Below, piece by piece: positions 1 to 55,727 of a stretch of DNA of 55,727 nucleotides. The stretch comes from a virus: the UHGV virus genome UHGV-0036148; one strand, written 5' to 3'. A model generated the notes under the pieces. That model saw only the letters and a program-made list of their open reading frames with translations. It was not told where the DNA came from and made no database searches. Positions within the stretch are counted from its first letter, which is position 1. The number at the start of each line of letters is the position of its first letter. The translations under genes were made by a program, and so were the position numbers.

Positions 1-89
1 TCAATGTATCCGCATTCGTGATACCAGTACGCAATGCCAGCACGGACAAAAAAGCGGGTTTTATCCCGCTTGTGTTCATAGATACGCAT
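1..89 (-). CDS. hypothetical protein, N-terminal part of an ORF that runs off the window start and is in frame with the partial ORF at 55590..55727
   Basis: ATG at 89..87 preceded by GGGGTGA SD; frame stays open to position 1 and joins the open frame at the window end. Confidence 0.3.
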   Translation of the reverse strand, partial: MRIYEHKRDKTRFFVRAGIAYWYHECGYI

Positions 90-99
90 ATTCACCCCG

Positions 100-330
100 T
101 TATGCAGTTGTGTAGCTGTCCACCAGCTTTTCATCTTTCATTCTGGCAAGCTGGTCGATGTTCATCGTGTAGCCGCCATCGGAGAAAAGCAATTCAGCCG
201 CAGCGCGACGAAAAGCAATATCATCATGGTTACGTGTCCATGTAGCGATCACAACGCGTTTCCCGTTAGTGGCGAACATAGACAATTCGTTATCAACAAC
301 GTCGATAGCCTGCCAGATTTTTAATTCCAT
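100..330 (-). CDS. hypothetical protein (76 aa)
   Basis: six-frame ORF in tightly packed minus-strand operon; no recognisable motif. Confidence 0.4.
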   Translation of the reverse strand: MELKIWQAIDVVDNELSMFATNGKRVVIATWTRNHDDIAFRRAAAELLFSDGGYTMNIDQLARMKDEKLVDSYTTA

Positions 331-686
331 GATTTATCCCCGTAGATCTTGAATAGTTCACACGCTTCCTGATTTTCAAATATATTCATATGCAGGTCAC
401 GCAGGCGGCGCATTGTGCGGAAGCGCGGCCTGAACTCCTGGCTACGTTTAATGTATTTGCCGCCAATTGAATAAATATGCCCGTATGCGTACCATCTGTT
501 ACCTACCCATATATCATATTCTTTGCCTTCGTAATTAAATTTTATCGTTAGCTCGCCAACCTCAACTATTAACCCTTTGTCAATAATGTCATTAAGCATT
601 TCGTCCCATTCTTTGAGGAATGGTTGTTGATAAAAACCAAAAAGCGTATTTACAGCATGGCAAAGATAGTCAATGATTATTTGCAT
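321..686 (-). CDS. hypothetical protein (121 aa)
   Basis: ORF in operon context; no recognisable motif. Confidence 0.4.
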   Translation of the reverse strand: MQIIIDYLCHAVNTLFGFYQQPFLKEWDEMLNDIIDKGLIVEVGELTIKFNYEGKEYDIWVGNRWYAYGHIYSIGGKYIKRSQEFRPRFRTMRRLRDLHMNIFENQEACELFKIYGDKSWN

Positions 687-690
687 ATTA

Positions 691-903
691 TCACCACATC
701 ATATAATAAACGTTCTCGTCAGCTAACATGTCAGCTACATCCTGCGTCATGTGTCTGGCCTCAAGGAAAAAATCCTCACTATGCCATTCCCTTACAAGCA
801 TGCGCGCCCATTTACGGCGCTGGCGCTTATTGCGTCGCAGATCATCAAAAGCCTTTAATGCTTTGTCATATGCCCTTACCAGGCGTTTACGGTTACTTTT
901 CAT
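691..903 (-). CDS. small basic protein, tandem paralog A
   Basis: MKSNRKRLVRAYDKALKAFDDLRRNKRQRRKWARML closely parallels adjacent ORF 916..1104. Confidence 0.45.
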   Translation of the reverse strand: MKSNRKRLVRAYDKALKAFDDLRRNKRQRRKWARMLVREWHSEDFFLEARHMTQDVADMLADENVYYMMW

Positions 904-915
904 TTTTCACCCCAA

Positions 916-1104
916 TTAACCAAATAAATCCTCAGCAACAACATCATAAGCCTGATCAGCGGTTAATTTAGTATCACCAAAATTCCAATCCTTTGCTAAT
1001 TTCCTGGCTATGCGTCTTCTCTTGCGCTTATTGTTTTTCAGGTCGTCAAAATAACACAAACATTTATCATACGCCCTTACAAGGCGCTTAAGGTTACTTT
1101 TCAT
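916..1104 (-). CDS. small basic protein, tandem paralog B
   Basis: MKSNLKRLVRAYDKCLCYFDDLKNNKRKRRRIARKL; paralog of 691..903. Confidence 0.45.
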   Translation of the reverse strand: MKSNLKRLVRAYDKCLCYFDDLKNNKRKRRRIARKLAKDWNFGDTKLTADQAYDVVAEDLFG

Positions 1105-1107
1105 ATT

Positions 1108-1407
1108 TTAAATCCTATATTGCCAATAAATATCGCAGTGGATAGCAAAAACCTTAACAGGATCGTCACCAAACAAAGGATGTTGAATTGTCTTAATTGT
1201 GTACCCCATGTAAGGGAGAACAAGAATCCGCTTCTTATCTTCGTTTGCAGGGTATCCCCATTTAAGAATCAATCTTGTGTAGTCGCGCCCCTCAAGGCGT
1301 TTGCGCCAATAGTCATTATAAAGCCGGTATTCCTCTACCTTCTTCCCCGCCCGGATAGCGTGGAAGTATTCTCCTTTTAAATTCAAATGCAGGTGTTTAC
1401 TTGCCAT
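1108..1407 (-). CDS. putative ASCH-domain protein
   Basis: AGKKVEEYR fits the ASCH GxKxxExR signature; ATG at 1407 with AGGA SD; assignment from motif only. Confidence 0.35.
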   Translation of the reverse strand: MASKHLHLNLKGEYFHAIRAGKKVEEYRLYNDYWRKRLEGRDYTRLILKWGYPANEDKKRILVLPYMGYTIKTIQHPLFGDDPVKVFAIHCDIYWQYRI

Positions 1408-1669
1408 TGCTATGATCCTGTAAACAGTCGTTATAGCCTTCAATGTATCCGGTTAATCCGGTGTTACTCACTGACCATTCAGCTGAACGGCGCTTGATGG
1501 CCTCATCCATCGTAATTTCACCTTTACGGTGACATCCGGCGTCAATGTAACGGTTGACAACTGAAGACAACCTTCCGCGTAACTGTTGTGTTCCGGCGTA
1601 ATGGTGGGCCGTTTCCGTTAGTTCGTTAACTAGTTTTGCAAATAGATGTTCCTTTAATTTAGGCTTCAT
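1397..1669 (-). CDS. hypothetical protein (90 aa)
   Basis: ATG at 1669 overlaps upstream stop (translational coupling), GGGGTGA SD. Confidence 0.4.
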   Translation of the reverse strand: MKPKLKEHLFAKLVNELTETAHHYAGTQQLRGRLSSVVNRYIDAGCHRKGEITMDEAIKRRSAEWSVSNTGLTGYIEGYNDCLQDHSNGK

Positions 1670-1859
1670 TATCGTCACCCCGTTTGTATATTTTGATTGG
1701 CTTGATTGGGATTGCTGGCAATTCACCTTCATTCAATGCGCTTGCCATGCCCAATATTAAACGCGCTTCAGCACCAGTAACTTTCTTACACCACGCACCG
1801 CCCGTTTTATCTTCGAACAAGATAACGGCAAACTGATCGTTTATTTCCAGCTTATCCAT
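1659..1859 (-). CDS. hypothetical protein (66 aa)
   Basis: start overlaps Q stop codon (TAATG); operon context. Confidence 0.4.
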   Translation of the reverse strand: MDKLEINDQFAVILFEDKTGGAWCKKVTGAEARLILGMASALNEGELPAIPIKPIKIYKRGDDNEA

Positions 1860-2581
1860 TATTCACCCCGTGTCACTCGTTTGATTTCGTTGTCAGCCCG
1901 CGCCTCTTCTTTGAACAATTCGGCAATGGCGTCTTCATAGAAAGCCCGGTATTTCTTCCACCATGTTGATCGGCTTACCGGGAAAACAAGCTGATTAACC
2001 GCCTGCCGGACAAGATCTACAGGGAAACGCGAGTACCCGCGCCCGCCGCAGTGCTGGCACGTTTTGAACACTGGCATTTCCGCCGCTTCACTGGCTGCTT
2101 TATCCGGTACTTCGCCACGGCCCTTGCATTGTTTGCAATGATTGCGAACCGTCCCATGCCCCTTGCATTTTTTGCAAAGGTGTTTCTCACCGTATTCGTC
2201 AAACGTAAATTTATATCCGCCGCACTCCATACAAGTTTTTTCCGTCGCGGCGCTTTGGCAATAATCCCGAAACGCGAAAACGGCAACAAGAATAATGAGA
2301 TCATTGCGTTTGGCCTCGTCCAGTTCCATAACGTATTCATAATCTTTTGCCATAGCCCTTAAACGCTCTGTAAGCAAAACTACGGCCTTATGTTTTTCGG
2401 CTTGTGATAGTTCCATCTTTCCCAAAAAAGCGCTATAACCAAGCTCTACGCGCGATTGCGCCATACCTGCCGCAGTTAGTGCATCCGTAGTATTAAGAGC
2501 GTCCGGGGACGTGCCCCGGCTTTCATCTGATAAACGCGGTGATTTTGGGAAGTGGAATTTAAGAATAGATTCCAGATTCAT
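1859..2581 (-). CDS. Q: late antiterminator Q (lambda type) with extra CxxCxGxG zinc-finger repeats
   Basis: N-terminus MNLESILKFHFPKSPRLSDE... and C-terminus ...GYSRFPV...ADNEIKRVTR parallel lambda Q as I recall it; four CxxCxGxG motifs. Confidence 0.8.
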   Translation of the reverse strand: MNLESILKFHFPKSPRLSDESRGTSPDALNTTDALTAAGMAQSRVELGYSAFLGKMELSQAEKHKAVVLLTERLRAMAKDYEYVMELDEAKRNDLIILVAVFAFRDYCQSAATEKTCMECGGYKFTFDEYGEKHLCKKCKGHGTVRNHCKQCKGRGEVPDKAASEAAEMPVFKTCQHCGGRGYSRFPVDLVRQAVNQLVFPVSRSTWWKKYRAFYEDAIAELFKEEARADNEIKRVTRGE

Positions 2582-2763
2582 TATTTGCCCCCGTAACGAG
2601 CAATAAGGTGTTTACGATCAGAAATAGACTGAACTAACTTTCTCTCAAGCTCTTTCAATGCAAGCAATTCGCGCATATGAAAAGCCTGGATTTGTCGGAC
2701 TGTAGCTAAATAATGCTCATCGCGCTGAATATCTATTTGCAGATCTTTAATTTCGTTTTTCAT
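2581..2763 (-). CDS. hypothetical small protein (60 aa)
   Basis: ORF between rusA and Q; no recognisable motif. Confidence 0.35.
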   Translation of the reverse strand: MKNEIKDLQIDIQRDEHYLATVRQIQAFHMRELLALKELERKLVQSISDRKHLIARYGGK

Positions 2764-2766
2764 TTG

Positions 2767-3168
2767 TCACCCCCACATATTAGTTTCGTATTCACCAATA
2801 TCCGGTAACAGGTCGCCGCGTTCGCGAACTTTAATAAACAATCGCCCGCCTTTTACCTTCCGGCAGCGAACAATTTTTATTGCGTCGATTTGTCCGTCAT
2901 CATTCCAGAACTCTGCATAAGTAAGACTATCAAAAAGGCATTTGGGGATATTATCTAGATCTCTGGTTCGGTTATCCGGCGGCGCGGCATGAATGGTAAT
3001 TGCCAGTCGGCAAGATAGGTTGATGTTTAAATTTAATAGCTCGATGATGTCTCTTACTTGCTCACGGTATTCTTTTCCAACCTTGCTGATATAGTGAAAA
3101 CCGCGTGAATGCCGATAATATCGGTTATTAGATGGCGGGTAAGGTAGGCTAAATGTATATTCATTCAT
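2767..3168 (-). CDS. rusA: Holliday junction resolvase RusA
   Basis: LPYPPSNNRYYRH ... RDLDN ... KGGRL motifs match the RusA family. Confidence 0.85.
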   Translation of the reverse strand: MNEYTFSLPYPPSNNRYYRHSRGFHYISKVGKEYREQVRDIIELLNLNINLSCRLAITIHAAPPDNRTRDLDNIPKCLFDSLTYAEFWNDDGQIDAIKIVRCRKVKGGRLFIKVRERGDLLPDIGEYETNMWG

Positions 3169-3770
3169 GCTGCCTTTCTCCTTAAGGCGTCTAATTTAGC
3201 CTGATAGACTTTTATGATTTCCTTACATTCTTCTATCGTCCATTTGTGAGTTTCGTTGTTGTTCTCCAGCGCCACCACCCTGGCGAGGCCAATTTTTCGA
3301 ATCAGTGCCGGGCGATACCCTCCGATGTTGCCGTCTAGTGTCTGGTTGCAGTGCCTGCATTGCTTGTGACAATTATCATCGTTGAAACGAAGATGTCCTG
3401 CGGCGGCTACCGTCCTGTAATGGCCTGCATCCCACCCGCATTGCTCACCGTAGTAAGTCCCGCATGATATGCACGGCAATCGCGAGTCACGCTCGCGTAT
3501 ATAAGCGTTAAAAACGTTTTGTGCCTGTTTAATCCAGTAGCTACGCGGATTTAACTGCTTCCGCTTCCGGCTGCGCTCTTCCCGCTGGCTATCACGGCGT
3601 CTCTTCCGCTCCATAGCCTTCATAGCCTTCTCACGGTCGCGGCATAGCTGATCAAACTTCAGCTCTTCCAGACATTCATCGCTGCACCATGTTTGATTGT
3701 GATATTTAGGCTCAAAAAAAACGCCGCAGCATTTGCAACGGCGTCTTATGGGTTTTTTAGGGTTCTGCAT
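3165..3770 (-). CDS. ninG: NinG/Rap-like recombination protein
   Basis: RRRCKCCG, PRSYWIKQAQ, LPCISCGT, DAGHYRT, LRFN, HKQC, HRWTIEECK parallel lambda NinG; ATG at 3770 with GGGGTGG SD. Confidence 0.75.
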   Translation of the reverse strand: MQNPKKPIRRRCKCCGVFFEPKYHNQTWCSDECLEELKFDQLCRDREKAMKAMERKRRRDSQREERSRKRKQLNPRSYWIKQAQNVFNAYIRERDSRLPCISCGTYYGEQCGWDAGHYRTVAAAGHLRFNDDNCHKQCRHCNQTLDGNIGGYRPALIRKIGLARVVALENNNETHKWTIEECKEIIKVYQAKLDALRRKAA

Positions 3771-3784
3771 AAAAACCACCCCGA

Positions 3785-3961
3785 TTATTTTTGATTCTCT
3801 GTTTCGTTCAGCCTTTCGGCGTGTCCGGCCCTTAGCCAATGTTCTAAGCATTCGTTGCACTCGTTACAGCCTCCTTTCTTCGTGCTGCATACATTGCACA
3901 TTGCACGCATGACGCTCTCTCGTTCATAGTCGTCATGCCATTGGTAATTATCAAAAGGCAT
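3785..3961 (-). CDS. small Cys-rich protein (putative zinc-binding)
   Basis: CNVCSTKKGGCNECNEC motif; ATG at 3961 with AAGGAG SD. Confidence 0.4.
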   Translation of the reverse strand: MPFDNYQWHDDYERESVMRAMCNVCSTKKGGCNECNECLEHWLRAGHAERLNETENQK

Positions 3962-4120
3962 AATGCTCTCTCCTTTTAAGGTGATTTCTACGCATTTCAG
4001 CGCTGCCGGATTTTTAAAGAGCATTTTGCTTGCTTGAAGTATACAAAATGGATACGTGTAAACAAGACGAATAGCGCCATTATGTGATCCACATCACGCA
4101 ATGGCGCCATTTTGTAAATT

Positions 4121-4909
4121 TCAGTCCGGCAAAACGCGGTTGAGCGTAGTACGATTGATGGCCCTGTCGTTAGCCAGGAACACAGCACGGGCAAAGCCGC
4201 GCGGCGTTAGTGAGCGGATCATCTTAGTGCGTTTCGACTTTCCTCCCAACTTCGCGTGCTGCTTACTGTCTTCCCATTCGTCCGGCATTGGCACAGGCCG
4301 GAACAGCGGCTGTTTAAATCCGTTGCCGCACCAAATACAAGTTTTCTTCGTGTATGCGTCGCGGGCCGCTATGTATTCAGGGAAGGCAGGATGTTTGTCA
4401 TCTTCCGGCAGGTAGCCACCGTAAGCGCACGGGTTGAAAATAAAATCAGGTTTACGCCATAGCGTTGACAGTGCGCCCACCGGATTTTCCACCATCCACG
4501 GCACGTTATACATATTCGCCAGTTTTTCTACCAATTTTGCGTTATACGCCGCCTTTACCTGGAAAGCAGGATCTTTTTTTCGCTTATCAGCGAACCAGCG
4601 AGCACCAGACACAGCGAGATCGTCGCACGGCGGAAAGCCCAATATAATGTCAGGTGCTGGATAAGAAGATAATTCAGGCGAGAACATTGCCAGGAAATGG
4701 CTGTCAATCCACACGTTAACGTATTCAATATTCGGATGAATGATTTTAACGCCTTCATAATCGCCGTGATTTGCGCCGTCATAGTTGAAGCAATAGCACT
4801 TATATCCTGCTTCCGCCCAATCTTTAACGGCGTACCCGCTGCCGTCGTACAGCGACCACACAACCCAACTTCTAAGCCAATTATTTAACCAGTGTTTAGC
4901 CTTGCTCAT
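4121..4909 (-). CDS. putative DNA C5-cytosine methyltransferase-like protein
   Basis: LYDGSGY (motif I-like), GFPPCDD (PC motif IV-like), MVENPVG (ENV motif VI-like); short, no obvious target-recognition domain. Confidence 0.45.
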   Translation of the reverse strand: MSKAKHWLNNWLRSWVVWSLYDGSGYAVKDWAEAGYKCYCFNYDGANHGDYEGVKIIHPNIEYVNVWIDSHFLAMFSPELSSYPAPDIILGFPPCDDLAVSGARWFADKRKKDPAFQVKAAYNAKLVEKLANMYNVPWMVENPVGALSTLWRKPDFIFNPCAYGGYLPEDDKHPAFPEYIAARDAYTKKTCIWCGNGFKQPLFRPVPMPDEWEDSKQHAKLGGKSKRTKMIRSLTPRGFARAVFLANDRAINRTTLNRVLPD

Positions 4910-5451
4910 TTTCTGCCCTCAAACGTGAAATAGCGGCGCATGATGATAGTGATCACCGTTACCGCTGCCATTTTTGAGATGAATTGCATAGCTGATATTT
5001 CAGGCATAAACGCCATAAACGATAGCGTGGGGAAAATCAACGCATCGCCAATGGCTGACGCTATATTTGCAGGCCAGCGTTTCGAATCGAAATCACCAGG
5101 CAAAACCCGGTAAACACCGCCAGATATAAGCGCACCGGAAACAACCGCGACGAATGACGCGATTGCCACCATCCCTGCGTCATAATTTATCAGCACCGTG
5201 ATCGCGCCAGCGGCGGCGCATGTTGTAGCCGACCATTTCAGGCCGCCGTCATATAACAGAAAGTCGCGGATCATCATATTGACACACACTACGGCTACCG
5301 TGGTGATAGGGATCACCCACGGTCCGCAATGGTTAACAATAAGGTTGATGATCACGAAAACGGCGACATAAACGCAGGCCAATAACCTGTCAATTGCCAC
5401 CTTTTTCATTTGGGTCATACCTCTTATCGCGAATAGCTTCAGATCTGTCAA
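4906..5451 (-). CDS. multi-pass membrane protein
   Basis: several long hydrophobic segments (VYVAVFVIINLIV, ITTVAVVCV, IASFVAVVSGALISGGV, AVTVITIIM). Confidence 0.45.
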   Translation of the reverse strand: MTDLKLFAIRGMTQMKKVAIDRLLACVYVAVFVIINLIVNHCGPWVIPITTVAVVCVNMMIRDFLLYDGGLKWSATTCAAAGAITVLINYDAGMVAIASFVAVVSGALISGGVYRVLPGDFDSKRWPANIASAIGDALIFPTLSFMAFMPEISAMQFISKMAAVTVITIIMRRYFTFEGRK

Positions 5452-5887
5452 AACTCAAATCAAGCCGAGTTGAAATACAACCGCATTGAGGGTTAAGCAT
5501 TGAAGGGGGCAACCCCTTACAGCTTGTTATTGCTCCGTCATTTATTATTCCATCATTAATATTGGCGGCAGTGAACTGATTTTTCTTTAGCTCTTCATCG
5601 CGATCATTTAATATTTGCTCCGCTTTTAGTGCGCTGTAGCTGATTAAGTCAACCAAAGTATCAGTAGGGTCAGAACCATTAGCCAAAATGGCCTCTAAAC
5701 GCGCTTCCTTGAGGCAAATCATCAGATCCCATACATCAAGTGGTGTTAAGTTTGCGCCCTTCTTAGCGTTGTATATAGTGGCTATTTTTGGCGCTGATTT
5801 TTCCTCTTTTCTGTCGTAGCCGTTTTGTTTACCTCTTTGCTCTATTGTTTCCGCTGCAAGTCGTAATAAATCTGCTGCATTAGTCAT
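5390..5887 (-). CDS. hypothetical protein
   Basis: ORF between the two methyltransferase genes; start taken at internal ATG after Dam stop. Confidence 0.35.
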   Translation of the reverse strand: MTNAADLLRLAAETIEQRGKQNGYDRKEEKSAPKIATIYNAKKGANLTPLDVWDLMICLKEARLEAILANGSDPTDTLVDLISYSALKAEQILNDRDEELKKNQFTAANINDGIINDGAITSCKGLPPSMLNPQCGCISTRLDLSFDRSEAIRDKRYDPNEKGGN

Positions 5888-6419
5888 TATCTGCACCTCT
5901 TGCATATAGCTCTTTACGTGTTATCTGCGTGAAAATACATTCATGTCTGCACCGTGGATGCCAGATCAAAAACAAGCTCCCTTTGTTGTTTCCGCTCACT
6001 GGCTTACCAGTCGCAGCATTTATAAAAGCCAGCCGCCCGCGCGTGATTAATCGGCATTCGCTTGCCGTCTCAACGCCGTTCATAAACCAGCTAACAGAAA
6101 TGTCAGCGGGCAATAACATTACGCAACCGATGTGGTTTCGGCTGTGTTCAAGCGCCGCTTTATCAACGAATGGCCCCGGGTTCGAATATGGTGGATTCAT
6201 CCAGACATACTCACCAGGCATTGCCACCGCTCCCCACGGATAATGCAACGTGTCCATTTCTTCGGTTATATATCGCGGTATTAATGCGTTTGCTTCGTTT
6301 GCTGCCACATCTGCGACAAACTCGAACTCGCGATCCATTCCTCTAAAAACTGGTTTAGGTGTCTGCCACAGGTCTTTAATTTCCTTCGGCGTACTGCTGC
6401 CTCCAAAATCATTTTTCAT
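5880..6419 (-). CDS. phage DNA N6-adenine methyltransferase (Dam-like)
   Basis: LWQTP ... MNPPYS (NPPY catalytic motif) typical of phage Dam N6-MTases; ATG at 6419 with GGGTGG SD. Confidence 0.7.
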   Translation of the reverse strand: MKNDFGGSSTPKEIKDLWQTPKPVFRGMDREFEFVADVAANEANALIPRYITEEMDTLHYPWGAVAMPGEYVWMNPPYSNPGPFVDKAALEHSRNHIGCVMLLPADISVSWFMNGVETASECRLITRGRLAFINAATGKPVSGNNKGSLFLIWHPRCRHECIFTQITRKELYARGADND

Positions 6420-6431
6420 TATGACCACCCA

Positions 6432-6683
6432 CTAGAAATAGTCCTGTTCCGTTCCCCAACGGTTGTTCAAATATCCCACCAACCAGATAAAACGCTCAAT
6501 ACTGATTAGTGGGGCGACCTTGCGATAATGCTTTTCTAATATCAGCCGCGTAGCTTTATCGCTGTAGCCGTTTCTTTCTACCTCCGCTTTGCAGGCAGAA
6601 AGCGCAGCGCGGGCGGCAGCTTTTACGGCATTAAATTGCAGTTCTGACATATTGAACAAAGCCATAGGATCACCATTCATCAC
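6432..6683 (-). CDS. hypothetical protein (83 aa)
   Basis: ORF in operon context. Confidence 0.35.
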   Translation of the reverse strand: MMNGDPMALFNMSELQFNAVKAAARAALSACKAEVERNGYSDKATRLILEKHYRKVAPLISIERFIWLVGYLNNRWGTEQDYF

Positions 6684-6906
6684 CCCAATCAGGCGCTACA
6701 GTCCAGCAAAAACCAATGAATGCGCTAACAGCCAATAAAGCGCGGGCTGCAAAAAGAATATTCCCAATGTCGTTAAATTCAGGCAGCGACCACGTAATAA
6801 ACATAGCCCCCAGCATGATAACACCGATAGCAGTCAGGGCCGCCAGGAAAACAAAAAGCGTAGCCAAAAGCCACGCCCCCAACCAGTTAAAAAAGCTCTT
6901 AACCAT
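6670..6906 (-). CDS. small membrane protein (78 aa)
   Basis: two hydrophobic helices (WLGAWLLATLFVFLAALTAIGVIMLGAMFI ; ALLAVSAFIGFCW). Confidence 0.4.
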   Translation of the reverse strand: MVKSFFNWLGAWLLATLFVFLAALTAIGVIMLGAMFITWSLPEFNDIGNILFAARALLAVSAFIGFCWTVAPDWGDEW

Positions 6907-6907
6907 T

Positions 6908-7111
6908 TTAAACCTCGTCTATTACACCGCCTTGCACGCGCTCATTAATGTCCCATGTGTGAGATTTGCACACTTCTTGATAATAGTGATCCGGCCTGCT
7001 GCCGAAATACCATTTACCTTCCATATAAAAATAAACGCCCGAAAATATTCCGGGCGCTGCCTTTGTTGCTGATTCTGGAATCTTCCATTCTTTATATTGT
7101 TTAAACTTCAT
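6908..7111 (-). CDS. hypothetical protein (67 aa)
   Basis: ORF in operon context. Confidence 0.35.
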   Translation of the reverse strand: MKFKQYKEWKIPESATKAAPGIFSGVYFYMEGKWYFGSRPDHYYQEVCKSHTWDINERVQGGVIDEV

Positions 7112-7292
7112 ACATTAACACCGCCTTTTTAAGTGCGCTTAATTCAAAGTGCATAAGACGAAAATGCTGTACACCACCAACAATACTAACCTGATAAATA
7201 TCACCGACACAGTTATAGTAATAACAACCAAATTGACCGATTCCGGCTAATTTAGCGTTATCCGGTATCATGTATTCGCCAACCTTTTTCAT
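7101..7292 (-). CDS. hypothetical protein (63 aa)
   Basis: ATG at 7292 with GAGGTGA SD. Confidence 0.35.
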   Translation of the reverse strand: MKKVGEYMIPDNAKLAGIGQFGCYYYNCVGDIYQVSIVGGVQHFRLMHFELSALKKAVLMYEV

Positions 7293-7295
7293 ATA

Positions 7296-7388
7296 TCACC
7301 TCATATGGTATTCAATAAACCACCTGATAAACAGGCATAAGGCAATAAAACCCCAGCAACAGCACATATAAAACAATGTGTCGTCCAT
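7296..7388 (-). CDS. mini membrane peptide (30 aa)
   Basis: MDDTLFYMCCCWGFIALCLFIRWFIEYHMR; GAGG SD; stop overlaps SD of next gene. Confidence 0.35.
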   Translation of the reverse strand: MDDTLFYMCCCWGFIALCLFIRWFIEYHMR

Positions 7389-7390
7389 AA

Positions 7391-7609
7391 TTAAGCCTCA
7401 ATAACACCGTAATCAAACGTGCCTAAATACCGTTCGATGCTTACAACCTCAATACCATCAATGCACCGTTTCCACACAGACACCCGGCTTTCATTTTCCC
7501 GGAAGTGCATATTAGAAAGCACTTCATCGGCTGGATAGCCTTTCCCGGCGACGTAGGCATCGTGACCTACTCCACCCTCAACACAATAAAGCATTAATTC
7601 GCGGGCCAT
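7391..7609 (-). CDS. hypothetical protein (72 aa)
   Basis: first ORF after the 100-bp intergenic gap that carries a CRP-consensus site. Confidence 0.35.
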   Translation of the reverse strand: MARELMLYCVEGGVGHDAYVAGKGYPADEVLSNMHFRENESRVSVWKRCIDGIEVVSIERYLGTFDYGVIEA

Positions 7610-7686
7610 CTTGTCTTCCTCCGTGCCGTAAACCTTTTAATTTCAGTTCACAAAACGGATTCGCAATCACAACACAAAATGTATAT

Positions 7687-7708
7687 TTATGTGATCGCAA
7701 TCACAATG
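7687..7708. promoter_or_regulatory. CRP-consensus palindrome TGTGA-N6-TCACA
   Basis: ttaTGTGAtcgcaaTCACAatg, perfect half-sites with 6-bp spacer, in a 100-bp intergenic gap. Confidence 0.45.
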
Positions 7709-8329
7709 TTAATGAAGTACGCGTTTTTCAGGTTCAGGCACTAGCTGTGCGTCTTTCCGCGCGTCATTAAGCACAGCTATAGCTGCCTGTACACCTAAAT
7801 CATTTGCGCGCATATTATTGCCAACCATTTCGCCGTAAAATAATGGCATGATCGCCTTTACTTCTTCCTCTGTGTGACCTTCATCAATACACTTCTGTAA
7901 CGCTTTAGCCTCGAATACTTTTTTCATTACGCCGCGCACAGAATACAGCGCAACGCTACCCATATGATTTTCATCTAACGGGAAAATAACAGCACTTCCG
8001 AACGCCAGCGGGTCAATCTCTTCCGGTACTGGTACTCGCCCAAATTCTTCTTCCATTCGTTTTACGAAAGCGAGGCAGAAGACATAACGAGCTACGGCAG
8101 TTTTTTCTTCAGCGTTTAAAGACACATAATCGCGGATCGACGCGTCCATCACAATATCAACAATCTGTAACGCCAGATTCAAATCAGCGTCATACGCACC
8201 AGCTTCCATATCTTTTAATACTTCGTGATAATCTTTAATTTCTACTTCATGAAAACTTGCATCTTCAGTGTAGCGAGTGATTAACATGCCTTCGCTGCCG
8301 AGTGAATAAGCCGTTTTGATGTCTTTCAT
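7709..8329 (-). CDS. hypothetical protein (206 aa)
   Basis: long ORF in early-left operon; no recognisable motif. Confidence 0.45.
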   Translation of the reverse strand: MKDIKTAYSLGSEGMLITRYTEDASFHEVEIKDYHEVLKDMEAGAYDADLNLALQIVDIVMDASIRDYVSLNAEEKTAVARYVFCLAFVKRMEEEFGRVPVPEEIDPLAFGSAVIFPLDENHMGSVALYSVRGVMKKVFEAKALQKCIDEGHTEEEVKAIMPLFYGEMVGNNMRANDLGVQAAIAVLNDARKDAQLVPEPEKRVLH

Positions 8330-8342
8330 GATATTTATCCTT

Positions 8343-8675
8343 TTATAGTGGGTGATGCCATTTCATTTCAGTTTCTGGATTGAACGGGTTTCCTTCGCTT
8401 AAAAGGAATAAGTCACGCGCCCGTTTTAGCTCTTCCTGGTTTATTTCGATTTCATCAATCTGACCGAACGATCCAGGCATCATCCGTTTTAAATCAGATA
8501 GCGGGCGCATAAGGCCGCAGCCACGTAACAACATGTCTAACGCGAATTGCCGCCGCCCAGCCGCATCATTAAAGCGACGTGCCCACGGTACACACACGAT
8601 CCGGCGCTCGAACTCAATAAATAGCGATAGCTTGTTAGTTTCTGCATCATATGCTTTATGTAATTTAATTTTCAT
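8343..8675 (-). CDS. hypothetical protein (110 aa)
   Basis: ORF in operon context. Confidence 0.4.
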   Translation of the reverse strand: MKIKLHKAYDAETNKLSLFIEFERRIVCVPWARRFNDAAGRRQFALDMLLRGCGLMRPLSDLKRMMPGSFGQIDEIEINQEELKRARDLFLLSEGNPFNPETEMKWHHPL

Positions 8676-8856
8676 CTAACACCTCGATATATTGTTCAAG
8701 ATGCCATCTGCCGACTTCCTTCAGGTCTTCATCGTATATAACGACTTCCCCGCCCTGCATGATCATGAAGGCAGCGGCTGTAAATTCACGCCCCCACCAC
8801 GCCTTTAATCGCTCACCGCCTTTCAGGTCTTTGACCTTTACTTCTTTTATAGCCAT
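8665..8856 (-). CDS. hypothetical protein (63 aa)
   Basis: ORF in operon context. Confidence 0.35.
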   Translation of the reverse strand: MAIKEVKVKDLKGGERLKAWWGREFTAAAFMIMQGGEVVIYDEDLKEVGRWHLEQYIEVLDEN

Positions 8857-9119
8857 ACGCCGAACATCCCATTCAGTCCGGCGAACAATTTCCGCCAGTG
8901 GTTTTCAGCATAAGCCCGGAACGGCTTAACGCGAACATTGCGGGCCTTCAGTTCAATCTTGTCGAAGAAACGCGGCTCTATAATTGTTCCGTCCAGATAT
9001 TTAACCAGGATCGGACGCTCAAGATCGTCATGTGTCTTGTTCAGCACAACCAGACCAGGGTCTTTACGGTATTCCGGGAGCACGACCAGATCACCCGTTT
9101 TGATATTCATGAATGGCAT
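8847..9119 (-). CDS. hypothetical protein (90 aa)
   Basis: ATG at 9119 overlapping stop of upstream mini-ORF. Confidence 0.4.
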   Translation of the reverse strand: MPFMNIKTGDLVVLPEYRKDPGLVVLNKTHDDLERPILVKYLDGTIIEPRFFDKIELKARNVRVKPFRAYAENHWRKLFAGLNGMFGVWL

Positions 9120-9235
9120 CACATCACCCCGCCGATATAGCTAATAATTGCCGCAGCCGCGCCAGCCATTACCACCATGAAGACGAAAGCGACCACACAG
9201 AAAACGGCCTTGACAGTATTTTTGTCTACTCGCAT
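9119..9235 (-). CDS. mini membrane peptide (38 aa)
   Basis: MRVDKNTVKAVFCVVAFVFMVVMAGAAAAIISYIGGVM; GAGGT SD; TGATG overlap with next gene. Confidence 0.35.
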   Translation of the reverse strand: MRVDKNTVKAVFCVVAFVFMVVMAGAAAAIISYIGGVM

Positions 9236-9242
9236 ATAAACC

Positions 9243-9350
9243 TCACATGTCAGTAATCAGCTTAACAATCGCCACAGTGATATAGAGTGACGCACTAAGG
9301 TAAACAGCCGCCACAGCGACGGCGGCGGATAACATTGCAATCTTTTTCAT
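9243..9350 (-). CDS. mini membrane peptide (35 aa)
   Basis: MKKIAMLSAAVAVAAVYLSASLYITVAIVKLITDM; ATGA overlap with upstream stop. Confidence 0.35.
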   Translation of the reverse strand: MKKIAMLSAAVAVAAVYLSASLYITVAIVKLITDM

Positions 9351-9571
9351 TTGCCACCCTCCGCAATGAACTTATCAAGCCATTTGTTATTAGCCAGCCG
9401 TTCGGCATCTTCGCCAAATGATTTACGTTCGCTTAATTCCTGTCGAGTTGGAAAAGGCCACTTATCGATCCATCCTGCCGACGTTTCAAACTCGTACAGC
9501 CCGCCACCGAAAGTAATAAGTTCATCAGCGCCGTCAGGAATTTCATTGTCAACTTCTTTATCTTCGATCAT
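9347..9571 (-). CDS. hypothetical acidic protein (74 aa)
   Basis: ORF in operon context. Confidence 0.4.
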   Translation of the reverse strand: MIEDKEVDNEIPDGADELITFGGGLYEFETSAGWIDKWPFPTRQELSERKSFGEDAERLANNKWLDKFIAEGGK

Positions 9572-9585
9572 GATTTAATACCTCA

Positions 9586-9864
9586 TTAATCGTTAATAAC
9601 CTGGCCCATACGCCCGCGATATTTGCGCATACGTGGATCGACATATTCAGGCCAGTGCATATCCGGTTTTCTTTGCAGTGGGTAAAAACTTGCCTGCCAG
9701 TTGTCGAACCATATTTGCTTTGCGTACAGGTCACTAAATCTTTTTGCCATCCGTTCCGCTGCCGTTCCGCATAAAAAAAGCCCATGATCGATATGATCAC
9801 GGGCTTCTTTGAGAACTTGCTCTTTTGTTCGCGGTGGCGGTGGCGTTTTTAAATAATCAACCAT
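9586..9864 (-). CDS. hypothetical protein (92 aa)
   Basis: ORF downstream of ssb. Confidence 0.4.
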   Translation of the reverse strand: MVDYLKTPPPPRTKEQVLKEARDHIDHGLFLCGTAAERMAKRFSDLYAKQIWFDNWQASFYPLQRKPDMHWPEYVDPRMRKYRGRMGQVIND

Positions 9865-9879
9865 CGCTAACCTATTGAT

Positions 9880-10284
9880 TTAAAACGGGATGTCGTCATC
9901 GAAGTCAGGAGGAACATTATTCCCGTTATTATTCTGCTGCTGCGGCGGCGCTTTCTGCTGCTGGCCTTGCTGGTTAACAGCCATGAACTCAAACTCATTG
10001 ACCGCCACTTCTACCGCAGTTCCCTTCGTGCCGTCGTTCCGGTCATATTGCCGAACATCCAGGCGACCGCTTACCACTATTTTTCCACCCTTACGGATAT
10101 GTGGCGCTAATTTTTCCGCACGCTCGCCAAATACAAGACAAGTGATCCACATTACCCGCTTATTATCACCGTAGCCATTCGTTACAGCTAACGGGAAGCT
10201 ACCAATCGCTTTACCATTTTGCGTGTAGCGAACCTCCATATCATTCCCGATATTACCGCCCAGTGTGATTGAATTTAAGCTCAT
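9880..10284 (-). CDS. ssb: single-stranded DNA-binding protein
   Basis: OB-fold-like N-terminal region, Gln/Pro-rich linker, acidic C-terminal tip PPDFDDDIPF. Confidence 0.85.
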   Translation of the reverse strand: MSLNSITLGGNIGNDMEVRYTQNGKAIGSFPLAVTNGYGDNKRVMWITCLVFGERAEKLAPHIRKGGKIVVSGRLDVRQYDRNDGTKGTAVEVAVNEFEFMAVNQQGQQQKAPPQQQNNNGNNVPPDFDDDIPF

Positions 10285-10937
10285 TAACCGATCTCCCCGT
10301 TAAGCTCTTTTAAGCGAATGTCATAAACGTCTTTCGCTTTCTGTTGCTGTTCTGAATCTTTAGGCAGTAGTTTCCAGCACTTCCCGAAGATCTCGCGTAA
10401 CTTGTTAGCGTCCTGCGCTTTCGCTGCCGCATCACAGAAACGCGCTAACACCTCATCAGGATTTGGCGGCGCTTTCTGCTGCTGTGGTTTCTGATTAGGT
10501 TGTTGTTTTGGTGGGTTTTTCTGCTGGCGAGGCTGCTGCCCTGTCTGTTTAGCGTATGCGTCGCTATCTAAATCTTTCGCATCGTCAATACAGAACAAGC
10601 CATTCAAGCAATATTTGCGAGCATAAGAAGATGTCGCGCCAGTTAATTGACCAGCCGACATTCCTTTTTGTTCCTTCTCCTCGCGAGCGAAAGCAGTAGC
10701 CGTTATTTCGTCTTCTCCATCGCTCAATACCGCCGTAGCCTTAATGTAATAACGATCACCAATTAACACAACTTCATCATTAAGCGTTAATGTAATGCCT
10801 TCCAGTAAAGGCTTGACAGCCTCCAAAATATCCTCAGCCGACCTATAATTGTAACCCCCGTATGAGTTGCGCTGAGATTTTGGCGCCTTTAATTGTTGCT
10901 GTATTAGCCACAATTTTTTATATAAATCTTTCTTCAC
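10284..10937 (-). CDS. erf: Erf-family single-strand annealing protein
   Basis: N-terminal region resembles the Erf family (recalled); position beside ssb; GTG start at 10937. Confidence 0.6.
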   Translation of the reverse strand: MKKDLYKKLWLIQQQLKAPKSQRNSYGGYNYRSAEDILEAVKPLLEGITLTLNDEVVLIGDRYYIKATAVLSDGEDEITATAFAREEKEQKGMSAGQLTGATSSYARKYCLNGLFCIDDAKDLDSDAYAKQTGQQPRQQKNPPKQQPNQKPQQQKAPPNPDEVLARFCDAAAKAQDANKLREIFGKCWKLLPKDSEQQQKAKDVYDIRLKELNGEIG

Positions 10938-11379
10938 ATCGTTTCCCCTTTTTTAAAGGAAGAAGTACAGCGGCCTCATGAGTCCAGCCGCGACGCAATC
11001 TTGTATGTATAGTGTGCTCACATATACCGTATTTTTCAGAAAAATAATGTACCGTGTTTGTTTCCCCCTTCACTGTTAACATCATGGTTCTGCATGTATT
11101 GCGCATGTTTTCAGCGTGCGTAACCCATCGGCAATTATCAGGTGAATACCCCTTGTCGTTGTCAATCCTGTCTATTTCTAACCCTTCACGATAACCGTTA
11201 TTTAAAGCCCACTCGATAAACTTTGACGAATCATTCAACCATTCGTCACATATAGTTATATTTTTATCCTTATAGTGTTTATTTCGTGGATTCTTATCGC
11301 TTTCCCTGCATCTCGTTTTCATTCCCTTAAAAACGTCATAAAGTTTTGTATGCGTCATTCCATGTTTTGAATAACCCAT
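10918..11379 (-). CDS. HNH endonuclease
   Basis: IDRIDNDKGYSPDNCRWVTHAENMRN HNH-type motif; AAGGAGA SD. Confidence 0.6.
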   Translation of the reverse strand: MGYSKHGMTHTKLYDVFKGMKTRCRESDKNPRNKHYKDKNITICDEWLNDSSKFIEWALNNGYREGLEIDRIDNDKGYSPDNCRWVTHAENMRNTCRTMMLTVKGETNTVHYFSEKYGICEHTIHTRLRRGWTHEAAVLLPLKKGKRCEERFI

Positions 11380-11528
11380 TAACTAATCTCCTTCGCTGTT
11401 AACACTACATACAAGGCTTTATTCGCGGCGCTCCACATATCGGCATCATGAAGCACTTCCGCTACCGCCAGTTTGAATTGAAGCGCCTGAATAACCATAA
11501 TGTCACCTCAGAATGTTTACATTTTGTA

Positions 11529-11819
11529 TTAATGGTAGCGGACTTTATCCAGGGGTTTCTCCCCTAAATGGCGTGGTTGCGTTGCGTGGTAGTAGCTGCC
11601 GCTTTCATTTTCCGTATACCATTTTACTGATCCTTTGCGACGTTCTTTAATGCTATTTGGTTTGCATCTTTCCTCGTTTGCAAATCGAATAGCTTTATCC
11701 ACATTGTCTGTTTTATTAATTGCAGGTGATGATTTTCTTTCGTTTTCTCTTTTTATCCTTCTGCGTTCCCTGGCGTTCATTTTGCTATCACATTTTCCAT
11801 ACATAATTGTAACGCTCAT
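11529..11819 (-). CDS. putative N-like antiterminator (arginine-rich motif protein)
   Basis: NARERRRIKRENERK arginine-rich motif near N-terminus; first gene of the leftward operon. Confidence 0.3.
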   Translation of the reverse strand: MSVTIMYGKCDSKMNARERRRIKRENERKSSPAINKTDNVDKAIRFANEERCKPNSIKERRKGSVKWYTENESGSYYHATQPRHLGEKPLDKVRYH

Positions 11820-12160
11820 AATCTGATCTCCGTATATCCTTGATGAAACTTAATAAAAAATCATCTTCGTTAATTGCCGCACTTCCAGCGGCTGACCAGA
11901 TTTTTAATGAGCGGCTTAACATCTTTCAACTAATCCCGCAATCATCGCCGTTTCCGGTGTGACCTTGCTCACTCCAAGCAAGCTGACTCGTCGCCTTGCG
12001 TGCGGTTTCGTGGGGGATGTAACGCTTTAAACACCCCATGCGCCTTGTTATCAGTGCCGCTTTCGGTCCCCCATCGGGGAGTTACTCCACGGTTGACAAG
12101 GTGTTAAGCCTGATTTTTAAAGTGCCAGGAAGCTGCTTTTGTTACCTACGCCCTTCCTTT

Positions 12161-12196
12161 GATTCGCAATATACGCCCCGTAAAACACCGAGTCAA
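12161..12196 (-). promoter_or_regulatory. candidate leftward early promoter (PL-like)
   Basis: minus strand TTGACT - 17 bp - TATATT between cI terminator and N-like gene. Confidence 0.35.
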
Positions 12197-12289
12197 TCCA
12201 TTTTGTATACTTTTTTAAAATATTTTATATGCTATTGATATCTAAACAATAAATAGCGTTTTCTGTTTACGTTTTGGTGTTTTTTTGGG

Positions 12290-12320
12290 CGAAGAAAAGC
12301 CGCCATCCGGCGGCTAATGT
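12290..12320 (-). terminator. rho-independent terminator after repressor gene
   Basis: minus strand GCCGCCGGATGGCGGC hairpin followed by TTTTCTT. Confidence 0.5.
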
Positions 12321-12968
12321 TTATGGCAGGTTTACGATCTTCGCATCAACCACCACGCCCAATATTTTTGACTCTGGATTCATAGGGATCGGCGGATACA
12401 ACGGATTCAGTGAACGCAAAAGTTTTCGGCCTCCATCAATAATCAACTGTTTAAACGTAGGTATCTGCCCTTCCTCCAGTTGTGCTATAACAAGTTTTCC
12501 GTCAATAGCTGGCGCGTGCGGGTCAACGAGTATCATAGTCCCCGCCGGGATGCTTAACCCCTGCGGTGCGTTCATTGATTCACCTTTAGCAACCAGCCAA
12601 TAACTATCATCCGAACAAATAACGCTAGTAGCAACGTGTGGCAATGTTGATCGGTGTGTGCCTTCCATATTGTTTGCTACATCCTTCCAGTCAACAACCG
12701 GATAACTGCCTAAATCACGCGGTGGCGCTCCCGGCAACGTGTTAGAAACAGAATCATCAATGACCATTCCGTCATGAGTAACAGTGAATTGCCGACGCCC
12801 AAGCGCCCGCATGATACGCGCAATATCTTCAAGATTCGGCTCACGGCGACCGTTCAGCCAGTGAGAAAGGCCGCCTTTGGTTATCCCCATAAGATCAGCC
12901 AATGAATCCTGGCTCATGCCCTGCGCCCGCATGAGTTGTTTTGCTAAGTCATACCATTTTGTTTTCAT
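12321..12968 (-). CDS. cI: CI-like repressor (HTH_XRE + S24 LexA-like peptidase)
   Basis: N-terminal HTH (QDSLADLMGITKGGLSHWLNG), C-terminal S24 domain with AKGESM serine motif and K later. Confidence 0.8.
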   Translation of the reverse strand: MKTKWYDLAKQLMRAQGMSQDSLADLMGITKGGLSHWLNGRREPNLEDIARIMRALGRRQFTVTHDGMVIDDSVSNTLPGAPPRDLGSYPVVDWKDVANNMEGTHRSTLPHVATSVICSDDSYWLVAKGESMNAPQGLSIPAGTMILVDPHAPAIDGKLVIAQLEEGQIPTFKQLIIDGGRKLLRSLNPLYPPIPMNPESKILGVVVDAKIVNLP

Positions 12969-13273
12969 GTCGCTACCCTATAACCTAAAAAATTTTGATG
13001 CAAGTCACAAAACGTGTTTTTCAAGTCTTGACCCGTTAGCGCCATTCTGTAAACTTGCTGACAAGGTAAAGCCATACTTGCAATGATGCAAGGAAAAAGA
13101 TAAGGGAAAGCACAAAAAGGCCGACGCCTTAAGCTCTTTAAAAATCCGGTGTCGCTGCGAAGCGAAAAACAAATATCACGCAACGGCGGGATCTGTTGAG
13201 CGGTCAGTCACTGCTATCTAATGCTAATGGGATGCCCGCCCGCGCGTTCATTTTAACCATAGGAGAAAATACA

Positions 13274-13528
13274 ATGAGCATGAACATGATTAGCGAAGTA
13301 TGGAAAGTAAAACTTAACAGCCCGATTCAAAAACTGGTCTTAATGGCTCTGGCTGAAAAGGCAGATAACCGCCGTCACGTCATGGTATCACGACAAGAAA
13401 TTGCAAAAATGTGTGAACTTCCTGTTCATACGGTACATGATGCCTTCGCTGCGTTAATGCATAAAGGGTTTGTTTGTCGTCTTGATGCGTTCAGTGATGT
13501 CTATGTAGTGATGTTACCGGAGGAATGA
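13274..13528 (+). CDS. HTH DNA-binding protein, Cro-like candidate
   Basis: first gene of rightward operon divergent from repressor; AGGAG SD before ATG 13274; HTH-like segment. Confidence 0.45.
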   Translation: MSMNMISEVWKVKLNSPIQKLVLMALAEKADNRRHVMVSRQEIAKMCELPVHTVHDAFAALMHKGFVCRLDAFSDVYVVMLPEE

Positions 13529-13531
13529 TCT

Positions 13532-14578
13532 ATGAAGTGGTTTAAGCATGATAGCGATGCGAACCGCGATGAAAAACTTCAAAACGTTTTATTAGATTAT
13601 GGCCTGGAAGGGTACGGGCTTTATTGGTATTGCCTCGAACTAATAACTTATGACGTAGATCAGCACAATCTGACTTTTGACCTACGACATGACGCGAGAA
13701 TCATTGCGCGAAACGTCGGATCGACTGAAAAACGTATAGAAGAAATGATGAAATACTTCATCGAAATTGGTTTGTTTGAATGTTCTCAAGGCCACATAAC
13801 TTGTTTAAAGTTATTGAAAAGGCTGGACCAATCAATGACTTCTAAAAGCGCTTACAGGGCCGCCATAAACACAGCGAAGGAGCAATTAAAATTAGAAAAG
13901 TTAATCAATCCAACACAAAAAGGTCATGATAGGGTCATGACCGGGTCAGGAAAGGGTCATGAATTAGAATTAGAAGAAGAAAGAGAAAAAGATATATACA
14001 CTTCGTGTATTGTCGAAAATGAACAAAAAATGGTCAATCAGGATGGCGTAAACGAAGCGGCGTTGCGTTGCCTGGCCTTCTACAACGACAAGGCAGGATG
14101 CAAATGTCGTGATGCGAAGCCATTCATCGAACTACTGACAGAAACAAAAACACGTAAAGCGTATACGGAGGATGAGATCACATTAGTGATTGAGTGGGCT
14201 TTAACGCAATGGCGTAGCCGTGGTGGAACACCTAAGCCTATCAATATTTGCCGGGTAACTAAATTTGATGGGTATCTGACTGATGCTGAACAATGGCGCA
14301 AACTGTCAGCCACCGCAAACGCTGCCGACGTGGTGGAAGCATTTAACAGCACGTTTGACAGCCTGTTACCACCTGTCGAACTGGATCGGGATCTTGAGCG
14401 CAAGATCTATGCGTTCACTGACTACCTGAAAGACAAAAGCATTAACGGCTTTGTCGCCTACTTCGAAACGTTCAAAAACACGGCTTCAGATTTTTACTTC
14501 GGCGATGGCTTCACAGCGACACTTGATTTTCTGCTTAAACCAAAAACGCTACGCGATACACGCGCAGGCGCTCTTTGA
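13532..14578 (+). CDS. replication initiator / replisome organizer
   Basis: N-terminus MKWFKHDSDANRDEKLQNVLLDYGLEGYGLYWYCLE resembles the phage replisome-organizer N-terminal domain; contains iterons. Confidence 0.6.
   Translation: MKWFKHDSDANRDEKLQNVLLDYGLEGYGLYWYCLELITYDVDQHNLTFDLRHDARIIARNVGSTEKRIEEMMKYFIEIGLFECSQGHITCLKLLKRLDQSMTSKSAYRAAINTAKEQLKLEKLINPTQKGHDRVMTGSGKGHELELEEEREKDIYTSCIVENEQKMVNQDGVNEAALRCLAFYNDKAGCKCRDAKPFIELLTETKTRKAYTEDEITLVIEWALTQWRSRGGTPKPINICRVTKFDGYLTDAEQWRKLSATANAADVVEAFNSTFDSLLPPVELDRDLERKIYAFTDYLKDKSINGFVAYFETFKNTASDFYFGDGFTATLDFLLKPKTLRDTRAGAL
13915..14010. other. candidate origin of replication (iterons + AT-rich tract) inside initiator gene
   Basis: four 11-bp-spaced copies of GGTCATGA/GGTCAGGA followed by AT-rich attagaattagaagaagaaagagaaaaagatatata. 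Confidence 0.5.
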
Positions 14579-14712
14579 CCACCCACGATCCGCAAAAACC
14601 CAAAATAACCCGCAAAACAAGCTCGCCAGCGAGATAAATCGCATGTGGTGCTACACTTACTTACCTTTTTGCGATTAGCTCGTTATAGAGCGTTACAGAG
14701 AGGATTTCAAAA

Positions 14713-14814
14713 ATGGACGGTAAACACGTTTTCGCCCTGGCTTTTGCCATCGCCGCTGCAATAGCTGTTAACGTCGCCTTGTTCGGCGGTTTGTTCCTTC
14801 TCGTCAATCCATAA
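14713..14814 (+). CDS. mini membrane peptide (33 aa)
   Basis: MDGKHVFALAFAIAAAIAVNVALFGGLFLLVNP; GAGG SD. Confidence 0.3.
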   Translation: MDGKHVFALAFAIAAAIAVNVALFGGLFLLVNP

Positions 14815-14946
14815 CCTACCTACCAGTCTGTAAATCAAAAATTAGCCACCCGATAGCGCCTCTAGCGCAATAAGACACTGCAACCTGTGCAAACGGGTTA
14901 CGCGGTGGGATTTTTGCGTTGTAGAGCGTTTTACGGAGAAATTACA

Positions 14947-15684
14947 ATGTCTGAGTTGATGTGTTTTAATTTTGATGACAATAAAATCACTGCTGTAATT
15001 TATGACGGTAAACCTGCTTTTGTTGCGGTTGATGTGGCCCGTGCGCTGGGGTACAACGACGAGCATCAGGCCATTAAAAAACATTGTAAGTCATTGATTA
15101 AACTTGATTCCGTTAAAACAACGGAATTAGGTTTTGGGTTCAGACCAAAAGGCATAATTATAATTCGAGAGGCAGATATATACCGTCTTGTTATGAGATC
15201 AAAATTAGAATCAGCCGAGCGCTTCCAGGATTGGGTGTGCGAGGAGGTTCTTCCGGCTTTGCGTGAAAATGGGTGTTACGGTTGCAAACCTGCTTTGCCT
15301 GACTTCTCTAACCCTGCGGAAGCGGCGCGGGCGTGGGCTAATGAATACGAGCAAAAATTGTTAGTTAAGCAAGAAAATGAACGTCTTGCGCTTGAAAATA
15401 AAGTGCTGGCTCCGAAAGCGGCTGTATGTGACGCGATAGTCAAAAACGATATGCACCGAACGGCTTCAGAGGTAGCTAAACCGCTGGGAATGTCAGCCGT
15501 AAAATTAAACAGAAAACTTTCGGCGGTTGGTGTTTATGATCTTCGCTGTCGCCGCCGTGTATTCAGTCAGTGGTTTATTGATGAGGGCTACGGTGAAATG
15601 AGGGTAACTCACGATGGATATGAGCAGGCTGTATTCACTGCTAAAGGACAAGTATGGATCACTGAGCTTTTAACTTGCAACTAA
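14947..15684 (+). CDS. antirepressor (Bro-N + KilA-C/Ant domains)
   Basis: FNFDDNKITAVIYDGKPAFVAVDVARALGY Bro-N signature; C-terminal Ant-like region; GGAG SD. Confidence 0.75.
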   Translation: MSELMCFNFDDNKITAVIYDGKPAFVAVDVARALGYNDEHQAIKKHCKSLIKLDSVKTTELGFGFRPKGIIIIREADIYRLVMRSKLESAERFQDWVCEEVLPALRENGCYGCKPALPDFSNPAEAARAWANEYEQKLLVKQENERLALENKVLAPKAAVCDAIVKNDMHRTASEVAKPLGMSAVKLNRKLSAVGVYDLRCRRRVFSQWFIDEGYGEMRVTHDGYEQAVFTAKGQVWITELLTCN

Positions 15685-15718
15685 GTATACAATTTGTTAT
15701 TCGTGAGGAAATGACACT

Positions 15719-16837
15719 ATGTCACAAAGAAAAATCAGCGATGAGCAATTGATCGCTGAATATAACAACGGTTTAACGTACAAGCAGATCGCTGAAAAAT
15801 ATGGCATGTCAAAACGCAACGTCGAGCGGCTAGGCGCAAAACTGGCGAAACGCGGTTTAATATCCACGCGTCGCGCACCGGGTTTTGGCGTCAATGCTGA
15901 GTCATTGCTCGTCGATAAGGATGGCAATGTGATCATGCGCTGGATTAAAACAGCCCGTGACCGCGACGAAATGGAACAGTTAATGGAAGCGGCCCGCGAC
16001 GCTTTCACGGATGAAATACCACGCGCGGAGGCTGTGCCAGTGCCTGAAATTGATTTTCAAAAAAGCCTGGCCCTTTATCCGGTGTTTGATCTGCATATCG
16101 GGGCGCTTGCTCATAAAGCTGAATGCGGCGAGAGCTACGACACTGGGATCGCTGAGCGCGTGTTGAATGACTTCTTTGACTACGCTGTTGGCGCTGCTCC
16201 GATGTCTGAAAAAGCCGTACTGCTCCTCGGTGGCGATCTGCTTCATTCTGACGGTATGGTCCCGGTGACGCCAATAAGCGGGCACATTCTTGATCAAGAT
16301 AGTCGCTACGCAAAACTTGTTTATGTGGCGATCCGGTCTGTCCGGCGGGCGGTAGGTAAAATGTTGTTAAATCATAAGGATGTTGAAATCCAGGTGTTAT
16401 CAGGCAATCACGATCAGTCAGGCATGATTTGGCTACGTGCGGCGCTGGCGGCTTTTTACGAAGATGAACCGCGCGTGACGGTTGATGTGTCCCCTACTAT
16501 CGTCCACCACACACAGTACGGCAAAACATTCCTTGCTTACCACCACGGGCACACTATCAAAAAGCCGGAAAATTTATTGTCTGCTTGCGTAGCTGACTGG
16601 CGTGAGGATTTCGGCAAGTCTGCGGCGGTTTACGCTCATTGCGGGCACTGGCATCATCAACGGCTGATTGAATCATCGTTAGGCGTTGTTGAGTATCACG
16701 GCACATTAGCGGGTAAAGACGCTTATTCAACGAATGGCGGTTGGCGGTCGCGGCGTCTGGCGGCGGTGATTATTTACAGCCCGGATCATGGGGAAATTGG
16801 GCGCTTTGTTTATTACCCTGAATATTCCATTTTGTAA
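15719..16837 (+). CDS. HTH domain fused to calcineurin-like metallophosphoesterase
   Basis: N-terminal HTH (LTYKQIAEKYGMSKRNVERL); phosphoesterase motifs DLHIG, GGDLLH, GNHD, HHGH, GHWHH. Confidence 0.6.
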   Translation: MSQRKISDEQLIAEYNNGLTYKQIAEKYGMSKRNVERLGAKLAKRGLISTRRAPGFGVNAESLLVDKDGNVIMRWIKTARDRDEMEQLMEAARDAFTDEIPRAEAVPVPEIDFQKSLALYPVFDLHIGALAHKAECGESYDTGIAERVLNDFFDYAVGAAPMSEKAVLLLGGDLLHSDGMVPVTPISGHILDQDSRYAKLVYVAIRSVRRAVGKMLLNHKDVEIQVLSGNHDQSGMIWLRAALAAFYEDEPRVTVDVSPTIVHHTQYGKTFLAYHHGHTIKKPENLLSACVADWREDFGKSAAVYAHCGHWHHQRLIESSLGVVEYHGTLAGKDAYSTNGGWRSRRLAAVIIYSPDHGEIGRFVYYPEYSIL

Positions 16838-16855
16838 ACCGGAGGCAATAACATA

Positions 16856-18271
16856 ATGGTAACTGAGCAAATAAACTCACTACGGCAGGAACGTGAAGCG
16901 TCAGTTATCGGCGGGCTACTGTTAGGTGGCCTTACTCCTAACGCGCAAGATGTTCTCGCCACACTTGATCCTGAAGTGTTCACGATCCCGCTTTATAAAC
17001 GTGCGTTTGAAGTTATCCGGGCGCAAGCCAGAAACAGGAATCTTATCGACGCGTTATTAGTTGGCGATGAGATTGGCAATGAAAACTTTGTACCGCTAAT
17101 GCAAACGGCGCGATCGTGTCCTTCTGCTGCCAACCTGAAGGGATACGCACAGCTACTACGTGAAGAGCACCAGCGGCGGCAGATGCTGGAACTCATCGAC
17201 GATATGCGCTACAAGCTGGAAACGGGGACGCTTGAAGTCGTCAAAGAGACGATGAAAGATTTTGATTCCCGGTACTCAAAATTAAAGGTAACGAAAGACA
17301 AGATTATTCCGGTTCTGTTGCGCGATGCGGTACAGGAATACACGGAGGTGTTAAGCAAACGCATGGAATGCGGTGTCAATTCTGACAACATCAAAACAGG
17401 GATAGAACCACTCGACGAAATGTTAGGCGGAATTAACGCTACTGATTTGGTACTTCTCGCCGGACGTCCTGGGTCTGGTAAATCTGCGTTGGCGCTTGCA
17501 ATTGCTCGCGAGGCTGCCGAGCGCCCTTACCCTGGTGGCGAAGGTCAGCGGGTAGGCGTTTTGCTGTTTACGCTTGAAATGTCACTCGATCAGATGACTG
17601 AACGGGCCATTGCTGGCGCTGGTAATTTATCAACTGACTGCCTGCGCAATCCGGTAAAACTTGATGATGAGGGTTGGGCGCATGTCGGCCAGGGTATGAG
17701 CGCACTTGCTAATCTTGAGGTGTGGATCGTTGACGCGTCGCAGTTAACGGTTGAGGAAATACGCGCAACAACGGAACGCATGAAGCAGGATCACCCAAAC
17801 TTGGGCATGGTAATGATTGACTACATCGGTTTAATGAAGCTGGCTAAAGCCGAACGTCACGATCTCGCTGTAGGGCAATTGTCATGGTCGTTGAAGATGA
17901 TGGCGAAAGAATTGCGCGTACCAGTGTTGGCGCTGGCCCAGTTATCCCGCCGCGTTGAGGAACGACCTAACAAGCGCCCTAATAATTCAGATCTTCGAGA
18001 TTCAGGGAACCTTGAGCAAGACGCTGACAGGATCATCATGGTTTACCGCGATGGTTATTACGATGAGCAGTCTGTAGCACGCGAATACATGGAAATAATT
18101 GTATCTAAAAACCGTCACGGGAAAACTGGTACTGTTTACCAGCGGTTTGATGACAACGGCAATATCCTCCCTTGTGACCAGGCCCGCGCAGCGTCTGCAT
18201 GTATTCAGTCTATGAATCATCGTACAAGCAGATTTAACCAACGAAACAACCAGAATAACGCATCCTTTTAA
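16856..18271 (+). CDS. dnaB: DnaB-family replicative helicase
   Basis: Walker A GRPGSGKS, Walker B MVMIDYIGLM, DnaB-like N-terminal domain. Confidence 0.85.
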   Translation: MVTEQINSLRQEREASVIGGLLLGGLTPNAQDVLATLDPEVFTIPLYKRAFEVIRAQARNRNLIDALLVGDEIGNENFVPLMQTARSCPSAANLKGYAQLLREEHQRRQMLELIDDMRYKLETGTLEVVKETMKDFDSRYSKLKVTKDKIIPVLLRDAVQEYTEVLSKRMECGVNSDNIKTGIEPLDEMLGGINATDLVLLAGRPGSGKSALALAIAREAAERPYPGGEGQRVGVLLFTLEMSLDQMTERAIAGAGNLSTDCLRNPVKLDDEGWAHVGQGMSALANLEVWIVDASQLTVEEIRATTERMKQDHPNLGMVMIDYIGLMKLAKAERHDLAVGQLSWSLKMMAKELRVPVLALAQLSRRVEERPNKRPNNSDLRDSGNLEQDADRIIMVYRDGYYDEQSVAREYMEIIVSKNRHGKTGTVYQRFDDNGNILPCDQARAASACIQSMNHRTSRFNQRNNQNNASF

Positions 18272-18347
18272 TCAATATGAGCAAACGGCTTACCAGAAAG
18301 TTTACCGCTTTCTGGTGGCTGTTATCGCGTTTAAAGCGAGGCTGAAA

Positions 18348-18857
18348 ATGAAAACTTCATACCAACAACAAATAATTGATTTTTTAAATGACGCTGTTAT
18401 TTCAGGTGAGGGAACGATAGTTAAATCTATTCCTGGACCGGAAGGTGAAATAATTTGCGCTTTGGATGCTTTGGTTTCTGATGGCGTTATTATAAAAGTA
18501 GATCTAAATAGTAAAAGATTATCATATTGCTTGAAGTCAGTAAGGGAAATGGCGATAAGGGATATAATCCCTTTGTTTTCAAATAGTAGCGGGTATTTTT
18601 CAGCGGAAGATGTTAAGAATGAATTGAATATTAATATAAACAAAGGAAAGGTCGGCAGAATATTGCGGATGTTAGGAAGTGAGAATCTATTAACCGTTAA
18701 TAAGTTTGACGGTAAATATTTTTTCAGAAACGCGCGTTTTTATGGTTATTCAAATGTTGTCGCATTTAATTTTAGTAACTTATTAAACGAATACCGTAAA
18801 GATAACGGCCTACTGCCTGATAAACCAGTATTTGAGATTGAAAAACTTAACGGTTAA
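18348..18857 (+). CDS. hypothetical protein, AT-rich gene
   Basis: ORF with visibly lower GC than neighbours; GAGG SD; no motif. Confidence 0.4.
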   Translation: MKTSYQQQIIDFLNDAVISGEGTIVKSIPGPEGEIICALDALVSDGVIIKVDLNSKRLSYCLKSVREMAIRDIIPLFSNSSGYFSAEDVKNELNININKGKVGRILRMLGSENLLTVNKFDGKYFFRNARFYGYSNVVAFNFSNLLNEYRKDNGLLPDKPVFEIEKLNG

Positions 18858-18871
18858 ACGGGGTTGGAACT

Positions 18872-19078
18872 ATGAGGCGTGTAATTTTTTATTCAGTTGA
18901 AACGTTTGTTGACGATACGCGCGTTTATTATCCGTGGGAAGTATACGACGCAATGGTGTATACGCCGCCACTAATGCGGAAATATAAACACGTAAAATTT
19001 AACCGGGTTTTCGTGCCGATGCGCGATGCATTACGGGCGCTGCGTGGGGAATTAAGAAACACAATGCGGATTGTGTAA
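18872..19078 (+). CDS. hypothetical protein (68 aa)
   Basis: ORF in operon context. Confidence 0.3.
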   Translation: MRRVIFYSVETFVDDTRVYYPWEVYDAMVYTPPLMRKYKHVKFNRVFVPMRDALRALRGELRNTMRIV

Positions 19079-19088
19079 GGGGGGGGGG
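19079..19088 (+). repeat. G10 homopolymer tract forming the RBS of the downstream gene
   Basis: ten consecutive G between stop TAA (19076-78) and ATG 19092. Confidence 0.9.
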
Positions 19089-19091
19089 ATT

Positions 19092-19319
19092 ATGAACAAG
19101 GATTTAGAATTGACCGTGGAGGATTTAAGCACTATCGCGGAATACAAGCGCGGCGGTGATCCTGATAAACCTGTCACGGTTGATATGAAATATTTAAAAG
19201 ACGCTTTTATGACTTCTTCAAGATTGATAAGTCTTGATGCAATTATAAAGGCTCGCTGGGAAAGTTGGCAGGAATACAAAGCAAAAAATAAGGCAAAAAG
19301 AAATAATGCGGCAAATTAG
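19092..19319 (+). CDS. hypothetical protein (75 aa)
   Basis: ATG 4 nt after the G10 tract. Confidence 0.35.
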   Translation: MNKDLELTVEDLSTIAEYKRGGDPDKPVTVDMKYLKDAFMTSSRLISLDAIIKARWESWQEYKAKNKAKRNNAAN

Positions 19320-19737
19320 ATTTGAAATAGTAAACGACGCCGTAAAAGAAAACGCTATCAGGCAGATAAGGGAGATCCATCCTGATAGCAAAAGCCCGCT
19401 GGTAATTACCATCCAGGAGAAAACCCGCTCACTGAGTCAAAACGCGTTACTTTGGGCGCTGCTGACAGACGTTAGCAATCAGGTTAATTGGTACGGCAAA
19501 AAGCTGTCGCCGGAAGACTGGAAGGCGGTATTCACTGCCGGGCTTAAGAAATATGGCGTTGTCCCTAACCTGGATAAATCAGGTTTTGTTGTGCTGGGAA
19601 CGTCAACCAGCCGGATGAGTAAAGCGGAATTTAGCGAATTAATCGAACTGATCTACTCGTTCGGCGCGGAACACGGTGTTCAGTGGTCTGGCGATACGAA
19701 GTTAAACGAGGAATTTATAAAACGCTGGGGGCAATAA
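19306..19737 (+). CDS. ninB: NinB recombination protein
   Basis: PLVITIQEKTRSLSQNALLWALLTDVSNQVNWYGK...VPNLDKSGFVVLGTSTSRM parallels lambda NinB. Confidence 0.85.
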   Translation: MRQIRFEIVNDAVKENAIRQIREIHPDSKSPLVITIQEKTRSLSQNALLWALLTDVSNQVNWYGKKLSPEDWKAVFTAGLKKYGVVPNLDKSGFVVLGTSTSRMSKAEFSELIELIYSFGAEHGVQWSGDTKLNEEFIKRWGQ

Positions 19738-19913
19738 TGGTTAGTTATTACAGGGCAAAGCCTACGGGCATTTTGTATAAGATTGATGGCGAATACGTTT
19801 ACTATTTTCACAACCAGGCGCGTGATTGGCGACTGTGTCACGCGCACTTTCAGCACGAAATAGAAAATCACCCTGAATATTTTATCAAAGTTGACAATGT
19901 AACGGTGGCGTAA
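19737..19913 (+). CDS. hypothetical protein (58 aa)
   Basis: TAATG overlap with ninB stop; GGGGG SD. Confidence 0.35.
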   Translation: MVSYYRAKPTGILYKIDGEYVYYFHNQARDWRLCHAHFQHEIENHPEYFIKVDNVTVA

Positions 19914-19914
19914 T

Positions 19915-20568
19915 ATGGCAAATAAAACACCTCGCGCAATAGGAAGAATAGTTCATCGTTTCGACACTGATATTCCAAGTTTTGAAGTAACAACGTTTTT
20001 AAGCTATTACGATTTTGGTACTGAGTATTACGCAGGATCTAAGGTTGGCGGCGAGAGTTATACGCTGATGGCTAATACGTGGAGTTTTGTGCGCTACTCT
20101 GAAAAGGATGATGACGGTATGAACAAAGAAAGCGAAATCATTGATGAATTGATCGAAGATGAGCGCCATGATTGCGAGATGCAACCGGAAAAAACGGAAT
20201 GGCGGGCATGTGAAAAACCTCCGGTTGGCGTGTGGCTTGATTGCGTAGGTCTTACGAGCGGAACGGTTCTCGATGTCGTTAAATTTAAGTATATCGGCGA
20301 TAATTGGGCTATCGCTCACAGTAAATTAGTATCAGACATGGAAACAGCAATATCATGGGAAAAATACTCTTACCGCATTCACATTGACCAGAAGGAAAAG
20401 GCGCTCGCTGAAATCGCGTTCGCACTTGCCACTAAGGTAATGGGTGAAGACGCGGCAAGCGAGATTGACTTTAGCTGTGACAACGATTTTACGTGCGATT
20501 ATCGCAATATGGCGCGAGCTATTATTGTTGGATGTATCGGACACGTTGAATACACGGGGAAAAGATAA
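19915..20568 (+). CDS. hypothetical protein (217 aa)
   Basis: ORF in operon; no recognisable motif. Confidence 0.4.
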   Translation: MANKTPRAIGRIVHRFDTDIPSFEVTTFLSYYDFGTEYYAGSKVGGESYTLMANTWSFVRYSEKDDDGMNKESEIIDELIEDERHDCEMQPEKTEWRACEKPPVGVWLDCVGLTSGTVLDVVKFKYIGDNWAIAHSKLVSDMETAISWEKYSYRIHIDQKEKALAEIAFALATKVMGEDAASEIDFSCDNDFTCDYRNMARAIIVGCIGHVEYTGKR

Positions 20569-20786
20569 TGGATAAGATCGGCACAATTCTTATTAATCGT
20601 GAACAAGTGCAAAAAATGTTAGGCGGGCTTAGTAAGTCAGCATTTTTTAAACTGGTTAAAAAATGGAAGGATTCAGGTACTCCATTCCCTGAACCCGTTA
20701 AGGGGATGCCAGCGTTAAAGCGCGGCGGATATCTTTACCGTTATCAGGATGTTATTTCATTTTGTAAGTCAATGGGTTTCATGTAA
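20568..20786 (+). CDS. AlpA/excisionase-family small DNA-binding protein
   Basis: INREQVQKMLGGLSKSAFFKLVKK...PFPEPVKG pattern resembles AlpA/Vis-type HTH; convergent with integrase. Confidence 0.5.
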   Translation: MDKIGTILINREQVQKMLGGLSKSAFFKLVKKWKDSGTPFPEPVKGMPALKRGGYLYRYQDVISFCKSMGFM

Positions 20787-21958
20787 TAATCAGCCAGCTT
20801 ATTCATCGCCTCTATTTGTTCCCTCACATAGTCATACTGATCGTATATAGCAAACATCCCAGCCAGCTTATGCCCCAAAACCTTTTCCGCAACGTGAGGC
20901 GCAACGCCAAGCGCTGAAAGGTTTGTTCTCACGGTGCGGCGTAGATCGTGACACGACCACGACTCGCCGCCCATCCTTATCATTAAATCCCTCGCTGCTG
21001 TTTTCGGTACACTTCTGTCCACTGCTTCATCCCTTCCAGAAAGCACAGGAACGAAGACAAAATCAAAGCTATGCAGATCCATAGCCTCGCGCAATAAAGC
21101 TACGCTAACGTCTGATAAACCGCGTTTAAACTCGTTCCTGTTCTTACTCAATGCACCTGGCACCGTCCACACACAGCTATCAAGATCGAAATGCTCGCGC
21201 CTTGCGTTTGTCAGTTCGCTTGTTCTACATCCGGTGAGTATAATCAGCTTCATCAATATCTGGTTCAGCCGCGCCATTTTTGAACTGTCTATAAGGCTGA
21301 TTAGATGGTGAATCTCTTGTATTGACAAAACGCGTTTCCTTTGCGCCGGGTTTTTGCCTACATCTTTCACACGTAGCAATGATATGTCGTCACGATCCAC
21401 GCGGCGGCGGCGCATGGCGTACTTTATTACCGCCTTCATTCTGTTGAGAACTATCCCTGCCTGAACTGGTGCGCCACCACTGGCTACCTTTCTAAAAACC
21501 CCCTCCCACATCATAGCGTCCATATCATCGACTATATAGCTACCGTATGGTTTTATGACGTGCTTATCTAGCATGCCCTCAACCTGCTTATAATTGACCA
21601 TGTTCCTTGCCTGCGGCGATTCCATGTACTCCCTTACAATATCCTCAACCGTTGCCCGTGTCGTAACGCGGGAAAGGTGCATTCTTTTTGCTACCGATGG
21701 ATCTCGACCTGAGTTTAGCACTTCCTTATGCTCCGCCACCGCCGCCCGCGCTTCCTTGAGTGTTATTTCTCCGTATGTTCCTATCTTCATCCGTCGAGGC
21801 TTGCCGTTGAATCGGTAGCGATACTGGAAGGATATAACTCCTCGCGGGCTTATCCTGGCAGACAATCCGCCAGCGTCCGGTACTTCTTTCGGGCCGTCGT
21901 ATGGCTTGCCGTGGATGTTTCGTAATTTGGTATCTGTAAGCATAATTTTGGTCACCAT
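20744..21958 (-). CDS. int: tyrosine integrase
   Basis: C-terminal catalytic region HDLRRT...LGH...Y; ATG at 21958 (longer upstream-extended frame exists). Confidence 0.85.
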   Translation of the reverse strand: MVTKIMLTDTKLRNIHGKPYDGPKEVPDAGGLSARISPRGVISFQYRYRFNGKPRRMKIGTYGEITLKEARAAVAEHKEVLNSGRDPSVAKRMHLSRVTTRATVEDIVREYMESPQARNMVNYKQVEGMLDKHVIKPYGSYIVDDMDAMMWEGVFRKVASGGAPVQAGIVLNRMKAVIKYAMRRRRVDRDDISLLRVKDVGKNPAQRKRVLSIQEIHHLISLIDSSKMARLNQILMKLIILTGCRTSELTNARREHFDLDSCVWTVPGALSKNRNEFKRGLSDVSVALLREAMDLHSFDFVFVPVLSGRDEAVDRSVPKTAARDLMIRMGGESWSCHDLRRTVRTNLSALGVAPHVAEKVLGHKLAGMFAIYDQYDYVREQIEAMNKLADYYMKPIDLQNEITS

Positions 21959-22256
21959 TTGGTACACACATTTTACGCATGGATAGTACCACGATAGAAA
22001 ACGATATGACACGATAGAATAAATATTTCTTTTAAAATCAAGGTGAAGAGGTAACGATGTGACACGATGTGAAATGATAGAAATGGCACTATCCATTTAT
22101 CTTTTGAATGGGTGGACTAACGAAAAACTGATTTATATTCAACATCTTATGCTTTGTTTTTGCTTTTAATTTATCGATTTGGTCACAATTTGGTACACAA
22201 AAAGAAACGAGGCGTTAGCCTCGTTTCGCGCGGCGATGTTCTTCGCACATCACCTC
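21944..22256. other. attP-like region with direct repeats and clustered short repeats
   Basis: 22-bp direct repeat TTTGGTCAC(C/A)ATTTGGTACACA at 21947 and 22188; multiple ACGATAG/GACACGAT repeats between. Confidence 0.4.
22214..22238 (-). terminator. rho-independent terminator downstream of tail fibre gene
   Basis: minus strand AAACGAGGC-taac-GCCTCGTTT followed by CTTTTTG. Confidence 0.5.
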
Positions 22257-25200
22257 TTATTCTTCGCTTCCGGTCAACTGACTGATAAGCGCTTCAAGTT
22301 TTGCTATCCGCTCATCCATTGCTGCAATGTTAGCTTTCAGGCTTGCGTTCTCCTCTTCCAGTTCAGTGACGCGGTTATCCGTTTCGCGTGCCACCTGGAC
22401 AAGTAAACCAGTCACCGCCGCATAGTCAACATTAAGGTAACGTGTTTCTTCTCGTAGCTCGTTGCCGTCAACGGTCGGACCCTGCAATTCATTACCGTAA
22501 CGAGTAAACGATCCTACGGCTTCCGGTAGCGCCTCCATTACTTCCTGTGCAATAACGCCAGCATAAGGAAGGCCGTTTTCCCTGAGCGTGTAGGTGTACC
22601 CGTTCATTTTGCGGATTGATTCAGTGGCTTCACCTATAACCTGAATGTTATCTTTAAGGTCGCGGTCAGATGATTGGTGAAGTGTCTGGCATGTGATATT
22701 ACCGCTAACATCAAACATTTGACCTGATGATGTTTTTTGTGCATAAAACAGGTATCCGGCAGATGTTCCAACCTCAAAAACGTTTTGTCGATCACTTGAC
22801 CCCCAGACCCTGATGCTAACTGGCAGTTCTGAATTACCTGAATTAAGTAAAGCAAAACGACTGCCCGTCCCTGCTTGTTTTCTAATTACTAAATCGGCAG
22901 TTGAGTTAACCTCATCTTTGTTGATGGTTAGCGCCTGTTTTGTAGCACCTTTGACAGTACCACTTAGTAATTGAACTGCGCCGTCGTCGCCATTTAACAG
23001 CACTTGAGCGCTGCTTCTGTGGTTTTTCAGGAACAACATTTTGCCTGTGCTTTCTGATGTGCCTACCGACCACGCCGAATTGGTTCCAGTGCTATCAACA
23101 CCGCGTACAGTACAATTCATCGCGCTATAATCTGACGTACTTCCAAGTACATCAACGCGCCCGCCACCTAATTTTGATGGAGCCGCCGAGGTTAACGACC
23201 TGACGGTTACATCCTGATTTCTTCCTGAAACAACAATCTGACTCCATGCAGACCAGTTACCATTTTCACAATAGCGAACGTATATTTGTTTCGTGTCTGT
23301 GCCAACAAGGGTTTGCAAGTTTGTATAATCTGAATCCGTGATCTTACGAATTGACTCTACACGAAGCAAAAAGTTGCCGCCTACGCCGTCAGGCTTATTG
23401 GTAATATTTGCACCGCCTCCGGCAGTTCTGCATTGATAGTATTTAACTGACCCTTTATCTGTGCCTTTTATGGTCAGATTATTAAGATCAACAGCCACTT
23501 CAGAAATGCTTTCAGGCTCAATTGCTCCCGCCATACCTGCGTTAAATGTGGCAAGGTCAGAAAAGGTTGTTTTGCCGCCTACCGTTACCCCGCTATCGAG
23601 TATTGCTTGTGTAATTACTTTGCTGTTTTTTGTGTGGTCAGAATAACTACCAAAATACAAATCACCGTCACCAGCTATACCCAGGTATTTTTGATCAACA
23701 TCATCAACCTTAAACCCAATGGACAAGTTTTTAATTGTGTTGTTGCGCGTTAAAACCAAAGGCGTATGCTGAGATCCTTTGATGCTTACCGTAGTGTTAT
23801 CGGAACTGGTGCTTGTGTTTGCAAATTCTGCGGTGGCTCCGCTGATTTTGTAAGTTACTTTTAGATCGCGGGCCTCAACCCTCCCGTCGTGGCGAACAAT
23901 AAGATCCCCTCCTGTTACGCCTTTTGCGTTTTTGGCCCTGATGCGAACTTCGCCAAGCGTATCAGTATTTGCAGGCGCCCAAACAATGCCGCGCTCACTA
24001 TCATCGTTATTATAAAACCGCAAAGCTGCGATTCCATCGACTGCCCGCAGGAAGACTGACGGTGTACCTTTTTTGATTGTCAAGTCACCGGTCATTGTAT
24101 CGCCGGTTTTTTTTACCTGCGCATCGTTAGTTACGTTACCAAGTCCAACGTCCGATTTCGACGGCTTATTTTGGGTTCCGTATAGCTCATTAATGGCATA
24201 AGTGCCGCTGTTGAGTCCAGTATCGTTACCAGCGAAAATCTTGACCCTGGCATTTTCGTATTCGATATTAATCGCTGACCACGTATCACCGCACCGCGAG
24301 AATATACCAGAACCGTGGCTATAAATGGTCGCCGTGCTTCCGGTCGGCCTATCACCGCGCCAGAAATGACCACCTTTGTCACGCAGAGCTTTTAATAGTT
24401 CTGTATTGCTCATCTTGCCGTTTGTTGCTATCCCGCTACCGCCAAGACCGAAAGCGCCTGTAAGCATAGCATTAGAAAGGCCCAGATCTGCCTTGCTGGG
24501 TTTGTTTACCTGGTCGTAAATCCTTGCTGCTGGGCTTTCAATATATCCAGCGGGTGCGTCGGCTTGCTTAACAAATCCTTCAGGAATGTATAATTCCGTG
24601 TTGCCAGTCTGCGCCAGCACCGCTACTTTTGTGTTTTTAATATAAGATCGCTGGTAGCACCAGACCTCGATATAGCCGTCACCTTTAACCAGGCCGTAAC
24701 ACATTTGACTATTATTGGGAAGGTTTGGTGAACCGAGTCGGCGAATACTTAAAAATTTAGATATATTTTCACTGGTTACTTCGCCTGTGTCGTTAAGACC
24801 TCGAGCGGAGATCTCTATAAAGTCAATATTCCCGTAACTTAAACCGTAGCCACCGCCATTTGTAACCATTAGCGTTAAGTGGCAGTCTGATGACTTTGGA
24901 TCGCTAAGTTTAGCAATCTTAACGTAAGCGCCATTACCGCTAGTTTCAACAGGCCAAGCACATTGGACCATTGGGCTGGTAAGCCTTCCCATTTGATTCA
25001 GATATTCTTGCGCCCTGTCCTCTGATGTTTTGGCTTTGGTTTCGCTTGTTTTCGCTGCCGTCTCGCTTGCCTTAGCGTTGGTTTCTGATGTTTTCGCTGC
25101 CGTGGCGGATTTTGCAGCCGCTGTTTTTGACGCTTCTGCTGCGTTTTTGTCGGATCCTGTTTTTTGAGCGTTGGCGGTTGATTTGGCTGTTTCTGCGCGA

Positions 25201-25577
25201 ATGTTGGTAAGAAGCTGATCCAACTGACCTTCGCCGCCAAAATCTTCCCACCACTCGACAGCGGAGGCGATTTCTGTTTCCTTGCCCTGGTAGTAACGCA
25301 GGGTTTCAGCTACGTCCTGAGCAAGCCCATCAACTGAGATCGAGTCAGATAGCAGGATGCTGAATTTTGTCCCGGCAGGGATGGCGGGGTTAGCCGCTGG
25401 CGTCACTGACAGTTCAGTGCCGCTTTTAATTTCTGTGATGGTAAAGATCTGTACCGGATTGCCAACAGCAATGAGCGTGCAACCTACACGAATAAGAGAA
25501 AGCGGCGCGGAAAAGTTTGTTCCCGTGCCTTTAACAGTATTGCCGTTAATGGCAACTGTTCCAGTTGTGTAAATCAT
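22257..25577 (-). CDS. tail fibre protein with C-terminal intramolecular chaperone (S74-like) domain
   Basis: 1106 aa; Ala/Lys/Thr low-complexity linker; C-terminal SDRDLKDNI...GYTYTLRENG...GVIAQE motif typical of autocleaving chaperone domains. Confidence 0.8.
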   Translation of the reverse strand: MIYTTGTVAINGNTVKGTGTNFSAPLSLIRVGCTLIAVGNPVQIFTITEIKSGTELSVTPAANPAIPAGTKFSILLSDSISVDGLAQDVAETLRYYQGKETEIASAVEWWEDFGGEGQLDQLLTNIRAETAKSTANAQKTGSDKNAAEASKTAAAKSATAAKTSETNAKASETAAKTSETKAKTSEDRAQEYLNQMGRLTSPMVQCAWPVETSGNGAYVKIAKLSDPKSSDCHLTLMVTNGGGYGLSYGNIDFIEISARGLNDTGEVTSENISKFLSIRRLGSPNLPNNSQMCYGLVKGDGYIEVWCYQRSYIKNTKVAVLAQTGNTELYIPEGFVKQADAPAGYIESPAARIYDQVNKPSKADLGLSNAMLTGAFGLGGSGIATNGKMSNTELLKALRDKGGHFWRGDRPTGSTATIYSHGSGIFSRCGDTWSAINIEYENARVKIFAGNDTGLNSGTYAINELYGTQNKPSKSDVGLGNVTNDAQVKKTGDTMTGDLTIKKGTPSVFLRAVDGIAALRFYNNDDSERGIVWAPANTDTLGEVRIRAKNAKGVTGGDLIVRHDGRVEARDLKVTYKISGATAEFANTSTSSDNTTVSIKGSQHTPLVLTRNNTIKNLSIGFKVDDVDQKYLGIAGDGDLYFGSYSDHTKNSKVITQAILDSGVTVGGKTTFSDLATFNAGMAGAIEPESISEVAVDLNNLTIKGTDKGSVKYYQCRTAGGGANITNKPDGVGGNFLLRVESIRKITDSDYTNLQTLVGTDTKQIYVRYCENGNWSAWSQIVVSGRNQDVTVRSLTSAAPSKLGGGRVDVLGSTSDYSAMNCTVRGVDSTGTNSAWSVGTSESTGKMLFLKNHRSSAQVLLNGDDGAVQLLSGTVKGATKQALTINKDEVNSTADLVIRKQAGTGSRFALLNSGNSELPVSIRVWGSSDRQNVFEVGTSAGYLFYAQKTSSGQMFDVSGNITCQTLHQSSDRDLKDNIQVIGEATESIRKMNGYTYTLRENGLPYAGVIAQEVMEALPEAVGSFTRYGNELQGPTVDGNELREETRYLNVDYAAVTGLLVQVARETDNRVTELEEENASLKANIAAMDERIAKLEALISQLTGSEE

Positions 25578-25620
25578 CTCGATGACTCCATTTTGTTAAT
25601 TAACGGAATAATTCTACCAT

Positions 25621-25642
25621 TTTGTGATCTGTGTTGCATTTT
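25621..25642. promoter_or_regulatory. degenerate CRP-like site upstream of lipoprotein gene
   Basis: tttTGTGAtctgtgTTGCAttt; left half-site perfect, right half degenerate. Confidence 0.25.
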
Positions 25643-25754
25643 CTGCTTACACAAAATGTATTTGTTGATTTATATCAATATACGAAATGTTGTTTTGTCG
25701 GATATTCAAGACACCGGATGAACCGGACGAGCTAACAAGAACGAGGATTAAAAA

Positions 25755-26003
25755 ATGAAAAACATGTTCAAAGTGGTTTTATTCTCTGCGGCTGTAGCTC
25801 TTACTGGTTGCGCTGTTGACAAAGAGGCCGCATTGCATAACCTGCCGAATAGCGGAGTAATTCCACAAGATGTTGTCTATGATGGTGAAGGTCATCTTGT
25901 CTATGACACTGAAAAACTGCCTTATACTGGTCAATGGTGTCATGAACTCGATCACAACATGCGCCGCATCGGTAGCCCTTCTAACTGTGTAGCTAACTAC
26001 TAA
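25755..26003 (+). CDS. small lipoprotein (moron)
   Basis: signal peptide with lipobox LTGC; AGGA SD; opposite strand between J and tail fibre; own terminator. Confidence 0.6.
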   Translation: MKNMFKVVLFSAAVALTGCAVDKEAALHNLPNSGVIPQDVVYDGEGHLVYDTEKLPYTGQWCHELDHNMRRIGSPSNCVANY

Positions 26004-26008
26004 AAGAA

Positions 26009-26032
26009 AACCCCGCGCGAAGCGGGGTTTTT
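26009..26032. terminator. bidirectional rho-independent terminator
   Basis: CCCCGC-gcgaa-GCGGGG hairpin flanked by A-run and T-run, between lipoprotein and J stops. Confidence 0.6.
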
Positions 26033-26034
26033 GT

Positions 26035-29000
26035 TTATCCTGAGAATGAACCAGAACCGCGCGACACTATGACTGTCGGCGAATTTATATAAGCCCCCTT
26101 GTCATTTTGAGCAGATACCTTAATTTTAACTGTAACGCCCCTGCTGGTTACTGCTGCTGAATGCATAACAAGGCGCTCCGTGCCATCCAGTGCTGAATCT
26201 TTTGATGAACCGCCGATTGTTATTGTGCAACCACCAAAACCCTTAACGTTAGCCATAACGCAGATATGTCGGCTATACGCTGCGTCAGATGTGTCATTGT
26301 ATGTTATTACTTTTTCCAGCATCCCATCCCTTAACGTGCTAACGTCAGAACCTGTGTACATGTTTGCAACATCACCGATAAAGGTTTTCGCCTCAAGTGA
26401 ACCGGTAAACTTGCCGCTGTCTGCATGTATTTCACCCCTTACAACAACGTTGTTAAATTCTGATGCGCCGCTTTGTGTTATCCTCCAACCATTGGAACCG
26501 GGGACGAAGTTTGCTGATTTAATTTCATTGACAATTTTAGCCATAGTAATAGAGGCATCTGCAATTTTAGCTGTCCCTATTGATGCATCCTTAATAAATG
26601 CCTCTTTCACATACATTGCGCCGTTAGTGACATAGAAGGGCGATGTATATGCGCCGTTTGCCGCCGTCATTAACACGAAGCGGTCAACAAGGAAAATGCA
26701 CTGCGACTGAAAGTTAGTGCCATCACCAGTCAGGCCAAGCGACATACCTGTTGCGTATTTCATGCCGTTGTTGTCGGTGGCGAGCTTGATTGAATATGTC
26801 GCATCAACATTACCCCTAAAGTCGGTTAACGCTTTAGATGTCGTCTCTATTGCTGTCTTATTCCCGTTAACGGTAACTGTTAGCTGATCAATTTTCGTTG
26901 ACAACGCCTTATCTGCTGTAGCCATTGCCTGCGACCATTCTGTAATGCTTGAGTTTACCGATTCGAAAGACGCTGAGATCTGGCTAAATTTTTCTGCGCT
27001 TGATTCCTCATGCGTAGAAAGTGCCGTTGATACTTCAGACACTTTTGAATTGATCGTACTGGTAAGCGATGCGCTAAGGCCGCTTATTGCGTCTGCGCGT
27101 GCTTTTGTTTCGTCGGCGATGGCTTTGTCCATCCTGGTGACGTTGCTTGTCACTTTATTATCAAGCGTGCTGACACTTGCGCTAACTTCGCTGATAGCTT
27201 GTCCTCTGGCGCTTGTTTCGTCAGCAATTGCCTGATCAAGACGGTTTACGCTGGCTTCAGTCTTCTTATCAAGATTAGTGATCGATGCGCTTACCCCGCT
27301 AATGGCTTCCGCTGTTGCTTTTTTCTCTTCTGCCACAACGTTGTCAATGCGGTCGATTTTCGCGTTGGTTTCCCTGATTCCTTTCTTGTATTGGGCAGAA
27401 AGAGTAACACGCGTGTTGGTTTGAGCGATTGAGTTATTGATAAGTGCAATAGATGCGTTTTGCAGGCTTGCTTTTGCCTGATTTATTTCGTCGCTGTTTT
27501 TGCCAACATTATTTTCAACAGTGCCAAGATTTGCGCTGAGTCCTGATATTGCTTGTGCGCGGGCGCTTGATTCATCGGCAATTGCCTGATCAAGACGCTT
27601 AACGCTGGCGTTTGTGCTGTTCTCAAGCGTTGTTAAATCTGCTTTAACCTCTGTTATTGCGTCGCTTCTTGCCTGCGTTTCATCTGCTATTGCTTTATCA
27701 AGACGGGAAACGCTCGCGTCGGTTTTTCTTTCTAGACTGTCTATTGAGGCGTTCACGCCACTGATTGCTTGTGCGCGTGCGCTGGCCTCGTCAGAAATTG
27801 CCTGATCAAGTCTGCTTACTTCTGATTTGGTGTTGCTTTCAAGTGTGCTAATACTTGCATTCACGCTGCTGATAGCGTCAGTGCGTGCCTTCGTTTCGTC
27901 AGCAATCGCCTTATCAAGACGATTAACGTTACTTGTGACCTTACCGTCAAGTGTGGAAATTGACGCCTTCACACCGTTAATGGCTTCAGTTCTCGCGCTC
28001 GTCTCGTCTGCTATTGCCTTATCAAGACGGCTTATACTTGAGTCAGTTTTCTTGTCGAGAGCTGATACCGAGGCGTTTACTCCACTAATAGCCTCGCTGC
28101 GGGCGCTTGTTTCGTCTGCAATAGCTTGATCCAAACGTTTAACGCTGGCGTCAGTTTTCTTGTCAAGTGCTGAGATATTTGCGTTAACGTCGCTGACTGC
28201 CTGGGTGCGTGCGCTTGTTTCGTCGGCGATAGCTTGATCAAGGCGGTTAACGCTGGCGTCAGTTTTCTTGTCAAGATTGCTTATTGAGGCGTTTACACCG
28301 TTAATAGCTTCAGCGCGTGCGCTGGCCTCGTCAGCTACTGCGCGTTGCACGCTAGAAATCTGACCTTTGAGGTTTGAATCCATCGTATTCATTTCTGCCG
28401 TGATGGTTTTCAGTGATTCCGCTGTCGCTTTTTTCTCTTCAGCGATAACGTTGTCAATACGGTCAATTTCCGCTTTAGTCTCTGTCCTGCCTTTCTTGTA
28501 CTGAGCGGTAAGAGTTACGCGCGTGTTTGTCTGTGCAAGTGAGTTATTAATAAGAGCAAGTGACGCGTTTTGCATGCTTGCTTTCGCTTGCGCCAGTTCG
28601 CTGCCAACTTTTTCGCTGGACACTTCTAATGAATCAATTCTTGACTCATGCTGACCAATATCATCGGCGTTTTCCTTAACTTTTTTATAAAGATCTTCTG
28701 TTTCTTTTTTTAGCGTATCTGTATCAGCTTTTATTGATCCTGTTTCTGTAATCAGGTTGTCAGTATCATTTCTTAAATCTTCGGTTATGTTAGTCAGGTT
28801 GTCGGTTTCAGTTCTTAAATCGTCAGTTATGTTGGTCAGATTATCAGTTGCAGTTTTGAGGTTGTCGGTAGCTGCTTTTAGTTCATTTGTGGCATTTTCA
28901 ATAACATCCGTGCGATCACCAAGATCTTTGATGTCACCAATCATTTCCTTGAACTGTTCTGAGTTCATCACGTCTTTGGTGACGTAATCGCTGATTTCAT

Positions 29001-31413
29001 CAAAATTCTCTGTCGGCTTACCTGATGCCTCCACAAAGTCAGACACGCCAAAAGCATTGCGTGTGCGCACATAAACGTAATAGGTGTGCCCCGTGTTCAT
29101 GCCGCCAAAAGTCCACTGATGACCACGCCCGGTATATTGTGCCTTAGTGGTTACTGATGCCGGATCGGTGATCTGTTTTTCACCTGAGTAATAAAACTCA
29201 TAACTGGTGTCAGTGGTAAGCGTTGTTCTGCTGATCGGGTAAACTGTAGCCTGAAATACACCGGGAACCCAGTTAACTCCTACCGGGGCCGCTGGTGCAC
29301 CAATAACCAGATCCACAATACTTTCTGCACCCTTCATGCCCGTGTCATTTCTGCCACGGATGCCTAATGAGTAGGTTCCCGCATCAATGCCATAAAAATC
29401 ATAACTGTAATTAGTAGTTTCGTAGTATTTAACTACTGCCCCCGCTGAATTGTATACGCGGATTTCAAAGGTCAGGCGATGAGTTGTCGTCAGTGTTTCC
29501 CATGTTGCGCGGCATTGAACTGTTTCAGATCCAATGTTTAACACCTTCAGGTTTTCAATGTTCGGCACGCGGAAGTGATTAAGCGTATCGTTGTTGACCT
29601 CAAAGATTGCGCCATTATCAACTACAGCCTGTTTGTGCGGGTCATGCTGTGATGCCTCGATCGTGTACACGCTGTTATTTTCTGTTTCTGCCACACTGAT
29701 AATTCGACACAATACGGGTTTTGCCGCGTTAGTTGACACAGCAAATACAGTACCGTTACGAATCCACGCCGGGGCGGATGCAAGGGTAATTTTGTTTCCG
29801 CTAACTCCGGTGATCTGGTGTTTTTTAAATTTGCCGTCACTATCAAGCAGGCTAATGGTGTCGCCAGGGGTGATATATTCAGAATCAACCTTATCGACAG
29901 TGATAACCCTGCCATTGTTTGCCACGATACGACCACCTAGACGGGCGCCAGCGCGGTTATTGTCGAGTATCTCGATAATATCACCAGGGGTGAAGTGAAT
30001 TGCGTCACGGGCCATTTTAAACGTGAATTTAGACGGCTCGCGTTTTGCTGTTTCTATCAGCCATTTGCCAGCGCGGTACGCTTGCCCGCGTGACGTGCAC
30101 CCGAACGCCTCCAACGTGGTTTCGTTATAACCATCGCGGGCGATTAGTTCATCATCTGCCACGTATTCTTTTGATTGCTCCCAGCCGTTTTCCGGGTCAG
30201 TCCATGATACGATCACGGCGTTGTAACACTCTGCAAGCGGAAGACTTGAGCGAGTAAACGCGCCATCAACGACGTTTGCGTTTGTGATGGTGGCAATTGG
30301 ATCCTGTGGTGCATCAATCATCACGGTAAGGCGTTGCCCGTCCCATAACGCGATACCACGGAACATACCTGCAATGTTATCCAGTAGGTCGCGGGCGCTC
30401 ATTTGCTCCGTAATGTAAGCGTTAAGCGTCATGCGAGGTTCAAGGCCACCATAGCCATCATCAACCAACTGATCGCAGTATTGGGAGAGCACGTACAAAG
30501 CGCCATCATCAACATCAATGTAACCAGCATGTTTAGCAAGCCCGAAGCGCTCGTTTTTAACCAGATACCGGAAAATCCACGCAGGGTTATTGGTGTACGC
30601 TTTTTTGAATCCGCCAAGCCATAAACCAGAATACGCGCGCGTTTCTGTGTTGTAGTTATCAGGAACATCAACAATCAGGCCGCGAAGGTGATAGGTACGT
30701 GTAGGCGTATCAGTATATTGATCGTGGTCAATTACCGCGCCAGCTACAGCGGTATGAGGATAAGACAGGTTATCGTCAATTATTTCGCTGTAACTACTCC
30801 ACCGCGTATCATTCCTCAATAGATCGCCGTTGCTGTCTGGTGTTACGCGACGAACGCGAATATCAAATGGTTTTTCATCCGGCGCTTTAATGATGTGAGC
30901 TTCCAGATATTCACCACTTTGCTTGCCGGGGCCAATGTGTATATCCTTAATCAGCGACCACGTAGAAGATAATGACGGTTTAACATCAACCATCAACATG
31001 ACAGATGTATTGTACTGGTTGCCCTTTTCATCTGACTGGACTAGAGCATCGACACCAAGATTTAACCTGACACGGGTAACGTTTGGATCTGAAACAGTCC
31101 TGATTATTGGTGTGTCGTGAGTTACCTTTGCGTTGACAATAACGGTTGATTCGATGGCATTAAAGCCATTAATCGGCGATTGGTCAGCCGTGCCGTTGCG
31201 CCAGGCTACACTAATCCCGGGGATTGATGTATTCCCGTTTGCGTCAGTAACAGGTGTGTCATTAAGCATCACGTCATTCAGTGGCGCTTTCTGGTTTACC
31301 GGACCGTATATCGGCCCTTCACTGAGAATGTCTAAAACACGATAAAACTGTTTGTGATACAGGTTATCGTTCAATAATGTTGGTGTTTTGGCTTTGCCGC
31401 CGCCGCTACTCAT
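26035..31413 (-). CDS. J: host specificity / central tail fibre protein J with expanded repeat region
   Basis: N-terminus MSSGGGKAKTPTLLNDNLYHKQFYRVLDILSEGPIYGPV parallels lambda J; 1792 aa with about ten 35-aa tandem repeats. Confidence 0.9.
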   Translation of the reverse strand: MSSGGGKAKTPTLLNDNLYHKQFYRVLDILSEGPIYGPVNQKAPLNDVMLNDTPVTDANGNTSIPGISVAWRNGTADQSPINGFNAIESTVIVNAKVTHDTPIIRTVSDPNVTRVRLNLGVDALVQSDEKGNQYNTSVMLMVDVKPSLSSTWSLIKDIHIGPGKQSGEYLEAHIIKAPDEKPFDIRVRRVTPDSNGDLLRNDTRWSSYSEIIDDNLSYPHTAVAGAVIDHDQYTDTPTRTYHLRGLIVDVPDNYNTETRAYSGLWLGGFKKAYTNNPAWIFRYLVKNERFGLAKHAGYIDVDDGALYVLSQYCDQLVDDGYGGLEPRMTLNAYITEQMSARDLLDNIAGMFRGIALWDGQRLTVMIDAPQDPIATITNANVVDGAFTRSSLPLAECYNAVIVSWTDPENGWEQSKEYVADDELIARDGYNETTLEAFGCTSRGQAYRAGKWLIETAKREPSKFTFKMARDAIHFTPGDIIEILDNNRAGARLGGRIVANNGRVITVDKVDSEYITPGDTISLLDSDGKFKKHQITGVSGNKITLASAPAWIRNGTVFAVSTNAAKPVLCRIISVAETENNSVYTIEASQHDPHKQAVVDNGAIFEVNNDTLNHFRVPNIENLKVLNIGSETVQCRATWETLTTTHRLTFEIRVYNSAGAVVKYYETTNYSYDFYGIDAGTYSLGIRGRNDTGMKGAESIVDLVIGAPAAPVGVNWVPGVFQATVYPISRTTLTTDTSYEFYYSGEKQITDPASVTTKAQYTGRGHQWTFGGMNTGHTYYVYVRTRNAFGVSDFVEASGKPTENFDEISDYVTKDVMNSEQFKEMIGDIKDLGDRTDVIENATNELKAATDNLKTATDNLTNITDDLRTETDNLTNITEDLRNDTDNLITETGSIKADTDTLKKETEDLYKKVKENADDIGQHESRIDSLEVSSEKVGSELAQAKASMQNASLALINNSLAQTNTRVTLTAQYKKGRTETKAEIDRIDNVIAEEKKATAESLKTITAEMNTMDSNLKGQISSVQRAVADEASARAEAINGVNASISNLDKKTDASVNRLDQAIADETSARTQAVSDVNANISALDKKTDASVKRLDQAIADETSARSEAISGVNASVSALDKKTDSSISRLDKAIADETSARTEAINGVKASISTLDGKVTSNVNRLDKAIADETKARTDAISSVNASISTLESNTKSEVSRLDQAISDEASARAQAISGVNASIDSLERKTDASVSRLDKAIADETQARSDAITEVKADLTTLENSTNASVKRLDQAIADESSARAQAISGLSANLGTVENNVGKNSDEINQAKASLQNASIALINNSIAQTNTRVTLSAQYKKGIRETNAKIDRIDNVVAEEKKATAEAISGVSASITNLDKKTEASVNRLDQAIADETSARGQAISEVSASVSTLDNKVTSNVTRMDKAIADETKARADAISGLSASLTSTINSKVSEVSTALSTHEESSAEKFSQISASFESVNSSITEWSQAMATADKALSTKIDQLTVTVNGNKTAIETTSKALTDFRGNVDATYSIKLATDNNGMKYATGMSLGLTGDGTNFQSQCIFLVDRFVLMTAANGAYTSPFYVTNGAMYVKEAFIKDASIGTAKIADASITMAKIVNEIKSANFVPGSNGWRITQSGASEFNNVVVRGEIHADSGKFTGSLEAKTFIGDVANMYTGSDVSTLRDGMLEKVITYNDTSDAAYSRHICVMANVKGFGGCTITIGGSSKDSALDGTERLVMHSAAVTSRGVTVKIKVSAQNDKGAYINSPTVIVSRGSGSFSG
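27150..28420 (-). repeat. tandem ~105-bp coding repeats within J
   Basis: recurring gcttgtttcgtc(a/g)gcaat(t/a)gc(c/t)tgatcaag...aacgctggcg units; protein repeats LDxAIADETSAR... Confidence 0.7.
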
Positions 31414-31427
31414 GGCTTTTTCTCCTG

Positions 31428-31964
31428 TTAACTTACAACGTCTAAGGCGTCTTTGTTGTTGCTTGTGTCTATGCCTAACGATCCGACGTTTGAACCTATT
31501 TTCATTTCACCCAACAGGATTGGCACTGGCCTGCCCTGTCCCACCTTGTTTTCAATGCTGGTGTAGGTGTTGTTCGTTATGGTGTTATCTTGTGCGCTTT
31601 CTGCTGATGTTTTTATCTTCATGTTGCGTGACATAAAGATTGAGAACGCAACGCTAACAACCGAAACACCAATCAGAACCCAGCCAAGCAATCCTATTTC
31701 TAAACCACCGAGTCCACCTTCCACCACTGGCGCAACAATGACAGTAGTCCCATTAGGGTATTTACTGTTAACCGCTGCGGGCGCGGTCTTTTCGTCATAA
31801 TCTTTTCCGGCAATTCGCAAGCGCAATGGGGTACTTAAAAACGCCTTTTTGAACTCATAATTTTGCGCAACCAACAAGCTAAGCCCCTGCGCTGGCGTTT
31901 CAACGTTTAAACACACCTTGCCGTAATATCTTCGAAGATTGCCCGTAAATCTAAATTTGAGCAT
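31428..31964 (-). CDS. I: tail assembly protein I-like
   Basis: position between K and J; internal hydrophobic segment. Confidence 0.55.
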   Translation of the reverse strand: MLKFRFTGNLRRYYGKVCLNVETPAQGLSLLVAQNYEFKKAFLSTPLRLRIAGKDYDEKTAPAAVNSKYPNGTTVIVAPVVEGGLGGLEIGLLGWVLIGVSVVSVAFSIFMSRNMKIKTSAESAQDNTITNNTYTSIENKVGQGRPVPILLGEMKIGSNVGSLGIDTSNNKDALDVVS

Positions 31965-32644
31965 TTGTCAGATCTCCATATTGAATTGGTCTGTCGAACA
32001 TACGCGGGCCGCATTTGCTCGCGGCGGCTTAACAGTCCGGCATTGTCATGATGCAAAACAGTGTTATCGCCCAGGTAAATCATCGCGTGGCATGGGTCAG
32101 CGCCTTTAAACGGCTGGCGGATAATCACATCACCGGGCTGAATGTTTTGCGCGTCAACCATGAAAAACCCGTTCAATGGCAGGTTTTTTATGTACAGGTT
32201 TTCCCCACGCAGCCACCACCCATCGCGGCGCTCAAAGTCAGGCAGATCCACGCCGCAAAGGTGATAGGCGTCACGAAAAAGCGAGTAGCAGTCTGTTTTC
32301 CCGTGCTCAAATTTACGGCCTAACAGGTGCGCTACCGGGCGGAATTTTCTTACCCTGCCACCGGAACATAAAAACCACGGTAGGCCGGAAATAACCTGCT
32401 GTTGTCGATCCCGTGCTGACAATACCAATGAATCGTTAGTATGTGAGTGGAAAACGGCTGTTATAACGCCTAATTCGTCAGCTTTGATATAATCGTCAGG
32501 CGAGATTTTAAAGCTGTTGTGCGGCGTTTCAGACACGTTTAAACACGGGTAAAAATAATCGTTATCTATCACCAGCCCACACACTTCTTCGTCAGGGTGG
32601 GCCGCTGCATAGCGAATCATTTTATCTTCAAGTGCCATAATCAA
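31907..32644 (-). CDS. K: tail assembly protein K (JAMM/MPN + NlpC/P60-like)
   Basis: CGLVI, AVFHSHTN (JAMM HxH), AMIYLGDNTVLHH parallel lambda K. Confidence 0.85.
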   Translation of the reverse strand: MIMALEDKMIRYAAAHPDEEVCGLVIDNDYFYPCLNVSETPHNSFKISPDDYIKADELGVITAVFHSHTNDSLVLSARDRQQQVISGLPWFLCSGGRVRKFRPVAHLLGRKFEHGKTDCYSLFRDAYHLCGVDLPDFERRDGWWLRGENLYIKNLPLNGFFMVDAQNIQPGDVIIRQPFKGADPCHAMIYLGDNTVLHHDNAGLLSRREQMRPAYVRQTNSIWRSDKCSNLDLRAIFEDITARCV

Positions 32645-33345
32645 CCCACCTTGCTGGATCCAGGGAAACAGGAAATTGGTAACGGATTAGGGCGCGGAAA
32701 ACGCAAACGGCAACCGCTTAGGCGGTGGCTGCATTTATCCAGCTTCGGATCACTGGTTAGCTCGTCTTTGTCAGTAGCTACGGGGCCGCCACTGTATCTG
32801 CAACCGTCGCCGCGATATTGCCACTGGCAAACGTCAGCGAGAATTGTGCGCCCGGGGATAACCGCCTTGTCAGCATCAATTGGCGTTGACAGTTCATATT
32901 GCACCTGGTCGGCTGTTTCTTCGCTCATCGCCTCAACGACGTAAAAAGATACAGCCTCAATAGATGGATCTGCATCTGGATTGCCGTTGGGGAAGTTAAC
33001 AGCGTCCAGGTATTTTACTTCCACCTGGCGGCGCGTAACCTTCATTCCTCGCAGGTCGTTAAAATCGTTGTTCATCCCGGTGATTAGCCCGCCAATGTTG
33101 GCTACTACCATTTGCGGGCGCGAGTAAACGCCTTCGTTTTTCATTTCGAAGCCAGTAGCCTCGATTGGGTAGCTGTTGTAAGTCACTCCCTTCCAGATAA
33201 CCGGGCCGTAATAGCCATTCGCGCCGGAATGGAAGCGGATAACCTCGCCACCCAGGGGCGTGAGGTCTAATTCAAACAAATCAATTACCGCGCCGACTCC
33301 GGCATCGACGGAATCAATAATCATTTCTGTAGGTATGCTGCGCAT
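32641..33345 (-). CDS. L: minor tail protein L
   Basis: YLDAVNFPNGNPDADP, LSTPIDADKAVIPGR, QWQYRGDGCRYSG, KCSHRLSGC parallel lambda L. Confidence 0.85.
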   Translation of the reverse strand: MRSIPTEMIIDSVDAGVGAVIDLFELDLTPLGGEVIRFHSGANGYYGPVIWKGVTYNSYPIEATGFEMKNEGVYSRPQMVVANIGGLITGMNNDFNDLRGMKVTRRQVEVKYLDAVNFPNGNPDADPSIEAVSFYVVEAMSEETADQVQYELSTPIDADKAVIPGRTILADVCQWQYRGDGCRYSGGPVATDKDELTSDPKLDKCSHRLSGCRLRFPRPNPLPISCFPGSSKVG

Positions 33346-33361
33346 TTTTTCACCTTGTCAT

Positions 33362-33383
33362 TTTGTGATCGCCGTCACGCTAA
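33362..33383. promoter_or_regulatory. degenerate CRP-like site in divergent region between L and plus-strand moron cassette
   Basis: tttTGTGAtcgccgTCACGc. Confidence 0.25.
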
Positions 33384-33473
33384 ATCATACCAAAACGGTT
33401 GATAGCGATTTTTACAATATGTATATTGTACTCAAAAGGAAGCATGGTTAACAAAATGGCGCGGAGGTGTGAG

Positions 33474-33629
33474 ATGACTGATAAGGTGTGGAGGTTGACG
33501 GTATTCCTGTCAGGCGGCAGGGAAATGACTGTGGCTCTGTATAAAGACGAAGGCGAGGCACTGACTGACGCGCTTTTACTTACTGAAGATGACCGCGTTT
33601 TGGGATACAGGATCGAACCTGCCAAATGA
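33474..33629 (+). CDS. hypothetical small protein (51 aa), moron cassette gene 1
   Basis: GGAGGTG SD; plus strand inside minus-strand tail module. Confidence 0.35.
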   Translation: MTDKVWRLTVFLSGGREMTVALYKDEGEALTDALLLTEDDRVLGYRIEPAK

Positions 33630-33642
33630 AAGGTTAACAAAA

Positions 33643-33993
33643 ATGCAAAAATACAGATTAGACGTGTGGACTGATAAATGTGAGTGGGAAAGCATAGGAC
33701 TATTTGACACATTCGAATCAGCGCGTAATGAAGGTTGTGAATTGCTCCGCTGTTGGTCTGGTGCTCGTGATTATTATGTTATTCCGGTGCAAGTGCCGGA
33801 TAAGGTGGAAGAGATGAACCCGAAAGATATTAACTTTAACGTCAATGTTGAATTTGCCGACTCTATGGATCAGGCTTGCCCTGGTGAAATACACGCAAAA
33901 GGTTTCCCGGCAGACAATCCGCAAGCAAAACGCGAATACGAAAAAGCGGCAAAAGATTTCTGTATCGACAATTTGTCTGCGTTCGATAAATAA
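33643..33993 (+). CDS. hypothetical protein (116 aa), moron cassette gene 2
   Basis: ORF following gene 1 on plus strand. Confidence 0.4.
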   Translation: MQKYRLDVWTDKCEWESIGLFDTFESARNEGCELLRCWSGARDYYVIPVQVPDKVEEMNPKDINFNVNVEFADSMDQACPGEIHAKGFPADNPQAKREYEKAAKDFCIDNLSAFDK

Positions 33994-34002
33994 GGCGGCA
34001 AC

Positions 34003-34251
34003 ATGGGGCGGCGCAATCACGGCGATTATGTGTACACGTTGAAACAGGCCGCCCGCCTCGTTGGTTATCATGAACACGAATTTATTGATTTGCTGATTGA
34101 GCGCGGGATACTGTACCAGGTCTGTTTAACGCTGTACCCGAAAGCGAAATACCTACAGGAAAAGTTATTCATCATCATGACGGATGAAAACCAGGTTAAC
34201 CATTCATTCGTCACTGATAAGGGCGTTAATTATCTGCGTGATAACTTATAG
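34003..34251 (+). CDS. hypothetical protein (82 aa), moron cassette gene 3
   Basis: AAGGCGG SD; plus strand. Confidence 0.4.
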   Translation: MGRRNHGDYVYTLKQAARLVGYHEHEFIDLLIERGILYQVCLTLYPKAKYLQEKLFIIMTDENQVNHSFVTDKGVNYLRDNL

Positions 34252-34261
34252 GTGACAGATT

Positions 34262-34378
34262 ATGAAAATAGAAGTTTTGGCGCTAATAATAATGGGATTG
34301 ATAGTATTTGGCGTTCATGCTGTAGATCTGGACTGGAAAACGATAGCGGAAAATATAGCATTAATGGAAATGGAATAA
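34262..34378 (+). CDS. mini membrane/secreted peptide (38 aa)
   Basis: MKIEVLALIIMGLIVFGVHA... hydrophobic N-terminus; GGTGA SD. Confidence 0.3.
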   Translation: MKIEVLALIIMGLIVFGVHAVDLDWKTIAENIALMEME

Positions 34379-34382
34379 TAAT

Positions 34383-34410
34383 AACCCCGCTTCTCGCGGG
34401 GTCGTGTTTA
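34383..34410. terminator. hairpin terminator closing the plus-strand moron cassette
   Basis: CCCCGC-ttctc-GCGGGG hairpin; T-rich on minus side, TCGTGTTTAT on plus side. Confidence 0.45.
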
Positions 34411-34605
34411 TACGCCATCAACCAAAAATAAAACTTCCTTCCCTTCCCGGGATCTACACCCCACGTACCCATCGCCAACGTCGTGAAGATACCATATATC
34501 GCCGTTGTCAGCTTTTACAGTAAGGTCGTTGATCTCATAGTCGTCAAACAATGTAAAAGCGTCAGTTTTGTCAACTACACAAGTCCCGTACATATCAACC
34601 CCCAT
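34408..34605 (-). CDS. hypothetical protein (65 aa)
   Basis: ORF immediately downstream of M. Confidence 0.35.
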   Translation of the reverse strand: MGVDMYGTCVVDKTDAFTLFDDYEINDLTVKADNGDIWYLHDVGDGYVGCRSREGKEVLFLVDGV

Positions 34606-34958
34606 TAGCCGACAACTTGCTCAAATGTTGCGTTTAGCGTGTATACAGGCCCATCTTTGGTCATGCTCCAGCTACGACAAACAAAAAGCCTCTGCACGTT
34701 ATCCATAGATGGCGACCAGTAAAAAGCCTCGATAGCGCCTCGCGCCCTCAAGAATGCTTCTGCCTGGATCGCCACGTTCCCTCCATCACCACATCCCGCG
34801 CTACTGCCTTTAAAAACCAGGGTGTAACTATCAAGTAATGTGTTAATCCCTTTCGCCTGGCGTTGTTCATACCCATCACCAAGTTTAATGACAGATACGT
34901 TTGGCTCCCTGGTCACGCTGTAGCTTCTTTGCGGCGTCCATCTGAAAACTTCTGGCAT
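34605..34958 (-). CDS. M: minor tail protein M
   Basis: FRW...LGDGYEQRQAKGIN...EQVVG parallels lambda M; GGGGGAAT SD. Confidence 0.8.
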   Translation of the reverse strand: MPEVFRWTPQRSYSVTREPNVSVIKLGDGYEQRQAKGINTLLDSYTLVFKGSSAGCGDGGNVAIQAEAFLRARGAIEAFYWSPSMDNVQRLFVCRSWSMTKDGPVYTLNATFEQVVG

Positions 34959-34984
34959 GATTCCCCCTATAAGTTACATATTGC

Positions 34985-35020
34985 ATACATCTTTACGCGC
35001 TTCTACGCGAAAAATGAGAA
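34985..35020 (-). promoter_or_regulatory. conserved intergenic element (copy 1) upstream of M
   Basis: atacatCTTTACGCGCTTCTACGCGAAAAATGAGAAA; near-identical copy at 47609..47645. Confidence 0.4.
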
Positions 35021-35127
35021 ATTCATCACAAGAATTATAACCAGTTTACAAAATGGCTTCACACAGTGCGTGACAATATGTATATAGTAAGCAAGAAGAA
35101 AAAGCAGTACCGACAAAGGAGGCCAAC

Positions 35128-35283
35128 ATGAAGCGTTATGTAGTGGTAATGCTGAACAACGCATTCGAACAGGTGGAAGTGGCGATAGTCAAAGGCTTTG
35201 ATGACGCATTCAAATACGGTCAATTCATGATGAATGCGAAGGAAAACGAGTACCGTGATTTCTTCCTGAAAGTGGTCAACTAA
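35128..35283 (+). CDS. hypothetical small protein (51 aa)
   Basis: AGGAGG SD; plus strand between M and tape measure. Confidence 0.35.
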   Translation: MKRYVVVMLNNAFEQVEVAIVKGFDDAFKYGQFMMNAKENEYRDFFLKVVN

Positions 35284-35301
35284 TGGATTGCGGGGTGGGT
35301 T

Positions 35302-35556
35302 ATGAAATTGGTAGCGATTGGTAAAAATCTGAAAGCACAGAAAAACGCACAGGACCGGATCATCAAAAAGGGCAAGGCTTTATTAAATGCTTTCCTGAGA
35401 AAAGAGGCCACCCCCAAAAAATTACGCGATGGTTACGGTTATAAATTTGATATTAACCCCGATTGGCGGTTATTCAGCGAAGATTTAAAGGCGTGGTTAA
35501 TTATCGACCATCTGGAATATAACAGACACTGTGGGGTTAAAGGGGCGCATAAGTAA
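35302..35556 (+). CDS. hypothetical protein (84 aa)
   Basis: GGGGTGGG SD; plus strand. Confidence 0.4.
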   Translation: MKLVAIGKNLKAQKNAQDRIIKKGKALLNAFLRKEATPKKLRDGYGYKFDINPDWRLFSEDLKAWLIIDHLEYNRHCGVKGAHK

Positions 35557-35691
35557 GGCGGGCATGAAGGGCGATAAATTCACCCGGCGGGGGAACTGGA
35601 ATGTTTGACAGGTAATTTTGGATAGGGTGTATCGCGCGGAATGGTTGTTTATAAATACGAAAATAGCCCCGGCATTGTGCCGGGGTTTGGT

Positions 35692-38600
35692 TTATTTGCG
35701 GCGAGGTTGCAACATTCCTCCAGGGCGTTGCGACTCCCTTGCCATCATTTTCATTGCTACGCGTTCCATTGTCTGCTCAAGCCTGCGGCTATCCTCGTCA
35801 CTAAATCCGTTTGTGGTCTGGACGGTGATGTTTACAGGCATATTGATACCGCCACCGCTGAAAAGATCGCGGCCAGGAATAACCCTGCCATTTTCACCAG
35901 GAATCATATACTGACGCCCGTTGCTCGTCTGGAATAGCTCCGGTATCCCGTGTTCCCCTACGCGATACAGGCTACCACCATTAACCGCACCGCCGTTATA
36001 GCGAGCGCCAGCCAGTCCAAGCGTTTTGGCGGCAGCTACGCCAGTAGTAAGCCCAGTAAGTCCAGTGGCCCCAGCGCCGCCCATCGTGGCAACGTTTGCC
36101 AGGTATGCAGGAGTAGCCCACGCTGATGATAACGCTGCCGCCTCTGCCAGTGCTTTGGTTGTTGCCATAGTTCTTGCTGTATCACCAATCAATTGCTGCT
36201 TGACCCACTCAGTACCCATTTGAACAATCGTACCAATCACAGAGGAAAGGATTGTATTGCCAATGTTAGCCAGCGCCTGTTGCCAGCTTTGAGTACCGTT
36301 AATCAGGCCGACAAGCGCGTTAGTTGCAGATCCGCCCATTGCATCAACAGCATCACCTAACAGTTGGTTGGTCAATGACTGCGCCTTATACCTCTCCCAC
36401 TGAAGTGATAGCATTTCCCTCTCGTGCGCTTTTTCTTGCTCCCTCATATATTGCTCTGTAGCGCCTAAATCTGTGAGCATTTGTTTGCGAACCGCCCATT
36501 CGTTCATCGCCTGCTGAATTGGGTCTAGCTGCCCGCGTAGTTGCAGCTCATTGTTTACCAGATTATCCCAACTAGATTGGCGTTTGCGTTGCTCTTCCGC
36601 CGCAACCAGCGCTTTCCATGCCGTAGTATATTGTTCGGTATTTATTTTTCCGCTTTTAAGTGCGGCGTTTAGCGCATCCTGATCCTCTTTTAATTTCCGT
36701 TGTGCTGCGGCTTCTACGTTGTATTTGTCTGCAACATTCTGGCCCCGCTTCTCAATCTCTTTGCGCAGGCGTTCAGCCTCTTTTAGACGTTTTTTCTCCT
36801 CGCTTTCGCCAGTTTTTTTCCCATGACTGGCCTTTCTTTCAGCTTCGGCGCGTTTCTGCTCGGTGTCGTATGCTTTGGTCATTGTAGCCATGTATTTTTC
36901 ATACGCTTCCCCGGTCAGGTTTGCTTTCTCAGCCTCACGCTTAAACCCATCAATCGCCTTTTCCCTGCTGGCTGTTTTGGAGTCGAGTTTTGCCAGTTCC
37001 AGGCGGCGGTTTGCCAGATCCATTAGTTCTTGTTGATCTGCGTTAAGTGCTGCTGAAGCGTGTTGCGTTGCTGCTGCTGCGCGTTCTGCTTCTGTGGTGA
37101 TTCTTCCGTATGCATCCGCCACCAACCCTAATGAAGTGGCAAGGGTCTTCATTAGCGGATCTGTATCCTGCATAAGCAAAATATATTTGCGCTGCATTTG
37201 ATTAAGGCGGTCGAGAATATCCTCACGCTGCGCCTCTTCCCTGGTCAGGCGGGCTGTGATTTCCTGATTAGCTTTCGATAGGTTGGCGTAAGCGCGTGAC
37301 CCCTCCTCTGCTTTCTCCAGTGCCTGTTTATTCAGCTCCAGCGCCTGCGTGTCCTGGTCAATCTGTTTGTTGAGACTGGCAACGTCTTCCTCTAACTGAC
37401 CCATTGATATTTGTAGTTTATCTGCGCCAGCCAGTTTAGCCGCCTTGCTCATTCGCTCCAGTGATTCGGTACTAACATCCACTGAATCAGCAAGGTTGCG
37501 GTTTGCCTCTGCCGTTTGATCTACGTGATCTACATATGCTGTCAACCCGTAAACAGCAAGCATTAACGCGCCAGGGATACCACCAATCGCGCCCAGAGTA
37601 GCGCTAAATGCTGTTTTTAGTAGTCCCGCATTAGTCGCCGCCGCAGTGTGGGCCGCAGCAAGGCGCTGCTCTGCCGCAGTAAGGGCGTTTGATGCCGCCG
37701 TGTTCTGTGCTTTGGCTACAGCCAATTCTTTCAGCGTCTGAACTTCGAATTTTGTTCCGGCGTTTGCCGCAGCATAAGCCTGCGCCTCTCTCAGCCTTGC
37801 CGCCGCCGCCGCTGCTGATTGCCGTGCTGATACCACCTGAGCGTTAGCTAGCGCCAATTCACTCTGAGCGGCCTGCCGTGCCGCTGCCGTTTGTGCCCTG
37901 GTTGCCTGAGCGTTAGTTAATGCCTCTGCTGTTGCAGCTACGAATTTATTTACCACTCTGCCACCCATCACAGTGGCAAGGCCAATAAATGCAGTAGCTA
38001 TTTCGTTAAGGTTTTCTGACAGGGTTACAACTGCCGAATTAAAAGCACCAATCCCGCCCATAATTGACGAATTGCTGCCGAAAAATTTAGCTGCGTTGTT
38101 GCCTGCAACAGTGAAAGCCTCCTGCATAGTTGGGGTGAGTTTAGAAAACTCAGCATCAACCTCCGCTTTCATTTCCTTAAGGGCTTTAATGATAGCTTCA
38201 CGGGTGATCTTCCCTTCTGCTGCCATCTTGCGCATTTCTGCCGACGATACGCCCAATGATTTAGCCAAACCCTCTGACAGCCTGGTAGCGTTTTCTGTAA
38301 CGGAGTTAAATTCATCGCCATTCAAAACACCTTTGGCGAGGGATTGACCCAACTGACGGATCCCGCCTTCTGCTTCAGCGGCAGAAGCGCCAGAAATGCG
38401 GAATGTTTTGTTAATGGTTTCAACCATATCACCAAGTGCTTGCGTCGATAAACCAGCGTCGCGCGTCGAGCGCTCTAATTTACCGTAAAGATCTGCCGTA
38501 GCATCAAGATCGCTTCGTGAATTTTGCGCGATCTGAAATACACGCTGATTAACGTCTGCCAGTGATTCACCAGCACGAACGCTATTGATTAGCCTGTTAT

Positions 38601-38841
38601 TCACCTCCTGCCAGGCGTTTGCATACTCAATGATTTTTTTTGCTGCCATTGCAGCACCCAGGGCACTGGCAATCGAGGATAGCTTTGACAGTGACTTACT
38701 TGCCTGAGTGGCGGCACTATCCACGCGCTCCAAATCCTTTTCCATTTTGCCAGTTGCGCGATCTACCTCGCGCTGAACAGTCAGAAGCTGACCCGTTTTT
38801 GCATCAACCTCGTAATAAATTGTGCCTAAATTTGTTGACAT
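35692..38841 (-). CDS. H: tail tape measure protein
   Basis: 1049 aa, Ala/Gln-rich coiled-coil, position between chaperone and M; GAGGT SD. Confidence 0.85.
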   Translation of the reverse strand: MSTNLGTIYYEVDAKTGQLLTVQREVDRATGKMEKDLERVDSAATQASKSLSKLSSIASALGAAMAAKKIIEYANAWQEVNNRLINSVRAGESLADVNQRVFQIAQNSRSDLDATADLYGKLERSTRDAGLSTQALGDMVETINKTFRISGASAAEAEGGIRQLGQSLAKGVLNGDEFNSVTENATRLSEGLAKSLGVSSAEMRKMAAEGKITREAIIKALKEMKAEVDAEFSKLTPTMQEAFTVAGNNAAKFFGSNSSIMGGIGAFNSAVVTLSENLNEIATAFIGLATVMGGRVVNKFVAATAEALTNAQATRAQTAAARQAAQSELALANAQVVSARQSAAAAAARLREAQAYAAANAGTKFEVQTLKELAVAKAQNTAASNALTAAEQRLAAAHTAAATNAGLLKTAFSATLGAIGGIPGALMLAVYGLTAYVDHVDQTAEANRNLADSVDVSTESLERMSKAAKLAGADKLQISMGQLEEDVASLNKQIDQDTQALELNKQALEKAEEGSRAYANLSKANQEITARLTREEAQREDILDRLNQMQRKYILLMQDTDPLMKTLATSLGLVADAYGRITTEAERAAAATQHASAALNADQQELMDLANRRLELAKLDSKTASREKAIDGFKREAEKANLTGEAYEKYMATMTKAYDTEQKRAEAERKASHGKKTGESEEKKRLKEAERLRKEIEKRGQNVADKYNVEAAAQRKLKEDQDALNAALKSGKINTEQYTTAWKALVAAEEQRKRQSSWDNLVNNELQLRGQLDPIQQAMNEWAVRKQMLTDLGATEQYMREQEKAHEREMLSLQWERYKAQSLTNQLLGDAVDAMGGSATNALVGLINGTQSWQQALANIGNTILSSVIGTIVQMGTEWVKQQLIGDTARTMATTKALAEAAALSSAWATPAYLANVATMGGAGATGLTGLTTGVAAAKTLGLAGARYNGGAVNGGSLYRVGEHGIPELFQTSNGRQYMIPGENGRVIPGRDLFSGGGINMPVNITVQTTNGFSDEDSRRLEQTMERVAMKMMARESQRPGGMLQPRRK

Positions 38842-39100
38842 GATTTAACCTCATACAAAATGTGATCTATGCCTCTATTTTATACAAAATGGATTTACCT
38901 CAGTGAACACATTTTGTATAAAGAAGCCAAAGGAAAGGGATAGAGCGAAGGGACTTAAAAGGCCGGATTGACCGGAGGAAGCAAAAGAGGATAAGAAAAT
39001 GAAAAACGTAAACTACCACCCCAACGAACATGAGCGCTATGCTGACTTTATCGAGCAAATGTTAAAAGCGCTGAAAAACAAAAACTAAGCGGGGTGAAAT

Positions 39101-39460
39101 ATGAAAAGTCTGGCAAAAATCTTAATCGTGGCGGTACTTGCAGGAGTTGCGCTTAATGCTAATGCTGAGCACTCTCCGTCCGCAAAATACATACTTCGTG
39201 AATGTGCGCATAATGCTCAGTTGTACGATATAAAGCATGGTGACGGTAATGGTGATCTGGAAATGCCATTTAACGTTGGCTGTATTCATTACGCAATGAA
39301 GCCAGTATTAGAAAAAACCGCTGAATGGAAAGATCTTAATAGCAAGTACAATGAATTAAAAGAGGCGGCAAAAAACAATAAAGCGTCACTAAATGCGTTT
39401 AAGGATGGCGAGTCTTATGGTGTAAACGTGGCCCACAGAGTTGATGCGTATTTCAACTAA
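39101..39460 (+). CDS. secreted protein with signal peptide (moron)
   Basis: MKSLAKILIVAVLAGVALNANA signal peptide; opposite strand within tail module. Confidence 0.5.
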   Translation: MKSLAKILIVAVLAGVALNANAEHSPSAKYILRECAHNAQLYDIKHGDGNGDLEMPFNVGCIHYAMKPVLEKTAEWKDLNSKYNELKEAAKNNKASLNAFKDGESYGVNVAHRVDAYFN

Positions 39461-39472
39461 CACAGAATTTTA

Positions 39473-39499
39473 GAGGCCCGGCTAATCCCGGGCTTTTTC
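39473..39499 (+). terminator. rho-independent terminator after secreted-protein gene
   Basis: GCCCGG-ctaatc-CCGGGC followed by TTTTTC. Confidence 0.5.
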
Positions 39500-40162
39500 T
39501 TGCTCGCTATTTTCCATTCTTTTTAGTATCTCCATAGCCTCCCTCATTCCATCGTCATAAGCCTTTTTATCCAGTAATACATCTGGTCGTTTTTGTTTGT
39601 TTCTTGCTTCTGGCGGCGTTTTAGCACGCACAGCGGCCCTATATCCGGTCATTGTCATATTCCACGCTTCTGATTCTGATAACCCCAGGTGAGCAACGGC
39701 AGAATAAACAAACTCCAGTATGTCGAACGTTGGTTTGTATTCACCTTCCTGTCTATCGCTTGCGACCTCTTCAGGGCCATCACCAATTAAGCCGTGGTAC
39801 ATGCAGTGTTGCGCCAGCGTAATAACATCATCAACCGGCATTATTCCCGGTTTTAATCTCAATTTACCCGAAGGAGTGAACCTGCATTCGCCCAATAACG
39901 GGCCTGTTTCGTCGTCTGAGCAACATTTCAGTATGTGGATGGATGTTTGTACTATCTCACCATAACACCGCGCCATAATGCGATTGCGGAGGTCTGGATC
40001 TGTGGGTAATCGTGATGGGTATTTGCTGCCGTGGATAAGTGCGAAATATTCGACAAGCTCACTATCGTTGCCGATTTTAGCCATCGCAGCAAAGCAAGGA
40101 TTAAATTCATAGCGCTTACCGTTCACCACAGCCGCAAATTGTCCTGTACGAACATGGATCAT
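39482..40162 (-). CDS. putative tail assembly chaperone (by position)
   Basis: occupies the G/GT position between major tail gene and tape measure; ATG 40162 with AGGGTGA SD. Confidence 0.3.
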   Translation of the reverse strand: MIHVRTGQFAAVVNGKRYEFNPCFAAMAKIGNDSELVEYFALIHGSKYPSRLPTDPDLRNRIMARCYGEIVQTSIHILKCCSDDETGPLLGECRFTPSGKLRLKPGIMPVDDVITLAQHCMYHGLIGDGPEEVASDRQEGEYKPTFDILEFVYSAVAHLGLSESEAWNMTMTGYRAAVRAKTPPEARNKQKRPDVLLDKKAYDDGMREAMEILKRMENSEQEKARD

Positions 40163-40181
40163 AGTATTCACCCTAAAAGGA

Positions 40182-40199
40182 AGGGGCTAAATAGCCCCT
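40182..40199. terminator. hairpin between major tail gene and chaperone (possible attenuator)
   Basis: AGGGGCT-aaat-AGCCCCT stem-loop. Confidence 0.3.
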
Positions 40200-40206
40200 T
40201 TATTGT

Positions 40207-40683
40207 TTATGCGGCAACTGGATCGGTTACAGTTACCTGGCCCGCGCTTTCGCACTCAATGGACCAGGTTGTCACATCATCGTGCGGCGCTTCTTCTTCG
40301 AAAGATGTGCAAAGGAATGGACCCTCAGTCACATCGGTGGGGGTGACGATTTTTAGCCACACGTATGGCTGATTTCCGGTAGCAGTGCCCGGTGACATTA
40401 CATGACGCTTTAGTTCTTTCTGGTTGTGTAGAGCATCACTACGTGATACGCCGTCGCCGGAGAAAGAAACAGATTTGTAAGTGACCAGGGATTCTTTGGT
40501 ATAGTCGGCGGATTTATCAGCGGTGGCGTCTGCGGTTTCCCATTCTACGGAAAGCGTTTTGCCGCGCATCATGCCTAACGCTTTATATGCTTCTTTACCA
40601 GGTTTCGCATTAGGGCAAGCGATAGCAAAGAATACAGCAACGTCACGGCCTGTAAATGAGCCATTTTCGCAAGTCTGAGACAT
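40207..40683 (-). CDS. major tail protein (V-like, by position)
   Basis: 158-aa ORF in the V position upstream of chaperone/tape measure. Confidence 0.5.
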   Translation of the reverse strand: MSQTCENGSFTGRDVAVFFAIACPNAKPGKEAYKALGMMRGKTLSVEWETADATADKSADYTKESLVTYKSVSFSGDGVSRSDALHNQKELKRHVMSPGTATGNQPYVWLKIVTPTDVTEGPFLCTSFEEEAPHDDVTTWSIECESAGQVTVTDPVAA

Positions 40684-40696
40684 GGTTTGTTACCTC

Positions 40697-41083
40697 TTAT
40701 CTAGATATGATAGTTTGAAAAGCTACGGTAAAAATAAAGCGCCCTTCTTTTGTCTGCATTGCAGGAATAGCGCCTACTGGCTTCATGTGTGTAATTTTAT
40801 CAGTTTTATACTCTGTTATCATACTTTGCCGTATAGCGTCGGCGAGATCTTCCACTTCACTGATATTTGCGTCATTACGCGCTGAAATAACCAGGATGCG
40901 GAAATAATCACGGGTTATTGCTTCTTCACCAGCCGCCCCGCCGTTTTGCTGTATGACAATGTATCTGCTGTTATTCGAATTGGATCGCTCATTCCAGAAA
41001 CGGGCCTGCAAAATATAACCTTCGTCGTACCCGTGGGATTTAATCCAATCCCTTATTTCGTCGTATACTTCGCTGCGTTTCAT
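40697..41083 (-). CDS. tail terminator-like protein (U position)
   Basis: 128 aa, position immediately upstream of major tail gene. Confidence 0.4.
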   Translation of the reverse strand: MKRSEVYDEIRDWIKSHGYDEGYILQARFWNERSNSNNSRYIVIQQNGGAAGEEAITRDYFRILVISARNDANISEVEDLADAIRQSMITEYKTDKITHMKPVGAIPAMQTKEGRFIFTVAFQTIISR

Positions 41084-41520
41084 GTTTTGTAACCTTCTAC
41101 AATCGTTTTATAAATATCGTCGGCGTTATCTGGTTCTTCGAATGCCTTGCGCAAAAATTCCGGTTCCGCGTTTGGATCCCAGTAATCACCCTTACCAGTA
41201 CCGCCGCCAAATTCGACGCCTTCTCTTGTTTTACCGAAATGTTCGCGCGGCTGGCCTTTTAATTTACCCGGCATATTATGCACCCATTCAGCGTAACGGG
41301 CCGTATATCCCAGCCGTAACTGCATACCCTCAGCCGTGTTACCTATGTACTGGAATTGACTGTTAATTAAAAAACCAGTATCGATCGGTGTCATGTTCGC
41401 AGCGAATCCACCAGCAACAAGCCCCACTCGCCATAATACATCGTGCGTTTTTCTGTCTGTAATTTCCTTTATTTCCTGCTTCAATCGCTCCCTGACGCGT
41501 TTAACACCCTTAATAGGCAT
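41080..41520 (-). CDS. head-tail joining / tail completion protein (by position)
   Basis: 146-aa ORF in neck module. Confidence 0.4.
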   Translation of the reverse strand: MPIKGVKRVRERLKQEIKEITDRKTHDVLWRVGLVAGGFAANMTPIDTGFLINSQFQYIGNTAEGMQLRLGYTARYAEWVHNMPGKLKGQPREHFGKTREGVEFGGGTGKGDYWDPNAEPEFLRKAFEEPDNADDIYKTIVEGYKT

Positions 41521-41531
41521 AGAAAACCCCT

Positions 41532-41924
41532 TTAATATTTACTTCGCACGCTGTTACCTGTAATGATTTTATAATCCGGCGTGTCGTTAAACATGCTCAT
41601 ATCCCATTCAACCACGCCGGAGATCTCATTCGCGCCAGCTTCAAGCGGATCAGAAAAAGCCGTGGTGTCACCTGGTGCAATCATCCACCCTTTCTTGGGG
41701 CGCTCCACTGGTTGCAGGTTGTAAAGCAGTTCGGTAAATATGATGTAACTAACATCGGTTTCACTCCCGCGCTCGTCTTCGTCTTTACCTTCCGTCGTCG
41801 TCCAGGCGCAATCAATCAGGTAAGGTTGCCCGTATACCTTCGAATTATTCCAGTCGTCACGCGTTACGGGGTAAACGGTGGCTAATGCCTTGTAGCTGAA
41901 TCTCGCAATCTTACTCATAGCCAT
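41532..41924 (-). CDS. head-tail joining protein (by position)
   Basis: 130-aa ORF in neck module. Confidence 0.4.
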   Translation of the reverse strand: MAMSKIARFSYKALATVYPVTRDDWNNSKVYGQPYLIDCAWTTTEGKDEDERGSETDVSYIIFTELLYNLQPVERPKKGWMIAPGDTTAFSDPLEAGANEISGVVEWDMSMFNDTPDYKIITGNSVRSKY

Positions 41925-42096
41925 AGCTCCATTTGACGATTTTCGGATGGGTTTTCGCCACGCGCGGGCAAAGAATTACCCATTCGCCAGCGTCATTAAG
42001 ATAGGCCGCCACCTGTCGCCCGGTATCAGTTTTCACCCACACGCGGGTAAACAGTTTCGGCAATAGCGGATCCGGTAATGTCAGGTCGTTCCACAT
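41911..42096 (-). CDS. hypothetical small protein (61 aa)
   Basis: ORF in neck module. Confidence 0.3.
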   Translation of the reverse strand: MWNDLTLPDPLLPKLFTRVWVKTDTGRQVAAYLNDAGEWVILCPRVAKTHPKIVKWSYGYE

Positions 42097-42098
42097 TG

Positions 42099-42485
42099 TT
42101 ACATCCTCCCGCTTTTACCTATCCAAAGCCCAGCGTGTGCGGTGTTTTCTGGATCTGGTGGAATCAGTTCGGCTGTACAGTGATGTTTATCAAGGGAGTA
42201 AAGCAACGAGCAGGCTGCCTTCCATTTTTTATTGAAATCGACATAGCGGTATGACTGGCCTGCACCGTTCGGACCAGTTTGCGAGGAAACGTACTTGTTA
42301 GCCTGGGTGAGTCCTAACAGGCCGATCAGATAAAGTTGGATCAATGTTGCAATGGAGGCCGGATAGTTGGCATCAAGGCATTCATTAACGCTATTTGCCT
42401 GCTCCACCAGCAAGGATAAGATAATGTCTGGCAGGTCAATACCCTGGCTTTCAAGATATTCCCGCGCCTGTTCTGTAGTGACCAT
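42099..42485 (-). CDS. head completion / DNA-packaging adaptor (by position)
   Basis: ATG 42485 with GGAG SD just downstream of terminator. Confidence 0.4.
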   Translation of the reverse strand: MVTTEQAREYLESQGIDLPDIILSLLVEQANSVNECLDANYPASIATLIQLYLIGLLGLTQANKYVSSQTGPNGAGQSYRYVDFNKKWKAACSLLYSLDKHHCTAELIPPDPENTAHAGLWIGKSGRM

Positions 42486-42502
42486 TTTGTCTTCTCCACA
42501 TA

Positions 42503-42531
42503 CAAAAAAAATCCCCGGCATCGCGCCGGGG
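42503..42531 (-). terminator. rho-independent terminator after major capsid gene
   Basis: minus strand CCCCGGC-gcgat-GCCGGGG followed by TTTTTTTT. Confidence 0.65.
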
Positions 42532-42550
42532 AGTTACAGGAAATAAGAAA

Positions 42551-43600
42551 TTATTTGTGACCGTAAACAACACCGGAACGGCCCAGCATGTCGCAGGTGA
42601 TTTGTAAGCCTTCGGCAGACATGATTTTGAAGTTATAATTATCAGTCGGCATAAAGCGCGGTACAGGTACTACGCCAGTGGTCATACCGATCAGCGGGGT
42701 GATAACGTCACGACGGCGCTGATAAGCAATGATTTCGTTACCTTTCAGTGCAAAGGTCTGACGGATTCCACCAACAGGGGCGAACGGCATAACCGTATTG
42801 AGTACGCTGCCAACAACAGCACCGTTAACGATGTGCGGACGGGCCAGGTTAGCCATGATTTCAGGTGATACCCACATCACATCATATTTAGCAACGAAGT
42901 TATTGCGGGCCATCACGCCAAATTCGCCAACAGTGAAGAAGTCGATCAGTGCGTCAAATTTTGCAGTGGTAAGGTCAGTGGTCAGTTTCAGTTGCTGGGT
43001 GTTTTTATGTTTTTTAATACCCATAGCTTTATGACCATCAACCACGATGTTTTCGTTACCTTCAAGGTAGAATTTAACGCGTGCTTTGTTGAATTTTTTC
43101 AGTTTCAGGCGCTGGCTGTCCAGGGCAAGGTCGATGCCTACAGTATTTAAGCCCTGGGCTAAACGCCAGTTAACACCGTAACCCGCTGCGAACATCGGGA
43201 TCGGGTCGCCATCGCTGCCGTATTCGGTGTGATCATAGCCGTGTGGCGCCTGACCATCCATAGACATTACGACTTCATCGTTGATGTCACCGGATACGCT
43301 GTACATTTTCAGTGTTTTACCGATTGGCAGTACGGTTTGCACACCCATCAGGTCGTTGACGATTTCAATACCGATTTCTTCGGTGTTCAGTTCGATAATC
43401 TGGTTGTCGATTTCTTTCCAGAACTCTTTTGCAAAGCCGCCAACGGCGTTACAGGCAATCATTTCAGCGGTCATGTTCGCCTTGTTTGCTGCAATCATGG
43501 CGTCATGCTGATCGTTGAAGATGTTGCGTTGCGCCCACAGTTCTTTCCAATGGCCCTGCATACGGGCGTTGGTAGCAAGGTTTTCTTTAGTAAAGTACAT
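42551..43600 (-). CDS. major capsid protein (by position and size)
   Basis: 349 aa, follows decoration-size gene and is followed by a strong terminator. Confidence 0.6.
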   Translation of the reverse strand: MYFTKENLATNARMQGHWKELWAQRNIFNDQHDAMIAANKANMTAEMIACNAVGGFAKEFWKEIDNQIIELNTEEIGIEIVNDLMGVQTVLPIGKTLKMYSVSGDINDEVVMSMDGQAPHGYDHTEYGSDGDPIPMFAAGYGVNWRLAQGLNTVGIDLALDSQRLKLKKFNKARVKFYLEGNENIVVDGHKAMGIKKHKNTQQLKLTTDLTTAKFDALIDFFTVGEFGVMARNNFVAKYDVMWVSPEIMANLARPHIVNGAVVGSVLNTVMPFAPVGGIRQTFALKGNEIIAYQRRRDVITPLIGMTTGVVPVPRFMPTDNYNFKIMSAEGLQITCDMLGRSGVVYGHK

Positions 43601-43617
43601 GTTTTTCCCCTTTTAAA

Positions 43618-44046
43618 TTAAGCGACGCGAACGCGAATGAAGTCTTCCGCTTCCAGGGTTACGTCTTCCTGGCAGTATGCGATGATTGGGTCCGCAGTAC
43701 CCTCATCACTCGGCGCGGTAAACAGCTTGACGCCAGTAGCAGAAAGAGCGATAGCCGCGCCTTTGGTGTAAGCGTCAGCGGGAACACGAAGAGCAAACTC
43801 ACGGCCCTGCTCTACATAATCAGCAACAGCCGTAGCATTAGCTGCGATTGCATCAGCAATGGTTTTACCTTCATGGAATGCCGGGTTAACGACAAACAGT
43901 TGAGTTGCGCCTACATCAGTTGGGGCGGCTTTAGCAAATTTACCGCTAGCCAGTTTAACCAGTTCACCCGGTTTTAATTCAGCACCAGCTAGGCGGGTTT
44001 CGGTGATGGATTTACCATCAATATTTACACGACGAAAACGAAACAT
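43618..44046 (-). CDS. head decoration-like protein (by position)
   Basis: 142 aa, Ala-rich, immediately upstream of capsid gene. Confidence 0.4.
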   Translation of the reverse strand: MFRFRRVNIDGKSITETRLAGAELKPGELVKLASGKFAKAAPTDVGATQLFVVNPAFHEGKTIADAIAANATAVADYVEQGREFALRVPADAYTKGAAIALSATGVKLFTAPSDEGTADPIIAYCQEDVTLEAEDFIRVRVA

Positions 44047-44062
44047 TGTGATCCCCTTTTAA

Positions 44063-45346
44063 TTAGAAATAGGTGTTAAAGTCTGGGACTTCGCCTTTTT
44101 TGCCTTCGCTTGCTGCGTTGGTTGCCATCGGCGCGGCTTTACCCAGGGATTTAAACATTGCTTCTAACGCTTCACCACTTAATGCGTTAGCAACAATTTC
44201 GCCGTGTACTTTCATAACTGCGGCGCGTTTTTCTGCTTCTTCTTTATTTGCGTTTGCTGCAATTTCTTCTTTAATTGCTTTCTGGTTGGTCTGTAATTCT
44301 TCAACGCTTGCCTGTACTGGTTTTAATGCCTCTGCTACTGCATTAGCGATATTAGCGGCTAAACCTTCGTTAATTTCTTTTACCAGTTCGGCGCGTTCTT
44401 CTTTGGTTAAAGGCATGGGTTCACCCTCCGATTTATTGGCCTTAATTTTTTCATTCAGGGAGAAAAGATTAGATAGGTGTTCAGCGAACTGAGCGAACCA
44501 TGATTTACTTTCCTCATTGGTTGCAAGCTCGCCATTATTGAGAATAATTTTATCAGCCTGTTTTTGGTAGTTGTATTTTTCTGCGTAATTTTTATTGGTG
44601 GCAATTGTCACCTCTTTGTCTGTGAAGTCCACGACATAGACATAATCGGCATCAGGAAGCAATTCACGCGCCGCTTCCGTCAGTTGTCTTTCAAGCGTGC
44701 GATAGCTGTTTTCTTTCATTGCCACCGCCATTAAAGGCTTCGCCTGGTCAGTGTTAACCATCAGGCCAACGCCCTGTTCTGGCGATGCGGCTGGCGGTTC
44801 ATGCAGTAAGATGGCGTCATGGTCAATCGACATAATTTTGACAACGCTGTCAGCACCCTGGGCTTTCATTTCTTCGGTGGCTGGCATGCGCTGACGATAT
44901 ACGGCAACAGATGACCAGATCGGATCTTTGCTTTCGCCTTTTTCCAGCGCTTCCAGTCGGCTTAATAATTCGCGGCCTTGTTCTGAATGGCTGGCAGTTT
45001 CAACATCCACCCATTTTTCCACATAAACACGGTTGCCGCGTAATTCCACGTTTCTGTTCCACGCTCCACAAAAGCCAATATTCAGACCTTCAGGGCTAAA
45101 TGCGGAAACAAATTCACCGTCAACAGTAGGATGGCCCAACGGTGCGAGTGTACCTTCCAGTGACTGATAATTAGCGATAATTTCAGCTTCAGGGTAATAT
45201 TCACGATTCATAACGATGTTGAAGGGCAATGTATATGACGGGACTACAATATGCTCGCGCCCGTTATACGTTTCCCGGCGGATGGTATTAGCGGTTAATT
45301 TGGTATTAACCTGAATCAATTCTTTACTCACGGTTTTTACTCCCAA
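44063..45346 (-). CDS. head maturation protease / scaffold-like protein (by position)
   Basis: 427 aa with C-terminal Ala/Glu/Lys coiled-coil typical of scaffolds. Confidence 0.4.
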   Translation of the reverse strand: MGVKTVSKELIQVNTKLTANTIRRETYNGREHIVVPSYTLPFNIVMNREYYPEAEIIANYQSLEGTLAPLGHPTVDGEFVSAFSPEGLNIGFCGAWNRNVELRGNRVYVEKWVDVETASHSEQGRELLSRLEALEKGESKDPIWSSVAVYRQRMPATEEMKAQGADSVVKIMSIDHDAILLHEPPAASPEQGVGLMVNTDQAKPLMAVAMKENSYRTLERQLTEAARELLPDADYVYVVDFTDKEVTIATNKNYAEKYNYQKQADKIILNNGELATNEESKSWFAQFAEHLSNLFSLNEKIKANKSEGEPMPLTKEERAELVKEINEGLAANIANAVAEALKPVQASVEELQTNQKAIKEEIAANANKEEAEKRAAVMKVHGEIVANALSGEALEAMFKSLGKAAPMATNAASEGKKGEVPDFNTYF

Positions 45347-46287
45347 TCTTCGCCATATTTAGCGTGCGCAACCTTATAGTTTTCTTGCGCCCGTTCTAAT
45401 ATTCGTTTGTTTAATATATTACCGTCTTCGTCAACTAATACGGTAATAGTGCTGCATTTGCAGTTAATTGAATTAGGGGATCTACTCCACCATTCGCGCT
45501 GCTCTTCTATGGTGTACGTTTTCCCGTGCCGCTGTGCGTGTGACAGCCTGGTAGTCGGCGACAATGCCGAAATGTGCATCTGCATAGTGCGCAAGTTAAG
45601 CTCATCCGATGCGGCCTCTGCCTCATCCATACGCGCTGTGCGCAACGCTGTGCATATTTCAGTGCGGGCAATACGTTTGCACCTGTATAGTGGTAATTGC
45701 GTTTCCTGCTGCAATGTGCGCGCTATTTCGAGTGGGTTTAAGCCACGAGCCATGCCTTCAGTTAATCGGCGGGCCATATCCTTCTTGATCTGTGCTGTAA
45801 GCCCGCGCATCTCTTCAAATACACGGGTACGAACAAGGGCAAGGCGCGTGCGATAGGTCTGACTGGTTAATACCGCCGACACTTCAGGGTAAGCCCTGGA
45901 ATATGTGACCGACTGGTTAGCGAGGTTGGCATATTCCTGTGCAGTACCGCGCTGATATGCCACTTTCACGTACTCCTGCCAAAACCAGAAGTTTTCCGGG
46001 TCGGTAAGGTCGAATATCTCATCAATCATGTCGCTGGCGTCTTCAAGCAAATCATGCAATTCGTCGATGTAGATCTGAAAAGTGTATTTCTTGTTAACAG
46101 CCAGGGTGTATTGCATCCGGTCCAGTATGGCGATATACGGTTCCGCAACTTTCTTAAGGCAGGCTTTAAAACGCTTGATAGCACCGGACCTCAACTTCCC
46201 TGTCATGGTCGGGTCTTCGGTGTTAGATGGCATTATCGCGGCTGGAGGTATTCGCCTGATTATCTTCTTCACCTTCATCATCGTCAC
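45337..46287 (-). CDS. MuF-like minor head morphogenesis protein
   Basis: central and C-terminal regions resemble the Mu F / SPP1 gp7 family (recalled). Confidence 0.55.
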   Translation of the reverse strand: MTMMKVKKIIRRIPPAAIMPSNTEDPTMTGKLRSGAIKRFKACLKKVAEPYIAILDRMQYTLAVNKKYTFQIYIDELHDLLEDASDMIDEIFDLTDPENFWFWQEYVKVAYQRGTAQEYANLANQSVTYSRAYPEVSAVLTSQTYRTRLALVRTRVFEEMRGLTAQIKKDMARRLTEGMARGLNPLEIARTLQQETQLPLYRCKRIARTEICTALRTARMDEAEAASDELNLRTMQMHISALSPTTRLSHAQRHGKTYTIEEQREWWSRSPNSINCKCSTITVLVDEDGNILNKRILERAQENYKVAHAKYGEDWE

Positions 46288-47593
46288 CCTCTTCCGTTTC
46301 TACTACACTAGCGGGGCCATCGTATCCGGCAGCCTCGCGGATTTCGTCACCGCTAAATATCTCTTCACCAGTAGCCAGACAAGCCTGATTGATTTGTGCC
46401 ATTTTGTGTGCCGCTTCCAGTAGTTCGGCTTTGGTCATGGCGTTCAGGTCGTCCCATATTACTGATACATCAATTGGCATACTGATAAGGCGGAGATCTG
46501 CCATCTTGCGGAACAGATCTTCAAGTTCACCGCCAATTTCCTCCCTGCGGGTCATACAGCGGCTGTTGAAATAGCGGAGATCTTCGGTTGATGCGCGTTC
46601 TCCCTGCTGGTTCCCTACCAGGATGCGGGTCGGAATATCAATACCAGCGGCGGCGGTTTGCAGGTTGACGTCATAGGTTGCTGACGGGTCAGATACGGCA
46701 GTCACCAGCGGGCTGACTGTTGCCCCCTGTAATGCCATCATCACATCGTTACCCTTATTCATTTCAGCCGCAGCCTCATTGAATCTTTCGCGTAGCTCTG
46801 TAACGTCGCAATCGTATGTTGCAGCCAGGGAACGGAAGTCAATTTCCTTATCGAATGAGATAGCAAGCTGGCGGGCGGCGTTTTTCAGGAATGATTCACC
46901 GCTACCACCTTCCACCTTCTCCAGTGACACAAAGGCGTTATAGGAAGGTTCAAGGAAAGCGATAGCATCATCAGAATAGTCGCCAAAGATGAATATGCGG
47001 TCAGGGTGGATCTTTCTGGCAATGGTTTTACTGTTTATGCGCTCTTTGTATTCCCACCATGTCGGCAGGCCATAATTTTCACTGTTCGGGTCTTCTTCGA
47101 CCTCCTTCGGTGTAAGAGCGCCAGCCCATACCGGGGTAAATTTGGCAATACCTACGCCTTTTGTCACTGGCTGATCCCACGGCTGGTTATCTCTGACATG
47201 AATCAACAGGCCAGCATAACGACCAATGAGGCGGCGGCGGTCACATTCGGCAATGATGCGCCAAAATCTGTTATCAAACTGTTTCTTGATTTCTCTTTCC
47301 CAGGATGTTTCTGTTTCCGCTTTCTCGTCTTCTGTTCCTTCAATCATCGTTGGCCTGGTGCGCCAGCAAGTTGTGATGATTTTCTCAATAGCACCGTGAG
47401 CAATACCACCGCGACGATACAGTTTGTATAGATCGTCATACGTGATCTCTTCTTTGAATCCGTATTCACTCCACGCAGCATCGCGTTTGGCATCTATCCC
47501 CATAGTGAATGGGTTGGCGGCTGCATAGCGGGCATAGGCCGCCTGACGTTGTGACAAGGCAGCATTAACCGCCAATTCTAAATTGGATGGCAT
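46223..47593 (-). CDS. portal protein
   Basis: large ORF directly downstream of TerL with acidic C-terminus; ATG 47593 with AGGAG SD. Confidence 0.65.
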   Translation of the reverse strand: MPSNLELAVNAALSQRQAAYARYAAANPFTMGIDAKRDAAWSEYGFKEEITYDDLYKLYRRGGIAHGAIEKIITTCWRTRPTMIEGTEDEKAETETSWEREIKKQFDNRFWRIIAECDRRRLIGRYAGLLIHVRDNQPWDQPVTKGVGIAKFTPVWAGALTPKEVEEDPNSENYGLPTWWEYKERINSKTIARKIHPDRIFIFGDYSDDAIAFLEPSYNAFVSLEKVEGGSGESFLKNAARQLAISFDKEIDFRSLAATYDCDVTELRERFNEAAAEMNKGNDVMMALQGATVSPLVTAVSDPSATYDVNLQTAAAGIDIPTRILVGNQQGERASTEDLRYFNSRCMTRREEIGGELEDLFRKMADLRLISMPIDVSVIWDDLNAMTKAELLEAAHKMAQINQACLATGEEIFSGDEIREAAGYDGPASVVETEEGDDDEGEEDNQANTSSRDNAI

Positions 47594-47608
47594 AATGTTT
47601 ACTCCTGA

Positions 47609-47645
47609 ATACATGTTTACGCGTTGCTACGCGAAAAATAGAAAA
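47609..47645 (-). promoter_or_regulatory. conserved intergenic element (copy 2) upstream of portal
   Basis: atacatGTTTACGCGTTGCTACGCGAAAAATAGAAAA. Confidence 0.4.
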
Positions 47646-47671
47646 ACTTGTGGGGGATTGTGGGATGGTTT

Positions 47672-49150
47672 TTAAAATCCGCGCAGGCGCTTCGGTAACA
47701 TGAGGCCCATAGCCTGTGGCTGGCTTAATTCAGTGATACCCCACACCATTGCGTCGAGGCGGTCCGGGGATTTTTTAGCGGTAGCTGGCACGTATTCCAT
47801 CATTTGATTTTCCAGCGTGTACAGACTGCCAGTGTGTGCTACTCTGCCTTGTGCATACAGTGCAGATATTGGTTCGGCACGGGCAAATTTACCTTTGCTT
47901 GCGTGCACCTTAACAATGCGGCCTTTGAATCCGGCATTGCGTAGCGTGGCCTCCGCCATTTCACCGCCCTGGTTGGTTTCGATAACTATCGCATCAGCCT
48001 CATGGATGTCATAGGCGTTCATTGCTGCTTGCGCCCAGTCGTTAGGCGACATGCGGCCTGAGTAGTCACCATCAACAGAATACTGAGCATTCTTACCGCC
48101 ACCATAAGCGGAACACGCCACGATACCCGTTTCGTCAGACTCATCAGATGATGTTGTCGCAGGGTCAATGGCTACCACCGTGCGGATCTTGTCCTGCGTT
48201 ATCTGCATCCGGTGTGCTGCTGTTATCATAGCCTCAGTCCACAATGCACCCTCTTCGTCGAACTTACGCGGGCGCTGCATGTACTGGGCCTCAAATGACC
48301 GCCTGTGTGCTTTCAGTCCAGCTTCATGATCGTCATTGTGCTTCCTGGGCCACAGCCAGCCATCAGGAAGATTGTGAGCAATAGGGATTGCGAACTCGTT
48401 TTCAGGGTACAGATCCCAATAGTCAACGCTGTTGTCAATCTTCACTGGCAGGTTCAGGTGATACCACTTCTCCCCGCTCCCACCGCGTAACAGGTAGCCG
48501 GACAAATCATCGTAGTGGATGCGCTGCATAATGACGATAACAGGCGTTGTTTGCACTGCCAGACGTGACGCAAGCGTGTCGTTATAGTTTGTGTTAACCT
48601 GCTTTCTCACCACGTCAGAATAAGCGTCAGCGGGTTTTAATGGGTCATCGATTATTAACGCACCGTTAAATCCCGGTTCCATATACCCAGCACGGAACCC
48701 AGTTACCTGGCCCAGCGATGAGGTTGCGTACACGCCGCCACCGTATTCGGTCCACCACATCGATTTTGAGTTGGCATCGTTGCGGATCTTCATAGGCCAC
48801 ATTGCCTGATACTCAGGCGTGCAGATCATGTTTCTTACGGTTGAGGAATTGAGTAACGCGAGGTTATTGGAATAGGAAACGTGAAGGAATCTTGTGCGGG
48901 GATTTATTGCGAGGGACCGTGCCATCATATTGATGGTAGCGATCATGGTCTTACCGTACCCTGGGGGAATGTTGATGATGAGTCGGGTTATCTCACCATT
49001 GACAACGCGTTGCAGTGCGTCGCGGATAGCTAAGTGATGGCCTGATAGTAACATCTTCGTCCCGTTCGCTTGCTTATAGAAGTAGCGATTGAAAAACAGG
49101 CCATCGTTTTCACATTTGGACTGAATAACTCGTTCTTTGATTGTCAGCAT
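47672..49150 (-). CDS. terminase large subunit
   Basis: P-loop-like NIPPGYGKT, C-terminal nuclease-like acidic motifs (AIDPA, IVIETNQGG, DRLDA); GAGGTG SD. Confidence 0.85.
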   Translation of the reverse strand: MLTIKERVIQSKCENDGLFFNRYFYKQANGTKMLLSGHHLAIRDALQRVVNGEITRLIINIPPGYGKTMIATINMMARSLAINPRTRFLHVSYSNNLALLNSSTVRNMICTPEYQAMWPMKIRNDANSKSMWWTEYGGGVYATSSLGQVTGFRAGYMEPGFNGALIIDDPLKPADAYSDVVRKQVNTNYNDTLASRLAVQTTPVIVIMQRIHYDDLSGYLLRGGSGEKWYHLNLPVKIDNSVDYWDLYPENEFAIPIAHNLPDGWLWPRKHNDDHEAGLKAHRRSFEAQYMQRPRKFDEEGALWTEAMITAAHRMQITQDKIRTVVAIDPATTSSDESDETGIVACSAYGGGKNAQYSVDGDYSGRMSPNDWAQAAMNAYDIHEADAIVIETNQGGEMAEATLRNAGFKGRIVKVHASKGKFARAEPISALYAQGRVAHTGSLYTLENQMMEYVPATAKKSPDRLDAMVWGITELSQPQAMGLMLPKRLRGF

Positions 49151-49152
49151 AA

Positions 49153-49638
49153 TCACACCTCATCTTCTACTTCCTGGACGATGCGGGCGATTTCTTCTTT
49201 CGTGACTTCTACCTGTACGGGCGCTTCTTCCCTGTTGCCTACGATTTCCTGCGTAACGCGTTCGCCATACTTACGCGGTTGCAGTTTTGCTAACAGCCAT
49301 TTACGAGTCTCAATCATCAAATGGTGTCTGTTCAGTTCTTCCTTTTTGATGTTCTCTGGCGCGTCAGCAAGATCGATAATCTCATCAGCTAACACCTCGA
49401 AGCCGATCTCCTTCGCGCGTATGTACATGTCCGAAAATTCTGGCACGTCACGGAACCACTTAAGGATTGTTGAGCGTGCAGGCATACCAGGCATCTTCGA
49501 AATTTTGTTAATGCTTTCGCCGTCCGCCACCAGTTCACAAATCTCTAATGCCTTTTCTTCGGTATAACCATGCGGACGGCCCGTCTTTTTGGCTGCTGGC
49601 TTTTTGTCTTCAGCCTTTGCCTTTTTCGTGCGGGCCAT
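49153..49638 (-). CDS. terminase small subunit
   Basis: basic N-terminus plus HTH-like segment; immediately upstream of TerL; AGAGGTGA SD. Confidence 0.6.
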   Translation of the reverse strand: MARTKKAKAEDKKPAAKKTGRPHGYTEEKALEICELVADGESINKISKMPGMPARSTILKWFRDVPEFSDMYIRAKEIGFEVLADEIIDLADAPENIKKEELNRHHLMIETRKWLLAKLQPRKYGERVTQEIVGNREEAPVQVEVTKEEIARIVQEVEDEV

Positions 49639-49649
49639 AATGTCACCTC

Positions 49650-49736
49650 TTAAAACCATTTACATAGAATATATAAGCACGCAATTAATGTTGCGCAGTA
49701 CGTTAATACTTCCAGCCAGTCGAATAGCTCTTTCAT
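49650..49736 (-). CDS. mini membrane peptide 9 of array (28 aa)
   Basis: MKELFDWLEVLTYCATLIACLYILCKWF; AGGTGA SD; stop overlaps terS SD. Confidence 0.4.
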   Translation of the reverse strand: MKELFDWLEVLTYCATLIACLYILCKWF

Positions 49737-49743
49737 TGTTCAC

Positions 49744-49812
49744 CTACTGAGTTAGTGCAGCCATAGTCAGAGAAATAGCGACAAACAGGAAGAAGAAATC
49801 AAGCCATTTCAT
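49744..49812 (-). CDS. mini membrane peptide 8 of array (22 aa)
   Basis: MKWLDFFFLFVAISLTMAALTQ; AGGAG SD. Confidence 0.4.
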   Translation of the reverse strand: MKWLDFFFLFVAISLTMAALTQ

Positions 49813-49829
49813 TTTTGAACTCCTGCGAT

Positions 49830-49901
49830 TCAGTTAACACTTAAAAGCACCGCAATAATGACAATCACTATAATCATGCAAAAGAAATCTGCTTCCCTCA
49901 T
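49830..49901 (-). CDS. mini membrane peptide 7 of array (23 aa)
   Basis: MREADFFCMIIVIVIIAVLLSVN; ATGA overlap with upstream stop. Confidence 0.4.
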   Translation of the reverse strand: MREADFFCMIIVIVIIAVLLSVN

Positions 49902-49978
49902 TTCCTGAACCCTCGATAAAAGTCAACAGCAACGACCACAACTACAGCCACCAATAACAGCATTTCATATGCGTTCAT
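49898..49978 (-). CDS. mini membrane peptide 6 of array (26 aa)
   Basis: MNAYEMLLLVAVVVVVAVDFYRGFRK; GGGAG SD. Confidence 0.4.
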   Translation of the reverse strand: MNAYEMLLLVAVVVVVAVDFYRGFRK

Positions 49979-50072
49979 CGACACTCCCTATAACCAGCCC
50001 AATAATAAGGATGATGGCGACAACGCCCAGCATCATGCCGAACATGATCGCCAGTAATTCGAATATATCCAT
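49965..50072 (-). CDS. mini membrane peptide 5 of array (35 aa)
   Basis: MDIFELLAIMFGMMLGVVAIILIIGLVIGSVDERI; AGGTGA SD. Confidence 0.4.
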   Translation of the reverse strand: MDIFELLAIMFGMMLGVVAIILIIGLVIGSVDERI

Positions 50073-50080
50073 GCCGTCAC

Positions 50081-50155
50081 CTATACGACATTCTTCCACC
50101 AGAAATAGATAATGACGGCGACCACTGACCACCAGATGAGATCGTAAACACTCAT
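50081..50155 (-). CDS. mini membrane peptide 4 of array (24 aa)
   Basis: MSVYDLIWWSVVAVIIYFWWKNVV; GAGG SD. Confidence 0.4.
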   Translation of the reverse strand: MSVYDLIWWSVVAVIIYFWWKNVV

Positions 50156-50164
50156 GCGGATGCC

Positions 50165-50239
50165 TCAGCTTTCAATGAATATCATGATCGCCAGCCATAC
50201 AGCGAAGCAGGCGGAAAGGATGATGAGCGGGTCAATCAT
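50165..50239 (-). CDS. mini membrane peptide 3 of array (24 aa)
   Basis: MIDPLIILSACFAVWLAIMIFIES; GGGGTGG SD. Confidence 0.4.
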   Translation of the reverse strand: MIDPLIILSACFAVWLAIMIFIES

Positions 50240-50252
50240 CTTGCCACCCCGT

Positions 50253-50348
50253 TTAGCATTTGCTCTTTGTGGCTATCAGCACAGCGATAACAAAACCCAC
50301 CAGGAATACAGACACGCCGATCAATCCGGCTATTTCGTAAGCGTTCAT
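50253..50348 (-). CDS. mini membrane peptide 2 of array (31 aa)
   Basis: MNAYEIAGLIGVSVFLVGFVIAVLIATKSKC; shares MNAYE start with peptide 6. Confidence 0.4.
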   Translation of the reverse strand: MNAYEIAGLIGVSVFLVGFVIAVLIATKSKC

Positions 50349-50352
50349 ATAG

Positions 50353-50421
50353 TTAATCCCATAACAGAAAGACTACAGCTATAACCATTCCGATGAATAA
50401 ACCACACAGAAAAGTGAGCAT
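50353..50421 (-). CDS. mini membrane peptide 1 of array (22 aa)
   Basis: MLTFLCGLFIGMVIAVVFLLWD; GGGGG SD; ATG 2 nt after stop of HExxH gene. Confidence 0.4.
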   Translation of the reverse strand: MLTFLCGLFIGMVIAVVFLLWD

Positions 50422-50423
50422 AA

Positions 50424-51008
50424 TTACCCCCGTTTAAAGCTCATCACACGCGGTACAAGCGCCTCTTTTGTTTTAGGCTTACGTTTGCCTTTCTTAGCTG
50501 GTTTTTTCTCTTCTTTCGGCTCCTCTGCCTGTTCAACTGCCTGTTCTGCTGCATCAGTCGCCTTCTCTGCCTGTTCCAGTGCCTTCTCTACGACTTCGGC
50601 GGCCTGCATAGCTGCCAACTGTGCTTCGTTAGATTCAGCAAGGATCGGGAAGAATGCGTCAAAGATGCGGCCCACCATGTAAGCATAAGTCTCGTTCGCT
50701 GGATGGCTTGGATCAGTGGTCGCTACGACGCCCACATCGCTCAGTACGTGGAATGTAGTGTGTGCGCATTCATGGACCAGAGTACCAAGCTCATTATCGA
50801 ATACTGCGATCACGTAGAAGTTACCGCCTTTCTCGCCAGTGCAAGTAAGTGTTAAACCTCCTGCCAGTTCAAAATCAGGTTCGATTGGAATGCCTGCCTT
50901 TTCGCAAAACTCGTAAAACATGTCGCGAGTAGGGCAGAAGAAAACTGTTGTATGCTCAAAGAGCGGGACTTTGAATTGAGGCAATTTAATGCCTTTAGCC
51001 TTAGCCAT
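50424..51008 (-). CDS. HExxH motif protein (putative zinc metallopeptidase-like) with Ala/Glu/Lys-rich basic tail
   Basis: LVHECAHTTFH motif; AGGAG SD; low-complexity C-terminus. Confidence 0.45.
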   Translation of the reverse strand: MAKAKGIKLPQFKVPLFEHTTVFFCPTRDMFYEFCEKAGIPIEPDFELAGGLTLTCTGEKGGNFYVIAVFDNELGTLVHECAHTTFHVLSDVGVVATTDPSHPANETYAYMVGRIFDAFFPILAESNEAQLAAMQAAEVVEKALEQAEKATDAAEQAVEQAEEPKEEKKPAKKGKRKPKTKEALVPRVMSFKRG

Positions 51009-51287
51009 CAGAATAATCTCCTATTCTGAAAAATATAACCCCCGCAAAACTCGACACCGCAGGGAGTGAAAACAGCTATAAAACACTGAAAACGGCGCTT
51101 CATCAGTACCGTTTCCAGAATTTTATAAAATTGGTGAATGGCGCTTTCTTCTACCCAGGTAGCGCCCGACCTGTTAATGGGACTGTTGATCCGGTATTAC
51201 GTGTTTTTGACTATTCCGCCGTCGCTCGCGGGAAGGATTGGCCCGGTTATGGCTGGCTGGCGAAAACGGCGACACGTCCACGCGCTG

Positions 51288-51758
51288 TTATTTTTTGCGT
51301 AAGCACTGCGTTTTGATATAGCTCTGAAGTCCGGCGATCTTCGCGTCTTTCTCTTTTAGTTGTTCTCTGAGGGATAGATAAGCCGATTCAGCGTCTGGAG
51401 TGAGTCTACAGGTGGCTCCATCAATGCGGCTGGCGGTTCCGGTATTGTCGAGCAATCGCACTGGCTCGGCGTTGACGTGCAACCGGATAGCACCGCTATC
51501 AATGCCAGCACGCAGATCGGCAATGTCAGATCTGATAGCTTTAATCTCATCGTGATACCTCTTATCAAGTTTTGACAGTTCGGCGTTTCGCTCCTTCATC
51601 TGCTGAATAGTGTTACTTGCTGTTTTTAGTGCGCCTTTCGTCACCGTGACTTCTTCCTGCAACCTTGCCGTTTCACCCTGGTAATAACACGTTACGGCTG
51701 TAAGGCTGGCAATAATGCAAACAACAACGGCGATGATTAACGTCTTCACCTTGTCCAT
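51288..51758 (-). CDS. i-spanin (Rz-like)
   Basis: N-terminal TM helix then coiled-coil; directly downstream of endolysin. Confidence 0.65.
51356..51550 (-). CDS. o-spanin (Rz1-like) embedded in Rz in alternate frame
   Basis: [24 protein letters not shown] lipobox, Pro-rich mature part; fully nested in Rz. Confidence 0.55.
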   Translation of the reverse strand: MRLKLSDLTLPICVLALIAVLSGCTSTPSQCDCSTIPEPPAALMEPPVDSLQTLNRLIYPSENN

Positions 51759-52237
51759 TTCTCACCCCATTCGCAAACGGCATATTCAACCTCGCGGCGG
51801 TTTACCAGGCCTTGCCACTTCTTACCGCCAGCGTATACCCAGCGTTTAAGCTGTGCGCACGCTTCTGATTTCTTGCCGTCATTGAGTAGTTTTAATAAGG
51901 TTGATGTTTTAAAGTTGGTTGTGCCTACGTTATAGGCGAATGAATAAAGTGCTGCGCGGGTAAAATCTGATATTTCGACTTTAATATAGGGATCGATCGC
52001 TTTTGCGGTCTTGTGTAGATCTTTATTTAACAAAGTATCGCATTCTGATTGCGTGTAAGTCTTGCCAAGCATGATGTCTTTTCCGGTGTGACCGTGGCAA
52101 ACAGTCCACACACCAACAACATCACGATAAGGATTGTAATCAACTCCCTCTAATGGCTTAATCATCACCGCCGCAATAGCGATCGCCCCACCAGCCGCCG
52201 CCGCAACAATCTTGTTTTTCAGCGATTGGCTAATCAT
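51746..52237 (-). CDS. SAR endolysin (T4-lysozyme-like muramidase)
   Basis: Gly/Ala-rich N-terminal SAR segment [18 protein letters not shown]; E...D...T catalytic spacing in [18 protein letters not shown]. Confidence 0.85.
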
Positions 52238-52438
52238 TTACTTATTCCCCATTCGCGCGTCGTGTTCCTCTTGCGCTCGCTTGTTCTCCTGTGATTTGAA
52301 GTAATAGTTAACGGCAAATGTGCCTACGGTTGATAAGATACCCACAAAGACGGCAATATCATTGATGGTTATCGCGCCGAAAAAAGCAGTTACGGCCCCA
52401 GTCACATACGCGCACGCCTCCCGTATTCTGTCTAACAT
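52238..52438 (-). CDS. holin (pinholin-like, two TM segments)
   Basis: 66 aa, two hydrophobic segments, charged C-terminus, immediately upstream of SAR endolysin. Confidence 0.65.
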   Translation of the reverse strand: MLDRIREACAYVTGAVTAFFGAITINDIAVFVGILSTVGTFAVNYYFKSQENKRAQEEHDARMGNK

Positions 52439-52455
52439 AGATTTACCTCCAACAA

Positions 52456-52480
52456 AGCAAAAACCCGGCGCGGGGCCGGG
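52456..52480 (-). terminator. rho-independent terminator immediately upstream of holin (tR'-like)
   Basis: minus strand CCCGGC-cccgc-GCCGGG followed by TTTTTGCTTTGTT. Confidence 0.55.
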
Positions 52481-52508
52481 TAATTACAATTTCGCATTGT
52501 TAGGTAAT

Positions 52509-52537
52509 ATTTTAATCTGTTTGTTTACGCTCTACAA
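52509..52537 (-). promoter_or_regulatory. candidate late promoter (PR'-like)
   Basis: minus strand TTGTAG - 17 bp - TAAAAT about 30 nt upstream of terminator hairpin. Confidence 0.3.
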
Positions 52538-52545
52538 ATACGGCT

Positions 52546-52722
52546 TTACGACTTTCTTTTTATCAGGCCATTATCAAGCAATAATTGCATTTGTTCACGG
52601 CTCATATTTACACCAGACCAGAAAGGCCGCTCACTCGACATAACAAAAACCTTTTCACCTTTCAGCAAGTAAGCAATATCAAATACATTATGCAAATAGA
52701 TGCCGTCTTCGATCTCGTTCAT
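52546..52722 (-). CDS. hypothetical protein (58 aa)
   Basis: ORF below 60-aa cutoff found by manual translation; MNEIEDGIYLHNVF... Confidence 0.3.
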   Translation of the reverse strand: MNEIEDGIYLHNVFDIAYLLKGEKVFVMSSERPFWSGVNMSREQMQLLLDNGLIKRKS

Positions 52723-52916
52723 AGCTCACCAACCTTGCGCCAATATCCGTGATTAAACATCGTGATGATCTCCACAGATGTCATAGGTAAAAACGGCTCA
52801 TGCCACTTCTCAAACTGACTTAATCGCATCATCACTTGTTCACCTTCAAGGCGATAATAAGCGCGTGAAGCCAATGACTGATAAACACCGTCATATTGAT
52901 GGTTGCTATTTCCCAT
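52719..52916 (-). CDS. hypothetical protein (65 aa)
   Basis: ORF in operon context. Confidence 0.35.
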   Translation of the reverse strand: MGNSNHQYDGVYQSLASRAYYRLEGEQVMMRLSQFEKWHEPFLPMTSVEIITMFNHGYWRKVGEL

Positions 52917-53148
52917 TTTTACGCTCCTTAATGGCTCGCTTGATCTGCTCTACCGTAGCATCGAAGAAAGCAAGAAACATAACTACAGGCCATAAAGGAA
53001 TCTCAAGGCCACCAGGTTTAGCACCGCTAAACTTAATAAAACATGACATCAGGATCGCGCCAGCGATATAAAGCAAAACAATCACAGCAATAAGGCATTC
53101 AATCATCATCGTCCTCATCGTCCTCATGTTCAGCCAGGAACTCATCAA
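52906..53148 (-). CDS. small membrane protein (two TM)
   Basis: IAVIVLLYIAGAILMSCFI and LWPVVMFLAFF hydrophobic segments. Confidence 0.4.
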   Translation of the reverse strand: MMSSWLNMRTMRTMMIECLIAVIVLLYIAGAILMSCFIKFSGAKPGGLEIPLWPVVMFLAFFDATVEQIKRAIKERKNGK

Positions 53149-53353
53149 CTACGCGGTAAGTCACTGGCGGGATGTATTCGAAATCATCAGAATCAAGATC
53201 AAGCGTCCGGCTGTCGCCGTCATCGTCCAGCGTATTCATCCCTAATTCACCGAAAGGGCCGTACCCAATACAGCCCAGATATTCGCAACCAATCGTAAAG
53301 CCAGGATATTCTCCCTTACACCTGATCTTGTACAGCTTATTTGATGCGCTCAA
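53099..53353 (-). CDS. small protein with poly-acidic C-terminal tail
   Basis: ends ...AEHEDDEDDDD; Cys/Gly-rich N-terminal half. Confidence 0.4.
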   Translation of the reverse strand: MSASNKLYKIRCKGEYPGFTIGCEYLGCIGYGPFGELGMNTLDDDGDSRTLDLDSDDFEYIPPVTYRVVDEFLAEHEDDEDDDD

Positions 53354-53660
53354 TGTTAATTCCCCCTTCCGCGCCCTCAGTCATTTTGTATTCCGCCACC
53401 AGTTCAGCACCGATCAATTCCACTTCATCACCAGGGAACGGAACGAGCGCCAGCGACGCGAAAACAAACTGTTTAATGTGGTTCAGATGGTCAAGGTCTT
53501 TCACGTCAAAAGGCGGTTCCGCTACATCGAAGCACTTAACACATGATTCATCATCAGTTGCTACACGGAAACATGCGCCAGGTTGTCCAGCGAATTGTCC
53601 AAGTTTTTTATTTTCTGCAAAAGTGCCACGGAAAACCTTAACGCTGATAAATTTAGACAT
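53337..53660 (-). CDS. hypothetical protein (107 aa)
   Basis: ORF in operon context. Confidence 0.4.
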   Translation of the reverse strand: MSKFISVKVFRGTFAENKKLGQFAGQPGACFRVATDDESCVKCFDVAEPPFDVKDLDHLNHIKQFVFASLALVPFPGDEVELIGAELVAEYKMTEGAEGGINIERIK

Positions 53661-53663
53661 TTG

Positions 53664-53921
53664 TCATTCTCCTTCGTAAAGAATTGTTACCAGTTCTGCA
53701 TCTGTTAGCGTGTTGTGATCTTTATAAGTACCGTAGCGAGCAACGAAAGCTATTTCGCCAGCTATTTTCCGCCACATAGGGATCGACTCATCAAAATAGG
53801 TGTTCTCCATTGCCTCCCTGTATGCCAGTTCATAAAAACGCCCACGGTTAACATCTTCAATCACGCGGCTATACGTGCCATCGGTACGACTTACGCCGCG
53901 CCATAGCCTGAACACAACCAT
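53664..53921 (-). CDS. hypothetical protein (85 aa)
   Basis: ORF in operon context. Confidence 0.4.
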   Translation of the reverse strand: MVVFRLWRGVSRTDGTYSRVIEDVNRGRFYELAYREAMENTYFDESIPMWRKIAGEIAFVARYGTYKDHNTLTDAELVTILYEGE

Positions 53922-53923
53922 AA

Positions 53924-54223
53924 TTAAAACTCCGCACCAGGTAAGCTACGCGCTTTGTTTACCACATCGCTTTCTAGTCTACGACGCGCTTTATAATTCA
54001 TGTTCGACATAAAGATTGCAGGTGTTTCATCATACCATGCCTTAATTTTTAACAACTGATCCACAGTGAAAACCATGTCATCATCTGTTATGTATAGCCA
54101 GTCTTCGCGCTTGCCGACCACAACATGAGATTTTCCCCAACTGTCTTTAAACTCATAATCGCAGAAGGCATCACCTTTAGGCACTTCAACAAAACAGCAC
54201 GCTATGAACTTATTGCTTTTCAT
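53924..54223 (-). CDS. hypothetical protein (99 aa)
   Basis: ATG 54223; longer frame would begin inside an intergenic hairpin. Confidence 0.4.
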   Translation of the reverse strand: MKSNKFIACCFVEVPKGDAFCDYEFKDSWGKSHVVVGKREDWLYITDDDMVFTVDQLLKIKAWYDETPAIFMSNMNYKARRRLESDVVNKARSLPGAEF

Positions 54224-54262
54224 GATTTTGTCCCATCTGTCTTTCTGTGGTTTATATATAAC

Positions 54263-54292
54263 AAAATGGCATCGCCGGAGAAATGCCATTTT
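54263..54292. promoter_or_regulatory. perfect 10-bp inverted repeat hairpin in intergenic gap
   Basis: AAAATGGCAT-cgccggagaa-ATGCCATTTT. Confidence 0.4.
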
Positions 54293-54295
54293 GTA

Positions 54296-54317
54296 TACAT
54301 TGTGATACAGATCACAT
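54296..54317. promoter_or_regulatory. CRP-consensus palindrome TGTGA-N6-TCACA
   Basis: cattgTGTGAtacagaTCACAtttt; perfect half-sites, 6-bp spacer, A/T flanks as in CRP consensus. Confidence 0.45.
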
Positions 54318-54326
54318 TTTGTTCAT

Positions 54327-54614
54327 TTAACTTGCATTTTCATCTACCTTTAAATAATTTTTCGTGTCAATACCTGCCGGATACCTTGAAAATTGCGCTA
54401 ACCATTGTCCGGTAATGTTTTTCACCAGTGCATAATCAAGATCGCCGCAGTAGAATACCTGGTACATTGTCCCTTCGTTATCATCCATAACAAAGACCAT
54501 CGGATCAGTAGTCGCATTGCGCAGCCTGTGAATCGTGTAAGCCTGGCCAGTAGTGAATTTGTACTCGTTACACGTTGTGCGGCAAAACATCCGGTCAAAA
54601 TAGCTTTCCATCAA
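54327..54614 (-). CDS. hypothetical protein (95 aa)
   Basis: ORF in operon context. Confidence 0.4.
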   Translation of the reverse strand: MMESYFDRMFCRTTCNEYKFTTGQAYTIHRLRNATTDPMVFVMDDNEGTMYQVFYCGDLDYALVKNITGQWLAQFSRYPAGIDTKNYLKVDENAS

Positions 54615-54862
54615 AAAATCCCCTTATAATCGACCGTGTATTTTGCTATCAGCTTCCATTCACAATAGCTTTCCATGTCTCGCGGCTGCCAGCCTTTCAT
54701 GCCTACAGCACTCCGCGCAGCGTGACGGCGATAATCGTCATTAAGATCCGCAATACACCACGGCTGAAGAAAAAACATATAATTCGCTTCGTTAACCAGG
54801 ATAGACATTAGTCTTCCAGTGGCCTTATCTTTCGCCCTGAAATAACTTACCTTGATTTTCAT
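54611..54862 (-). CDS. hypothetical protein (83 aa)
   Basis: ORF in operon context. Confidence 0.4.
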   Translation of the reverse strand: MKIKVSYFRAKDKATGRLMSILVNEANYMFFLQPWCIADLNDDYRRHAARSAVGMKGWQPRDMESYCEWKLIAKYTVDYKGIF

Positions 54863-55073
54863 TTTTAATTACCTCGATCAACATTTCTTCTTCCAGGTTA
54901 GCCGGACGTTTACGAAATATTCCGGCAAAAACCAAATCGTCGAGTAGGTCTTTACGCTTAAATAACCACTCCTTCATTATTACCCCGTCGTCGCTGCGAT
55001 ATACGACGCCGTTTTTCAGAAAATAAAAAGTACGGGTGTTTGTCTGGAGGTATAGATCTTCGTAAACGTCCAT
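54825..55073 (-). CDS. hypothetical protein (82 aa)
   Basis: ORF in operon context. Confidence 0.4.
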   Translation of the reverse strand: MDVYEDLYLQTNTRTFYFLKNGVVYRSDDGVIMKEWLFKRKDLLDDLVFAGIFRKRPANLEEEMLIEVIKNENQGKLFQGER

Positions 55074-55077
55074 GATG

Positions 55078-55305
55078 TTAACCCTCGACTACTTCCAGCC
55101 CGCGCCCCTTGTCGCCAACGAAGCCCCCCAGGCTGAACGTATACGACCATGCCGGATTAATGTAATGGTCATCAGCGCCAGCGGCTATCAGGTCAGCACC
55201 GTTAATCATGCATGTGACATTATCGCTATGCACCACTTTAACGACCTTACCAACAACCTGTTTCAGTGACGGATAACCGTGATCGTGCAAGAATTTTACT
55301 TTCAT
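55078..55305 (-). CDS. hypothetical protein (75 aa)
   Basis: ORF in operon context. Confidence 0.4.
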   Translation of the reverse strand: MKVKFLHDHGYPSLKQVVGKVVKVVHSDNVTCMINGADLIAAGADDHYINPAWSYTFSLGGFVGDKGRGLEVVEG

Positions 55306-55307
55306 CT

Positions 55308-55586
55308 TTACCCCTTATAAGTAACAGCATCAGAAAGCAACAATACCGCCAACATCTCACCGCCATGTAACGGATCTGGAATACCAAAAAATATATCGCT
55401 TTTACTGTCAGGCACTACTACGCGCATATTTCCCTGTTTGTCTTCATGCACGAACCACAGCTTTTCGTGTGGCTCAAACATGCCGAAAAGCAATTTAAGA
55501 TCTATCTCTTCGCCCTTCGTGAATAACGAAACATCCGTTGTGGCTATAACTAACGCTTTCTGATCTGCTGTTTTCTTCGTTCTCAT
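55308..55586 (-). CDS. hypothetical protein (92 aa)
   Basis: ATGA overlap with upstream partial ORF. Confidence 0.4.
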   Translation of the reverse strand: MRTKKTADQKALVIATTDVSLFTKGEEIDLKLLFGMFEPHEKLWFVHEDKQGNMRVVVPDSKSDIFFGIPDPLHGGEMLAVLLLSDAVTYKG

Positions 55587-55589
55587 TCC

Positions 55590-55727
55590 TCTGTCTCCCA
55601 GCGTTCAATACTGATTAAGAAGTCCCGGATAGCGTGTCGCTCGTCGCGCGTTGGTTTGCGCTTACGGTAGATCCTGAAATCGAACCATTCTTTTTCCTGC
55701 TCAAAATCCAAATCGTAAGCAACAGCT
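55590..55727 (-). CDS. hypothetical protein, C-terminal part of ORF running off the window end (in frame with 1..89)
   Basis: open frame ...AVAYDLDFEQEKEWFDFRIYRKRKPTRDERHAIRDFLISIERWETEE ending at 55590. Confidence 0.35.

Follow-up and report, generated by a model that had tools for sequence, protein, structure and literature searches.

Likely repressor-binding dyads on the early promoters of an mEpimmI-group coliphage immunity region

Genes and nut sites of the immunity region

The window analysed here, a stretch of 55,727 nucleotides of viral DNA, shares 92-96% identity with mEp010, mEp515 and mEp021 in the lysogeny-control region and is a member of the mEpimmI group, either a coliphage or a prophage. 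This group was introduced in 2025 as a new family of temperate, Nus-dependent coliphages prevalent in the gut (Negrete-Mendez et al., PMC11893012), and Rep021, Gp17 and the three nut sites of mEp021 correspond to genes and sites of the window (PMC11893012). In the layout proposed here, a cI-type repressor gene (12321-12968, minus strand) lies between two early promoters, of which PL (12196..12168) would serve an N-like antiterminator gene and the leftward early genes and PR (13028-13055) the replication genes, with a nut site downstream of each.

The repressor gene encodes 215 aa with HTH_3 and Peptidase_S24 domains, which bears out the sequence-only reading that had placed a lambda-like repressor gene between an N-like gene and rightward early genes. 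The closest solved relative of the product is lambda cI (3BDN, E 2.6e-18), and its orthologue Rep021 prevents six mEpimmI-group phages from infecting (PMC11893012 section 3.3). A repressor search of genome contigs returned one irrelevant locus only. The gene is followed on the minus strand by a terminator hairpin (12298..12315; AGCCGCC-GGAT-GGCGGCT, then TTTTCTT), also annotated in mEp021 and mEp515, and an Rfam scan of 10500-15000 yielded nothing beyond one sub-threshold sRNA match on this terminator.

The N-like antiterminator gene (11529..11819, minus strand), likewise claimed from the sequence, is upheld by a match of its product to PHROG 271 (E 4.7e-13), the Pfam N_peptide match being sub-threshold; its orthologue, Gp17 of mEp021, is reported as an experimentally characterised antiterminator (PMC11893012). 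Upstream of this gene, the PL leader carries the nut site known as 'nutR1' (11876..11912, minus strand; PMC11893012 section 3.5), with boxA GCTCATTAA (11912..11904) and boxB GCCGC-UGGAAGU-GCGGC (11892..11876). The nut site of the PR leader (13133..13165, plus strand) consists of boxA GCTCTTTAA (13133-13141) and boxB TCGCT-GCGA-AGCGA (13152-13165) and is apparently the 'nutL' of the mEp021 papers, with a location as in PMC11893012 section 3.5.

To the right of cI, the non-coding sequence (12969-13273, 305 bp) has the length of about 300 bp that had been given for a "cI-cro" intergenic region, but the cro label fails. The next gene (13274..13528, plus strand) encodes an 84-aa winged-helix protein whose best matches are N-termini of replication initiators of the O-like kind (PHROG 4617, E 6.4e-20, with several O-like families matching too; in Pfam, only sub-threshold MarR/TrmB-type matches), and was rejected as cro and taken as an N-terminal module of an O-like initiator. 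No cro was found beside cI in the mEpimmI group; in the sister group, a genuine HTH_3 gene of 75 aa lies at 124 bp from cI.

Early promoters

PL (12168..12196, minus strand) comprises a -35 TTGACT (12196..12191), a 17-nt spacer and a -10 TATATT (12173..12168), as the sequence-only reading had recognised. It is the best promoter-like site in 11400-13700, with 10/12 consensus positions, and among 43 relatives the -35 is kept in 42 and the -10 in all, while the spacer at 12184-12190 takes eight forms. The same layout is found in sister groups L051 and L058, and PL reads as a strong, conserved leftward sigma-70 promoter. PR (13028..13055, plus strand) has a -35 TTGACC (TTGATC in most relatives), a 16-nt spacer and a -10 TAAACT, with a start expected at ~13062; nine of its 12 consensus positions match, its -10 is invariant in 39/39 relatives, and L051 has TTGAAC-16-TAAACT at this place.

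A putative promoter for cI, PRM (12977..13003, minus strand), may be formed by a -35 TTGCAT (13003..12998) and a -10 TATAGG (12982..12977) that lies 8 nt ahead of the cI ATG, its match to the consensus being weak. Its hexamers and their spacing are common to sister group L051, where the spacer sequence is different. The poor -10 and the 15-nt spacer of this candidate count against the interpretation favoured below.

Proposed operators on the early promoters

Four prophage groups (L057, L058, L061 and L049) with repressors 36-50% identical and a classical divergent cro-cI pair each have three ATACR-N3-YGTAT sites in the cro-cI interval, whose centres lie 33 and 25-27 bp from one another. A further pair of sites, spaced by 25 bp, is found past the repressor gene in L057 and L058, and at the L058 pair a promoter can be read with a PL-like operator layout. 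Operator matrices trained only on these four groups, one of them a half-site matrix, were scored over 55,715 window positions, and conservation was counted in 43 relatives on the PL side and 39 on the PR side.

Dyads of the form ATACR-N3-YGTAW can be placed as candidate operators at both promoters of the window. On the left, the proposed O_L1 (ATACGCCCCGTAA, 12171..12183) overlaps both the spacer and the three leading bases of the PL -10, and reaches 11.4 bits with the half-site matrix (rank 12 of 55,715 positions); its variants in relatives stay inside the consensus. The proposed O_L2 (ATCCATTTTGTAT, 12196..12208; 14.3 bits, rank 8 of 55,715) has one base in common with the PL -35, reads ATCCA in 37 relatives and ACACA in five, and occurs at the same position in L051 and L058. 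The centres of O_L1 and O_L2 are exactly 25 bp apart, and the two sites flank PL. On the right, the proposed O_R2 (TCACAAAACGTGT, 13005..13017) sits upstream of the PR -35 at a distance of 10 nt, with a gap of 1 nt to the -35 of the putative PRM. It scores 7.6 bits (rank 24; 5-8 bits over matrices), varies only to TCACAAAATGTAT, …TGTAA and …CGTAT, with the form ATACGTTTTGTGA in mEp021, and is homologous to site 'd' of L051. The proposed O_R1 (CGCCATTCTGTAA, 13040..13052), 35 bp from O_R2, overlaps the PR -10 in its three leading bases and is homologous to site 'b' of L051. In the window it is a weak match (0.5-1.0 bits with the family matrix, rank 210-373), while most relatives carry TTCCATTTTGTAA, a better match. 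Due to these low scores of O_R1 and O_R2, the assignment on the PR side rests mainly on positional homology and conservation. No O_R3 equivalent was found, with two sites per side only.

Conservation of the proposed sites is selective. Over the 39-43 relatives, all four change only inside their consensus classes (C/T at Y, A/G at R, CCA/ACA), and the core CA-N3-TGTAA of O_R1 is invariant, while the spacers beside the proposed operators (13034-13039 and 12184-12190) vary freely. At PL and PR, at a third early promoter (4065..4038) and likewise in L051 and L058, the -10 opens with the three bases that end the proposed operator. The recognition helix, ITKGGLSHWLNGRREP, is identical in the sister group (P0008, 55% identical), which has homologous sites at the same promoter positions despite diverged surrounding sequence. 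A 15-mer common to the PL and PR regions, CCATTYTGTAWACTT, had been considered as a motif and was reread, after the relatives were examined, as half of the 13-bp dyad plus promoter flank.

Observed directly are the sequences, the way they are conserved and the homology of their positions between phage groups; from these we infer repressor binding: the 13-bp dyads on the promoters are most likely the repressor sites. RNA polymerase would be occluded by dimers bound at O_L1, O_L2 and O_R1. A dimer at O_R2 would sit beside a weak, near-leaderless cI promoter, a single base away from its -35-like hexamer, and could stimulate cI transcription in the way of lambda OR2. We give a probability of roughly 70% to reading the stretch as an immunity (lysogeny-control) region from an mEpimmI-group coliphage, with the dyads as likely repressor sites.

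The core finding is one of ordinary lambda-type logic in a new phage group. As in lambda, the repressor is a CI homologue whose gene sits between divergent early promoters; the proposed operators overlap -10 and -35 elements, one of them lying beside the -35 of a weak cI promoter with its -10 at 8 nt from the ATG, and an N-like antiterminator is combined with boxA/boxB nut sites downstream of both promoters. Unlike in lambda, the proposed operators are 13-bp rather than 17-bp dyads, two instead of three sites were found per side, with centre spacings of 25 and 35 bp, cro, cII and rex genes are absent, a nut site directly follows PR, and elsewhere there is the third early promoter (4065..4038) with a nut site of its own. 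The operator of phage 434 is a 14-bp ACAA-N6-TTGT element, and the operators of P22 are 18 bp long. The proposed operators of the window would resemble these in being short and dyad-symmetric, with contacted half-sites of 4-5 bp around a variable, uncontacted centre and several copies over the early promoters, yet differ in half-site sequence and length.

According to PMC11893012, Rep021 may recognise operator sequences unlike those of lambda CI; that paper names no operators or promoters. No mEpimmI operators are described in the accessible literature, and a full-text search for six operator 13-mers retrieved unrelated papers only; mapped promoters may be contained in Valencia-Toxqui et al. 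2023. For a group whose repressor and N-like antiterminator have already been tested, candidate operators and promoters are now placed as concrete targets.

Accessory segment in the PL leader

The PL leader contains an accessory segment of ~215 bp (11924..12136, minus strand; divergent edges at ~11912-12154), including a 37-aa ORF (11926-12039) with no Pfam or PHROG match. It is missing in a fifth of the relatives (9/43), among them mEp013 and mEp044, and these natural short variants already show that it is dispensable. Within 5,426 E. coli genomes the segment occurs solely in this prophage context, and there is accordingly no sign of mobility.

The segment includes ttgacaaggtgttaagcc at 12093-12110 (plus strand), exactly where the sequence-only reading had put the left member of a motif pair, TGACAAGGT…AAGCC, proposed as operators on both sides of cI. 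This copy corresponds to ~+52 to +69 of the PL transcript and, as part of the accessory leader insertion, forms the right arm of an inverted repeat (11913-11925 / 12098-12110). It could be speculated that the left copy acts at the level of RNA or insertion, a reading compatible with the repressor-site explanation and concerning this copy alone: the inverted repeat, which extends to ~17/19 with one indel, would either close a long stem in the PL leader RNA and bring the 5' end of that RNA beside the nut boxA, or mark the ends of a small inserted element. The 13-nt repeat is 92% complementary, its arms fall close to either end of the indel segment, boxA directly adjoins the left one, and it is these very arms that pair in the minimum-free-energy fold of the PL leader. 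However, the leader as a whole shows no significant gain in fold stability over shuffles (z = -1.72; 5/100 shuffles fold as well), the arms are invariant in all carriers and so show no covariation, and the segment, confined to this prophage context, gives no sign of mobility; an inverted repeat of such quality is estimated to be expected ~0.08 times by chance per 500 bp. We regard this reading as rather doubtful.

CTTG…CAAG dyads downstream of PR

Directly downstream of PR, two CTTG…CAAG dyads (13054..13092, plus strand) could be regulatory sites. The first is CTTGCTGACAAG (13054-13065); the second, CTTGC-N6-GCAAG, corresponds to the palindrome CTTGCAatgaTGCAAG, which the sequence-only reading had rightly seen but set at 13076-13091 rather than at its actual 13077-13092. 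These dyads might be the true control sites of PR, bound by CI or a substitute for Cro, with the right motif copy as part of one of them. CAAG/CTTG density is highest in the window at 13001-13100 (7 per 100 bp versus a mean of 0.67), the arms are conserved and the centre variable in the 39 relatives, and the dyads take the position that the third operator and cro occupy in the sister group. Against this, the spacing of the arms is inconsistent (N4 versus N8), CAAG/CTTG is entirely lacking around PL, and the dyads are missing from the sister group despite its identical recognition helix. A 6+6 palindrome is estimated to be expected ~0.8 times by chance in 306 bp, and no compensatory changes point to an RNA hairpin. 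In sum, a role of these dyads as the PR control sites is unlikely, and CAAG/CTTG half-sites had also been discarded as the operator of the main model on account of their spacing (N1, N4, N8), their lack at PL and their absence from the same-helix sister group.

Dispersed dyads

Dyads like the proposed operators are scattered through the intergenic regions of the window. Nine matches reach at least 14 bits where 0.5 are expected, nine of 14 half-site matches are intergenic (binomial p = 1.6e-6), and ACAAAATG occurs 24 times versus 1.7 expected. The copies are found at the third nut-linked early promoter, just past the N-like gene, and at the starts of accessory cassettes that run in reverse orientation within the tail region, the Lpp exclusion gene and the tape-measure gene being among those with such copies upstream; comparably placed copies exist in mEp021 and in L067.

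Since the dyads recur in so many further intergenic stretches, they might in principle be bound not by CI but by another protein, such as a Cro-like or late regulator of the phage or a host factor, and the dozen or more places distant from the immunity region, as well as the weak match of the window's own PR copy, would fit such a protein. Yet in four independent prophage groups, triplets of the dyad with fixed spacing fill the short cro-cI gap and flank PL, the classical position of operators, and the dyads accompany this repressor lineage over groups that otherwise share little. A ligand other than CI thus appears quite improbable.

Tentatively, and at odds that we would put below even, the CI-type repressor of mEpimmI and the sister group may control a genome-wide set of ~12-24 operator-like dyads with the core CA-AAA-TG beyond PL and PR. 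The stoperators of mycobacteriophages L5 and Bxb1 and the conserved inverted repeats of Streptomyces phage phiC31 are present in many copies in short intergenic regions, and the operator-like copies of the window are spread over short intergenic DNA genome-wide in a similar manner. Stoperators are asymmetric 13-mers that lie within operons, whereas the sites of the window are dyads, several of which lie on predicted promoters, and the repressor is of the lambda-CI/S24 type. If true, this would amount to a stoperator- or phiC31-like silencing network in a Nus-dependent coliphage with a lambda-CI-type repressor and without cro beside cI. Neither the proposed dyads nor their dispersal appears in the accessible literature text; if confirmed, the missing cro and the many extra operator-like sites would bear on how lambda-type switches vary.

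The motif pair flanking cI

The right copy of the TGACAAGGT…AAGCC pair, tgacaaggtaaagcc, is present on the plus strand, one base further on than had been claimed (13059-13073 rather than 13058-13072). It would comprise the first dozen bases around the PR start, ~-3 to +12, and begins 4 nt past the PR -10; the left copy follows the PL hexamers at a distance of 58-103 bp. Neither copy overlaps the hexamers of either promoter.

The resemblance between the copies is at chance level. When both intergenic regions were shuffled preserving dinucleotides, 91% of the shuffles aligned locally as well or better, and the longest common word was at least 9 in ~80%. The gapped pattern (a 9-mer with a 5-mer 0-4 nt later) arose in 4.5% of shuffled pairs and in 8% of random pairs of real segments from the window itself. 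In addition, TGACAAGGTAAAGCC has no self-complementary halves, and the family operator matrix, built from related phages, gives the left copy -7.1 bits and the right copy -12.7 bits. Comparison with related phages, which the sequence-only reading had itself suggested as a check, likewise went against the pair: beyond the relatives that lack the left copy altogether, 34/39 have an altered right copy, which is AGACAAGGTAAGGCC in 29 (2/15 positions changed), and only five keep the form of the window.

Both copies do exist, the pattern occurs nowhere else in the window, and the right copy adjoins PR with an invariant core, GACAAGGTAA; nevertheless, their role as same-orientation repressor operators flanking cI is hardly credible and already largely refuted, given the chance-level similarity, the lack of dyad symmetry, a right copy unlike the window's in most relatives, the absence of TGACAAGGT…AAGCC from PR and PL of sister-group phages with the same recognition helix, and a left copy 50-70 nt past the PL start that mEp013 and mEp044 dispense with while still being blocked by the cloned repressor Rep021 (PMC11893012 section 3.3). 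The TGACAAGGT…AAGCC repeat is a chance resemblance and not an operator, and this motif can be spared from follow-up.

Two further promoter candidates were set aside. TTGACA-17-TTTAAA on the plus strand (12093-12121) has a -10 without the key A2/T6 and is absent from the promoter scan output, and CTGACA-18-AATGAT (13058-13087) is unconserved, most relatives having CAGACA…AAAGAC. The best true similarity between the two intergenic regions is an inverted one between their nut sites (~11881-11912 versus ~13112-13142), with a score reached by 1.2% of shuffles.

Repressor region of the mEpimmI phages

Phages of the mEpimmI group, to which the window belongs, are Nus-dependent, non-lambdoid temperate phages described in 2025, and infection by six of them is blocked by Rep021, the repressor of phage mEp021 (PMC11893012). 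The description lists three nut sites as reported targets of the N-like antiterminator Gp17, citing Valencia-Toxqui et al. 2023, and does not name operators (PMC11893012); none were found for this phage group in the accessible literature. The 2.1 kb around the repressor gene are 92-96% identical to coliphages mEp010, mEp515, and mEp021, and a prophage carrying this region is present in 35 of 5,426 complete E. coli genomes.

The repressor gene (12321-12968, minus strand) encodes 215 amino acids with HTH_3 and Peptidase_S24 domains, the closest solved relative being lambda cI, and an N-like gene lies at 11529-11819 on the same strand. For mEp021, the repressor is annotated as 198 amino acids from an internal Met (MH706966.1, 11218-11814). 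This annotation is doubtful because MKTKW… is conserved across the family alignment and the HTH_3 boundaries fit the 215-aa form, which indicates that the longer protein is the real mEp021 repressor. The first six cI codons (ATGAAAACAAAATGGTAT, 12951-12968) encode MKTKWY, conserved across the repressor family, while the opposite strand reads TACCATTTTGTTT, an operator-like sequence on the cI start codon.

The gene at 13274-13528, which the sequence-only reading had labeled cro, is not cro: its match is to O-like replication initiators, specifically their N-terminal winged-helix module (PHROG 4617, E 6e-20). This stand-alone module is the first gene after the rightward early promoter PR, and no cro adjoins cI in the group. 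Between the nut site and this gene lies a highly conserved non-coding stretch (13178-13260) where TTCATTTT comes after a long-range, GC-rich inverted repeat (13178-13190 / 13235-13247); it may be a terminator targeted by N-type antitermination.

Early promoters and the motif shared across cI

The leftward early promoter PL, TTGACT-17-TATATT (12196..12168, minus strand), was recognized correctly in the sequence-only reading; among sigma-70-like sites in the region it ranks first, and 42-43 of 43 relatives retain its hexamers, with variation in part of the spacer. PR (TTGACC-16-TAAACT, 13028-13055) has a -10 that is invariant in 39 of 39 relatives. The two motif copies and the palindrome reported beside cI are also present, with two positions off by one.

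The expectation of operators flanking cI holds in general, but the particular element put forward is a chance resemblance. When the two intergenic regions beside cI are shuffled, 91% of the resulting pairs align equally well or better, and about 80% share a word of at least 9. The gapped 9+5 pattern arises in 4.5% of shuffles and in 8% of pairs of segments drawn at random from the window. What the two sides do share most strongly is the boxA/boxB nut sites, in inverted orientation. Starting 4 nt past the PR -10, the right copy (13059-13073) spans the expected PR transcript start; 29 of 39 relatives read AGACAAGGTAAGGCC here.

PL transcripts should start near 12161, placing the left copy (12093-12110) at about +52 to +69 of the leader. 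There, it supplies the right-hand arm of an inverted repeat (11913-11925 / 12098-12110; 13 nt at 92%, or about 17/19 with one indel) bracketing a ~215-bp accessory leader segment (about 11924-12136) that is confined to this prophage context and missing from about a fifth of relatives (9/43). The arms are paired in the predicted PL leader fold, and the fold as a whole has no significant stability (z = -1.72). Since mEp013 and mEp044 both lack the segment and cloned Rep021 still excludes them (PMC11893012, section 3.3), immunity does not need the left copy. A 37-aa ORF inside the segment has no family match, and a better boxA (GCTCTTTAA) replaces the segment in relatives without it.

Putative 13-bp dyad operators at PL and PR

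A protein search identified repressor homologues at 36-55% identity, and the DNA around several of them was read for operators. In four more distant prophage groups (L057, L058, L061, and L049), cro and cI form a divergent pair of the classical kind, and the short interval between them contains three 13-bp dyads, ATACR-N3-YGTAT, whose centers are 33 and 25-27 bp apart. L057 and L058 carry two further dyads 25 bp apart on the downstream side of the repressor gene; in L058 these lie on an apparent promoter, one abutting the -35, the other overlapping the -10. The sister group P0008 (L051-L056, L067) shares an identical recognition helix, ITKGGLSHWLNGRREP, with the window repressor and carries a genuine cro gene of 75 aa, 124 bp from cI (L051, 2649-2876). 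Despite sequence divergence from the window around PL and PR, this group retains dyads at equivalent promoter positions.

The four distant groups alone served to train a matrix, with which 55,715 window positions were ranked. At PL, O_L2 (12196-12208, ATCCATTTTGTAT) scores 14.3 bits with the full matrix (rank 8) and O_L1 (12171-12183, ATACGCCCCGTAA) 11.4 bits with half-sites only (rank 12); they are 25 bp apart, O_L1 overlapping the -10 and O_L2 touching the -35. At PR, O_R2 (13005-13017, TCACAAAACGTGT; 5-8 bits, rank 24-64) is homologous to sister-group site 'd' and lies 35 bp upstream of O_R1 (13040-13052, CGCCATTCTGTAA; 0.5-1.0 bits, rank 210-373), which overlaps the -10 and is homologous to site 'b'. 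O_R1 is weak in the window, with a better TTCCATTTTGTAA in most relatives. Changes within the four dyads across relatives are confined to degenerate classes (C/T, A/G, CCA/ACA), while the spacer segments beside them each take 8 different forms. In addition, the promoter-proximal dyad and the -10 hexamer share three bases, the end of the former and the start of the latter, at PL, PR, and a third promoter (4065..4038), as well as in L051 and L058. Judged from these sequence comparisons, the dyads are likely the repressor operators, and this recently described phage group appears to have a lambda-type switch with short 13-bp operators.

By analogy with lambda, we infer a candidate cI promoter, PRM (TTGCAT-15-TATAGG, 13003..12977), one base beyond O_R2 and with 8 nt between its -10 and the cI ATG. 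Repressor bound at O_R2 may activate it, which would yield a near-leaderless cI mRNA. The sister group has TTGAAT-15-TATAGG at this position with an unrelated spacer.

The window's highest CAAG/CTTG density also falls near PR (13001-13100; 7 per 100 bp versus a mean of 0.67). Two such dyads (13054-13065 and 13077-13092) have conserved arms, variable centers, and inconsistent spacing, and none occur at PL. In the sister group, by contrast, a third operator and cro occupy their place. They may serve another regulator or RNA.

Operator-like dyads outside the immunity region

Operator-like dyads also occur beyond the immunity region; the switch is otherwise of modest interest, and this dispersal is its only feature that may merit experiments. 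In the window, 9 sites reach at least 14 bits with the family matrix versus 0.5 expected, and the core ACAAAATG occurs 24 times versus 1.7 expected. With the half-site matrix, 9 of 14 sites of at least 9 bits are intergenic, against only ~10% of the window (p = 1.6e-6). Intergenic 13-mers of the ATACR-N3-YGTAT type start at 4041, 7648+7672, 11517, 25649+25680, 33412, 35046+35071, 38853+38882+38907, and 54284. Copies lie on the third early promoter beside a nut site, immediately beyond the N-like gene, and upstream of a lipoprotein gene (PHROG match), and a triplet spaced by 29 and 25 bp lies upstream of gene 35692-38841, the presumed tape-measure gene judging by synteny with mEp021. Copies occur at comparable positions in mEp021, and dyads are comparably placed in the sister group, where the core has 12 copies in 20.6 kb versus 0.6 expected. 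This pattern suggests that the dyads may form a genome-wide repressor regulon.

At the third early-type promoter, TTGTTT-16-TATACT (minus strand), a dyad (4041-4053) covers the -10, and a boxA/boxB pair resembling a nut site lies directly downstream, at about 3990-4022; it appears to be the site called nutR2 in the mEp021 papers. A second copy of CCATTTTGTAA (4105-4117) comes after a strong hairpin at about 4074-4107. In the tail-gene region, dyads are found at the heads (25570-25760, 33340-33600) of reverse-oriented accessory cassettes comprising the lipoprotein gene (25755-26003), 33589-33993, and 34003-34251. Here, a strong 10/12 promoter on the plus strand (TTGATA-17-TATATT, 33399-33427) is overlapped by the dyad at 33412-33424.

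Follow-up and report, generated by a model that had tools for sequence, protein, structure and literature searches.

The replication origin of phage lambda lies within gene O (PMC7466680). Gene 18 of phage P22 carries four 20-nt repeats at nt 352–438, with an AT tract that reaches nt 466. In both phages the middle of the gene, between an origin-specific N-terminal domain and a partner-specific C-terminal domain, holds four direct repeats with an AT-rich tract behind them. The locus described here, which lies in a 55,727-nt stretch of viral DNA (UHGV-0036148, the whole of which is referred to as the window), is built alike, with four direct repeats between the two domains of an initiator gene and an AT-rich tract adjoining them. 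On the basis of sequence comparison, positions 13918–14000 are likely to constitute a theta-type phage origin inside the DNA that encodes the linker of its own initiator, with a probability of roughly 0.78.

Similar arrangements have been described for plasmids. The rep gene of pSK41 has four Rep boxes in a central position and the linker of its Rep protein is dispensable, and in the pPR9 chimera the N-terminal domain (NTD) and ori have been swapped for a pfam13730 helix–turn–helix whilst the C-terminal domain (CTD) has been kept (PMC5703833). In RepA_N plasmid replicons the CTD recruits the DnaG primase, whereas the window represents a phage, the CTD of whose initiator would recruit a DnaB-type helicase; no RepA_N (PF06970) match was found in this initiator by Pfam.

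The region had been described in a first-pass annotation as an iteron cluster plus AT-rich tract with ori-lambda-like architecture. This held for the layout, and the C-domain and helicase proved to be P22-like, but the N-domain is not homologous to that of lambda O and the iteron unit is 11 bp long instead of ~19 bp, so that the likeness to lambda is architectural. No N-domain of the lambda O type was detected in residues 1–129, for which the only Pfam matches at E ≤ 10 were Lin1244_N and, weakly and below threshold, ssDNA-exonuc_C (E 0.011, 15.9 bits versus a cut-off of 26.4). Iterons of the lambda type (~19 bp, with an internal dyad and about two helical turns apart) are present in the sister phages designated type B below, but not in the window. 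Similarly, the iterons of P22 and the type B phages are ~20-bp units with a spacing of 20–24 bp, whereas in the window each helical turn holds one 11-bp unit, the core of which is a 6-bp palindrome. A palindromic 6-bp core at 11-bp spacing is unusual among iterons.

An origin inside an initiator gene is a layout already known from lambda and P22; it leaves the understanding of how such origins work unchanged and would not surprise a specialist. What is new is the initiator family, Lin1244_N, since a literature search on the DUF4373/Lin1244 family found no relevant study. The paper describing the genomes of the mEp021 (mEpimmI) group, to which the window belongs, does not mention an origin, and a probable replication origin is now located for these gut coliphages.

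The initiator gene and its neighbours

The coordinates of the features in and around the initiator gene are given in Table 1.

Table 1. Features of the candidate origin region and neighbouring genes (positions in the window)
Feature	Position	Strand	Evidence or remark
CI-like S24/HTH repressor	12321-12968	-	
Small winged-helix protein gene	13274-13528	+	Directly upstream of initiator gene
Replication initiator gene, 348 aa	13532-14578	+	Lin1244_N, PHROG matches, P22 gp18-like C-terminus
N-terminal winged-helix domain coding region, aa 1-129; putative iteron-binding module	13532-13918	+	
Iteron 1, GGTCATGA	13922-13929	+	Core invariant in 29 distinct close-relative genes
Iteron 2, GGTCATGA	13933-13940	+	Core invariant in close relatives
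Iteron 3, GGTCAGGA, degenerate copy	13944-13951	+	Consensus here would read TCA-TGA, an in-frame stop
Iteron 4, GGTCATGA	13955-13962	+	Core invariant in close relatives
AT-/purine-rich tract; putative DNA-unwinding element	13959-14000	.	Low GC, low duplex stability, adjoins iterons
C-terminal domain coding region	14036-14578	+	Alignment, BLASTP, tblastn
Bro/Ant gene	14887-15684	+	
Exonuclease-like gene	15719-16837	+	
DnaB-type replicative helicase; putative partner at the opened origin	16856-18271	+	Pfam DnaB_C 1e-75 and DnaB N-terminal domain

The 348-aa product matched the Pfam family Lin1244_N (DUF4373, PF14297) at residues 3–87 with 43.2 bits against a cut-off of 25, the match covering model positions 1–88 of 95. 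It also matched the PHROG families 'replication initiation O-like' and 'replication initiation protein', the 'O-like' match (phrog_345) being to a mixed family, and its relatives in RefSeq are annotated as 'Lin1244/Lin1753 domain-containing protein'. The C-domain gave tblastn matches to the 'O' proteins of P22-like and Stx phages. With P22 there is true homology in addition to the shared layout, the last 86 residues of the initiator (14318–14575) being 37 % identical to the C-terminus of gp18 (BLASTP, E 1e-14) and the helicase encoded downstream 57 % identical to gp12. The ORF at 13532–14578, which the first-pass annotation had taken to encode a replication initiator, is thus supported in that role by homology: it combines Lin1244_N, the PHROG 'O-like' match and a P22 gp18-like C-terminus with a P22 gp12-like helicase gene downstream.

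An AlphaFold2 model based on 67 homologues confidently predicted a winged helix in the N-domain (helix 14–40, strand 48–50, helices 51–62 and 66–78, and wing 83–90). Residues 134–167, for which the repeats and the AT tract code, had pLDDT values below 50, and disorder is predicted for the linker.

The initiator gene sits in the early rightward operon, beside the gene for the CI-like repressor. Four matches to the DnaA box consensus TTWTNCACA were found in the window, none of them within 2 kb of the repeats. A switch in the sign of the GC skew near 12–13 kb (~12.5 kb) was considered as support for an origin and rejected, because it coincides with the divergently transcribed early operons and therefore gives no independent support.

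The iteron array and the AT-rich tract

The sequence read directly at the iteron region of the window was aaaGGTCATGAtagGGTCATGAccgGGTCAGGAaagGGTCATGAattagaattagaagaagaaagagaaaaagatatatacac, and positions 13915–14010 resolve into ACAAAAA-GGTCATGA-tag-GGTCATGA-ccg-GGTCAGGA-aag-GGTCATGA-ATTAGAATTAGAAGAAGAAAGAGAAAAAGATATATACAC. Four copies of GGTCATGA/GGTCAGGA had been noted at a spacing of about 11 bp; the start-to-start distances are exactly 11, 11 and 11 bp (array 13922–13962), and the copies occur nowhere else in the window. The four iterons were the sole + strand matches to GGTCAKGA in the 55.7 kb, 2.08 matches being expected window-wide. Tandem Repeats Finder reported 13918–13963 with a period of 11, 4.2 copies and a score of 57, which ties for the top score among the short-period arrays of the window. 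The lag-11 self-similarity of the initiator gene (0.68 over 44 nt) was matched by none of 1000 codon shuffles and was the top short-lag value of the whole window. The iterons occupy nt 387–431 of the 1047-nt gene, inside the predicted disordered linker between the N- and C-domains, so that both the repeats and the AT tract lie within the initiator ORF as had been proposed.

The iteron core TCATGA is a 6-bp palindrome, and iteron 2 together with its flanks (GGTCATGACC) is a 10-bp palindrome. The repeats might accordingly be read as secondary structure, copies 1 and 2 forming a hairpin or cruciform, or the intrinsic terminator of an antisense transcript of the minus strand. The predicted hairpin in single-stranded DNA has a ΔG of -9.2 kcal/mol (z -5.5) on the + strand and of -7.4 kcal/mol on the - strand; on the latter, a terminator-like site at 13942–13922 is followed by TTTTTGTGTT, and there are weak promoter-like sites at 14037–14009 and 14016–13989. 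Hairpin potential is, however, the automatic consequence of repeating a palindromic core. The promoter-like sites are 9/12 matches, of which six were found compared with 3.6 ± 1.8 in shuffles, which is not above expectation. Secondary structure also leaves unexplained the four phased copies and the 21–22-bp arrangements, as well as the non-palindromic repeats of other clades (see below) and the AT tract linked to them, and it was regarded as exceedingly improbable as the explanation of the array.

The four copies are read as GGT-CAT-GAT (GHD), GTC-ATG-ACC (VMT), GGG-TCA-GGA (GSG) and GGT-CAT-GAA (GHE), since the 11-bp period rotates the reading frame and each copy therefore encodes a different peptide. 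Copy 3 is the only one that does not match the consensus, both in the window and in all close relatives, because TCA-TGA at this place would be an in-frame stop. Amongst the more distant lineages described below, exact TCATGA was never found in the stop frame; it is read in two frames across lineages, the third being avoided or degenerate, and many distant relatives skip the stop frame by alternating 11- and 10-bp steps or by 21-bp steps. Codon choice in the linkers follows the same motif. His was encoded by CAT in 61 of 66 cases, the base preceding H[DE] was T in 59 of 66, behind 10 different residues, Val before Met was GTC in 56 of 59 (compared with 26 % of all Val codons in these genes) and Ile was ATC in 11 of 12. 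Synonymous positions are thus fixed to TCATGA, which indicates selection on the DNA rather than on the peptide, and the comparison of lineages shows TCATGA to be under such DNA-level selection down to 45 % N-domain identity. What the candidate origin encodes is a flexible linker under few constraints, so that DNA signals can be written there. The locus is a clear case of overlapping protein-coding and DNA-signal constraints, in which an 11-bp array crosses three frames and degenerates at the would-be stop.

These observations bear on the possibility that a repetitive peptide linker, or replication slippage, produced the repeats as a by-product without function at the DNA level. The region does encode a low-complexity, disordered linker, and among close relatives the neighbouring AT tract expands and contracts, its length varying in steps of the hexamer GAATTA. 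Against such an origin of the repeats stand the different peptides encoded by the four copies, the synonymous positions fixed to TCATGA, the restriction of spacings to multiples of the helical repeat, and the invariance of the cores whilst the spacers vary, and the by-product explanation was given hardly any credence.

The 40-bp AT-rich stretch reported to follow the repeats was recovered at 13960–13999, where GC is 22.5 %, compared with 27.5 % at 13980–14019 and 46 % in the window. The 40-mer starting at 13959 is 78 % AT and 78 % purine on the + (coding) strand. By nearest-neighbour free energy it ranked fifth in instability among the non-overlapping 40-mers of the window (z = 3.1), and lower when stability was scored in 100-bp windows. 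In the protein the tract corresponds to the acidic linker ELELEEEREKDIY. Polymorphic sites made up 54 % of the AT tract in the 29 distinct type A genes (see below), compared with 29 % of the whole gene.

N-terminal domain and repeats are exchanged as one module

The window represents a temperate coliphage of the mEp021, or 'mEpimmI', group. The region was 89–91 % identical over its full length to phages MagusPhagus and mEp515 and 93–95 % identical to prophages in E. coli genomes, with 35 genomes matching overall, whereas five mEp phages (type B) aligned to the region over only about half of it. Alignment of nine initiators of the mEp021 group revealed a common C-terminal region of ~175 residues, which was >90 % identical in eight of the nine, the mEp013 copy being more diverged, combined with two types of N-terminus. 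Type A (the window, the prophage of E. coli strain 127, MagusPhagus and mEp515) has Lin1244_N and the GGTCATGA × 4 array. Type B (mEp021, mEp010, mEp013, mEp044 and mEp554) has an HTH_36/DnaD_N-like N-domain and four dyad-symmetric iterons of ~20 bp (for example GGTAGTGTCACAGTGACACC) spaced 22–23 bp apart, at the corresponding position in the gene and with an AT-rich stretch behind them. The type B initiators thus agree with that of the window in genome position, C-domain and the layout of four iterons plus AT stretch, but differ in N-domain and iterons.

Since the two types differ in N-domain and repeats together whilst the C-domain is kept, the alignment shows that N-domain and repeats swap as one module between types A and B. 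This exchange resembles that in the O genes of lambdoid phages and in the pSK41/pPR9 Rep chimera (PMC5703833). The comparative evidence further suggests that the N-domain sets origin specificity and the C-domain the helicase or loader partner.

Absence of the repeats from otherwise collinear relatives had been named as an observation that would count against the original annotation, and the opposite was found. Relatives with the same N-domain had kept the repeats, and collinear relatives with a different N-domain carried different repeats in the matching place. The periodicity, too, was conserved: the 11-bp spacing was invariant in the 29 distinct type A genes, as was the TCATGA core in copies 1, 2 and 4, whilst the spacer bases varied, and copy 3 was TCAGGA, TCATGT, TCATGG or TCAAGA, never TCATGA.

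Lin1244_N relatives and the putative origin

A search with the N-domain gave 417 homologues (E ≤ 1e-3), and 121 loci retrieved from viral and genome collections were reduced to 62 lineages with <90 % N-domain identity to each other. Phasing was measured as local short-lag self-similarity and compared with codon shuffles; counting 8-mers over the whole gene, with one mismatch allowed, was also tried and rejected as too noisy, the observed values being close to the shuffle maxima. The strongest short-period self-similarity was at nt 300–520 in 50 of the 62 lineages, and in 40 of these 50 it was significant at p ≤ 0.01 by codon shuffles. At least two exact copies of TCATGA were present in the array region of 33 of the 62 lineages, which extend down to 45 % N-domain identity and over several phyla. 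All 55 distances between neighbouring TCATGA copies in these 33 lineages were 10, 11, 21, 22 or 31 bp, i.e. multiples of the helical repeat.

Other clades possess other phased repeats at the position of TCATGA, namely GTCCCGACA-type repeats (up to ~12 copies), GCAATGCGACC × 5 and an ATAACA type. Fewer than three copies of any simple motif class were found in 25 of the 62 lineages, many of which were still phased by eye. Two lineages, L040 and L041, have CCATGG/CCATGA × 5 at 11-bp spacing and N-domains 83 % identical to that of the window; 12 of the 18 N-domain substitutions between them and the window fall in residues 65–95, which form the recognition helix and wing.

These lineages also bear on the alternative that the protein binding the repeats is the small winged-helix product of the gene upstream (13274–13528), which is similar to the N-domains of O-like initiators, leaving the 348-aa protein as replisome organiser only. 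In PHROG the small protein matches the N-terminal 70–90 residues of 'replication initiation' families; it is 32–34 % identical to the type B N-domain and is annotated as 'replication initiation protein' in MagusPhagus. Its own gene, however, does not follow the repeats: small proteins that are only 61 % identical to that of the window accompany identical GGTCATGA arrays, the small protein of L041 is 71 % identical to it yet accompanies CCATGG arrays, and no homologue was detectable within 3 kb in the diverged TCATGA loci. Lin1244_N, on the other hand, is never missing, and a change of repeat type is accompanied by changes in its recognition helix and wing. Binding by the small protein was therefore considered highly improbable. 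Between type A and type B phages this small upstream gene shows only 33–34 % identity.

A test for a tract following the array was run on the TCATGA lineages (n = 33). In the 40 nt past the last TCATGA the AT content was 0.69, compared with 0.60 gene-wide, and was higher in 28 of the 33 diverged lineages; the purine content was 0.76 compared with 0.59, and higher in 32 of the 33.

Plasmid iterons commonly have both an initiating and a controlling role, and the repeats of the window might be operator-like sites, occupied by the initiator or by some other regulator, for autoregulation, transcription block or 'handcuffing' of genome copies that do not initiate, the true origin lying elsewhere. 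The position of the repeats inside a transcribed gene would be compatible with such a role, and the window has further AT-rich, low-stability stretches at 12206 and 18487. The conserved coupling of repeats and AT-/purine-rich tract in 33 lineages nevertheless argues against a purely regulatory function, as does the match in position to the repeats of P22 gene 18. The N-domain and the repeats have been swapped together with retention of the helicase-side C-domain, as in proven origins, and no second cluster of the iteron motif was found in the 55.7-kb window. A regulatory role without initiation was consequently considered very unlikely.

With the repeats read as part of an origin, initiation may be envisaged as follows. 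Four Lin1244_N winged helices would bind the four GGTCATGA sites and, because these are 11 bp apart, would line up along a single face of the helix. Winged helices of the PhoB/OmpR type bind next to one another on direct repeats of 11 bp in tandem (pho boxes). They share with the arrangement proposed here the winged helix, the 11-bp period and the use of one DNA face, but the analogy is one of binding geometry only, as PhoB and OmpR are transcription activators without a role in replication and the core in the window is palindromic. The bound array would bend or strain the DNA and open the adjoining AT-rich tract, and the gp18-like C-domain would deliver the DnaB-type helicase to the opened strands, with host primase and polymerase presumably taking over from there. 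Transcription of the initiator gene from the early rightward operon might conceivably aid opening, as in lambda.

Extension of this reading to the whole family is tentative. Lin1244_N/DUF4373 may represent a large and widespread class of phage initiators whose origin always lies in their own linker-coding DNA. Recognition in this class would be of an unusual kind, by one winged helix per turn on contiguous 10–11-bp units, often with a palindromic core, and the array would be continuous and one-sided, beside a purine-rich unwinding tract, and shaped by stop avoidance and by alternation of 10- and 11-bp steps. Taken jointly, these propositions were given slightly less than an even chance. If they are correct, the switches between TCATGA, CCATGG, GTCCCGACA, GCAATGCGACC and ATAACA form a ready data set for a recognition code relating domain to DNA. 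The practical use of the results would lie in this data set and in annotation. The Pfam family DUF4373/Lin1244_N is given a testable function as an origin-binding initiator domain, and for uncultured phages and prophages of several bacterial phyla a rule for origin prediction is suggested, by which the origin would be sought in the linker-coding DNA just past the N-domain. Many Lin1244_N homologues are 200–230 aa in length and combine other C-terminal domains with the conserved linker peptide 'SHDxVMTxSxxVMQDKxRLDK'.

Repeats within the initiator gene in related phages

Sister phages whose initiator carries an HTH_36/DnaD_N-like N-terminal domain (type B) also have repeats within the initiator gene, namely four dyad-symmetric iterons of ~20 bp spaced 22–23 bp apart and followed by CAGTCATATATAACC. 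The iteron sequence of mEp021 (for example, GGTAGTGGCACAAAGCAACC) differed from that of mEp010 (for example, GGTAGTGTCACAGTGACACC), mEp013 and mEp554, and these type B iterons are not mentioned in the genome paper of the mEp021 group.

A change of repeat type was found in two IMG/VR phages (L040 and L041), whose N-terminal domain was 83 % identical to that encoded in the window, yet whose initiator gene carried CCATGG/CCATGA repeats in place of GGTCATGA. The substitutions in this domain relative to the window were clustered in the recognition helix and wing, and the pair looks like a natural specificity switch.

The AT-/purine-rich tract 3′ of the iterons was itself periodic in many distant relatives, with AGATTAGATAAG-type units at lags of 10 or 15 bp which encode the peptide ‘DKxRLDKNRLDK’; these units could represent phased A-tracts or a second repeat class inside the unwinding element. 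One protein homologue, P0001, a 202-aa ORF on a 46 kb ENA contig, was identical to the window's initiator in its N-terminal domain, iterons and ELELE tract, and past the ELELE tract it possessed a Sigma70_r4/HTH segment in place of the gp18-like C-terminal domain. The position of this junction, immediately 3′ of the AT-rich tract, points to the tract as a recombination boundary, unless P0001 is an assembly artefact. On the minus strand of the window, a terminator-like site across iterons 1 and 2 and two weak promoter-like sites are included in the table.

Coordinates of repeats, sites and genes in the window and in fetched loci of relatives (L-numbers, own coordinates)
Feature	Location	Strand	Remarks
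Type B iteron array	L003 (mEp021):2222-2332		Inside initiator gene
Type B iteron array	L004, L005, L007, ~2218-2330		Inside initiator gene
Five CCATGG/CCATGA repeats	L040:3421-3475; L041, same place		11-bp spacing
Periodic AT-/purine-rich tract (examples)	L078:3397-3455; L069:3390-3443; L091:3396-3454
Terminator-like site	Window 13942-13922	-	Scan; 8-bp-stem hairpin of iterons 1 and 2, then TTTTTGTGTT
Weak promoter-like site	Window 14037-14009	-
Weak promoter-like site	Window 14016-13989	-
84-aa winged-helix protein gene	Window 13274-13528	+	3 bp upstream of initiator gene
Bro-N/ANT anti-repressor-type gene	Window 14887-15684	+	Also in E. coli strain 127 prophage
Tyrosine integrase gene	Window 20744-22096	-	Arm-DNA-binding domain
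Two direct copies of TTTGGTCACnATTTGGTACACA	Window 21946-21970 and 22177-22203		231 bp apart
Strong terminator-like hairpin	Window 22203-22228
Tandem repeats	Window 25026-25085		21 bp x 2.9; inside ORF 22257-25577 (-)
Tandem repeats	Window 27959-28323		108 bp x 3.4
Tandem repeats	Window 28752-28855		42 bp x 2.5
Tandem repeats	Window 50523-50589		21 bp x 3.2

Genes flanking the initiator

The small winged-helix protein encoded upstream was similar to O-like initiators (PHROG 4617, 391 and 8540) in their N-terminal domain and showed 32–34 % identity to the type B N-terminal domain; its conservation varied, at 61–100 % identity, across phages whose iterons are the same. It may act as a Cro/CII-like regulator; alternatively, it may represent a remnant or paralogue of an initiator domain.

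Downstream, the gene content of the stretch that separates the initiator gene from an exonuclease-like gene (window 14579-15718) differed among relatives: where the window has the anti-repressor-type gene, MagusPhagus and mEp010 carry nothing but short ORFs, and mEp021 encodes a zinc-ribbon protein.

Repeats elsewhere in the window

Several ACACGATAGAA-type repeats lie between the two TTTGGTCACnATTTGGTACACA copies, and together these repeats overlap the 5′ end of the integrase gene and reach just past it; they are probably arm-type sites of attP. Tandem repeats were found at four further places, one of them inside a 1106-aa ORF that has a Peptidase_S74 (endosialidase-chaperone) C-terminus and probably encodes a tail fibre or tailspike.

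Follow-up and report, generated by a model that had tools for sequence, protein, structure and literature searches.

The virus genome UHGV-0036148 contains an early gene whose product joins an N-terminal helix-turn-helix (HTH) to a calcineurin-like metallophosphoesterase (MPE) domain, and this gene lies directly upstream of that of a DnaB-family helicase. The locus raises the question whether the HTH-MPE protein takes the place of a helicase loader or serves another function. The window, that is, the whole stretch of DNA analyzed, comprises 55,727 nucleotides. The HTH-MPE gene (15719-16837, plus strand) encodes 372 aa, is preceded by a ribosome binding site (GAGGA, 9 nt 5' of the start) and is separated by a gap of 18 nt from the helicase ORF (16856-18271). 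The sequence-only reading was right about this ORF and its placement. The product is a member of PHROG 704, as the profile phrog_704 ("DNA repair exonuclease") matched residues 4-368 with profile positions 2-387 of 390 (E=4.3e-140). The protein also matched phrog_284 ("exonuclease", 2.6e-17).

The MPE domain occupies residues 114-368 (16058-16822, plus strand). All five elements of the superfamily signature, DxH, GDxx[DH], GNH[DE], H and GHxH, were found in the window protein, and the complete calcineurin-like motif set claimed earlier is present string for string. Conservation was analyzed in an alignment of seven sequences (28-65% identity) and in one of 68 diverse family members (down to 21% identity), and in both it was concentrated in the metal-ligand motifs. 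In the larger alignment only eight columns were invariant, and all of them lie within the MPE motifs (plus strand); the motifs are not coincidental. Motif I is DLHIG (residues 124-128, 16088-16102), with D124 and H126 invariant. Motif II is GGDLLH (residues 171-176, 16229-16246), with G172 and D173 invariant and H176 kept in at least 90% of the 68 members. Motif III, GNHD (residues 229-232, 16403-16414), displayed invariant N230 and H231, and motif IV, HHGH (residues 275-278, 16541-16552), invariant H276. In motif V, GHWHH (residues 309-313, 16643-16657), H312 is invariant and G309 and H310 are each kept in at least 90%. A further element, the loop TPISGHILDQDSRYAK (16268-16315, plus strand), follows the pattern TPxSGHxLDxDxRxxK at residues 184-199 and is specific to this family, with T184, L191, D192, D194 and R196 each conserved in at least 90% of the members. 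The AlphaFold2 (AF2) model has poor confidence here (residues 179-192, pLDDT <50). The loop is a candidate substrate-binding element.

The window protein itself had no Pfam Metallophos match at E<=0.1 and likewise no MPE match in NCBIfam, and the motifs were therefore checked through relatives and structure. When the relatives were scanned singly, Metallophos matched 15 of the 68 (best 2.7e-5) and Metallophos_2 matched 10 (best 4.7e-7). A sequence search of the PDB with the single window protein as query returned nothing relevant, and a BFVD fold search returned uncharacterised homologues only. The predicted fold is the beta-alpha-beta-alpha-beta sandwich of the MPE superfamily. Fold comparison gave values of 12.5 for MJ0936, 12.2 for both SbcD and Mre11, 11.9 for the Pol delta B-subunit, 11.5 for PolD DP1, 11.4 for LpxH and about 7 for the PPP protein phosphatases. 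Thus, the window protein belongs to the calcineurin-like metallophosphoesterase superfamily. When the family profile was searched against the PDB, Thermotoga SbcD/Mre11 was the sole MPE reached, with a marginal signal (E=0.008-0.03, motifs I-II only). The hhalign comparisons of the family profile were insignificant with E. coli SbcD (1.9% probability), with YfcE (E=0.0025 at 12% probability) and with both CpdA and lambda NinI; consequently, the subfamily could not be assigned by sequence.

The N-terminal DNA-binding domain covers residues 8-45 (15740-15853, plus strand). The AF2 model placed three helices at residues 8-16, 21-28 and 32-45, followed by a linker of a beta-hairpin and a long helix (residues 56-99, 15884-16015, plus strand) with conserved G69 and W75. 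W75 was invariant in the seven-sequence alignment, and G69 was nearly invariant in the 68-sequence alignment. Pfam HTH matches on the window protein were weak and sub-threshold (residues 10-58), and those of the relatives were strong: Sigma70_r4_2 (1.5e-9), GerE (2.4e-8) and GcrA (2e-8), with Fis-type HTH_8 and HTH_23/28 at the same place in others. The N-terminal model matched DNA-binding domains exclusively, and the domain belongs to the tri-helical, LuxR-GerE or sigma-70 region 4-like HTHs. The HTH proposed earlier is thus upheld by the matches in relatives and by the three modeled helices. An HTH is kept family-wide, although its class varies between relatives. HTH, linker and calcineurin-like MPE domain form a genuine fusion that is typical of a large phage family.

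When 1.84 billion representative sequences were searched exhaustively with HMMER, 4364 clusters (at 50% identity) were detected with E<=1e-3, of which 918 reached E<=1e-30; most members were 370-440 aa in length. Homologues were present in 2043 phage records out of 50,697, which places the family in about 4% of sequenced phage genomes. They are usually labeled "DNA repair exonuclease" or "putative phosphoesterase", and in other cases "DNA polymerase II small subunit", "oxidoreductase" or "Rrf2 family regulator". Every one of these annotated names is inferred. We found in the literature neither an experimental study of any family member nor a published assay that would support the name "DNA repair exonuclease". 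The window protein was 97% identical to the hypothetical protein mEp013_11. Its nearest homologues beyond the mEpimmI lineage were from T1-like (Drexlerviridae) virulent phages (59-72% identity), and the Jersey homologue displayed 44% identity. A second homology search with a diverse alignment recovered the same close relatives and no added diversity. The family is already catalogued in phage databases and the window gene is a typical member, which matters little for this window. Defining the substrate, however, would correct or confirm thousands of annotations, and might show that T1-like, Jersey-like, lambdoid-like and marine phages share a nuclease or phosphodiesterase that acts alone.

The window region shared 92-97% identity with E. 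coli prophages and with phages mEp013, mEp010 and mEp021, the "mEpimmI" group of Nus-dependent non-lambdoid coliphages (PMC11893012); the HTH-MPE gene is not discussed in that paper. The rightward early operon encodes a MarR-like HTH protein (13196/13274-13528), a Lin1244_N replication initiator (13532-14578, plus strand), a Bro-N/KilAC anti-repressor (Ant)-like protein (14887-15684, plus strand; Pfam Bro-N 1e-21, ANT 9.7e-11), the HTH-MPE protein and the DnaB-family helicase. These are followed 3' by small ORFs, NinB and then a convergent integrase. The slot between the initiator and HTH-MPE genes is variable, the Ant-like gene being swapped or missing in related loci. At the end of the leftward operon are the genes for NinG, RusA and a Q-like antiterminator (1859-2581), and the antiterminator gives the phage a late regulator of its own.

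The initiator was assigned by Pfam Lin1244_N (6.8e-11) and by PHROG replication-initiation matches. Its last ~85 residues form a gp18-like domain, as shown by their homology with the C-terminal end of gp18 from P22/ST104 (E=1e-11), and the initiator of Stenotrophomonas phage BUCT708 matched residues 162-348 with 47% identity (E=1e-61). A repeat search identified an iteron-like array within the initiator gene, consisting of four copies of GGTCAtGA with 11-bp spacing (13922-13962). AT-rich repeats flank the array, and the whole repeat region extends over 13884-13975. This array is the probable origin, and a location in the initiator gene corresponds to the classic lambda O and P22 18 arrangement. 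An origin inside the HTH-MPE gene was ruled out, since the sole iteron array of the region is the one in the initiator gene. The helicase (16856-18271, plus strand) is of the P22 gp12 type (DnaB_C 1.1e-75, DnaB N-terminal domain 5.3e-12) and was 57% identical to P22 gp12. The window and the P22 module therefore have in common a gp12-type helicase, a gp18-like initiator C-terminus and an iteron array inside the initiator gene.

In lambdoid phages, O-type initiators use their C-terminal domain to recruit the helicase or the helicase's loader, and P22 gp12 is not known to need a phage loader of its own. The view that the slot upstream of the helicase is normally held by a loader, from which the sequence-only reading had started, is wrong for a P22-like module. 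The initiator gene of P22-like phages and that of BUCT708 run into the 5' end of the helicase gene, with no gene separating the two. Genes 18 and 12 of P22 overlap, whereas their counterparts in the window are ~2.3 kb apart, separated by the Ant-like and HTH-MPE genes. The most economical interpretation is a direct contact of initiator and helicase, in which case the Ant-like and HTH-MPE genes would be insertions that part a coupled pair of replication genes. As had been noted before, there is no AAA+ loader among the ORFs of at least 200 aa in the early regions of the window. However, this puzzle of a missing loader dissolves once the replication module is recognized as P22-like.

The genomic context was compared in 253 loci, one of which was a 14-kb sub-locus taken from the window. 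A clear homologue was present in 245 of them, and these homologues were grouped into 28 lineages by single linkage at 70% identity. A scan starting from the Aeromonas homologue gave three extra loci, and a scan of genome contigs gave two loci. A DnaB-family gene occurred within the 6-8 kb flanks in two of the 28 lineages. One was the mEpimmI lineage (88-98% identity), in which DnaB adjoined the HTH-MPE gene in all 43 loci; the other was represented by one locus with the helicase gene 3.5 kb away. Since DnaB adjacency is seen in no lineage but this closely related one, it amounts to a single evolutionary event. In T1-like phages, the gene stands last in an operon that also encodes a Dam-like methylase, a VRR-NUC nuclease and an SF2 helicase, and the genes directly 3' of it encode holin, endolysin and spanin. 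No DnaB-family gene was found within 8 kb of these T1-like homologues.

The arrangement differed among the other lineages. The Jersey homologue is flanked by tail genes and an Ant gene, and that of Vibrio phage 98E28-3 lies between lysis and head genes, with an HNH endonuclease on its 3' side. In Sulfitobacter and Microcystis phages the homologue is located 3' of lysis genes. The homologue of Klebsiella phage JD001 closes the primase operon ahead of the terminase, that of S. thermophilus phage D4446 stands behind primase, helicase and six small genes, and that of Lactobacillus phage LJ comes after ArpU and ahead of HNH and terminase genes. The recurrent neighbours were endolysin (nine lineages) and holin-like proteins (five lineages), and HNH-AP2 homing endonucleases directly adjoined the gene in at least six lineages (downstream in five). 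Lysis genes, not DNA-metabolism genes, stood beside the HTH-MPE gene in at least nine lineages, and this neighbourhood weakens a DNA-nuclease reading. No partner gene was conserved across the 28 lineages. Mass spectrometry detected gp38, the homologue of Pantoea phage AAS23, in virions, and its gene adjoins that of a 3'-phosphatase/5'-polynucleotide kinase (PMC8004638). The presence of gp38 in virions (PMC8004638) is not predicted by a DNA-nuclease model.

Selection was analyzed in 37 alleles of the mEpimmI lineage. The dN/dS of the HTH-MPE gene was 0.069 and that of the neighbouring DnaB helicase gene was 0.073. Purifying selection is as strong on the HTH-MPE gene as on the helicase gene, and these substitution rates, together with the homing endonucleases directly beside the gene in at least six lineages, point to a gene that is functional and important to the phage. 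In 3 of the 43 loci, an HNH-AP2 homing endonuclease was inserted between HTH-MPE and DnaB, giving a gap of 525-527 nt instead of 18. In the same three loci, the 3' end of the HTH-MPE gene, including motif V, was swapped for a diverged yet intact version. The replaced 3' end looks like a co-conversion tract.

These data allow the possible functions to be weighed. As a helicase loader or initiation factor, the HTH-MPE protein would bridge initiator and DnaB or remodel the origin, replacing a loader of the lambda P or DnaC type. Its gene is located between initiator and DnaB, 18 nt 5' of DnaB in 40 of the 43 related loci, the early regions encode no AAA+ loader, and selection on it equals that on DnaB. 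However, the adjacency arose in one lineage by one event, the homologous initiator-helicase pairs of P22-like phages and BUCT708 overlap without any HTH-MPE gene, the T1-like phages, which carry the closest outgroup homologues, have no DnaB-family gene within 8 kb of the homologue, and a homing-endonuclease insertion between HTH-MPE and DnaB is tolerated in three loci. The protein itself has no P-loop and gave no AAA or IstB match in Pfam, NCBIfam or PHROG. It displayed no similarity in fold or sequence to the non-AAA+ loaders lambda P, DciA, SPP1 G39P and T4 gp59, and neither the full model, whose fold is that of an MPE, nor the N-terminal model, which resembles DNA-binding domains, resembled a loader fold. 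We therefore regard a loader function as very unlikely. Of the earlier suggestion that the protein is a nuclease or phosphatase acting in replication initiation, the enzymatic part is plausible, while the initiation role is unsupported by the comparison, with DnaB adjacent in one of 28 lineages. The protein could also be a phosphodiesterase of small molecules such as cyclic or linear signalling nucleotides, acting in host takeover or against nucleotide-based defence, its HTH serving to autoregulate the gene or to localise the enzyme. This is unlikely, since PADLOC returned HTH noise only and no similarity to defence or anti-defence families, since the hhalign results with CpdA and YfcE were insignificant, and since a DNA-binding domain kept throughout the family despite its class changes would be hard to explain in a soluble enzyme for small molecules.

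A regulator of middle or late gene transcription, in which the phosphoesterase domain would be an effector or sensor, would agree with the sigma-70 region 4, LuxR-GerE and GcrA-type HTHs of the relatives and with the location directly 5' of holin and endolysin in T1-like and related lineages, which is the position of Q in lambdoid phages. Alphaproteobacterial phages, however, carry the gene downstream of their lysis genes, and the strictly conserved catalytic residues point to an enzyme. We consider a regulator improbable. For the window phage, a late-regulator role was rejected because it has its own Q-like antiterminator. We consider it equally improbable that the protein heals nucleic-acid ends as a 2',3'-cyclic phosphodiesterase/3'-phosphatase together with a polynucleotide kinase, repairing nuclease-damaged tRNA or DNA like the MPE of bacterial Pnkp. 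The kinase gene beside AAS23 gp38 (PMC8004638) and a HAD hydrolase gene adjoining the match in one Klebsiella phage are in line with such a function, but no Pnk or ligase was found in the early regions of the window and the Pnk neighbour did not recur across lineages. A protein Ser/Thr phosphatase analogous to lambda NinI is suggested by the fact that NinI belongs to the same superfamily and that lambda encodes this MPE phosphatase within nin, close to Q and the lysis genes. The window protein displayed neither the GDxVDRG and GNHE signatures of the PPP phosphatases nor a closest fold among them, and we hold this function to be highly improbable.

A stand-alone, DNA-targeted nuclease or end-processing phosphodiesterase is the reading that we prefer, and we give it about an even chance. 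An action on nucleic acids is suggested by four observations: the HTH is retained though its class is swapped; motif II has the form GDxxH, which is that of Mre11; the family profile reaches only SbcD/Mre11 among the MPE sequences of the PDB; and the operons are often shared with helicases, primases, nucleases and methylases. Autonomy is suggested by the absence of a conserved partner across the 28 lineages. We infer from this both DNA as the substrate and the biological role. In this model, the HTH-MPE protein would be a catalytically competent phosphoesterase with a binuclear metal site that is linked to an HTH and acts autonomously. Its gene would be expressed with the replication genes as part of the rightward early operon, but the protein would not be the helicase loader. 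The HTH would place the enzyme on DNA, which the MPE domain would cut or trim in a Mn2+/Mg2+-dependent manner, the targets being phage replication or recombination intermediates, or host or competing DNA. Recruitment of the gp12-type helicase would most likely be direct, through the gp18-like C-terminus of an initiator bound to the iterons, as in P22. A much broader claim, which we consider rather unlikely, is that the family represents an unrecognised, partner-independent, DNA-targeted Mre11-like nuclease that is general in phage DNA transactions and that in mEpimmI phages may have been coupled, both in function and physically, to a gp12-type helicase. If true, it might, for example, make or trim the DNA ends from which recombination-dependent or rolling-circle replication begins.

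Among known enzymes, Mre11 and SbcD act with the SMC-like ATPases Rad50 and SbcC, whereas no such partner was found in the early regions of the window or among the recurrent neighbours of the 28 lineages, and no Mre11-type C-terminal capping domain was evident in the window protein. Together with the insignificant hhalign results, these two differences count against a DNA-nuclease model. The enzymes of the MJ0936/YfcE type differ from the HTH-MPE protein in being single-domain proteins of ~165-185 aa, without a DNA-binding domain and without the TPxSGHxLDxDxR loop. The B-subunits of polymerases delta, alpha and epsilon and PolD DP1 have polymerase partners, whereas no DNA polymerase gene was found among the window ORFs scanned or in the annotated regions and conserved neighbours of the T1-like homologues. 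The B-subunits of eukaryotic polymerases have lost their catalytic residues, while the HTH-MPE family keeps them. The other members of PHROG 704, including those of mEp013, T1-like and Jersey-like phages and Dhillonvirus, display the same HTH and MPE architecture and the same length as the window protein, which differs in genomic position alone, its gene being located in the initiator-DnaB interval and those of the other lineages elsewhere.

The junction between the HTH-metallophosphoesterase gene (motif V, GHWHH) and the DnaB helicase gene (window 16837-16856) was interrupted in three of the 43 related loci, L032 (9016-9624), L044 and L048, which encode an HNH-AP2 homing endonuclease at the corresponding position. 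In the same three loci the 3' end of the metallophosphoesterase gene, including motif V, was present as a diverged version, a replacement that resembles a co-conversion tract. Comparable HNH genes adjoined members of the metallophosphoesterase family in at least five further lineages of homologues. A candidate HNH/AP2-type homing endonuclease ORF, identified by sequence motifs, was also located in the left operon of the window (10918-11379, minus strand), where it adjoins the Erf and SSB genes.

Between the initiator and the metallophosphoesterase gene lies the Bro-N/KilAC anti-repressor-like gene (14887-15684), in a slot whose content varies: relatives contained either another gene or an Ant with 26-87% identity. 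Downstream of DnaB, the ORF encoding 180 aa (18315-18857, plus strand) occurred in relatives as two strongly differing allelic forms, with identities of about 99% or about 34%; its matches to MarR-like or dimerisation domains were weak, and none was stronger.

The T1-like homologue of the metallophosphoesterase, gp38 of Pantoea phage AAS23, was found in purified virions by LC-MS/MS, and its gene adjoins those for a 3'-phosphatase/5'-polynucleotide kinase and a dNMP kinase (PMC8004638). These observations are accounted for by none of the current models.

The integrase gene (20744-22105) faces the right operon at its end, in convergent orientation. The similarity shared with E. coli prophages extended to about 22105, and this limit probably represents attP or the prophage end. 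The prophage in E. coli strain 127 has an abgT fragment and ogt next to it.

The left operon carries two DNA methyltransferase genes (4121-4909, phrog_757, and 5880-6428, phrog_111; both on the minus strand) and ends with genes for NinG (3165-3860), RusA (2767-3168) and a Q-like antiterminator (1859-2581), all on the minus strand. The late genes share this minus-strand orientation and extend from about 54 kb to 22 kb. Late transcription thus appears to leave the left operon and cross the ends of the window, an arrangement that would differ from the lambda layout.

The initiator (13532-14578) is a mosaic. Its N-terminus carries a Lin1244_N domain, also present in Vibrio and Pseudoalteromonas phages, residues 162-348 share 47% identity with the initiator of Stenotrophomonas phage BUCT708, and homology to P22 gp18 covers the C-terminal ~85 aa. 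A small, separate MarR-like HTH ORF ahead of it (13196/13274-13528) matches the N-termini of replication-initiator PHROGs. Within the initiator gene there is an iteron-like array of four GGTCAtGA copies with 11-bp spacing (13922-13962), with the AT-rich direct repeats AATTAAAATTAGAA and AATTAGAATTAGAA on either side. The whole region (13884-13975) is probably the replication origin, which would then lie inside the initiator gene, as do the origins in lambda O and P22 18.

Follow-up and report, generated by a model that had tools for sequence, protein, structure and literature searches.

A length-polymorphic G tract at the probable Shine-Dalgarno site of a small early gene in mEp021-group coliphages

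In Neisseria, Haemophilus and Campylobacter, contingency tracts of poly-G or poly-C give rise to phase variation; poly-G tracts are likewise found upstream of the tpr genes of Treponema pallidum. The known contingency loci act either by frameshifting within a coding sequence or by changing the spacing between the -10 and -35 elements of a promoter, and the outcome is on/off or graded switching. The propensity of such tracts to change length is a steep function of their size: homopolymers in E. coli acquire indels at a rate that grows exponentially with their length, G.C runs of 8 bp being indel hotspots (PMC8510543). An effect on translation has been described in Mycobacterium tuberculosis, where an indel in a homopolymer of the espR 5'UTR raises translational efficiency (PMC11898584).

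Here we describe a run of ten G residues between two small early genes of a temperate coliphage. The window, i.e. the whole stretch of 55,727 nt that was analysed, stems from the virus genome UHGV-0036148. Judging from sequence comparison, the tract is probably the Shine-Dalgarno (SD) site of the downstream gene, which encodes a 75-aa protein, and represents an expanded allele of an ordinary and conserved SD element.

Gene context of the junction

The window belongs to the mEp021 group of temperate coliphages, whose published description uses the name mEpimmI (PMC11893012), and its early region is ~88-91% identical to those of mEp010, mEp013, mEp021, mEp044, mEp515, mEp554 and MagusPhagus. The genes of interest are tightly packed on one strand and comprise a DnaB-type helicase, a MarR/Lrp-like protein, the 68-aa ORF upstream of the tract, the 75-aa ORF downstream of it, ninB, and three small or unknown ORFs, after which the integrase gene follows in convergent orientation (Table 1).

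Table 1. Features of the junction and its surroundings (window coordinates)
Feature	Position	Strand	Remarks
Upstream 68-aa ORF	18872-19078	+	Intact in 58/58 homologous loci; ends with TAA 19076-19078
Hairpin, 7 bp, ACACAAT-GCGG-ATTGTGT	19059-19076	+	Present in MFE and centroid folds; role uncertain
Putative extended SD element (TAA stop plus G run)	19076-19088	+	Ancestral form TAAGGGGG; here TAA+G10
G10 homopolymer	19079-19088	+	Length-polymorphic, expanded part; alleles G4-G10 in relatives
ATT spacer between tract and start codon	19089-19091	+	AATT in the common allele, its first A being G in long alleles (alignment)
Downstream 75-aa ORF, gene probably served by the tract	19092-19319	+	phrog_21123 (no assigned function); intact in 58/58
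ninB (NinB/Orf recombination mediator)	19306-19737	+	Pfam PF05772 NinB, E=1.3e-47; phrog_72

Both ORFs that flank the tract are genuine coding genes, since they are intact throughout the homologous loci first collected and display an excess of substitutions at third codon positions: over these 58 loci the variable sites at the first, second and third positions amount to 22/21/48 in the 68-aa ORF and 15/13/33 in the 75-aa ORF. The 68-aa protein has no match in Pfam, PHROG, NCBIfam, PADLOC or the PDB; the 75-aa protein has none in Pfam, NCBIfam, PADLOC or the PDB, which leaves phrog_21123 as its sole match, and in tblastn searches it is confined to phages of the mEpimmI group together with a distant homologue in Serratia phage Eta. 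Its integrity and third-position bias make the 68-aa ORF a likely case of a small gene missed by annotation. The NCBI pipeline PGAP leaves it unannotated in all 12 E. coli prophages that were inspected (L003-L014).

The first-pass annotation had noted that ninB overlaps the end of the 75-aa ORF, and this is borne out, the overlap being 14 nt. Read from sequence, ninB's own SD is weak (AAGGCAAAAAGAAATAATG), and because of this weakness and the overlap ninB is probably translationally coupled to the 75-aa ORF.

The small genes in this region show signs of modular exchange. Codons 15-28 of the 68-aa protein (18914-18955) come in two very unlike versions, DDTRVYYPWEVYDA and DESHFKFPCNSCGA, set between near-invariant flanks, which suggests that the central patch is a small swapped module. 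The 75-aa gene has two alternative C-terminal modules with a breakpoint at ~19213-19240 (region ~19213-19319), which result in forms of 65 and 75 aa; the shorter form overlaps ninB by 4 nt (ATGA) as compared to the 14 nt of the longer one. The junctions on either side of ninB take inserted genes in relatives, namely a DNA methyltransferase gene in mEp021 (L002 2529-3266) and a Bro-N protein gene (L081 2132-2692), both between the small gene and ninB, and an HNH gene 3' of ninB (L089 2569-2910).

The 3' end of the hairpin listed in Table 1 coincides with the first base of the TAA stop codon, directly 5' of the SD. The only changes that its stem has undergone among relatives are C to U, which keep G.U pairing. 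The final ~24 nt of the 68-aa ORF are less variable than the 36 nt before them, and conservation of the hairpin region is biased by ascertainment, given that the search anchors sit inside this stretch.

The tract as a candidate Shine-Dalgarno site

Around the tract the window reads ATTGTG TAA GGGGGGGGGG ATT ATG AAC, in agreement with the first-pass placement of ten Gs between the stop codon at 19076-19078 and the ATG at 19092, and the gap between the two codons measures 13 nt. G10 is the sole G run of at least 6 residues in the window, where the other G/C runs of this size are limited to one C6; at a threshold of 7 or more G10 is the only G/C run in the entire 55.7 kb. A first-order Markov model predicts 0.0045 runs of this length in a sequence of that size, and the G10 run is real, beyond chance.

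The position and the sequence of the tract are those of a ribosome-binding site. Its 3' edge lies 3 nt from the start codon, so that registers with an aligned spacing of 2-7 are on offer, and UAAGGGGG pairs with the 3' end of 16S rRNA, ACCUCCUUA, at about -11.7 kcal/mol. The junction form that is conserved among relatives, taken together with the stop codon, pairs with the same 16S terminus at about -11 to -12 kcal/mol, and the duplex energy saturates from G6 up. In its ancestral form the combined stop and SD, TAAGGGGG, is a single G.U wobble away from the consensus TAAGGAGG. A G4-G5 core occupies the same site, directly after the stop, in ~80 homologous junctions, and the complete set of 83 junctions carries a G-rich core right after the stop (GGGG, GGGGG, GGAGGGG or GGTGG), a count to be read in the light of a collection that partly required GGGG. 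All-G SD cores (GGGG or GGGGG, often as GGGGT or GGGGA) are found 2-12 nt 5' of ~37 starts of ORFs of at least 50 aa in the window, and SDs of this G.U-wobble, all-G type are therefore the norm in this phage. The SD position, the retention of the core in every junction examined and the calculated pairing energy thus lend support to the ribosome-binding role that the first-pass annotation had proposed for the tract. The distance from stop to start, which is a criterion for translational coupling, is 13 nt in the window as compared to 9 nt in the majority of relatives, and neither a promoter-like nor a terminator-like site was found near the junction.

The consequences of tract length were explored with a model of the RBS-calculator type, in which the duplex energy with ACCUCCUUA, a penalty for aligned spacing and a term for the start codon are added and the local mRNA folding energy is subtracted; the spacing penalties and the scaling constant follow the published RBS calculator, and termination-reinitiation is left out of the model. 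Relative to GGGGGAATT (G5-AATT = 1.0), the predicted initiation is 0.24 for G5-ATT and 1.1 for G6-ATT, and it settles on a plateau of 1.8-2.7 for G7 to G12 (all with ATT). The values obtained for G13-G14 were discarded as an artefact of the fixed folding window, which cuts the upstream hairpin. A true drop occurs in the model at G5-ATT or shorter alone, several near-equivalent registers become available once the run reaches at least 8 residues, and the predicted mRNA structure near the start is the same for G5-G12. What the model predicts is a roughly 2-fold gain over the common allele that is buffered against changes of 1-2 Gs, and no spacing-dependent switch.

The first-pass annotation had expected changes in length to alter the SD spacing and with it the expression of the 75-aa protein, and this spacing argument is not supported. 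Extra Gs leave the spacing as it is, since they are added to a run that exceeds the anti-SD in length and whose 3' edge remains 3 nt away from the start codon; what they bring are further registers on the 5' side, optimal ones included. The sensitivity of expression to length is not what the model predicts, considering its plateau from G7 to G12.

Several other functions were considered for the junction and set aside. A frameshift or fusion of the two ORFs was rejected on the grounds that the tract is located 3' of the stop codon and cannot shift the frame. The ORFs are in frame across the stop when the spacer is 9 nt, an arrangement that could have pointed to a readthrough fusion; it is broken by alleles of 10, 11, 12 and 13 nt and is therefore not conserved.

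Length variation among relatives and the authenticity of G10

Homologous junctions were gathered from phage records, E. coli prophages, IMG/VR and metagenome contigs, which were retrieved with a search pattern based on the final part of the upstream ORF, and contigs that encode the exact proteins of the window. The 83 junctions referred to throughout are those with full flanks, the window included; the pattern scan of contigs of one genome per species returned 0 matches. The spacer between stop and ATG is 9 nt in 64 of the 83, and it is dominated by two sequences, GGGGGAATT (31/83) and GGGGCGATC (17/83), in the forms TAA-GGGGGAATT-ATG and TAA-GGGGCGATC-ATG. The longest G run is G4 in 29 junctions, G5 in 43, G6 in three, G7, G8 and G9 in one each and G10 in three, numbers that do not equate to population allele frequencies because the relatives sampled are biased towards diversity and were in part selected by pattern (GGGG after the stop). 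All alleles of at least G8 are followed by ATT, the pure-run alleles G4-G7 by AATT, and no G6-ATT or G7-ATT intermediates are present among the junctions collected.

The spacers homologous to 19079-19091 in three further loci (L078, L083 and L090) read GGGGGTGTT, GGGGGGTT or GGGGGGGGGATT on flanks that are identical or nearly so: those of L083 and L090 are identical, and L078 is one mismatch away from L090. Both substitutions and indels thus contribute to the variation of the spacer, and relaxed constraint or selection on RBS strength could be the reason. A-specific, diversity-generating mutagenesis of the spacer, suggested by the variation at its A positions, was rejected, as the variable patch is 2-4 nt only.

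The first-pass annotation had predicted that the tract is prone to slippage, and its length is indeed far from invariant across relatives, with alleles from G4 to G10, several of them on identical flanks. When 210 nt upstream and 150 nt downstream are compared (360 nt), the window (G10-ATT) and L067 (G5-AATT) have identical flanks and differ in the spacer alone. The same holds for the flanks of L065 (G7-AATT) as against L061, L064 and L069 (G5), of L079 (G4) as against five G5 loci, and of L090 (G9-ATT) as against L083 (G6-TT), while a single mismatch in 360 nt separates L075 (GCA_012621585.1, G10) from L005, a prophage of O157:H7 LSU61 (G8). Among contigs that share an identical NinB protein, the tract is G10, G7 or G5, and the closest relatives share identical 75-aa and NinB proteins yet differ in tract length. 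Interrupted cores, in contrast, are invariant within groups of identical flanks (e.g. GGGGCGATC, 17 loci in all); the tract varies in 4 of 13 pure-run groups compared with 0 of 5 interrupted-run groups, numbers too few for significance. Since lengths differ on identical flanks and interrupted tracts never vary, the tract appears to be a slippage hotspot, and its behaviour fits slipped-strand mispairing.

The reading that has to be dealt with before any biological one is that the true tract is shorter, e.g. G5-G6, and that the ten Gs are the product of homopolymer miscalling, in line with the first-pass remark that the tract is a likely site of sequencing error. Errors are known to concentrate in homopolymers, the window has no other long G/C run, and the closest relatives with identical flanks carry G5. 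For the allele as a whole, such an error has little to recommend it, as G10-ATT is shared by no fewer than three additional contigs of different origin: ENA ERZ27287495 k141_489403, which shows no difference from the window over ±1200 nt, the Logan assembly ERR7738353, and the NCBI draft GCA_012621585.1, in which the downstream background is different. The alignment further shows a base substitution, A to G (AATT to GATT), between G10 and the common G5-AATT, a change that is atypical for a homopolymer miscall. Nor is there any sign of general homopolymer miscalling in the window, since A/T runs of 7-8 elsewhere sit in ORFs that are intact, up to 1823 aa in length. A gross sequencing artefact is thus unlikely, to the point that we would give it only a slim chance, although the tract length given for the window may be off by one G in either direction. 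The disagreement between assemblies over G8, G9 and G10 may in part stem from miscalls specific to the sequencing platform. The Logan contig ERR7738353_70941 (L092 1-20) starts 6 nt 5' of the G10 tract, and this break may be due to a drop in coverage or to read heterogeneity at the homopolymer.

If G10 is genuine, it could be more than an expanded SD. A true contingency locus, in which selection maintains the long run because frequent slippage turns expression of the 75-aa protein and NinB on and off or adjusts it strongly, would account for a tract that exceeds the ~7-8 or more residues at which such loci become unstable, for length polymorphism among near-identical genomes in which the spacer changes and the 360-nt flanks do not, and for the occurrence of G8-G10 on three or more sequence backgrounds (those of the window, L090 and LSU61 types); the contig break next to the tract could then reflect heterogeneous reads, and the espR indel, which raises translation from within a 5'UTR G-homopolymer, provides a precedent (PMC11898584). 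We nevertheless consider a contingency locus improbable. Alleles of G8 and above are rare (5/83 junctions), the core conserved among junctions is G4-G5, in many cases stabilised by an interruption, E. coli has efficient mismatch repair, and a noncoding tract with a fixed 3' edge changes neither frame nor spacing. Since the modelled output forms a plateau over G7-G12 rather than a switch, the tract is not classed as a phase-variable locus on the strength of these predictions. A related proposal, that the stop-SD junction is a selected tuning knob of mEpimmI phages in which recurrent expansion from G5 to G7-G10 on several backgrounds raises and diversifies expression of the 75-aa protein and the coupled NinB, is in our view equally doubtful; if true, it would provide phage populations with heritable yet reversible variation in recombination or early-gene dosage, and would make the junction a coliphage contingency locus that operates through the ribosome-binding site. 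Least probable is a role outside of translation initiation, be it as a G-quadruplex in RNA or DNA, a site of RNA polymerase pausing or slippage, or the binding site of a protein that regulates the operon. G-rich runs are able to form quadruplexes and a small conserved hairpin lies directly upstream, but a lone G10 cannot supply four G-runs with loops, and with G4-G5 in most relatives any such role would be restricted to rare alleles. A promoter or terminator was rejected because no such signal was found near the junction, and a structured RNA or known RNA family because an Rfam search of the tract region gave no match, the local RNA fold is not better than that of shuffled sequence (z=+0.34) and the structure of the start region is constant from G5 to G12.

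Proposed origin and comparison with known systems

Taking the tract as an expanded SD, its history and mode of action may be pictured as follows. The ancestral design would have been TAA-GGGGG-AATT-ATG, with the stop codon of the upstream gene forming part of the extended SD TAAGGGGG and the 75-aa gene residing in a packed, presumably co-transcribed operon of the replication/nin type in a temperate coliphage of the mEp021 group. Ribosomes that finish translation of the 68-aa ORF, or new 30S subunits, would be captured at a distance of 4 nt from the start codon. In the lineage of the window the run would have grown from 5 to 10, likely by the A to G substitution in AATT followed by replication slippage, the rate of which is expected to climb steeply with the length of the run. 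The expanded run would still function as an SD, and since it exceeds the anti-SD in length and is anchored at its 3' edge, the ribosome could pick among registers that include the optimal spacing. It is possible that a long SD right after a stop codon holds terminating ribosomes and thereby favours re-initiation, and any change in expression would be passed on to ninB through the 14-nt overlap.

We regard the tract as a new instance of an SD homopolymer expanded by slippage, i.e. as an ordinary mechanism that gives rise to a minor polymorphism, and no new mechanism is indicated. What the locus illustrates is that slippage can lengthen an all-G SD core with no obvious disabling of the site. The natural allelic series from G4 to G10 on near-identical backgrounds is well suited to the study of SD length, register choice, initiation and coupling, and the tract marks a position at which discrepancies may arise between assemblies of these coliphages, which are common in the gut.

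The closest counterparts of the element are the canonical coupled SDs in the early and nin-region operons of phages, which are likewise G- or purine-rich, complementary to 16S rRNA and placed 3-8 nt 5' of an ATG; in both cases the element adjoins the stop codon of the preceding gene in a tightly packed array, here with ninB overlapping next. Unlike these, the core of the tract consists of uninterrupted Gs, with a G.U wobble at the A of GGAGG, and it has expanded to 10 nt, which exceeds the length of the anti-SD. With simple-sequence contingency loci it shares a G tract of ~8-12 nt in a region of expression control, the length of which varies among close genomes in a manner ascribed to slipped-strand mispairing. 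In contrast to them, the phage tract is intergenic and anchored at its 3' edge, its predicted output is flat from G7 to G12, and its long alleles are rare rather than maintained, in a host with full mismatch repair. The espR case resembles it in that a change in the length of a noncoding G-homopolymer would adjust the initiation of translation rather than the reading frame (PMC11898584). Whereas the espR indel is proposed to refold the UTR so as to expose the ribosome-binding site, the phage tract would itself be the ribosome-binding site, in a predicted structure that is independent of its length.

What the first reader, a model, noticed from the sequence alone, without database searches (positions are those of the whole stretch)
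21944..22256. attP-like region: 22-bp direct repeats flanking clustered ACGATAG/GACACGAT repeats next to the integrase
TTTGGTCAC(C/A)ATTTGGTACACA occurs at 21947..21968 and 22188..22209. Between the copies are several copies of CACGATAG, GACACGAT(A/G) and ATGATAG, resembling arm-type integrase or accessory-factor binding sites. The first repeat copy overlaps the integrase start, leaving the true int start uncertain. I could not find a tRNA-like core by eye.
Basis: seen in the sequence. Interest (0 to 1): 0.45.

Follow-up and report, generated by a model that had tools for sequence, protein, structure and literature searches.

The report
Phage attachment site (attP) beside integrase

Summary
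The "attP-like" interpretation is correct.

The window is a coliphage of the published mEpimmI group, with a type II integrase that inserts at abgT. Comparing it with prophage junctions in E. coli genomes and with an empty K-12 site puts the crossover core at 22090-22105 (TATCCATTTATCTTTT). That is between the two 22-bp repeats, and it matches the 3' end of abgT rather than a tRNA.

- **22-bp repeats:** each is a tandem pair of 11-bp TTTGGTnACnA units. The same pair sits next to the int start in every integrase relative examined, down to 29% identity. It occurs in both arms wherever an intact attP was available. I read these as arm-type integrase sites.
- **ACGAT repeats:** there are two clusters of three, spaced 10 bp apart, with the clusters 63 bp apart. 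They occur only in the int-proximal arm and change with the integrase/RDF allele. They are probably sites for the adjacent 72-aa excisionase-fold protein, and they overlap a likely int promoter.
- **int start:** int begins at 21943, 4 nt from the repeat, so the repeat does not overlap the coding sequence.

This is an ordinary heterobivalent attP. Interest is low.

The parts
20744..21943 (-). int: 399-aa tyrosine integrase with an N-terminal arm-binding domain
   Evidence: Pfam Arm-DNA-bind_3 (res 2-87, E 2e-20), Phage_int_M and Phage_integrase. It is 93-96% identical to mEp010/013/044-type integrases. The start at 21943 is supported by the homology extent, the RefSeq orthologue length and non-triplet indels just upstream.
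20568..20786 (+). 72-aa winged-helix protein, the probable recombination directionality factor (excisionase). It is convergent with int and overlaps its 3' end.
21947..21968 (+). Int-proximal arm: a tandem pair of 11-bp units (TTTGGTCACCA TTTGGTACACA), the proposed arm-type Int sites. It also covers the int ribosome-binding region.
   Evidence: It is conserved as an island next to the int start in mEp021 (a different core) and in all relatives down to 29% Int identity.
21983..21991 (-). Candidate extended -10 of the int promoter (TGgTACTAT). A weak -35 (GTGTCA) lies at 22012..22007.
   Evidence: My own relaxed scan. In relatives the only variable base of this block is the 'n' of TGn. mEp021 has TGTTAATAT at the same distance from the pair. 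The tool's standard sigma-70 scan found nothing. This is a prediction only.
21990..22019 (+). Inner repeat cluster 1: three 10-bp units (CACGATAGAA / AACGATATGA / CACGATAGAA)
   Evidence: In type II relatives the ACGAT cores are kept while the 3' half of the unit varies.
22053..22082 (+). Inner repeat cluster 2: three 10-bp units (AACGATGTGA / CACGATGTGA / AATGATAGAA), 63 bp (about 6 helical turns) from cluster 1
   Evidence: These repeats are absent from the other arm and have no cluster elsewhere in the window.
22090..22105 (+). attP core (TATCCATTTATCTTTT). Strand exchange occurs within TTATCTTTT (22097-22105). CCAT...ATGG (22093-22096 / 22108-22111) form the inverted core-type half-sites.
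   Evidence: Four-way alignment of attP, attL, attR and empty attB. Lysogen matches end exactly at 22105. attB has the equivalent CCAC-N11-GTGG (read).
22137..22149 (+). IHF-like site (ATTCAACATCTTA) in the tail-fibre-proximal arm. A second weaker one lies at 22167-22179 (-).
   Evidence: One mismatch to WATCAANNNNTTR. In relatives the WATCAA and TTA parts are kept while the NNNN varies. This is a consensus match only.
22178..22199 (+). Tail-fibre-proximal arm: the second tandem pair (TTTGGTCACAA TTTGGTACACA), proposed arm-type Int sites
   Evidence: It is invariant in all type II relatives. It is also present in mEp021, L068 and (degenerate) L070, at 230-241 bp from the first pair.
22204..22227 (-). 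Intrinsic terminator of the tail-fibre gene (22257..25577, -). It marks the outer boundary of attP.
   Evidence: 10-bp stem followed by TTTTTGT.

Best explanation
Positions 21947-22199 are the complete attP of a temperate mEpimmI-group coliphage with a heterobivalent, P4-like tyrosine integrase.

Shown: strand exchange with the host takes place in TTATCTTTT, within the 16-bp core at 22090-22105. The core matches the 3' end of E. coli abgT, and integration cuts 27 codons off abgT.

Inferred, well supported: the two 22-bp direct repeats lie about 143 bp and 88 bp from the core centre. Each is a tandem pair of arm-type sites bound by the integrase N-terminal Arm-DNA-bind_3 domain. Integrase protomers would bridge arm and core to build the intasome, as in lambda.

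Inferred, moderately supported: the six 10-bp-phased ACGAT repeats in the int-proximal arm all face the same side of the helix. They are sites where the 72-aa excisionase-fold protein encoded next to int polymerises head to tail. That would bend the arm for excision.

Inferred, weakly supported: the int promoter must lie in this arm, because in a lysogen nothing else reads into int. Integrase and RDF bound there would then repress int, as in KplE1 and P4.
For: - **Core and junctions:**. Twelve genomes carry the same attL. AbgT truncation is shown.
- **Published context:** type II integrases of mEp010/013/044 integrate at the abgT 3' end (PMC11893012).
- **Integrase domains:**
- **Arm-type assignment:**
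  - The pair is statistically unique in the window.
  - It is present in both arms of the window, MagusPhagus, mEp021, L068 and L070, with 230-241 bp spacing.
  - In mEp021 the core and inner repeats differ, but both pairs are kept (20/22 and 19/22). The left one is an island inside diverged sequence.
  - A tandem (T)TGGTACACA or ATGTACACA pair lies next to the int start in Atlantibacter, Citrobacter, Xenorhabdus, Morganella, Mixta, Pantoea, Aeromonas and Acinetobacter relatives.
  - The Int N-domain is 46-73% identical where the middle domain is only 18-39%.
  - The mutationally tested arm-site consensus of IntS of ICEMlSymR7A is TGKTGGTATC, which shares TGGTA (PMC11963761).
- **RDF assignment:**
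  - The fold matches excisionases.
  - The gene is syntenic with int.
  - The inner repeats are confined to one arm, spaced 10 bp apart in triplets.
  - The inner motif changes with the RDF recognition helix: SKSAFFKLVKKW with ACGATRG, SRGTFYSWRKKW with GAACGGAT, SRTTFYRKRKEW with GAAACRG.
- **Module coherence:** two attP-deleted contigs also carry a frameshifted 72-aa ORF, and one has a truncated int.
- **Promoter:**. The KplE1 precedent is in PMC2951348.
Against: - No binding, footprint or recombination data exist for this phage.
- The assignment of the two repeat classes to Int and RDF could be the other way round.
- The RDF/inner-repeat co-variation is confounded. The relatives that share an RDF helix also share the same core and Int type, so it amounts to about three independent data points.
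- The window protein has no Pfam excisionase hit.
- The standard promoter scan found no sigma-70 site.
- No IHF-like site was found in the long int-proximal arm, so how that arm bends during integration is unexplained.
- The right-hand pair abuts a conserved terminator, so part of its conservation could be hitch-hiking.
Confidence: 0.8

Rival explanations
1. The roles are swapped. The ACGAT repeats are the arm-type integrase sites, and the 22-bp repeats are operators for the RDF or another regulator, for example to control int expression.
For: Arm-type sites of other integrases also occur as phased direct repeats. The left 22-bp copy lies over the int ribosome-binding region and just downstream of the candidate promoter, a natural operator position.
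Against: The ACGAT repeats are in one arm only, whereas arm-type sites normally flank the core. They are replaced by other motifs in relatives whose Int N-domain stays about 70% identical. The 22-bp motif tracks that domain down to 29% overall identity. The tested IntS arm consensus TGKTGGTATC resembles the 22-bp unit, not ACGAT.
Confidence: 0.12
2. The 22-bp repeats are target-site duplications or ends of a 231-bp inserted element. Contigs L010 and L022, which carry a single copy, would then be the ancestral empty site.
For: L010 and L022 contain exactly one repeat copy and nothing between int and the terminator.
Against: The interior holds the functional core proven by lysogen junctions. An int gene without an attP has no function. 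The two-pair layout with the same 230-241 bp spacing exists in distant relatives with unrelated interiors. L010/L022 also carry a frameshifted RDF gene, and L022 a truncated int, so they look like derived, decaying variants.
Confidence: 0.03
3. The phased ACGAT repeats plus the A/T-rich stretch are iterons and an unwinding element of a replication origin.
For: Six 10-bp-phased direct repeats lie next to a T-rich tract at 22150-22177.
Against: They sit between a proven recombination core and the int start. They are split from the A/T-rich tract by integration. They change together with the int/RDF module in mEp021. The phage's replication genes (helicase, then ninB) lie in a separate module upstream. 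There is no initiator gene next to the repeats.
Confidence: 0.03
4. The inner repeats serve only to regulate int transcription, through binding of Int, the RDF or a host factor at the promoter, and play no part in recombination directionality.
For: Cluster 1 overlaps the candidate -35 and extended -10. In KplE1 both IntS and TorI repress intS through sites in attL (PMC2951348).
Against: Cluster 2 lies 40-70 bp upstream of the candidate -35 and directly abuts the core. That is the position of Xis/RDF sites in characterised attP sites. In known systems the same sites serve both roles, so this is more a sub-case than an alternative.
Confidence: 0.15

Closest known systems
att site 'motif II' / type II integrase of mEpimmI phages mEp010, mEp013 and mEp044 (PMC11893012)
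   Same: The integrase is 93-96% identical. The gene order is the same (ninB ... 217-aa ORF, 72-aa ORF, int, att, tail fibre). The integration locus is the same, the 3' end of abgT next to ogt.
   Different: The paper maps the insertion locus and core motif only. Its text does not contain 'attP', 'arm-type' or 'excisionase'. The arm repeats, inner repeats and RDF candidate are not described there. The window's core differs from K-12 attB at one base (T for C at 22097).
Bacteriophage lambda attP (P1-H1-P2-X1/X1.5/X2-F-H2-COC'-H'-P'1-3)
   Same: It is about 250 bp long, with arm-type direct repeats on both sides of a short core. Accessory-protein repeats lie in only one arm, between the arm sites and the core. 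There is an IHF-like site in the other arm. The integrase is heterobivalent. The lambda layout is from established knowledge; the window layout is.
   Different: The integrase belongs to the Arm-DNA-bind_3 (P4-like) clade, not the lambda clade. int faces away from attP with its 5' end next to it, so its promoter lies inside attP. There are two triplets of accessory repeats instead of one. No IHF-like site was found in the long arm. The attB is inside a protein-coding gene, which integration truncates.
KplE1/HK620 IntS-TorI module and satellite phage P4 Int-Vis (PMC2951348)
   Same: These are P4-like integrases whose genes start next to the att arm. The int promoter overlaps Int arm-type and RDF sites, and int and RDF are transcribed separately.
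   Different: Int is only distantly related (about 30% to the nearest characterised phage integrases such as phi80 and Stx phages). The arm motif differs: IntS P' sites share TAAA, while here it is TTGGTACACA. The RDF gene is convergent with and adjacent to int rather than at the other prophage end (the KplE1 layout is my recollection). Regulation has not been tested here.
ICEMlSymR7A IntS/RdfS attP (PMC11963761)
   Same: The attP is 283 bp with five arm-type motifs of consensus TGKTGGTATC, which shares TGGTA with the unit here. The wHTH RDF oligomerises head to tail and binds attP upstream of intS. RdfS is the second-best structural match of the 72-aa protein.
   Different: That element is an ICE of Mesorhizobium inserted in a tRNA gene. 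Its RDF gene is far from int, and no RdfS consensus motif was found there. Here the candidate RDF sites are sharply defined 10-bp repeats.

Membership tests
attP of a heterobivalent tyrosine integrase (lambda-type site-specific recombination) | A short core is identical in attP and attB and is present at both prophage junctions | tested here: met
   TATCC(A/G)(C/T)TTATCTTTT is found in attP, attL, attR and the empty K-12 attB. 13 listed lysogens break at window 22105.
attP of a heterobivalent tyrosine integrase (lambda-type site-specific recombination) | The adjacent integrase has a separate N-terminal arm-binding domain plus core-binding and catalytic domains | tested here: met
   Pfam Arm-DNA-bind_3, Phage_int_M and Phage_integrase.
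attP of a heterobivalent tyrosine integrase (lambda-type site-specific recombination) | Repeated arm-type motifs, unrelated to the core, lie on both sides of the core | tested here: met
   Tandem TTTGGTnACnA pairs at 21947-21968 and 22178-22199. The same layout is seen in mEp021, L068 and L070. This is met at sequence level only.
attP of a heterobivalent tyrosine integrase (lambda-type site-specific recombination) | The integrase N-domain physically binds the arm-type sites | not testable with these tools
   This needs EMSA or footprinting. The indirect support is co-conservation of the motif and the N-domain.
attP of a heterobivalent tyrosine integrase (lambda-type site-specific recombination) | A small RDF/excisionase binds direct repeats in one arm | tested here: inconclusive
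attP of a heterobivalent tyrosine integrase (lambda-type site-specific recombination) | Host bending-protein (IHF) sites lie in the arms | tested here: inconclusive
   Two one-mismatch matches to WATCAANNNNTTR occur in the short arm and none in the long arm.
mEpimmI type II integrase / abgT attachment (PMC11893012) | The integrase clusters with mEp010/013/044 | tested here: met
   93-96% identity by DNA and protein comparison, against 51% to type I mEp021.
mEpimmI type II integrase / abgT attachment (PMC11893012) | Integration occurs at the 3' end of abgT | tested here: met
   Lysogens of close relatives have the abgT 5' part at one end and the abgT 3' remnant plus ogt at the other. Integration of this exact phage has not been observed.
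KplE1/P4-type self-regulated integrase gene (promoter inside the att arm) | The int 5' end abuts the att arm, so its promoter must overlap the recombination sites | tested here: met
   The int ATG is at 21943 and the core at 22090. In the lysogen only the 146-bp arm and the abgT remnant lie upstream of int, and the flanking host genes read the other way.
KplE1/P4-type self-regulated integrase gene (promoter inside the att arm) | A mapped promoter, and repression by Int and RDF | not testable with these tools
   Only a weak extended -10 candidate was found, and the standard scan was negative. This needs 5' RACE and reporter fusions.

The most novel reading that the evidence does not exclude
The tandem (T)TGGTACACA / ATGTACACA pair next to the int start is a conserved arm-site signature of a whole clade of Arm-DNA-bind_3 integrases, from enterics to Aeromonas and Acinetobacter. 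It could be used to find attP arms, and hence element boundaries, directly from sequence. In the same architecture, two in-phase triplets of RDF sites might replace IHF in folding the long arm. The direct-repeat pairs also make the attP interior prone to precise deletion, producing non-integrating phage variants such as L010/L022.
Probability: 0.3. Interest if true: 0.35.

Novelty: new member of a known kind. Interest (0 to 1): 0.2.

Why it matters
The result closes the finding. The region is a genuine attP, the true core is located (a protein-coding target, which is why no tRNA-like core was visible), and the int start is fixed.

It adds annotation to a recently described and apparently common group of gut coliphages. 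That annotation covers the arm sites, a candidate excisionase and a candidate int promoter. It also gives a simple sequence signature, the tandem TTGGTACACA pair, that marks the arm in a broad integrase clade.

Nothing here challenges the current understanding of site-specific recombination.

Tried and rejected
- **Standard promoter scan:** the sigma-70 scan of 21700-22500 found no promoter. Only my relaxed scan gave weak candidates.
- **Sequence-family searches for the 72-aa ORF:** Pfam found nothing. PHROGs gave only a generic 'DNA binding protein'. PDB sequence search gave nothing meaningful. The large protein database returned only close relatives of 75-99% identity, named 'helix-turn-helix'. 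Only the fold comparison was informative.
- **Independent co-variation test through P0013:** P0013 is a 78-aa homologue of the 72-aa ORF with nearly the same recognition helix. It sits in a prophage remnant next to eutA (probably CPZ-55, from memory), with no adjacent int, no ACGAT clusters and no GGTACAC motif. This was a dead end.
- **RNA features:** Rfam and tRNA scans of the region were negative, so there is no RNA gene or tRNA-derived core.
- **Literature search for the arm motif:** searching for TTGGTACAC together with 'integrase' returned nothing.
- **Degenerate 11-mer pattern:** TTTGGTMACNA with 1 mismatch was not enriched window-wide. The signal is the exact 22-mer pair and its position, not the loose pattern.
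- **Long ORF across attP:** the 450-aa ORF 20744..22096 that runs through attP is a mechanical artefact of the ORF list.
Full report
**Observation.** The 22-mer TTTGGTCACCATTTGGTACACA is at 21947-21968. Tandem Repeats Finder shows that each copy is about 2.1-2.2 copies of an 11-nt unit. Thirty first-order Markov simulations of the window produced no direct 22-mer pair with at most one mismatch. The only other such pairs in the real sequence lie inside one repetitive tail gene. The exact unit TTTGGTACACA occurs nowhere else in 55.7 kb.

Between the copies, ACGATRKRA occurs at 21991, 22001, 22011, 22054 and 22064, with a degenerate sixth unit at 22074. That makes two triplets with exact 10-bp spacing, whose first units are 63 bp apart. 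Five ACGAT in 100 nt has a Poisson probability of about 4e-8. The repeats are therefore real and non-random.

**Context.** The window is a temperate coliphage of the mEpimmI group. The region is 89-94% identical to phages MagusPhagus, mEp010, mEp013 and mEp044.

The minus-strand ORF ending at 20744 is a tyrosine integrase with Arm-DNA-bind_3, Phage_int_M and Phage_integrase domains. Its start is ATG 21943 (MLTDTKLRN...), for three reasons:
- The Pfam arm domain aligns from residue 2.
- The RefSeq orthologue is 399 aa.
- Relatives have 1-2-nt indels between this ATG and the repeat, which is incompatible with coding sequence.

The repeat therefore lies 4 nt upstream of int and does not overlap it. 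The 450-aa ORF in the mechanical ORF list is an artefact.

On the other side, the 1106-aa tail-fibre gene ends at 22257 and is followed by an intrinsic terminator at 22227..22204. The second repeat copy starts 5 nt beyond the terminator stem.

**Where integration happens.** In E. coli genomes, 13 of the 30 listed records match the int side of the window, and every one of them stops at window position 22105.
- In strain 2017C-4173W12 the sequence continues there into a 99-nt abgT 3' remnant and then ogt.
- About 54 kb away, the abgT 5' part is joined to sequence that matches the window from 22106 onward, including the second repeat and the terminator.
- Twelve genomes share that second junction, while about 4900 genomes have the uninterrupted site.
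- Aligning attP, attL, attR and an empty K-12 attB shows a common TATCC(A/G)(C/T)TTATCTTTT.

In the lysogen, the polymorphic bases left of TTATCTTTT stay with their parent, bacterial in attL and phage in attR. The sequences diverge immediately right of it. Exchange therefore takes place within TTATCTTTT.

In the window the core is 22090-22105. It is flanked by the inverted half-sites CCAT...ATGG, which correspond to CCAC...GTGG in attB.

Integration replaces the last 27 codons of abgT with an immediate stop. The phage does not restore the gene.

The locus agrees with the published mapping for type II mEpimmI integrases (PMC11893012).

**The 22-bp repeats.** They lie about 143 bp and 88 bp from the core centre, giving an attP of 253 bp, similar in extent to lambda's (lambda's extent is from established knowledge). 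The comparative evidence is as follows.
- **mEp021.** This phage has a type I integrase (51% identical) and a different core in ydaM. It keeps both pairs, 20/22 and 19/22 identical and 241 bp apart. Everything between them is different. The int-proximal pair is an island of identity inside diverged sequence.
- **Intact attP sites in distant viral contigs.** L068 (Int 32% identical) has TTTGGTACACA pairs 234 bp apart. L070 (44%) has one good and one degenerate pair about 230 bp apart.
- **Every other relative inspected.** All have a tandem pair or triplet of (T)TGGTACACA or ATGTACACA just upstream of int. These are Atlantibacter, Escherichia sp., Citrobacter, Xenorhabdus, Morganella, Mixta, Pantoea, Aeromonas and Acinetobacter, down to 29% identity.
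- **Exact-motif scan.** Of 32 viral contigs found by the exact tandem motif, 11 have an Int homologue in the held sequence. In 10 of these it starts within about 40 bp of the motif, and in L068 about 295 bp away.
- **Domain conservation.** The Int N-terminal 70 residues are 46-73% identical in these relatives, while the middle (core-binding) domain is only 18-39%. PMC11893012 makes the same point for the four mEpimmI integrase types.
- **A tested precedent.** The arm-site consensus of IntS of ICEMlSymR7A, whose five sites are all required for efficient integration, is TGKTGGTATC and shares TGGTA with the unit here (PMC11963761). That IntS is a P4-type integrase is my recollection, not something I tested.

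Together these make arm-type integrase sites the best reading, with a probability of about 0.8.

**The ACGAT repeats.** They occur only in the int-proximal arm, between the pair and the core. The 63-bp offset is six helical turns, so all six units face the same side of the helix.

In type II relatives the ACGAT cores are conserved while the 3' half of each unit drifts. In other integrase types the equivalent position holds other phased repeats. mEp021 has GAACGGAT. The Atlantibacter, Citrobacter and Xenorhabdus group has two clusters of GAAAC(A/G)G.

Its predicted recognition helix differs between the three groups that have different inner motifs. Those groups also differ in core and integrase type, however, so the co-variation is confounded.

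By analogy with the lambda Xis microfilament and with RdfS and BldC head-to-tail oligomers, I propose that each triplet binds three protomers and bends the arm for excision. I put this at about 0.55.

**int promoter.** In a lysogen only the 146-bp arm separates int from the host, and the flanking host genes read away from it. int must therefore be transcribed from within the arm. The standard scan found nothing.

A relaxed scan gives an extended -10 candidate, TGgTACTAT, at 21991..21983. In relatives the only variable base of that block is the unconstrained base of TGn. mEp021 has TGTTAATAT at the same distance from the pair.

If this is right, the pair lies just downstream of the transcription start and cluster 1 lies over the -35 and -10. 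Int and the RDF would then repress int, as shown for KplE1 intS and noted for P4 (PMC2951348). This is inference only, at about 0.4.

**Other arm.** ATTCAACATCTTA (22137-22149) is one mismatch from the IHF consensus. Relatives keep its specified positions while the NNNN varies. No comparable site exists in the long arm, so how that arm folds during integration is open.

**A natural deletion.** Two viral contigs from one metagenome (L010, L022) have int, one copy of the 22-bp repeat and then the terminator. The 231 bp between the repeats are precisely missing.

In both, the 72-aa ORF is frameshifted after about 16 codons, and in L022 int is truncated to 354 aa. I read this as deletion between the direct repeats followed by decay of a now useless recombination module. 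That fits the 72-aa ORF belonging to the module.

It is a single lineage, however, and the frameshift lies in an A-run that could be a sequencing error. The opposite reading, an empty site for a 231-bp insertion, is rejected. The interior carries the proven core, and the two-pair layout recurs around unrelated interiors.

**Rivals.**
- Swapped roles for the two repeat classes: 0.12.
- Inner repeats serve regulation only: 0.15. This is really a sub-case of the main model.
- Insertion element with target duplications: 0.03.
- Replication origin: 0.03.

Details and refutation tests are given in the rival entries.

**Comparison and novelty.** This is an ordinary heterobivalent attP. The insertion locus and core motif are already published for sister phages. 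That paper does not describe the arms, the inner repeats or an excisionase, and I found no paper citing the arm motif.

The layout works like lambda attP. In gene arrangement it is closer to the KplE1/P4 type, where int reads away from the arm that holds its promoter. I classify it as a new member of a known kind, with low interest (0.2).

The modest extra value is the clade-wide arm-site signature and the natural attP deletion.

Noticed in passing
L010 2380-2503 and L022 2380-2503 (equivalent to window 21944-22204): Two IMG/VR contigs from metagenome 3300045988 lack exactly the 231 bp between the two 22-bp repeats, with one copy left. They also carry a frameshifted 72-aa ORF, and L022 has an int truncated to 354 aa. 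They are probably integration-defective derivatives made by deletion between the direct repeats.
   Followed up: partly
window 22097-22108, with L005 488-586: Integration replaces the last 27 codons of abgT (…PYPLIF|LVVWLLMLLAWYLVGLPIGPGIYPRLS) with an immediate TGA. Unlike many phages that target gene ends, this one does not rebuild the 3' end, so lysogens carry a truncated p-aminobenzoyl-glutamate transporter.
   Followed up: partly
window 26035-31413 (-), especially 27218-28440 and 27959-28323: The 1792-aa tail gene contains a 108-nt (36-codon) tandem array of about 3.4 copies. It holds all the other 22-mer direct-repeat pairs in the window. A 42-nt repeat lies at 28752-28855.
   Followed up: no
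L077-L080 2501-2737: A 78-aa homologue (about 79% identical) of the 72-aa excisionase-like protein is very common in E. coli (about 1000 or more contigs). It sits in a prophage remnant next to eutA, probably CPZ-55 from memory. It has no adjacent integrase and none of the attP repeats.
   Followed up: partly
window 19915-20568 (+): A 217-aa ORF whose stop overlaps the start of the 72-aa ORF (ATGA) has no Pfam or PHROG match. It is conserved in mEp021 (mEp021_03). It could be a further component of the recombination or early-left module.
   Followed up: no
L026 about 1930-1965 (upstream of int), L034-L043 about 1900-1945: The arm motif varies in copy number and period. Atlantibacter has three TTTGGTACACGA units with a 12-bp period. 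Acinetobacter relatives have ATATGTACACAG/ATATGTACATAA, plus two copies of TTGTTGAACTTTGAAA about 115 bp apart as the inner repeats.
   Followed up: partly
window 25026-25085: A 21-nt tandem repeat (2.9 copies) lies inside the tail-fibre gene, in the alanine/lysine-rich region of the protein.
   Followed up: no
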